The translations under genes and the position numbers were made by a program. Shown here one piece after another: positions 1 to 19,624 of a stretch of DNA of 19,624 nt (position 1 is the stretch's first letter; the number at the start of each line of letters is the position of its first letter). Under the pieces are notes generated by a model. That model worked only from the letters and a program-made list of their open reading frames with translations. It had not been told where the DNA came from and ran no database searches. Source of the stretch: Sandaracinaceae bacterium (GTDB lineage Bacteria > Myxococcota_A > Polyangia > Polyangiales > Sandaracinaceae); NCBI GenBank assembly GCA_044220955.1, contig JBGAQA010000114.1:1-19624 (forward strand), in the 5' to 3' direction.

Positions 1-5
1 CCCTC

Positions 6-76
6 GACGCACCGGCGGAGCCGGATGCGTCTCACCCCCTCACCGACTCGGCTCGCTACCGCTCGCCTCGCGAGGC
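6..76. repeat. REP-like palindromic element / hairpins downstream of hsp20
   Basis: Hairpin GACGCA-CCGGC-gga-GCCGG-a-TGCGTC (6-31), GCTCGC-tacc-GCTCGC (51-66) and a perfect 12-bp palindrome GCCTCGCGAGGC (65-76). Only one copy is visible in this window. Confidence 0.35.
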
Positions 77-145
77 AAACGGCTCAGCTCGCGCGGCCGC
101 CGGATCGTGACCGGGGCTCGAATCGATTTCGGGACTGCCTCCGAG

Positions 146-550
146 TCAGCTCTTCACGCTGATCTGGCGGGGCTTCACCTCGGCCTTCTTCGGGATGCGC
201 ACGGTGAGGACGCCGTCCTTCAGCTGCGCGTCGATGTGCTCCGCGTCGACGGTGCGCGGCAGCATGAACTGGCGCGTGAAGCTGCCGTAGAAGCGCTCGA
301 CGCGGTGGTAGCTGTCCTTCTTGTCCTCGTGCTCGAGCCTCCGCTCGCCGCGGAGCGTGAGGATGTTGTTCTCGACGTCGACCTTGACGTCCTCCGTCTT
401 CACGCCAGGCAGCTCCGCGCGGACCTGGATGGACTCCTTGTCCTCGAAGATGTCGACGGCAGGCGTCCACGCGGGGCCGCCGTCGAGGCCGCGAGACATC
501 TCGCGCTGGAAGCGGCTCAGCTCGGCGAAGGGATCGAAGCGGGTCAGCAT
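146..550 (-). CDS. Hsp20/alpha-crystallin family small heat-shock protein (134 aa)
   Basis: MLTRFDPFAEL...WTPAVDIFE...VRAELPGV...LTLRGER...ERFYGSFTRQF.LP..VD...I.AQLKDGVLTVRIPK...PRQISV (C-terminal IxV motif). ATG at 550 is preceded by GAGGAG. It forms the C-terminal part of the listed 146..1978 ORF. Confidence 0.96.
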   Translation of the reverse strand: MLTRFDPFAELSRFQREMSRGLDGGPAWTPAVDIFEDKESIQVRAELPGVKTEDVKVDVENNILTLRGERRLEHEDKKDSYHRVERFYGSFTRQFMLPRTVDAEHIDAQLKDGVLTVRIPKKAEVKPRQISVKS

Positions 551-790
551 GGCGGTTCTCCTCTTTCTCTCGGGTAGGGGCTCACGTGCGCGCGGCGAGG
601 CCCGACCTCCGCGCGAACGCGGACGGCGGCCCGAGCCTCGGGCGACACTCCCGGCCTCTCGGCCCGGGTGCCGCTCTCCGCGCCGGCTCTTGGTGAACGG
701 CAAGCTAGACATGCCGGCTTTCGGGTCAACCCCGCCCGTGCACGCAGGTCGTGCTGGACGCTCACACCCCGCCCGCCTACAACCCCATCC

Positions 791-1939
791 GTGCAGGGGC
801 GCTCCACCGAGCTGCGAGTCGGCATCTTCGTCACGGTCGCCCTGGTCGTCGGCTTCTTCGTGGTGTTCGCCCTCGGGCGCAGCAGCGCGATGTTCACGTC
901 GAAGAACCACTACACGGCGACGTTCACGACGGCCTCGGGCCTGCGCCCCGGCTCGCCCGTGCGCATGGCCGGCATCGACGTCGGCACCGTGGACGGCGTC
1001 AGCTTCCGCGACGACGGACGCGCACAGATCGCGTTCTCCGTGCGGACGAGCGAGGCGCACTTCGTGACCGGGCCTGCCGCGCCACCGCCCGGCCAGGAGC
1101 CCGACCCGGCGAACACCGGCGCGACGGTCGCGTCGATCGGCAGCAAGGGCTTGCTCGGCGACGGCCTCATCGAGCTCTCGCCCGGACGCGGCGACCCCCT
1201 CCCCGACGGCGCGGAGGTGCAGGCGGCCGAGTCGGCCGGCATCATGGCGGCGGCGCAGGGCGCGATCTCCGACGCACGGCCGGCGATCGAGAACGTGCGT
1301 GCGCTGACCGAGTCGCTCGCCGATCCGCAGTTCCGCGCGGACCTGCAGGCGATCGTGCACAACATCGCCGAGCTCACGCGGATGATCCGCGAGGACGACG
1401 GCACGGTGCACCGCCTCATCAGCGACCCGGAGATGGCCAACCAGGTGCAGGACACGCTCCACTCCCTGCAGACCGCGTCGGCCGAGCTCGCGGGCACGGC
1501 CCGCAACGTCCGCGCGATCACCGGCGAGATCCGAGACGGCGACGGCTCCGTTCACGAGATCATCTACGGCGATCAGGGCACGCGCCTCGTGACGAGCCTC
1601 GCGGACACGGCCGGGGAGGCCGCGACGGTGATCCGCGACATCCGCACCGGCGAGGGCAACGCGCACGAGCTGCTCTACGGAGACTCGGCGGGCGACCTGA
1701 TCGCGAACCTCACGGCGATGAGCGGCGACCTGCGCGCGATCGTCGCCGACATCCGCGCGGGGCGCGGCACGCTGGGCGGCTTCCTCGTGGATCCGTCGAT
1801 CTACGAGGACGTGCGTCGCATCGTCGGCAACATCGAGCGCAACGACATCCTGCGCGCGCTCGTGCGCTACTCGCTGCGCGAGGACGAGCCGCGCGATGCC
1901 GCGCCGCAGGCGACCGACGCGCCCGTGACGCCACACTAA
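791..1939 (+). CDS. mlaD: MlaD/MCE family lipid-transport periplasmic subunit with long helical tail
   Basis: N-terminal TM (ELRVGIFVTVALVVGFFVVFALG), MCE motifs ASGLRPGSPVRMAGIDVGTV and GLLGD..IELSPG, and a helical tail with GxGT(L/V)-type repeats. Start placed at GTG 791 (inferred). Confidence 0.9.
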   Translation: MQGRSTELRVGIFVTVALVVGFFVVFALGRSSAMFTSKNHYTATFTTASGLRPGSPVRMAGIDVGTVDGVSFRDDGRAQIAFSVRTSEAHFVTGPAAPPPGQEPDPANTGATVASIGSKGLLGDGLIELSPGRGDPLPDGAEVQAAESAGIMAAAQGAISDARPAIENVRALTESLADPQFRADLQAIVHNIAELTRMIREDDGTVHRLISDPEMANQVQDTLHSLQTASAELAGTARNVRAITGEIRDGDGSVHEIIYGDQGTRLVTSLADTAGEAATVIRDIRTGEGNAHELLYGDSAGDLIANLTAMSGDLRAIVADIRAGRGTLGGFLVDPSIYEDVRRIVGNIERNDILRALVRYSLREDEPRDAAPQATDAPVTPH

Positions 1940-1974
1940 ATTGGCCTCGGAGCATCTGGCTCGACGCCCTCGGG

Positions 1975-2748
1975 TCACCCTCCGTAGCGGAGCAGCGTCG
2001 CGACGTCGTCGTCGGCCGGGGCGTTGCCCTCGATGAAGTCGCGCACGCGGGGGTCCTCGGCGCGGCGGATCTCGTCGGGCGTGCCGGTGAAGATGATGAA
2101 TCCCTTGTGCACCATCGCGATGCGATCGCTGATCTCGAGGGCGCTGGGCATGTCGTGGGTCACGACGATCGAGGTGACGTCGTGCATGCGCTTGGTCTCG
2201 GTGATGAGCGCGTTGACGCGCTCGGTGCTGACCGGATCGAGCCCCGTGGTCGGCTCGTCGTAGAGCAGCACCTCGGGCTCGAGCACGAGCGTGCGCGCGA
2301 GCGCCACGCGCTTGCGCATGCCCCCCGAGAGGTCCGACGGCATCATGCGCGCGACGTCCGGCAGACCGACGCTCGCGAGGGCCGCCAACACGCGCGCCCC
2401 GACCTCGCCCTCGCGCAGCCTGAAGTGCTCGCGCAGCCCGTAGGCGACGTTGTCGTGCACGGAGAGCGAGTCGAAGAGCGCAGCACCCTGGAAGAGCATG
2501 CCGATCCGCCGGCGCACGCCCGCGTACGCGCGCTCGTGGATGCCGTCGATTCGCTCGCCGGCGAAGGTGATCGTCCCCGCGTCGACGCGAAGCAGGCCGA
2601 TGAGCAGCTTGAGCGCGACGCTCTTGCCCATCCCGGAGCCGCCGATGATGGTCAACGACTCGCCCTTGTGGACGTCGAGGTTCAGATCCTCGTACACCAC
2701 CTTCGGCCCGAAGGCCTTCTTCACGTTGCGGAATTCGATCAGAGCCAC
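1975..2748 (-). CDS. mlaF: MlaF/Mkl-like ABC transporter ATP-binding protein (257 aa)
   Basis: Walker A GGSGMGKS, IGMLFQGAALFDSLSV, signature LSGGMRKRVALAR, Walker B LLYDEPTTGLDP and H-loop VVTHD. Start placed at GTG 2748 (VALIEFRNVKKAFG). Confidence 0.93.
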   Translation of the reverse strand: MALIEFRNVKKAFGPKVVYEDLNLDVHKGESLTIIGGSGMGKSVALKLLIGLLRVDAGTITFAGERIDGIHERAYAGVRRRIGMLFQGAALFDSLSVHDNVAYGLREHFRLREGEVGARVLAALASVGLPDVARMMPSDLSGGMRKRVALARTLVLEPEVLLYDEPTTGLDPVSTERVNALITETKRMHDVTSIVVTHDMPSALEISDRIAMVHKGFIIFTGTPDEIRRAEDPRVRDFIEGNAPADDDVATLLRYGG

Positions 2749-2752
2749 GGTG

Positions 2753-3208
2753 ATGAGCGGCGCGATTCTAGCGGCATTCGCGTGGATGGCTTGCGCTTCG
2801 TGCGCGGACCCCGCGGCCGAGCCCGCCAGCGCCGCCGCGCTCAGCGCCCTCGTGCTCCCGCACGTCGAGCGCATCGCGCGCTTCGATCGCTGGGCCCACC
2901 GCGTCGCGAGCGCGAGCGGCGCGTGGCGCTCCCGGAGCGCCCTCGAGGAGACTGCCTTCTCGCAGGTGCGCGGGGACGACGAGGTGCTGGCGGCCTGGAT
3001 CGAGCACCCCGGCGAGCCCGTGCTGGCGCATCCCCCGGGGATGGCGCTGCCCGACGCCAGCCTGCGCGCCCTGCAGGTCGGCGCGCTCGGCCACTGCGAG
3101 GTGGCCAGGGCCCGCATCGAGCTCGACGGCGCGCCCACCGAGGTGCTCTTCGTGGTGGTCGAGCACGACGGTCTACGGACGATGCTCGCGCTCGCCCGGA
3201 CACCCTGA
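2753..3208 (+). CDS. Hypothetical, possibly secreted or lipoprotein
   Basis: MSGAILAAFAWMACASC has a hydrophobic leader and a lipobox-like Cys, followed by a globular-looking alpha/beta sequence. It fills the gap between neighbours. The start is uncertain (alternative ATG 2786). Confidence 0.55.
   Translation: MSGAILAAFAWMACASCADPAAEPASAAALSALVLPHVERIARFDRWAHRVASASGAWRSRSALEETAFSQVRGDDEVLAAWIEHPGEPVLAHPPGMALPDASLRALQVGALGHCEVARARIELDGAPTEVLFVVVEHDGLRTMLALARTP
2765..2770 (-). promoter_or_regulatory. Putative -10 element (TAGAAT) for mlaF-like gene
   Basis: Near-consensus TAGAAT in a very GC-rich context, 16 nt upstream of GTG 2748. Confidence 0.4.
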
Positions 3209-3229
3209 CTGAAAAGCGGCCGCCCCCCC

Positions 3230-3257
3230 TTGCGAGCCGGGTCGCGTTCGGTACTGT
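3230..3257 (+). promoter_or_regulatory. Putative sigma70-type promoter TTGCGA-16-TACTGT
   Basis: Hexamers read at 3230-3235 and 3252-3257, upstream of GTG 3271. Confidence 0.35.
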
Positions 3258-3270
3258 GCCGCCCTCCGAC

Positions 3271-3513
3271 GTGAGCGACGTCCTCGGTCCGAGCTCCCAG
3301 CAGATCATCGAAGCGACCGGCCTGCCCGAGATGATCGCGCTCGGCCTCCTGCGCCGTGCGCTCAAGGACACGGGCGGCGCCGAGCCTCCGACGAAAGAGG
3401 ACTGGACGCGCGCGATGCCGCGCATCGAGGCTCGGCTGCGGGCCTATCTCGACGAGGCGACGGCCAGGAAGCGCGCGGCCGCCGTCGGCGCCGTCGTCGA
3501 CGCGCTGCCCTGA
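3271..3513 (+). CDS. Small hypothetical protein (80 aa)
   Basis: MSDVLGPSSQQIIEATGLPEMIALGLLRRALK...WTRAMPRIEARLRAYL: helical, normal composition, GC3-rich codons. It is the tail of the listed 751..3513 ORF. Confidence 0.65.
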   Translation: MSDVLGPSSQQIIEATGLPEMIALGLLRRALKDTGGAEPPTKEDWTRAMPRIEARLRAYLDEATARKRAAAVGAVVDALP

Positions 3514-3540
3514 GCGCCTCGCCCTGCTAGAAGCCCTCGG

Positions 3541-4017
3541 ATGGAAGACCGACCGTTCCGCGTGCTGGGCGTGCAGCAGATCGCGCTCGGCGCGCTCGAC
3601 AAGGGCGCGCTCGCGGGCCTCTGGGTGACCTTGCTGGGGCTGCCGCGCGTCGGGACGTTCCGGAGCGAGCGAGAGAACGTCGACGAGGACGTCCTGCGCG
3701 CGGGCGCGGGCCCGCTGGCCGTCGAGATCGACCTGATGCAGCCGGTCGACCCCGAGAAGCGACCGCGCGTGCACGAGCCCGCCCTCAACCACGTCGGCCT
3801 CTGGGTGGACGATCTCGCGGCGGCCGTGGCGTGGCTCGCGGGCCGGGGCGTCCGCTTCGCGCCCGGAGGTATCCGGAAGGGCGCGGCCGGTCACGACGTG
3901 TGCTTCATCCACCCGCGCGGCGACGAGGCGCACCCGCAAGGCGGCGAAGGCGTGCTGATCGAGCTGGTGCAGGCGCCCGCCGACGTCGTGCGCGCGTTCG
4001 AGGCGGCGCAGCCGTGA
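3541..4017 (+). CDS. VOC/glyoxalase superfamily protein, methylmalonyl-CoA epimerase-like
   Basis: [14 protein letters not shown]...SERENVDED...EIDLMQP...[11 protein letters not shown]...[15 protein letters not shown]...GVLIELVQ follows the VOC beta-alpha-beta-beta-beta pattern with an MMCE-like C-terminus. Confidence 0.85.
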
Positions 4018-4156
4018 TCTCCAGCCGAGGGTGCTCGCCACCGAGGGCCCTTGCGCGAGCGCGCGACGCGCGCGGACGGAAGGGACGCAGCGGCGATCCG
4101 ATGATCTGGCGCGGTCGTTGCTCGTCGGGCTACACCCACCCACGAGGGGAGCGTAA

Positions 4157-5311
4157 GTGAAGCCCTGTTCTCGATTCTGGAGCGCTGCGTTCACGATGGC
4201 GCTGGCTCTCTCGCTCACGCCGGGCGTCGCGCTCGCCGAGCAAGTGGAGCTCTTCCCCGTCGGTGGGACGGCCGAGGGCTCGACGCTGACGATGGCGCAG
4301 TCGCACATCCGGCAGGCGATCGTCGCGCTCGGGCACACCCTCGTCGACGGATCGGGCACGCGCCCGACGACGGCCGCCGAGTTCACGGCGGCGGCGGCGA
4401 GCACGCGCTCGGTGTACGTGGTGCTCGCCGACATCGAGCCGCACCCGGGGCACTACGGCCTGCACGTCTGGGTCGGCAGCGTCGACGCCAACCGAGTGGA
4501 GGAGCTCTTCGTGGACGTGCTCCTCGAGGACGAGGACTCCCGCCTGCACGACGTGCTCGGGAGCATGCTTCGACCGCAGGGCCTCGGAGAGGACGCGCTA
4601 CGTCTCTCGGCCGAGGAGACCGACGCGGAGCGGGCGCGGCGCCTGGCGGCGGAGGCGGCGGCGCGGCAGGCCGAGCTCGATCGCCAGCACCAGGCCGAGG
4701 CCGACGCGGCCGCCGCGGCCGAGGCGCAGCGGCGCGCCGACGAGGCCGAGCGCGCGCGGCTCGCGGACGAGGAGCGGCAGCGCCGCGAGCAGGCGGACCG
4801 CGACGCGGCCCAGTCGGCCCAGCAGGCCTGGGATCATCGCCCGCTCTACGGGGCCGGCGGCGCGTGGATGATCCAGCTCGGCGGCGCCGGCGGCGGGGCC
4901 GTCCAGTACGGGGCTCACAACCCACACGTGCCCGACGCCGGCGCGCTCGGCCTCGTGCAGCTCCGCCTCGGCCGAGCGATCGACGGCACGGGCGGCCTCG
5001 AGCTGCGTGCGGGCGCCGACGTGTTCTTCGGCCTCGGCGCCGGCCTCGATCTGGTGGTGGGCGCGACCTACCAGCTCACCCCGACCACCGAGCCGATCCA
5101 CCTCGGCGTGATCGCGGAGCTCGGCCTCTCGATCGCCTTCCAGGGCCCGCGGGACGTCGGCTTCCTGCTCCGCGCGGGCGCCGTCGCGAGCTGGAACCCG
5201 ACCGGCGGGCTCTACTTCGAGCTGGCGCTCCCCGAGCTCGGCGTGATGACCAACGGCAGCGGTGCGCTCGTCTTCGGAGCGTCGCTGCGCGTCGGCTACC
5301 GCTTCGATTGA
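4157..5311 (+). CDS. Secreted protein: N-terminal domain, A/E/R-rich helical stalk, putative C-terminal outer-membrane beta-barrel
   Basis: Signal peptide (FTMALALSLTPGVALA-EQ), ~80-aa coiled-coil-like stretch, amphipathic Gly/aromatic strands ending LRVGYRFD. GAGGGGAG lies upstream of GTG 4157. Confidence 0.75.
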   Translation: MKPCSRFWSAAFTMALALSLTPGVALAEQVELFPVGGTAEGSTLTMAQSHIRQAIVALGHTLVDGSGTRPTTAAEFTAAAASTRSVYVVLADIEPHPGHYGLHVWVGSVDANRVEELFVDVLLEDEDSRLHDVLGSMLRPQGLGEDALRLSAEETDAERARRLAAEAAARQAELDRQHQAEADAAAAAEAQRRADEAERARLADEERQRREQADRDAAQSAQQAWDHRPLYGAGGAWMIQLGGAGGGAVQYGAHNPHVPDAGALGLVQLRLGRAIDGTGGLELRAGADVFFGLGAGLDLVVGATYQLTPTTEPIHLGVIAELGLSIAFQGPRDVGFLLRAGAVASWNPTGGLYFELALPELGVMTNGSGALVFGASLRVGYRFD

Positions 5312-5320
5312 GCTCCGCGC

Positions 5321-6727
5321 ATGGACGTCGCGAGAGAGAGCGAGCCCCTCGCGACGATGCCGGCTCCCGGCGATCGGATCGGCGATCGCTACGTGGTGGA
5401 GCGCGTGCTCGGTCAGGGCGCGACCGGCGTCGTCTACGCGGCGACCCACGAATTCACCGGGCGCGAGGTCGCGATCAAGTGGGTGCATCCGCACGTCGCC
5501 CTCGACGCCACCCAGGCGCAGCGCTTCCTGCGCGAGGCGCGCGCCGCGGCGTCGGTCCAGCACCCGAACGTCGTGGAGATCCTCGACGCGGGGCGCGATC
5601 GCGGCACCTTCTACCTCGTGATGGAGCGGCTCGAGGGCGAGCTCCTCTCGGCCGCCTTCGCGCGCAAGGATCTCGGCGTCCCCTCGGTGGCGCGCATCTT
5701 CGTCACCCTGATGCGCGGCGTCGCCGCGGCGCACGAGCGCGGGATCGTCCACCGCGATCTCAAGCCGGAGAACGTGTTCCTCTGCCCTCCCGCGCGTGGC
5801 CGCCCCGGCGGGGCCAAGGTGCTCGACTTCGGCATCAGCAAGCTCGCTCGCGCGACGGCCGAGGGCCGCGAGCTGACGCAGGCAGGCGTCCTGGTGGGCA
5901 GCCCCTACTACATGGCGCCCGAGCAGATCGCCGACAGCCGCAGCGTCGATCCGCGCGCCGACGTGTACTCGATCGGCGTGATGCTCTTCGAGGCCCTGAC
6001 GCACCGCGTGCCCTTCGACGCGGAGTCGCTCTCGGCGCTCTTCGCGAAGGTGGTCGGCGAGAAGCCACCCGCGGTCGACGAGCTGCGCCCCGACCTGCCG
6101 GCGGCGCTCGGCGACGTGGTGGCGCGGGCGATGAGCGCCGATCCGAGGGCGCGCTTCGCGAGCGTGCGCGAGATGGCCGAGGCGCTCGAGCCCTTCGCTC
6201 AGGGCCTGCGCTTCGATCCGGGCGGCGACGCGTTCGACGTCGCCTGGCGCGAGCGGGCGTCGATGATCGGCGAGCGCCTCGGCACGAGCGAGCGGCCGCC
6301 CGCACCGGGCAGGCAGAGCGATCCTCCGAGCAGCGAGCGGACGAGCGATCCCGCGGCGGACGCGGTCGAGCGGGCGCGCGCGCGCGCCGGGAGCGAGCCG
6401 CTGCCCGAGCAGCCGACGGTGATCCGTGCGCGGGACGAGGGAGCCGATCGCCCGACGATCGAGGCGCCGCCTCCGTCCGGCATCGCGGCTTCGCCCCCGA
6501 TCCTCGCGACGCCGACGCTCGTCCACGACCCGGACGCGCCCGGACAGCACTCGGGCCCCTCGCCTCGTCCGTACCGCCCTCCGGAGCCGACGGAGACGTT
6601 CGCGCGTCCTCCCGTCGCCGCGGCGCAGCCCTCGCTCGCGCGCGCGCTCGCGCCGTGGATCGTGCTCGCGATCGTCACCGCGATCGTGATGCTCGCCGCC
6701 GGCGTCGCGCTCGGGCGCCTGCTCTGA
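5321..6727 (+). CDS. Hanks-type Ser/Thr protein kinase with Pro-rich linker and C-terminal TM helix
   Basis: GQGATGVV, VAIK, HRDLKPEN, DFG, YMAPEQ and DVYSIG motifs; C-terminal WIVLAIVTAIVMLAAGVALG. Confidence 0.96.
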   Translation: MDVARESEPLATMPAPGDRIGDRYVVERVLGQGATGVVYAATHEFTGREVAIKWVHPHVALDATQAQRFLREARAAASVQHPNVVEILDAGRDRGTFYLVMERLEGELLSAAFARKDLGVPSVARIFVTLMRGVAAAHERGIVHRDLKPENVFLCPPARGRPGGAKVLDFGISKLARATAEGRELTQAGVLVGSPYYMAPEQIADSRSVDPRADVYSIGVMLFEALTHRVPFDAESLSALFAKVVGEKPPAVDELRPDLPAALGDVVARAMSADPRARFASVREMAEALEPFAQGLRFDPGGDAFDVAWRERASMIGERLGTSERPPAPGRQSDPPSSERTSDPAADAVERARARAGSEPLPEQPTVIRARDEGADRPTIEAPPPSGIAASPPILATPTLVHDPDAPGQHSGPSPRPYRPPEPTETFARPPVAAAQPSLARALAPWIVLAIVTAIVMLAAGVALGRLL

Positions 6728-8342
6728 CGACGAGCGCGAGCCCGAGCGGCAGCCACGCGAGCCCGTGCGCTGCGCGCGCGCCGGCACGGCAGCCGCAGCC
6801 CCCACCCGGCGTGCCCGCGGCGCCCGCGTCGAGGGTGGCGGTGCCCGCGTCGGGTGCGCTCCCCGCATCGGGAAGGAGGCCCGCGTCGGGCCCGCCGGGC
6901 GTGATCGCGCGCAGGTAGACGTCGTTCGTCACGACGCGCGGCGCGCCCGCGATCACCAGCTCCACCCGGTAGTGCTCCTCGCCGGGCCCTGCGATCACGG
7001 GCTGGTCGTGCTCCCAGTCGGCGCCGATCACGTCGAGGGGCGCCCCCGCCTCGCCGTCGTGGACGAAGCGGATCGTGGCGCCGACCGGAGCGCCGGTCAC
7101 GCGCACGTGCAGCGTGGTCACGTCGGCCACGATCGTGTCGGTCGTGCTCGAGTCCAGGTCGGGCGAGCTCAGCTCGACCATCGGGTCGTCGGGCCCCTCG
7201 AGCTTCACGACCGTGCGCCCGTGCCGCACGCCCTCGAGGATCGCGGCCACGCTCAGCTCGCTCGCCCACACCATCGTCGTCGGCGAGCCGATGGGGCTGT
7301 CGAAGGCGCCCGTGCCCGTGCCAGCCGAGTGATCGTCGCTGCCGCCGACCGCGACGACGTGGTGGCCGGCGAGCGCGAGGTCGTCCCACATCGCGGACAC
7401 CGAGCGATAGAAGAGGCGCCCCGTCACGTGGTAGGCGCCCGTCTGCACCTCCATCGCGTCGATCTGCGCGCCGGGCAGGCCCGTCATCCACCCGCAGCCG
7501 ATGCAGGCGTCGCCGAGCGAGAGGGCCGGGTGGTTCACCGAGAAGAGCGCGCCCTGCGCGTGCACCTCGGCCGCGACCTGATCGATCGTGCGCCCGCCGA
7601 AGCCGAGCCGGTGATCGATCCACTCGGTCCCGCCCATGCTCATCGCGTGGCCCTGGTAGGTCGTGACCTCGATGCCGGGGACCAAGAGCAGCGCGGGGTG
7701 GCGCGCCTGGACGTCCGCGTAGAGCTCGAGCTGCGAGACCGTGTTGTGGTCGCTGATCATCACGAAATCCAGGCCGCGCATCTCGGCGAACGTCGCGATC
7801 TCGTCGAGCGAGGGGCGCGCATCGCCGCTCTCGCGCGAGTGCACGTGGAAGTCGCCCGCGTACCAGCGCGCCTCGGTGCGGAGCGGCGCCGGCGCGGCGT
7901 AGGGAGCGCGCTCGGGCTGCGGCGCGAGCGTCACCGCGTCGCGGAGCACGACCTCGACGTGATAGCGCGCCGGCAGCTCGGTGACCTTGGCCTCGCCGAC
8001 GTAGACGACCCACTCGCCCGGCGAGATCGCGCCAGGGAGGTAGCTGCGCGACGCCGCCGCCGCGTTGAACACGGCCGGCTCCGTGTTCCCGCCGCCGTAT
8101 CCGCGGAAGCTGCCGTCCGGCTCGAGCACGCCCCAGTCCAGGATGTTGGTCGCCGAGAGGTCGTCGTGCCGCACCTCGATCTCCGCGACGCCCGCGGGGA
8201 CGGTGAACGGGACGGTGAAGAAGTCGCCCGTGGCCGGGACCTCGCCCTCGAGCACCAGCGTGGTGTCGGCCGCGGCGGGCGACGCGAAGAGCCACGCGCC
8301 GGCAGGCACGAGCCAGAGAGCGCGCATCCACGGGCTCGCCAC
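6675..8342 (-). CDS. Secreted PHP-domain (CehA/McbA-like) metallohydrolase with MYXO-CTERM-like sorting tail
   Basis: Signal peptide ...FASPAAA-DT; PHP motifs GDFHVHS, ISDHN, GIEVT...GH, NHP, GGSDDH; PDAG linker repeats; tail GGGCGCRAG + hydrophobic stretch + RRRRR. Start at GTG 8342 is inferred. Confidence 0.88.
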   Translation of the reverse strand: MASPWMRALWLVPAGAWLFASPAAADTTLVLEGEVPATGDFFTVPFTVPAGVAEIEVRHDDLSATNILDWGVLEPDGSFRGYGGGNTEPAVFNAAAASRSYLPGAISPGEWVVYVGEAKVTELPARYHVEVVLRDAVTLAPQPERAPYAAPAPLRTEARWYAGDFHVHSRESGDARPSLDEIATFAEMRGLDFVMISDHNTVSQLELYADVQARHPALLLVPGIEVTTYQGHAMSMGGTEWIDHRLGFGGRTIDQVAAEVHAQGALFSVNHPALSLGDACIGCGWMTGLPGAQIDAMEVQTGAYHVTGRLFYRSVSAMWDDLALAGHHVVAVGGSDDHSAGTGTGAFDSPIGSPTTMVWASELSVAAILEGVRHGRTVVKLEGPDDPMVELSSPDLDSSTTDTIVADVTTLHVRVTGAPVGATIRFVHDGEAGAPLDVIGADWEHDQPVIAGPGEEHYRVELVIAGAPRVVTNDVYLRAITPGGPDAGLLPDAGSAPDAGTATLDAGAAGTPGGGCGCRAGARAAHGLAWLPLGLALVVRAGARARRRRRASRSR

Positions 8343-8348
8343 GGGCTC

Positions 8349-8354
8349 ATCGTA
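8349..8354 (-). promoter_or_regulatory. -10 element TACGAT, 6 nt before GTG 8342 (leaderless-type)
   Basis: Minus strand reads TACGAT-gagccc-GTG; there is no SD sequence. Confidence 0.5.
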
Positions 8355-8393
8355 CACCCGAGGCGGAAGGGAGGGGCGACGGGCGGCGCCCCG

Positions 8394-8422
8394 TTGACAC
8401 CGCGATCGCCCCGCCCTACGGA
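8394..8422 (+). promoter_or_regulatory. Sigma70-type promoter TTGACA-17-TACGGA for the first response regulator
   Basis: Perfect -35 at 8394-8399, 17-nt spacer, imperfect -10 at 8417-8422, and GTG at 8434. Confidence 0.5.
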
Positions 8423-8433
8423 CCGAGCGACCG

Positions 8434-9069
8434 GTGCGCAAGACCCGCATACTCGTCGCGGACGACCACGAGCTCGTGCGGAAGGGTCTGCGCCGGCTGA
8501 TCGTGGGCCACGCGGGCTGGTGCGTGTGTGGGGAGGCGCCGGACGGCGAGCGGGCGCTCGAGCTCGCCCGCGCCACGCGCCCCGACGTCGTCGTCGCGGA
8601 CCTCGCGATGCCGAGGCTCGACGGGCTCGGGCTCCTGCGGCGCGTCCGGCGCGAGCGCCCCGAGGTCGTGACCGTCCTGGTCTCCGGCCTCGTCGCGCCC
8701 GGCCTCGACGACGGGCTCGCGCGCGAGGTGCTCGCGATGGGGATCGACGCCGTCGTCTCCAAGGCGGACGTCGCCGAGGCGCTCGTCACGGCCATCGAGC
8801 GTGCGCTCGTCGGCGTGCGCACCCGGCCGCGCGAGCGAGCGGCGCGGCCCGGGTCGGCCCCGCGGCCGCACCACGCGCTGACGCCGCGCGAGCGCGAGGT
8901 CATCGCCCTGATCGTCGGCGGTGCGAGCACCAAGGACGTGGCGCGCGCGCTGGGCATCAGCCTGCGCACCGTGGACGCGCACCGGGCCAACATCGCGCGC
9001 AAGCTCGACGTGCGCTCGGTCGCGGCGCTCGTCCGGTACGCGCTCCGTCACGGGATCGCGGATGCATGA
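8434..9069 (+). CDS. NarL/LuxR family DNA-binding response regulator
   Basis: Receiver ILVADDH...VVVADLAMP...VLVSG...VSK and LuxR HTH LTPREREV...ISLRTVDAHRANIARKL. Confidence 0.93.
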   Translation: MRKTRILVADDHELVRKGLRRLIVGHAGWCVCGEAPDGERALELARATRPDVVVADLAMPRLDGLGLLRRVRRERPEVVTVLVSGLVAPGLDDGLAREVLAMGIDAVVSKADVAEALVTAIERALVGVRTRPRERAARPGSAPRPHHALTPREREVIALIVGGASTKDVARALGISLRTVDAHRANIARKLDVRSVAALVRYALRHGIADA

Positions 9070-9192
9070 GGAGCCGTTCCGGCGAGCGCTCCGGTCCTGG
9101 CTCGCCGGCGCTCGACGGCACTCGGTGTTTCTGCCGATGGCGCCGGCCCGCCGGCGCGCGCTAGGAAGCTCCCCTGGCCGCGCCCGAACCCC

Positions 9193-9876
9193 ATGCGCTC
9201 CCGATCCTCCATCCCGTCCGCGAAGGCCGCGAGCACCGCGCGCAAAGGACGCGCGAGCGCGGAGCGTGCGAGGATCCTCGTCGCCCATCACCAGGATCTG
9301 GCGCGCCTGGGCCTTCGCTCCCTGCTCGAGGAGCGTCCGGGCTGGGAGGTCGTGGCCCAGTGCGGGGACGGCCGAAAGGCGTTCGAGCGCGCGCGCCGGC
9401 TGAGGCCGGACGTCACGGTGCTCGAGGCCGAGCTGCCCGGGATGGGCGGACTGAGCGTCGCGCGCCGGCTGCGCGACGCGGTGCCGGACACGCGGACGCT
9501 CCTGCTCGCGACGAGCCCCGCGGCGATCCGCGGCGACGAGGTCGACGCCGCGGGCGTGGCCGGGGTGGCCTTCATGTGCGAGCCGGCCGCGCGCACGGTC
9601 GCGGCGGTGCAGGCGCTGCTCGAGGGCCGCACGTGGCTCCCGCGCGAGCCCTCGTCGTCGTCGCCACCCCCCGCGACGGAGACGCTCACGCCGCGCGAGC
9701 GCGAGGTCGTCCGGCACGTCGCGGAGGGCCTGAGCTCCAAGGAGATCGCGTCGAGCCTCGCGCTCAGCGTGCGGACGGTCGACACGCACCGCGCGAACGT
9801 CATGCGCAAGCTCCGCCTCCGCTCGGTCAGCGAGGTCGTCCGCTACGCGGTGCGGCACCGGCTCGTCGATCCGTGA
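9193..9876 (+). CDS. NarL/LuxR family regulator with atypical (pseudo-)receiver
   Basis: Intact HTH LTPREREV...LSVRTVDTHRANVMRKL. The receiver reads ILVAHHQ, VTVLEAELP and GVAFMC in place of the DD, D and K positions. Confidence 0.88.
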   Translation: MRSRSSIPSAKAASTARKGRASAERARILVAHHQDLARLGLRSLLEERPGWEVVAQCGDGRKAFERARRLRPDVTVLEAELPGMGGLSVARRLRDAVPDTRTLLLATSPAAIRGDEVDAAGVAGVAFMCEPAARTVAAVQALLEGRTWLPREPSSSSPPPATETLTPREREVVRHVAEGLSSKEIASSLALSVRTVDTHRANVMRKLRLRSVSEVVRYAVRHRLVDP

Positions 9877-9926
9877 CGCCACCGCCGCGCGACCGGCCGC
9901 GGAGGACCACGTAGGTATTTCCATGG

Positions 9927-12065
9927 ATGGCCGCGAGGGGCCCCGGGTCACTACCGTGCCCGTCGGGGGATCGCGTGGGATCGGAGACACCGCCTCGTTC
10001 GGATCGAGCCGGCGCGCGCGCGCCGGACAGCCGCGTGGATCGGCTCTCCGAAAAGCTCGGTTCGCTCACGGCCCTGGCCCGCGCGCTCGCGCAGGCCGCT
10101 CCGGTCGAGGCGCTCCTCGCGGCGCTCGAGCTCCCGATGGGCGCGCCCGGCGGGGGCCGCGCCGGCGTCCTGCTCGCCGTCCGGCGCGGCGTCGTCACGC
10201 GGCACGCGTTCGGCGACGCCCCGTGGCAGGGCGCGGTCCGGGCCTGGGCGGCCGTGGCTCCCGCCGGCCTCGTCGAGCAGCTCGCCGCGGCGCGCTCTGC
10301 CGTCCGCGCTCCGGGCGAGGGGGTGCCTCCGGAGCTCGGCGCGCTCGCCGGCGCCGAAGGCGGGCCCTCGATCTGGATCGCTCCCGTTCGAGGCCGCGGC
10401 CGCGCGCCCGACGGGATCCTGGTGATCGGCTTCGAGCGCGCGGCGGACTCCGACGCCGACCGCGCCGCGTGGGTCGAGGGCGTGGCGAGCCTGCTCGAGG
10501 TGGCCGTCGAGCTCGGGCGGGCCGCGCAGGCGCGCTCGCTGGCGAGCGTCGAGGCGCTCGGCCCCGGCACGACGCTCCGCGCGGTGCTCGACGCGGTCTC
10601 GGACGGAGTCGGCGTCATCGACGCCAGCGGCAAGCTCGCGTACTGGAACCCGCACATCGAGACGCTCCTGCGCGCGGTCCCCGTGCCCGGCGAGGGGGCC
10701 GAGGAGCGCGCGCGCACGTACGGGATCTTCCTCGCGGACCAGACGACGCTCTGCCCGGCGAGCGCGCTGCCCGGCATGCGGGCGCTGCGCGGGGAGCGGG
10801 TCGACGGTGCCGAGCTCTTCCTGCGGCACACGACGGGACCGCCCGCCTGGATCCGGGTGGACGCACGCCCTCTCTTCGACGCGGACGGACGGATCATCGG
10901 CGCCGTGGCGGTCTCCCGCGACGTCACGAGGGAGAAGAGCGAGCGCGAGCGGCTCGCGGTGAGCGAGCGCCTGGTGTCGGTCGGGATGGTCGCCGCGGGT
11001 GTCGCCCACGAGGTCAACAACCCGCTGACGGTGGTGCTGGCGAACCTCGATCTCGCGATGCGCGCGGCCAGCGAGGGCCCGTCCACCGAGGCGTCCGAGG
11101 TGCTCTCGACGGCGCTGCGCGACGCGCGGGAGGCCGCGGAGCGCGTCCGGCACATCGCGATGGATCTGCGCACGCTCTCTCGCGCCGACGACGACGCGCG
11201 CGCGCCGGTCGATCTGCACGGCACGCTCGACACCGCGCTGCGGCTCGCGCGTCACGAGATGGCGGCGCGCGCGCACGTCGTGGTCTCGTACGGCGAGACG
11301 CCGCCCCTGCGCGGGAACGCCGCGCGGCTGGGCCAGGTGCTTTTGAACCTGCTGGTCAACGCCGCGCAGGCGATCGGGGCCGGGCACGTCGACGCGAACG
11401 TCATCGAGGTCACGGTCGGCACCACCGACGGCATGGCCTTCATCGACGTCCGCGACACGGGCGGCGGGATCCCGGCGGCCGTCCGCGCGCGCCTCTTCAC
11501 CCCCTTCGCCACGACGAAGGCCGGCGGCACGGGCCTCGGGCTCGCGATCTGCGATCAGATCGTCCGCGCGCACGGCGGGCGCATCGTCGTCGACTCCGAG
11601 CCCGGGCGCGGGACGACGTTCCGCGTGCTGCTGCCGGCTGCGGAGGTGGGACCGCCGCGAGAGCCCCCGCCCGACCTCGCGAAGGGCGCGCCGCCCGCGC
11701 CGCGCGTGCGCGTCCTGGTCGTCGACGACGACGAGCTGACGGCGCGCGCGATCCGGCGAACCCTCGCCCCGGCGCACGACGTGACGGTGGTGCGCTCGGC
11801 GCTGCACGCGCTCGACGCGATCGCGCGCGGGGAGCGCTACGACGTGCTGCTGAGCGACCTCGACATGCCGGGGCTCGGCGGCGTCGGGCTCCACGAGCGG
11901 CTGCGCGCGATCGCGCCCGAGCTCGCAGCGCGGACCGTCCTGATGACCGGCGGCATGCTCGGCGACGACGTCGCCGCGTACGTCGAGCGGGCCGGCTGCG
12001 CGGTCCTCGAGAAGCCCTTCGGCGCCGAGCAGGTGCGCGCCGCGATCCGCGCGCGGGTGCGCTGA
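9927..12065 (+). CDS. Cytoplasmic hybrid sensor histidine kinase (GAF-like, PAS, HisKA, HATPase, REC)
   Basis: H-box AAGVAHEVNNPL, N-box QVLLNLLVNAAQA, DTGGGI, LFTPFATTK, GTGLGL; PAS (DAVSDGVGVID...WIRVDARPLFD..GRIIGAVAVSRDVT); REC VLVVDDD/SDLDMP/MTG/EKPF. No TM is evident and the start is uncertain. Confidence 0.93.
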   Translation: MAARGPGSLPCPSGDRVGSETPPRSDRAGARAPDSRVDRLSEKLGSLTALARALAQAAPVEALLAALELPMGAPGGGRAGVLLAVRRGVVTRHAFGDAPWQGAVRAWAAVAPAGLVEQLAAARSAVRAPGEGVPPELGALAGAEGGPSIWIAPVRGRGRAPDGILVIGFERAADSDADRAAWVEGVASLLEVAVELGRAAQARSLASVEALGPGTTLRAVLDAVSDGVGVIDASGKLAYWNPHIETLLRAVPVPGEGAEERARTYGIFLADQTTLCPASALPGMRALRGERVDGAELFLRHTTGPPAWIRVDARPLFDADGRIIGAVAVSRDVTREKSERERLAVSERLVSVGMVAAGVAHEVNNPLTVVLANLDLAMRAASEGPSTEASEVLSTALRDAREAAERVRHIAMDLRTLSRADDDARAPVDLHGTLDTALRLARHEMAARAHVVVSYGETPPLRGNAARLGQVLLNLLVNAAQAIGAGHVDANVIEVTVGTTDGMAFIDVRDTGGGIPAAVRARLFTPFATTKAGGTGLGLAICDQIVRAHGGRIVVDSEPGRGTTFRVLLPAAEVGPPREPPPDLAKGAPPAPRVRVLVVDDDELTARAIRRTLAPAHDVTVVRSALHALDAIARGERYDVLLSDLDMPGLGGVGLHERLRAIAPELAARTVLMTGGMLGDDVAAYVERAGCAVLEKPFGAEQVRAAIRARVR

Positions 12066-12099
12066 TCACCCGGCGCCGGCAGACCGGGTCGCCGACGCC

Positions 12100-12166
12100 G
12101 CCGACGACGGCGACGGCCTCCACCGACGCGCGGAGCACGCCGACGCCGGTGCCGTTCGTGGGGTCG
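12100..12166 (-). repeat. Direct repeat copy 1: displaced duplicate of the 3' end of the lipoprotein gene
   Basis: 63 of 67 nt identical to 13795-13861. It translates on the minus strand as DPTNGTGVGVLRASVEAVAVVG versus DLTNGTGVGVFRESAEAVAVVG. Confidence 0.9.
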
Positions 12167-12264
12167 CGCGGGCCGTCGGTGCGGTGGCGCGCGGTGCACA
12201 CCGTTTGGCGCGCGAGTGAAAGCTCGCGACACGTCCCTCGCTACGTTTCGCGCGCGGAGCACGA

Positions 12265-12816
12265 ATGGAACGTTGGGCGGGATGGCGGGGGTTCTCGGTG
12301 GGCGCGGTCGGCGCGACGCTCCTGGCGCTCGTCTGCTGGATCGCCGCCCTGATGGTGCTCCACGGCGCGCTCGGATTCACGGCGCTGCCGAACGGCCTCG
12401 ACGACGTCGTGGGCCTCGTCATGATCCTGGGCCTGCTGGCGCTGCCGCTGCCGCTCGCCCTGAGCGTGCTCGACGCGGTCGTCACCGTCCGCGCCGCGCC
12501 GCAGAGCGAGCGCCGTCCGACGGGGACCGCGTACGGGCTCGGGTGCGGGGCGCTCTCGGGGGTGCTCCTCGGCTGCCTCGTGTCGTGGCTCGCCGTGGAC
12601 GCGTACTACGGCTGGTGCGACAACGACGCCCTCGCCGTCCAGTACGCGCAGTCGGGCGCGCTCGAGGGTGAGGTCTTTCGGGACGAGGCGAGCTCCGATC
12701 GCAACTGGATGGTCGCCGACGGCTGCTGCACCGGAGCGCTCCTCGCGCTCGCCGCAGGGCTCGGCGGCGGAAGCGCGGCCGTGTGGAGGCGTCGCCGGGC
12801 GAGCTCGTCCGGCTGA
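12265..12816 (+). CDS. Hypothetical integral membrane protein (about 4 TM)
   Basis: Four hydrophobic segments and a basic C-terminal RRRR; GGAG upstream of the ATG. Confidence 0.7.
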   Translation: MERWAGWRGFSVGAVGATLLALVCWIAALMVLHGALGFTALPNGLDDVVGLVMILGLLALPLPLALSVLDAVVTVRAAPQSERRPTGTAYGLGCGALSGVLLGCLVSWLAVDAYYGWCDNDALAVQYAQSGALEGEVFRDEASSDRNWMVADGCCTGALLALAAGLGGGSAAVWRRRRASSSG

Positions 12817-12848
12817 CCTCGGCGAGGGACGACCGGGAGTGGCTGGTG

Positions 12849-12854
12849 TAGCTT
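12849..12854 (+). promoter_or_regulatory. -10 element TAGCTT, 6 nt before GTG 12861 (leaderless-type)
   Basis: Reads TAGCTT-cgcgag-GTG. Confidence 0.5.
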
Positions 12855-12860
12855 CGCGAG

Positions 12861-13700
12861 GTGCTCGCGGCTCACTCCCTCCGGCGCGCAGAGTCGGAGT
12901 CGGCGTTCTTCCGATCGCCCCGGGGGCTCTTCGTCACCGAGGCGAACGCCGCGTACTGGTGCTGGAGCCCCGAGCTCTGGGGCGCCACCGTCGTCGGGCA
13001 CGCGGACACCGCCACCGTCCGCGCGCTCGCGCGCTGGATCACGGAAGAGCGCAGGCTCGACGGTCCTCTGCACTCGGCGGTCTTCGACCTGCGCGGGCTG
13101 CGTGGGATCGACCCCGCTGCGTTCCTCGTGTTCGCGAGCTTCATCCGCGAGCCCGCGCGCCGGTTCACGGTCGGCCGAGGCGCCGTCATCCCGCCGGCCG
13201 GCGGTCTGGCCGAGGCCGCGGTCGTCGGAGCGACGGCGATCCTCGAGACCCGGCGACAGTGGTTCTTCGCAGACTCGCTCGATCACGCCCTCCGGAGCCT
13301 GGAGCAGCCGGGAGCGGAGCCCGCAGTCGAGTCGGTGCTCACGACGCTCCTCGAGGAGCAAGCCGTCGTCGAGAAGGTCGAGGCGCTGCTCGCGAGCGAC
13401 TCGCCACGCACGACCTCGAGCGAGATCGCGCGCCTGCTCGGCCTCTCCACGCGGACGCTGCAACGGCGCCTGCGCGACGCGAACGAGACCCTGCGGTCGA
13501 TCCGGGAGCGCGTGCGCCTCCGCTCGACGCAGCGCCTACTGGTCGACACGGACCACAAGATCGCGTTCATCGCCGCGGAGCTCGGGTTCTCGTCCGCGGG
13601 CCAACTGACGCGCGTGTTCCGTCGCTTGACAGGCCTGAGCCCGACCGAGTGGCGAGCGCGGAGCCGAACGAGCGCCGCGCGAGAGGTCCGCGGGAAGTGA
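12861..13700 (+). CDS. AraC/XylS family transcriptional regulator
   Basis: C-terminal double HTH: IARLLGLSTRTLQRRL...LLVDTDHKIAFIAAELGFSSAGQLTRVFRRLTGLSPTEWR. Confidence 0.92.
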   Translation: MLAAHSLRRAESESAFFRSPRGLFVTEANAAYWCWSPELWGATVVGHADTATVRALARWITEERRLDGPLHSAVFDLRGLRGIDPAAFLVFASFIREPARRFTVGRGAVIPPAGGLAEAAVVGATAILETRRQWFFADSLDHALRSLEQPGAEPAVESVLTTLLEEQAVVEKVEALLASDSPRTTSSEIARLLGLSTRTLQRRLRDANETLRSIRERVRLRSTQRLLVDTDHKIAFIAAELGFSSAGQLTRVFRRLTGLSPTEWRARSRTSAAREVRGK

Positions 13701-13770
13701 GGCGGCCATCGGCGGCACGCGCGAAGGCGAGAGCAGCGCCGTGGAGATCGCTGCCGAGCGCGGCTGACGC

Positions 13771-14529
13771 TCAGGGTCGGCGGATCTGATCGACGCCGAC
13801 GACGGCGACGGCCTCCGCCGACTCGCGGAACACGCCGACGCCGGTGCCGTTCGTGAGGTCGTAGATCCCGAGCACGTAGCCGCGCTGGCTCCACATGGTG
13901 TGCGTGAAGCTCGACTGGTACGTGAGGACGGCCGCGGTCGCGAGGCGGTCCCCGGTGCGGAAGCCGACGCCGACGAACTCCTGGTGCCCGGAGCCCCAGC
14001 GCACGTCGTAGACGCCGCTGCCCATGTCGCTCACGCTGACGGTCATCGAGTAGGAGCCGCCCCCGGGGTTGGTGCCCCACGTGCGGAAGGCGCCCGAGAA
14101 GGGGTCCGGCACGCCGAGGCCTCGCCACTCCTCGGTGCCGAGGTCGGTGCTGCGCCCGTCGGCCCAGACGCCCTCCACGTCCAGCTCGCCCGGGTGGTAC
14201 ACGGCGACCTGCGACGCCTCGAGCGCGCCCGTGTAGCCGACGTAGAGGTGCCCCGCCTCGGCGACGGCGACGCCGAACGCGAGGGGCTGGCCGGCGGCGT
14301 CGACGCGCGCGACGCGGAACACCGGACCCGGCCCCTGGATCTGCAGCGTGTGGCCCGTGCCCCACGGGAGGTTGCCCTCGGCGATCCAGGTCCCGCTCGG
14401 GTCCATCACGTCGAAGGGAGGACGGCCGGAGAGCAGCGCGCGCCCGCGCCCGCGCCAGCCGCAGCCGACCGAGAGCAGCGAGAGCGCCGCGAGCGAGAGC
14501 ACGAGGAGGGCACGCAGAGAGCGCGTCAT
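13771..14529 (-). CDS. Putative lipoprotein with two related beta-rich domains
   Basis: Lipobox LSVG-C after a hydrophobic leader. Internal similarity: SGTWIAEGNLPWG...FGVAVAEAGHL versus SGAFRTWGTNPGG...VGVGFRTGDRL. Confidence 0.8.
   Translation of the reverse strand: MTRSLRALLVLSLAALSLLSVGCGWRGRGRALLSGRPPFDVMDPSGTWIAEGNLPWGTGHTLQIQGPGPVFRVARVDAAGQPLAFGVAVAEAGHLYVGYTGALEASQVAVYHPGELDVEGVWADGRSTDLGTEEWRGLGVPDPFSGAFRTWGTNPGGGSYSMTVSVSDMGSGVYDVRWGSGHQEFVGVGFRTGDRLATAAVLTYQSSFTHTMWSQRGYVLGIYDLTNGTGVGVFRESAEAVAVVGVDQIRRP
13795..13861 (-). repeat. Direct repeat copy 2 (inside the 3' end of the lipoprotein gene)
   Basis: 63 of 67 nt identical to 12100-12166. Confidence 0.9.
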
Positions 14530-14535
14530 GCCGCC

Positions 14536-14541
14536 ACCCTA
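14536..14541 (-). promoter_or_regulatory. -10 element TAGGGT, 6 nt before ATG 14529 (leaderless-type)
   Basis: Minus strand reads TAGGGT-ggcggc-ATG. Confidence 0.5.
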
Positions 14542-14591
14542 CGTCCGCGGCGAAGCCGCCATCAAGCGCCTCGCGATCGCTCGGCGCCCGC

Positions 14592-15401
14592 TCAGCGATC
14601 GAGCGGGACGACGAGCTTCGGACGCGGCGGCGTCGCCGCGCGGCGCGGATCCTGCGGGTGCAAGGGCGCGATGGCCGTGCCGAGCGCGGTGAACTCGACG
14701 ATGGGCGGGCCCGACGCGCCCGCGCCGCCGTACACGGCCTCGTCGACCGTCATGCCGACGATGCCGACCGGGCAGTCCGGGGTGCCGCGGGGCCAGTGGC
14801 GGAAGAGATCCTGCTGCAGGCGCTCCATCGCGAGCTCGCGCGCGTCGAAGAAGGCGCGCGTGACCGGCTCGATCTCGCAGTCCTTGTCGCGGTACGCGCG
14901 CAGGACGCGCGGGTCGATGCCGTACACGCAGTTGCCCATCGCGACGGTGACGGGCCGGTAGCCGGCGGTGAGCAGCGTGACGAACTCCGCGCCCGAGAGG
15001 TCGCTGTCGAAGGGGTGGCCGTTGGCGAGCCTCAGGCTGGGCGAGCCGCGGAGCCGCTCGGGCGCGTGGCGCGCATCGAACACCACCGCCGTGCCGACCG
15101 CCACGCACTTGGCGACCTGCCGCGCGCCGCGCCACACGTGGTGCTCCACCTCGAGGCGCACGTCGACCACGCCCTCGGCCCCGAGCTGCGCGGCCTGCGC
15201 GCGCATGCGCTGGATGGCGAGCAGGCGCGCCTGACGCATCGCGTGGCTGAGCGTCTTGATCTCGGCCGTCGCGACGGCCCAGTCGTACTGCGAGCCCGCG
15301 GCGAACACGCACGAGCCGATGACGAGCCCGCGCGGCAGGAAGCCGACGCGCGCGAGCGTGATGAACTCGGTGACGCCGAGCTCGCTGAGAGCGGCGCTCA
15401 T
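14592..15401 (-). CDS. Tandem YbjQ/UPF0145 (putative heavy-metal-binding) domain protein, paralogue D (269 aa)
   Basis: Two domains: SELGVTEF...ARLLAIQRMRAQAAQLGAEGVVDVRL...AVGTAV and SDLSGAEF...ARELAMERL...ALGTAI. ATG 15401 is preferred; GTG 15443 is an alternative. Confidence 0.85.
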   Translation of the reverse strand: MSAALSELGVTEFITLARVGFLPRGLVIGSCVFAAGSQYDWAVATAEIKTLSHAMRQARLLAIQRMRAQAAQLGAEGVVDVRLEVEHHVWRGARQVAKCVAVGTAVVFDARHAPERLRGSPSLRLANGHPFDSDLSGAEFVTLLTAGYRPVTVAMGNCVYGIDPRVLRAYRDKDCEIEPVTRAFFDARELAMERLQQDLFRHWPRGTPDCPVGIVGMTVDEAVYGGAGASGPPIVEFTALGTAIAPLHPQDPRRAATPPRPKLVVPLDR

Positions 15402-15436
15402 TCGAGCACCCGAGGCGTCGAAGACGCGATATTCAT
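15398..15436 (-). other. 12-codon ORF (MNIASSTPRVLE) overlapping both neighbours by ATGA
   Basis: ATG 15436 overlaps the TGA of paralogue C, and its TGA overlaps ATG 15401 of paralogue D. GGAGGG lies 6 nt upstream. Confidence 0.4.
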
Positions 15437-16554
15437 TCCGCACCCTCCACTTTCTTCACCACCGGCGGGTTCGCCGAGAGCACGAGGATCGGATCCGGCA
15501 GCTCTCCCGCGTGGCCCGGCGCGACCGCCGTGCCGATGACGAAGAGCTCGATCACCTCGCCGTTGCTGAGCGCCGCGTTGCCCATGTTCCACGGATCCGT
15601 GCGCCACGCGTGCTCGCGCTCGGCCACGGTCACGCCGACGATCCCGGTCGCCCCGAGATCCTCGGCCTCGTCCTGCAACCGCTCGATCGCGAGCTCGCGG
15701 GCGTCGTAGAGCGCGTGCGTGTACTCGGGCAGCTCGCGGCTCTCGTTCGCGCGCACCTGCAGGAGCGAGGGCGGCACGTAGTAGACGCAGTTGCCCATCA
15801 CGAACCCGAGCGGCCGGTAGCCGCAGCGGATGAGCATCCAGAAGTCCTGCCCGCTCAGGTCGGACTGGAAGGGCTTGCCGCTCTGGTGCCGGTAGGTGCC
15901 CGGGTGCGTGCGGTGCCGGATCGCGGTGCCGATCGCGATGAACTCGGCCGTGTTGCTGCCGAACGAGTAGCTCGCCCGGCCCTGCGGCTGGTTCCAGGGC
16001 GGGATGGGCAACGCCTGCCACGCCTGCCGCCGCCCGTACTGCTGCCACTGCTGGTCGGCGACCTGGCGCCAGCCGCTCCAGTAGCCGGCGCTGGGGATGC
16101 TCGGCATGCCGCCGAACGTGACCGTCCCCATCGGCCGGCGGAAGCCGAGCCGCTTGGACCACTTCGCCCACGCCCGGTACTGCTGGAACTCCTGCCGGCG
16201 CGGGTCGAGGGCGAGGTTGATGGTGAGGCGCACGCCGATGATGCCGTCGGCGCCGAGCTCGGCCGCCTCCTCCTCCATGCGGTTCATCGCGAGCTCGCGC
16301 GCGTGATAGAGGGCGCGCGAGGTGTCGACGAGCTCGCGGCCCGGCTCGCCGCGCGCGAGCGAGGGGAGCTGCGTCGCGACCTGGTAGATCGACGTGCCCA
16401 TCACCATGCCGACGGGCTCGAAGCCCGCCTCGCGCACGAGCAGGAACTCGTTGACGCTCAGGTCGCTCGTGAAGAAGTGGTGCTGGCGCATGTCCGCCAG
16501 GCGCTCGAGCGCGTGGACGGGCAGGTCTCTCGCTTCTCCGGGCTGCCAGGCCAT
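15433..16554 (-). CDS. Tandem YbjQ/UPF0145 domain protein, paralogue C, with an ~80-aa W/Q/R-rich insertion (373 aa)
   Basis: FTSDLSVNEF...ARELAMNRMEEEAAELGADGIIGVRL...AIGTAI and FQSDLSGQDF...ARELAIERLQDEAEDLGATGIVGV...VIGTAV. Confidence 0.9.
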   Translation of the reverse strand: MAWQPGEARDLPVHALERLADMRQHHFFTSDLSVNEFLLVREAGFEPVGMVMGTSIYQVATQLPSLARGEPGRELVDTSRALYHARELAMNRMEEEAAELGADGIIGVRLTINLALDPRRQEFQQYRAWAKWSKRLGFRRPMGTVTFGGMPSIPSAGYWSGWRQVADQQWQQYGRRQAWQALPIPPWNQPQGRASYSFGSNTAEFIAIGTAIRHRTHPGTYRHQSGKPFQSDLSGQDFWMLIRCGYRPLGFVMGNCVYYVPPSLLQVRANESRELPEYTHALYDARELAIERLQDEAEDLGATGIVGVTVAEREHAWRTDPWNMGNAALSNGEVIELFVIGTAVAPGHAGELPDPILVLSANPPVVKKVEGAE

Positions 16555-16555
16555 G

Positions 16556-17569
16556 TCAGCCGTCCCCCGCGTCTTCGTCGCGCTCGAGGGCCATCTCCTC
16601 GGCCTCCTCGGCGGCGATCTCGATCTCGTCGGCGTCGTCCTCGCCCTCGATCACGTCGTCGTGGCGGCGCCCGAGCGGCACCATGGAGAGGATGAGCGGC
16701 GGCACCTCGTGCGCGCGCTCGGCCTGGCGCTCGGGGATGCGCCGCACGCCGGTGCCGAACCAGCTCACGTCGACGTCGAGGTCGTCGAGCTGGCAGCCCC
16801 CGTAGCCACAAGGGACCTCCTTCACCTTCACCTTCAGGTCGCTGCCGATGACGAACTCGGCGCCGAACTGGTTGGCCTGCTGGAGCAGGCGCTGCGACGC
16901 GATCTGGCGCGCCTGCTCCACCGCGTTGCTCGCCTGCGTCAGCTCGACCGTGCCGTTGCCGACGCCGCTCGTGACGTGCCAGACGTGGTAGCGGCAGAAC
17001 TCGAAGAGAAAGCCGCAGGGCTCGAAGCCGTCCTGCGCGAGCGCCCAGAGCTCCTGACCCGAGAGGTCCGTGATGATCGGCTGCCCGCGCTGGTGCGTGA
17101 TCCAGGGCGCGCGCACGGCCGTGCCGACGACCGTGAACTCGAGGATCTCGCCGCCGTCGTCGCCGCCCTTGCCGCGCGCGCCCATCGTGATCATGCGGTC
17201 GCGCAGGTGCACGCCGATGACCGCGTCCGCGCCGACGAGCTGGGCCTCCGTGAAGAGGCGGGCCACGGCCTTGCGCCGCGAGGCCCGATGGCCGTCGCTG
17301 ATGATCGAGATCTCGCTCGTCTTGCCCTTGTAGTCGGGGATCTGACCGACGTGGTAGATGCAGCTCCCCATCACCTGCGAGATCGGCTGCACGTGCGCGT
17401 CGCGCGCGAGCAAGAACTCGGGGACGGAGAGGTCGCTCGTGAAGAGGCGCGCGTGCGCGCCGGCCTCCTCGGCGAGCCGCTCCTTGGCGCGCAGCGGGAT
17501 CCCGCCGCCGCGCACCTCGTTCAGGCTCTGCGCGATGTTGATCGCCGGACGATTCCGGACGTTGGACAT
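16556..17569 (-). CDS. Tandem YbjQ/UPF0145 domain protein, paralogue B, with acidic tail (337 aa)
   Basis: FTSDLSVPEF...EAQLVGADAVIGVHL...VVGTAV and ITDLSGQEL...QANQFGAEFVIG...WFGTGV. ATG 17569 overlaps the upstream stop (TGATG). Confidence 0.88.
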   Translation of the reverse strand: MSNVRNRPAINIAQSLNEVRGGGIPLRAKERLAEEAGAHARLFTSDLSVPEFLLARDAHVQPISQVMGSCIYHVGQIPDYKGKTSEISIISDGHRASRRKAVARLFTEAQLVGADAVIGVHLRDRMITMGARGKGGDDGGEILEFTVVGTAVRAPWITHQRGQPIITDLSGQELWALAQDGFEPCGFLFEFCRYHVWHVTSGVGNGTVELTQASNAVEQARQIASQRLLQQANQFGAEFVIGSDLKVKVKEVPCGYGGCQLDDLDVDVSWFGTGVRRIPERQAERAHEVPPLILSMVPLGRRHDDVIEGEDDADEIEIAAEEAEEMALERDEDAGDG

Positions 17570-18375
17570 CAGTCCCCCACGCTGAGCACGAGGGCGGGGC
17601 GCTCGATGTGGTGGTCCTCGCGGATGGGGACGACGGCCGTCCCGACGGCGCTGAACTCGAGGACGGTCGGGCCCCACGTGTGGTTGTTCTCGTCGATCGC
17701 CACGCCGACGATGCCACGCGCCCCGAGCGCCTCGGCCTCGACCTGCATGCGCTCCATCGCGAGCTCGCGCGCGTCGTAGAGCGCCTGCGTCGGGCCGGTC
17801 AGCTCGCGGCTGTCGACGGGCTGCCGGTTCGACATCTGGCCCTGGCCGACGTTGTAGACGCAGTTGCCCATCACGAAGCCGAGCGGGCGGTAGCCCGCGT
17901 TGAGCAGCGTCCAGAAGTCCTGGCCCGAGAGGTCGCTCGTGAACGGGCGGTTCTCCGGCCCGCGGAAGCCTTGCTGGTAGGCCTTCACCGCCGTGCCGAT
18001 GGCCATGAACTCGATGACGTTGGCGCCCCACGCGTGCACGTTCAGCGTGAGCCGCACCGCCACGATGCCGTCCGCGCCGAGCTCGTGCGCCTCCTCCTCC
18101 ATGCGCACCATCGCGAGCTCGCGAGCGCTGTAGAGCGCCTGCGTCATCGTCGTGAGCTCCTCGTTGACGTGCGCGCGGATCTCCTGCAGGCCGATGTTGA
18201 AGATGCTCGAGCCCATCACCAGGCCGAGCGGCTCGAAGCCCGCCTCCTTCACGAGGAGGAACTCGCTCACGGTGAGGTCACTCGTGAAGAAGTGATGCTC
18301 CCGCATCTCGGTGAGGCGCTCGCGCGCGTGCTGAGGGAGGTCGTGGAGCTCCCGTCTCTTGTGCGCCTGCTCCAT
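17569..18375 (-). CDS. Tandem YbjQ/UPF0145 domain protein, paralogue A (268 aa)
   Basis: FTSDLTVSEF...ARELAMVRMEEEAHELGADGIVAVRL...AIGTAV and FTSDLSGQDF...ARELAMERMQVEAEALGARGIVGV...AVGTAV; GGGAGG SD. Confidence 0.9.
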   Translation of the reverse strand: MEQAHKRRELHDLPQHARERLTEMREHHFFTSDLTVSEFLLVKEAGFEPLGLVMGSSIFNIGLQEIRAHVNEELTTMTQALYSARELAMVRMEEEAHELGADGIVAVRLTLNVHAWGANVIEFMAIGTAVKAYQQGFRGPENRPFTSDLSGQDFWTLLNAGYRPLGFVMGNCVYNVGQGQMSNRQPVDSRELTGPTQALYDARELAMERMQVEAEALGARGIVGVAIDENNHTWGPTVLEFSAVGTAVVPIREDHHIERPALVLSVGD

Positions 18376-18381
18376 GGACGA

Positions 18382-18843
18382 TCAGCCTCCCTTGAGGCGC
18401 GCGAGCACGGAGGCCACGCGCGCGTTGTCGTTGGCGTGCTCCGCGATCGACTTGGTGACTTCCTTCACCCAGACGTCGAGCGCGAGCACCTTCGTCTTGA
18501 GCGCGACGCCGCGGACGAGCTTCTTGTAGCTCGCGGTGTACTGGCCCGTGTGCTCGCGCTTGGCGGTGTACATGTGCGGGTCGAGGTTCAGCTCGAGGTG
18601 CTCGATGTGGTGCCCCGCGCGGTGGACCTTCGTCTTGTCCGGGAGCGCGTGATGGAGCGCCTCGGAGAGGTCGTGCAGGAACTTGTGCACGTTGTTCGCG
18701 TCGAGGTGCAGGCCCGCGGCGAGCTGGTGCTCGTCGATCGCGACCTGCTTGCGCGACTTGCAGAACTGACAGTCGTAGATGCGGGGGTCGGCGTTCGGGA
18801 GCATCGCGGCTCCGCAGCTGTCGCACTGGACTACCTTGGTCAT
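18382..18843 (-). CDS. Hypothetical protein with N-terminal Zn-ribbon (CxxC...CxxC) and His-rich body (153 aa)
   Basis: MTKVVQCDSCG...YDCQFCK with 13 His. ATG 18843 overlaps the upstream stop (ATGA), and GAGGA lies upstream. Confidence 0.85.
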   Translation of the reverse strand: MTKVVQCDSCGAAMLPNADPRIYDCQFCKSRKQVAIDEHQLAAGLHLDANNVHKFLHDLSEALHHALPDKTKVHRAGHHIEHLELNLDPHMYTAKREHTGQYTASYKKLVRGVALKTKVLALDVWVKEVTKSIAEHANDNARVASVLARLKGG

Positions 18844-19256
18844 GCCGTCCTCACTGCGCCCTGGACGTAGCCGACGTCGGGGCCGATCACGAGCACCGTC
18901 GATCGATCGCTGCCGACCCGAAGCTCCATGGTCGAGCCGGGCAGCACGTCCCGGACGAGGTTGCCCGGGATGTAGAGGTTCACGTTCGCCTCGTAGGGCT
19001 GGTAGCCCGGCACCTCGATGTCGACCTTCGCCGTCCGGATCTCGTAGCGGATGCCGCCCGAGGTCGTGCGCTGACCGACGTTCGAGACCCAGAGCATGAT
19101 CCCGCGCGCCGGCGTTCCGTTCGACGTGAGGCCGTAGACGCCGCCGGTGAAGAGCCCGGCGCCGCCGGCGCGGGCGAGCGAGGCCACGCCGCCGCCCGTC
19201 GCGAGGACGAACGCGAAGACCATGAACATGAAGAAACAGACGATCAACCCACCCAC
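18840..19256 (-). CDS. Hypothetical protein, N-terminal membrane anchor + small beta-rich domain (138 aa)
   Basis: MGGLIVCFFMFMVFAFVLA TM, a Gly-rich linker, then GTPARGIML...VDIEVPGYQPYEA...LPGSTMELRV. Start at GTG 19256 is inferred from the -10 spacing. Confidence 0.8.
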   Translation of the reverse strand: MGGLIVCFFMFMVFAFVLATGGGVASLARAGGAGLFTGGVYGLTSNGTPARGIMLWVSNVGQRTTSGGIRYEIRTAKVDIEVPGYQPYEANVNLYIPGNLVRDVLPGSTMELRVGSDRSTVLVIGPDVGYVQGAVRTA

Positions 19257-19262
19257 GCGCGC

Positions 19263-19268
19263 AGCGTA
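19263..19268 (-). promoter_or_regulatory. -10 element TACGCT, 6 nt before GTG 19256 (leaderless-type operon promoter)
   Basis: Minus strand reads TACGCT-gcgcgc-GTG. Confidence 0.5.
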
Positions 19269-19507
19269 CGCCCCGGCACGCGAGCGGCTCAAGGACGAAC
19301 GGCGGGGTAGACGACGGCCGAGGTGTACTCGCACGTCCTCGTGGCGAGCGACGCGAGCGAGGTGTAGCCCACACCACGATCGACAGAATCGATGCACGTC
19401 CCTGACGACGAGGGTCGCCGGCACGGCGGAATCGTTTCTTGGGTTCGGAACGCTTCGCGTCTGGGCAGGGATGGGGATGCATCCCCGCGCGGCCGACGGG
19501 TCCGCGA

Positions 19508-19550
19508 GTTGACCATGCTCGTTGACCATGGTCGCGTCGCGTGGGACCGT
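19508..19550 (+). promoter_or_regulatory. TA promoter/operator: tandem GACCATG(C/G)TC palindromes overlapping a TTGACC -35
   Basis: GTTGACCATG occurs at 19508 and 19521. Imperfect palindrome 19511-19520 and perfect palindrome 19524-19533; TTGACC-17-GACCGT-6-GTG. Confidence 0.65.
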
Positions 19551-19556
19551 CGGGCC

Positions 19557-19624
19557 GTGGACTCGATGCCCATCTCGAAGTTCAAGGCGACCTGCCTCGC
19601 GGCGCTCGAGCGCGTGCGGAAGAC
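19557..19624 (+). CDS. Phd/YefM family type II antitoxin, 5' part (truncated by window end)
   Basis: MDSMPISKFKATCLAALERVRK matches the Phd/YefM N-terminal pattern; the start is GTG 19557 or ATG 19566. It is not in the supplied ORF track. Confidence 0.8.
   Translation, partial: MDSMPISKFKATCLAALERVRK

Follow-up and report, generated by a model that had tools for sequence, protein, structure and literature searches.

A myxobacterial six-gene cassette with four double-YbjQ paralogues, candidates for an ordered heteromeric assembly

Gene organization of the cassette

The window analyzed here, the whole 19,624-nucleotide stretch from a Sandaracinaceae bacterium (contig JBGAQA010000114.1, assembly GCA_044220955.1), contains a cassette of six genes, all on the minus strand at 14592..19256, with a GC3 of 0.93 to 0.97 (Table 1). 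A first-pass annotation of the same DNA gave this extent and described six co-oriented genes with tight junctions, and we reproduced both the coordinates and the junctions. From g1 to g5, the four junctions measure -4 (ATGA), +6, -1 (TGATG), and +1. The fifth had been called ATGA-bridged, a wording that is correct because the ATG of a 12-codon mini-ORF overlaps the g5 stop and its TGA overlaps the g6 ATG. This g5/g6 junction is a 35-bp stretch missing from all eight relatives compared, seven of which have a direct ATGA overlap there, and the source genome holds no second copy of it. Judged from sequence, the junctions across the cassette are of the translational-coupling type. Neither a sigma-70-like promoter nor a minus-strand terminator was found. 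The g1 start codon is ambiguous (GTG 19256 or ATG 19229), and the g6 start at ATG 15401 agrees with orthologues, the alternative being GTG 15443. The downstream gene (14529-13771) is not kept beside the cassette in relatives, so we excluded it.

Table 1. Features of the cassette (window positions)
Feature	Position	Strand	Description
g1	18840..19256	-	Predicted membrane anchor: one N-terminal hydrophobic helix and a beta domain
g2	18382..18843	-	153-aa partner protein; myxobacterial Zn ribbon and conserved alpha/beta core
g3	17569..18375	-	Double-YbjQ type A, 268 aa, conserved family core
g4	16556..17569	-	Double-YbjQ type B, 337 aa, acidic tail
g5	15433..16554	-	Double-YbjQ type C, 373 aa; Trp/Gln-rich insert of ~80 aa (about 16212-15970)
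mini-ORF	15398..15436	-	12 codons, between g5 stop and g6 start
g6	14592..15401	-	Double-YbjQ type D, 269 aa from ATG 15401

Four two-domain YbjQ chains

YbjQ proteins occur in bacteria and archaea, and we know of no function for them. The label "YbjQ thiamine phosphate synthase" is presumably a confusion with YjbQ. Its appearance in PMC7084401 was set aside as a naming mix-up.

The four large proteins had been read as double-YbjQ paralogues with eight domains in total, and the Pfam YbjQ_1 profile check agrees: g3, g4, g5, and g6 score 90, 47, 63, and 42 bits against PF01906, all above the cut-off of 23. Two stretches pass in every chain except g6, which has one that passes; its two repeats are evident from BLAST and alignment. 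Pairwise identity among the eight domains is 22 to 60%, the second domain of g4 being the most divergent. The AF2 monomer of g3 (pLDDT 93, pTM 0.88) matches YbjQ structures in Foldseek (1y2i, E 1.9e-4; 1vr4, E 6e-4) and in VIA (1vr4_B, Z 6.5, rmsd 2.4, 75 aligned), and g3 is 46 to 48% identical to mycobacterial double-YbjQ proteins.

Fold and sequence profile are thus common to g3 to g6 and the single-domain YbjQ/UPF0145/DUF74 proteins (PF01906; PDB structures 1y2i, 1vr4, 2gtc, and 3qkb). Solved members are homopentamers of ~100-aa chains, according to PMC4092069 and PMC2954204, whereas the cassette chains have two domains each, an extra FTSDLS-helix segment, four types, and a dedicated partner. 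Against the canonical UPF0145 equivalogs of NCBIfam (PRK02877, PRK03732, and PRK01119; single domain, ~105 aa), the best score was 55 bits, compared with cut-offs of 160 to 181. Canonical YbjQ has short helices where the cassette chains have a long strand, to which the beta conformer of the central part of 1vr4 may correspond. The Methanococcus selenium-binding protein (PF11524, 2jz7) has a related fold and is a pentamer (PMC4092069), but it is archaeal and single domain. A triple-YbjQ membrane family (C66 of the source genome; L002) shares tandem PF01906 domains and a TSDLS-like segment with the cassette chains but has three domains and a hydrophobic C terminus per chain; genomes whose sole match was of this kind have no g2.

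Distribution of the cassette

The conserved neighborhood expected from the first-pass annotation was recovered in relatives and across phyla. Its core is a small protein of the g2 type with one to three double-YbjQ chains, spread over many bacterial phyla; 15 of 80 loci are single-gene cassettes by gene call. The four-paralogue form was found only in Myxococcota, often with the membrane gene, and retains the order A-B-C-D in 24 of 25 loci. In the tree, types A and B are ancient clades spanning phyla, and C and D are Myxococcota clades, type C (g5) being a Myxococcota duplicate of type A.

Among the matches listed in searches of the open literature, none described a tandem-YbjQ cassette. Nothing in the cassette loci corresponds to the coupling of PF01906 with PF02796 predicted in 10.1101/558379. 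The new part is the residue-level evidence on how the chains assemble.

Covariation between domains and the B/D residue swaps

We applied mean-field DCA to 473 double-YbjQ chains (Neff 257). Eight of 8,942 inter-domain pairs reached z 4.5 or above, led by G103-F145 (z 10.5), T78-N171 (z 8.3), and E73-R209 (z 7.1), and the strong couplings link one face of domain 1 with the opposite face of domain 2. Reverse couplings, from domain 2 to the next domain 1, were not significant (mean z 1.0). In the g3 monomer model, F145-T146 and E72-E73 are bridged, and the equivalent positions in the other domain, 30-31 and 190-191, have no pairing partner. These free faces are conserved (R91, 97%; E191, 97%; G221, 88%; an aromatic at position 30, 91%). 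Residues 103 and 145 agree as a pair in 361 of 367 chains, and several lineages show swaps. Covariation and model together indicate that domain 1 would pack head-to-tail on domain 2 through this Gly/Phe pair, leaving two conserved faces free.

On those faces, g4 and g6 differ reciprocally. Phe239 of g4 (codon 16855-16853) replaces Gly on the free tail face, and an Ala of g6 (codon 15392-15390) replaces Phe on the free head face. Where a D gene is present, position 221 of B is F, Y, or L in 22/22 cassettes and position 30 of D is A or G in all 21 that could be scored. Three more distinct cassettes fetched later agree, a fourth being left out of the count as a duplicate, which brings the totals to a bulky B residue in 25/25 four-paralogue cassettes and D without Phe in 24/24 scorable. 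The A and C chains of D-bearing cassettes retain both F30 and G221 (43/43), and at the 81 loci without D, G221 is retained in 146 of 150 chains. The B/D swap has a single origin, and therefore the 25 cassettes count as one event; there are two events if we include a separate clade of four Chloroflexota cassettes with a single gene each, which combine A30 and T or L221 in one chain. At locus L120, B has Y221 and its partner F30, and no D-like gene was found; T221 occurs at L126, where the alignment is poor.

The g2 partner and its mycobacterial counterpart

Whole-genome searches found g2 and type A together in 7/7 cases among 301 Myxococcota genomes and in 36/38 among 201 Chloroflexota genomes, the two g2-only cases both lying at contig ends. 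The g2 gene is thus co-inherited with the double-YbjQ chains. Eight of the 25 four-paralogue loci lack it; two of the loci that lack g1 or g2 are cut by contig ends. The Zn ribbon and His-richness noted in the first-pass annotation are present in the source g2 and are not family traits: it has 13 His compared with a family median of 2, and the Cys-pair ribbon was matched in 8 of 72 homologues, all from myxobacterial-type loci, in a count affected by some other myxobacterial g2 gene calls that begin inside the ribbon. Both features are lineage add-ons.

Binding of g2 to the double-YbjQ assembly seems slightly more likely than not. A predicted complex of three g3 chains with g2 (g2 model pLDDT 86) scored an ipSAE of 0.33, compared with 0.00 for the best of three controls, with at least 87% of contacts agreeing between runs and a partner pLDDT of at least 70. 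Of 157 solved complexes, 116 reach the mark used for such scores, as do 2 of 215 mismatches; those that reach it with a score no higher than 0.60 are just 18 of the solved complexes and the two mismatches. The prediction lends weak support to binding.

For g2, Foldseek gave no match at E ≤0.001, and a profile search gave no solved relative. The source protein has no match to Pfam PF16817 (DUF5073), but weak matches came from 9 of 70 members of its family (best E 3.8e-5), and hhalign placed the g2 family against one DUF5073 protein at E 9.4e-6 (probability 83%, 72 columns) and against a second at a probability of 20%. In two fetched genomes, a 262-aa double-YbjQ gene overlaps a DUF5073 gene, whose product hits 2K3M at E 9e-67 and shows a weak match to the g2 profile; in 2/2 strong PF16817 loci, the adjoining gene is a double-YbjQ gene of type A. 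By homology and gene context, g2 is a remote relative of DUF5073/Rv1761c.

The mycobacterial form of the cassette is Rv1762c/Rv1761c (DUF5073, PDB structure 2K3M), orthology to Rv1762c being assigned from synteny and length; Rv1762c is 789 bp long and has two YbjQ domains (PMC9846648). Unlike the source cassette, this Mycobacterium tuberculosis pair has one chain type, a downstream partner, and no g1. Rv1761c is catalogued among membrane proteins, whereas g2 lacks a hydrophobic helix and its model is alpha/beta. Neither g2 fold search had 2K3M among the matches listed, which does not prove that the folds differ, and the cassette suggests re-examining the fold of the Rv1761c family.

The g1 membrane gene

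The first-pass annotation counted a membrane anchor among the six genes, and the gene is tied to this cassette type: 17 of the 25 four-paralogue loci have it and 8 do not. Its Kyte-Doolittle maximum is 2.74, and 11 of 12 family members reach at least 1.8. It had no Pfam or PDB match; one lead, and a lead only, is to DUF3592-like clusters (score 0.89 to 0.90), and it has paralogues unlinked to the cassette. A role in tethering the assembly to the membrane is conceivable, at slightly less than an even chance.

A model for ordered assembly

The four chains probably form an ordered heteromer. The first-pass annotation had proposed a heteromeric assembly in which a single pentamer is impossible, and the DCA packing and the reciprocal B/D swaps support this. 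Its alternative of stacked double rings is disfavored, because within a chain the two domains covary as lateral neighbors would. From covariation and modelling we infer lateral domain packing, closure between chains, and a B-D contact. With two domains per chain packed laterally, an even domain count would follow, which points to a ring or filament rather than a pentamer.

We lean, by a modest margin, toward the following model as a whole. Four non-redundant two-domain chains would join head-to-tail in a partly fixed order, giving a single assembly, either a closed ring or a helical filament, whose domain count is even. B (g4) would dock on D (g6), with Phe239 on the g6 head face; g2 would be bound as a soluble partner; and g1 would hold the assembly at the membrane, where it could act as a stress-protective scaffold. 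The cassette gives YbjQ fixed partners, and the predicted contact and assembly rule are testable by one co-expression. Function aside, a naturally occurring pseudo-symmetric heteromer whose subunits are ordered in knob-and-hole fashion would be of structural interest.

The same head-to-tail packing could instead give a short open oligomer in which B and D are end caps, the bulky tail and the missing Phe blocking growth. The second domain of B is indeed the most divergent, and among 97 scorable distant representatives (sequences without genomic context), 22 lack the aromatic at 30 yet have G, A, or S at 221. However, B retains E191 and a conserved F, Y, or L at 221, R91 is preserved in the D chain of most loci, and the single-gene cassettes combine both changes in one chain, so we regard end capping as improbable. 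Far less credible is that the chains are redundant tandem duplicates with no common complex. The existence of single-gene cassettes would fit, but the four stable clades, which also uphold the earlier claim of non-redundancy, the retained gene order, the reciprocal B/D change, and dN/dS values of 0.16 to 0.65 (dS being compressed by high GC3) argue against it.

Possible functions

Metal and defense roles find little support. The earlier suggestion of metal handling from a His-rich Zn-ribbon gene is unsupported, the ribbon and His-richness being add-ons. A metal-binding or storage ring loaded by a frataxin-like g2 is unlikely, if a shade less so than end capping. It would accord with the Pfam name "putative heavy-metal-binding," the invariant acidic residues and Cys172 of types A and C, the acidic B tail, the myxobacterial Zn ribbon, and a resemblance of the g2 core to frataxin (VIA: Z 6.3, rmsd 3.5, 78 aligned, 9% identity), although a Z under 8 may reflect a common arrangement. 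A residue conservation check found no Cys/His cluster common to all four types, neither His-richness nor ribbon is conserved in the g2 family, and no metal-transport gene recurred among 78 proteins scanned, mostly from flanking genes. An anti-phage system is very improbable: the distribution is patchy (10 of 131 genomes of the order) and three plasmid records carry the cassette, but there was no PADLOC match (one hit at E 0.008), and the flanks are mainly housekeeping genes fixed within lineages. Viral contigs encoded no relative; in BFVD, a single-domain protein was the one match at E ≤0.001, and PHROGs gave only phrog_15412, of unknown function. Nearly as improbable is a role of the chains as cargo of encapsulins or as proteins associated with the shell. 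Encapsulin particles of 25 nm do co-purify with Rv1762c (PMC8635971), and the source genome encodes an encapsulin, on C238, but the family-1 shell gene (PF04454) occurs in 14 of 201 Chloroflexota genomes, 1 of 38 cassette bearers among them, and two of ten further genomes with the cassette have it.

The cassette offers another reading of this unexplained co-purification, which a tandem-YbjQ assembly large enough to co-sediment with encapsulins would explain. In its broadest form, which we consider speculative and rather doubtful, tandem-YbjQ cassettes would be a cross-phylum class of self-assembling rings, filaments, or cages that co-sediment with encapsulins and work with PspA-type membrane repair, the myxobacterial form being a g1-tethered four-subunit polymer with programmed subunit order.

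By analogy with relatives, a stress-scaffold role is our tentative best guess. In a preprint (10.1101/2020.08.31.276014), an Rv1762c transposon mutant showed moderate H2O2 sensitivity at pH 4.5, a result that the paper as published in eLife does not give in its main text. With regard to PspA/PspAA systems (Ravi et al. 2024, PMC11237479, which is not among the literature matches for YbjQ, UPF0145, or DUF74), pspA or pspA-pspAA adjoins the cassette in Ktedonobacteria, in Alicyclobacillaceae, and in some further Chloroflexota genomes: pspA lies beside it in 7 of 80 loci and PspAA occurs in 5 of 38 Chloroflexota cassettes. No pspA was seen near four-paralogue loci, nor was such a linkage seen in Myxococcota. 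The source genome has two pspA genes, both on C111 and unlinked to the cassette.

Organization of the six-gene locus

The genome has a GC content of 72.5%, and the nearest named homologues come from Sandaracinus-like myxobacteria. As the first-pass annotation had described, g1 (a predicted membrane protein), g2 (a small partner protein) and g3 to g6 (double-YbjQ chains) are co-oriented with short junctions, the first four with gaps of -4, +6, -1, and +1. At the g5/g6 junction, a 35-bp stretch forms a 12-codon bridging ORF; in seven of the eight relatives compared, the two genes simply overlap by ATGA. All four double chains passed the Pfam YbjQ profile, PF01906, confirming their earlier assignment, and their eight domains are 22 to 60% identical. 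They belong to PF01906, yet are not canonical UPF0145 proteins. Solved YbjQ proteins are described as homopentamers (PMC4092069, PMC2954204); further comparison literature comprised PMC9846648, PMC11237479, PMC6151718, PMC8995892, PMC7084401, and 10.1101/558379. The literature searches brought up no description of the cassette. The six-gene cassette is real, and it is a variant of the known YbjQ family.

The downstream predicted lipoprotein gene has a weak LIC10280-family match and is not kept beside the cassette elsewhere. L041, L043, and L046 lack the genes of the downstream block at the corresponding position, where a PHP-domain gene lies at most two genes from g6; the block is likely an insertion. 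Near the contig end, the 21 residues of the truncated ORF gave no Pfam match; they resemble the N terminus of a Phd/YefM-type antitoxin.

Features of the window, of contig C66 and of compared loci (L)
Feature	Location	Strand	Remarks
g1-g6	19256 to 14592	-	six genes, GC3 0.93-0.97
Predicted lipoprotein gene	13771-14529	-	252 aa, 62 bp downstream of g6
Downstream block	8434-14529		two LuxR response regulators, PAS hybrid kinase, membrane protein, AraC regulator
ORF start	19566-19624	+	broken off by contig end
Triple-YbjQ gene	G000:C66, about 9952-11202 (L002:1099-2349)	+	416 aa, hydrophobic C terminus
Rv1761c-family genes	L153:1480-1863; L154:1483-1860
vWA-type B fusions	L111:4985-6970; L112:4942-6909; L119:4928-6970; L121:4898-7795		Armatimonadota and Vulcanimicrobiota
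Tandem g2 paralogues	L135:8393-9110		also in G468 and G518
Single-domain YbjQ, one alone	L130:5205-5624		Chloroflexota
Single-domain YbjQ, three clustered	L131:5821-7677		Chloroflexota
PHA_gran_rgn gene (PF09650)	L040:8157-8471; L144:10172-10462		divergently upstream of cassette; two myxobacterial families

Distribution of the cassette and its paralogues

A scan of GTDB genomes yielded 600 confirmed stretches (about 2900 estimated in all), of which the best 80, a set biased to type A (g3 and its orthologues), were compared. They span Myxococcota, Actinomycetota, Chloroflexota, Cyanobacteriota, Melainabacteria, Armatimonadota, and Bacillota, and by gene calls hold one, two, three, or four double-YbjQ genes in 15, 51, 4, and 10 cases. 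The first-pass annotation had made its proposal depend on a conserved neighborhood, and this was found: a g2 homologue is present in 69 of these best 80 loci (64 called, 5 recovered by six-frame search), and the four-paralogue form recurs in 25 distinct loci. g1 and g2 are each present in 17 of these, and 10 keep all six genes in exactly this order. The 25 loci are from Myxococcota or carry myxobacterial or deltaproteobacterial titles; the one exception, L057, is titled Pseudomonadota. Among the 11 loci without g2, four are cut by the contig start and four carry a vWA domain fused to type B (g4 type); g2 was not found within those fusion loci, where vWA may replace it.

In even samples of genomes, in which kin are not independent, the Myxococcota genomes with g2 were identical to those with a strong type A match (7 of 301), and among 201 Chloroflexota genomes the two overlapped in 36 of 38 cases. 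Ten weaker type A matches in Myxococcota resemble the triple-domain family, confirmed for C66 only. The C66 protein has a weak hit to PF23025, the C2CD5 domain that is YbjQ-like (E 3e-4), and matches of this kind appear in many relatives without the double-YbjQ cassette. The single-domain YbjQ proteins of Chloroflexota share the same FTSDLS segment.

In a FastTree tree of 190 chains (L105, a duplicate, was excluded, as were chains shorter than 230 aa and rows with frameshifts or gaps), type B forms a clade of 72 rows from several phyla (support 99) with g4 inside. g3, g5, and g6 fall in separate myxobacterial clades, g5 (type C) being a type A duplicate. The paralogues are thus ancient and have been stably maintained.

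Partner proteins

g1 has one hydrophobic helix and may tether the assembly to the membrane. It shifts up- or downstream but remains with the cassette; seven of nine strong matches in 131 genomes, a set that includes G026 (flagged unpublished), adjoin one, most of these having been in the query alignment. g2 was modeled as a small ribbon and helix, a five-strand sheet, and helices, with frataxin as its closest fold match at Z 6.3, a level at which the likeness may be no more than a widespread arrangement. It is distantly related to DUF5073/Rv1761c; among 251 Actinomycetota genomes, the two loci with a strong PF16817 match each have a DUF5073 gene that overlaps a type A gene. The Rv1761c family aligns to the predicted beta sheet of g2. 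Its PDB entry, 2K3M, is classed as a membrane protein, and the structure, determined in detergent, was reportedly helical; the native fold may differ from the one deposited. A complex prediction of three g3 copies with g2 scored 0.33 (best control, 0.00) and lends weak support to g2 binding g3; passes at this level are wrong more often than right unless binding is likely beforehand, and this job differed from those of the calibration.

Predicted packing of the chains and the B/D swap

The g3 AF2 model (82-row alignment; pLDDT 93, pTM 0.88) matches 1y2i and 1vr4. DCA of 473 chains recovered intra-domain pairs in both repeats (G51-L99/G166-L217 and G55-A88/G170-A206), an internal check. Its inter-domain pairs (G103-F145, T78-N171, E73-R209, G103-S147, A106-Q152, and V130-V225) indicate that domain 1 packs one face onto the opposite face of domain 2. 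Repeated, this packing would give a ring or helix, with one head (F30, S56, and R91 of domain 1) and one tail (G221, T196, and E191 of domain 2) left free. These free residues are conserved; in the g3 model they are unpaired, and their twins are bridged. The Gly/aromatic pair is size-compensating, being Gly-aromatic in 319 chains, neither in 42, and discordant in 6.

An equivalent swap is seen from one chain to another. Where a D gene (g6 type) is present, B carries F/Y/L at 221 (22/22 cassettes), D carries A/G at 30 (21/21), and all A and C chains retain F30 and G221; three further four-paralogue cassettes agree. The simplest reading of these substitutions is that chains close on each other, the tail of B docking on the head of D. 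Four single-gene cassettes from another clade combine A30 and T/L221 in one chain. Against B-D closure, the swap has one origin, L120 is a counter-example, reverse couplings (domain 2 to the next domain 1) were not significant in the 473 chains, and 22 of 97 context-free representatives have no aromatic at 30, yet a small residue at 221. Comparative evidence is good that the four-paralogue chains would form an ordered heteromer. Two lateral domains per chain imply an even domain count, and candidate arrangements would be B-D-A or B-D-C (six domains), all four chains (eight), or a spiral.

Possible functions

The metal-handling role first suggested has little support; it draws on a Pfam name and features that are lineage add-ons. 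Two leads weakly suggest a role in stress. The first is linkage: of the best 80 of 600 loci, 7 have pspA next to the cassette, and PspAA neighbors 5 of 38 Chloroflexota cassettes, across three lineages and three orientations; pspA lay beside the four-paralogue cassette in no locus examined. The second concerns Rv1762c, the Mycobacterium tuberculosis double-YbjQ protein, described as consistently present in purified 25-nm encapsulin fractions (PMC8635971). Its mutant is moderately sensitive to peroxide and acid according to the preprint (10.1101/2020.08.31.276014), a phenotype absent from the eLife main text. Family-1 encapsulin occurs in only 1 of 38 Chloroflexota cassette genomes, which makes an obligate cargo role unlikely; self-assembly into a large particle would account for the copurification. 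Three double-YbjQ genes follow the two tandem g2 paralogues, beside a PspA-PspAA fusion.
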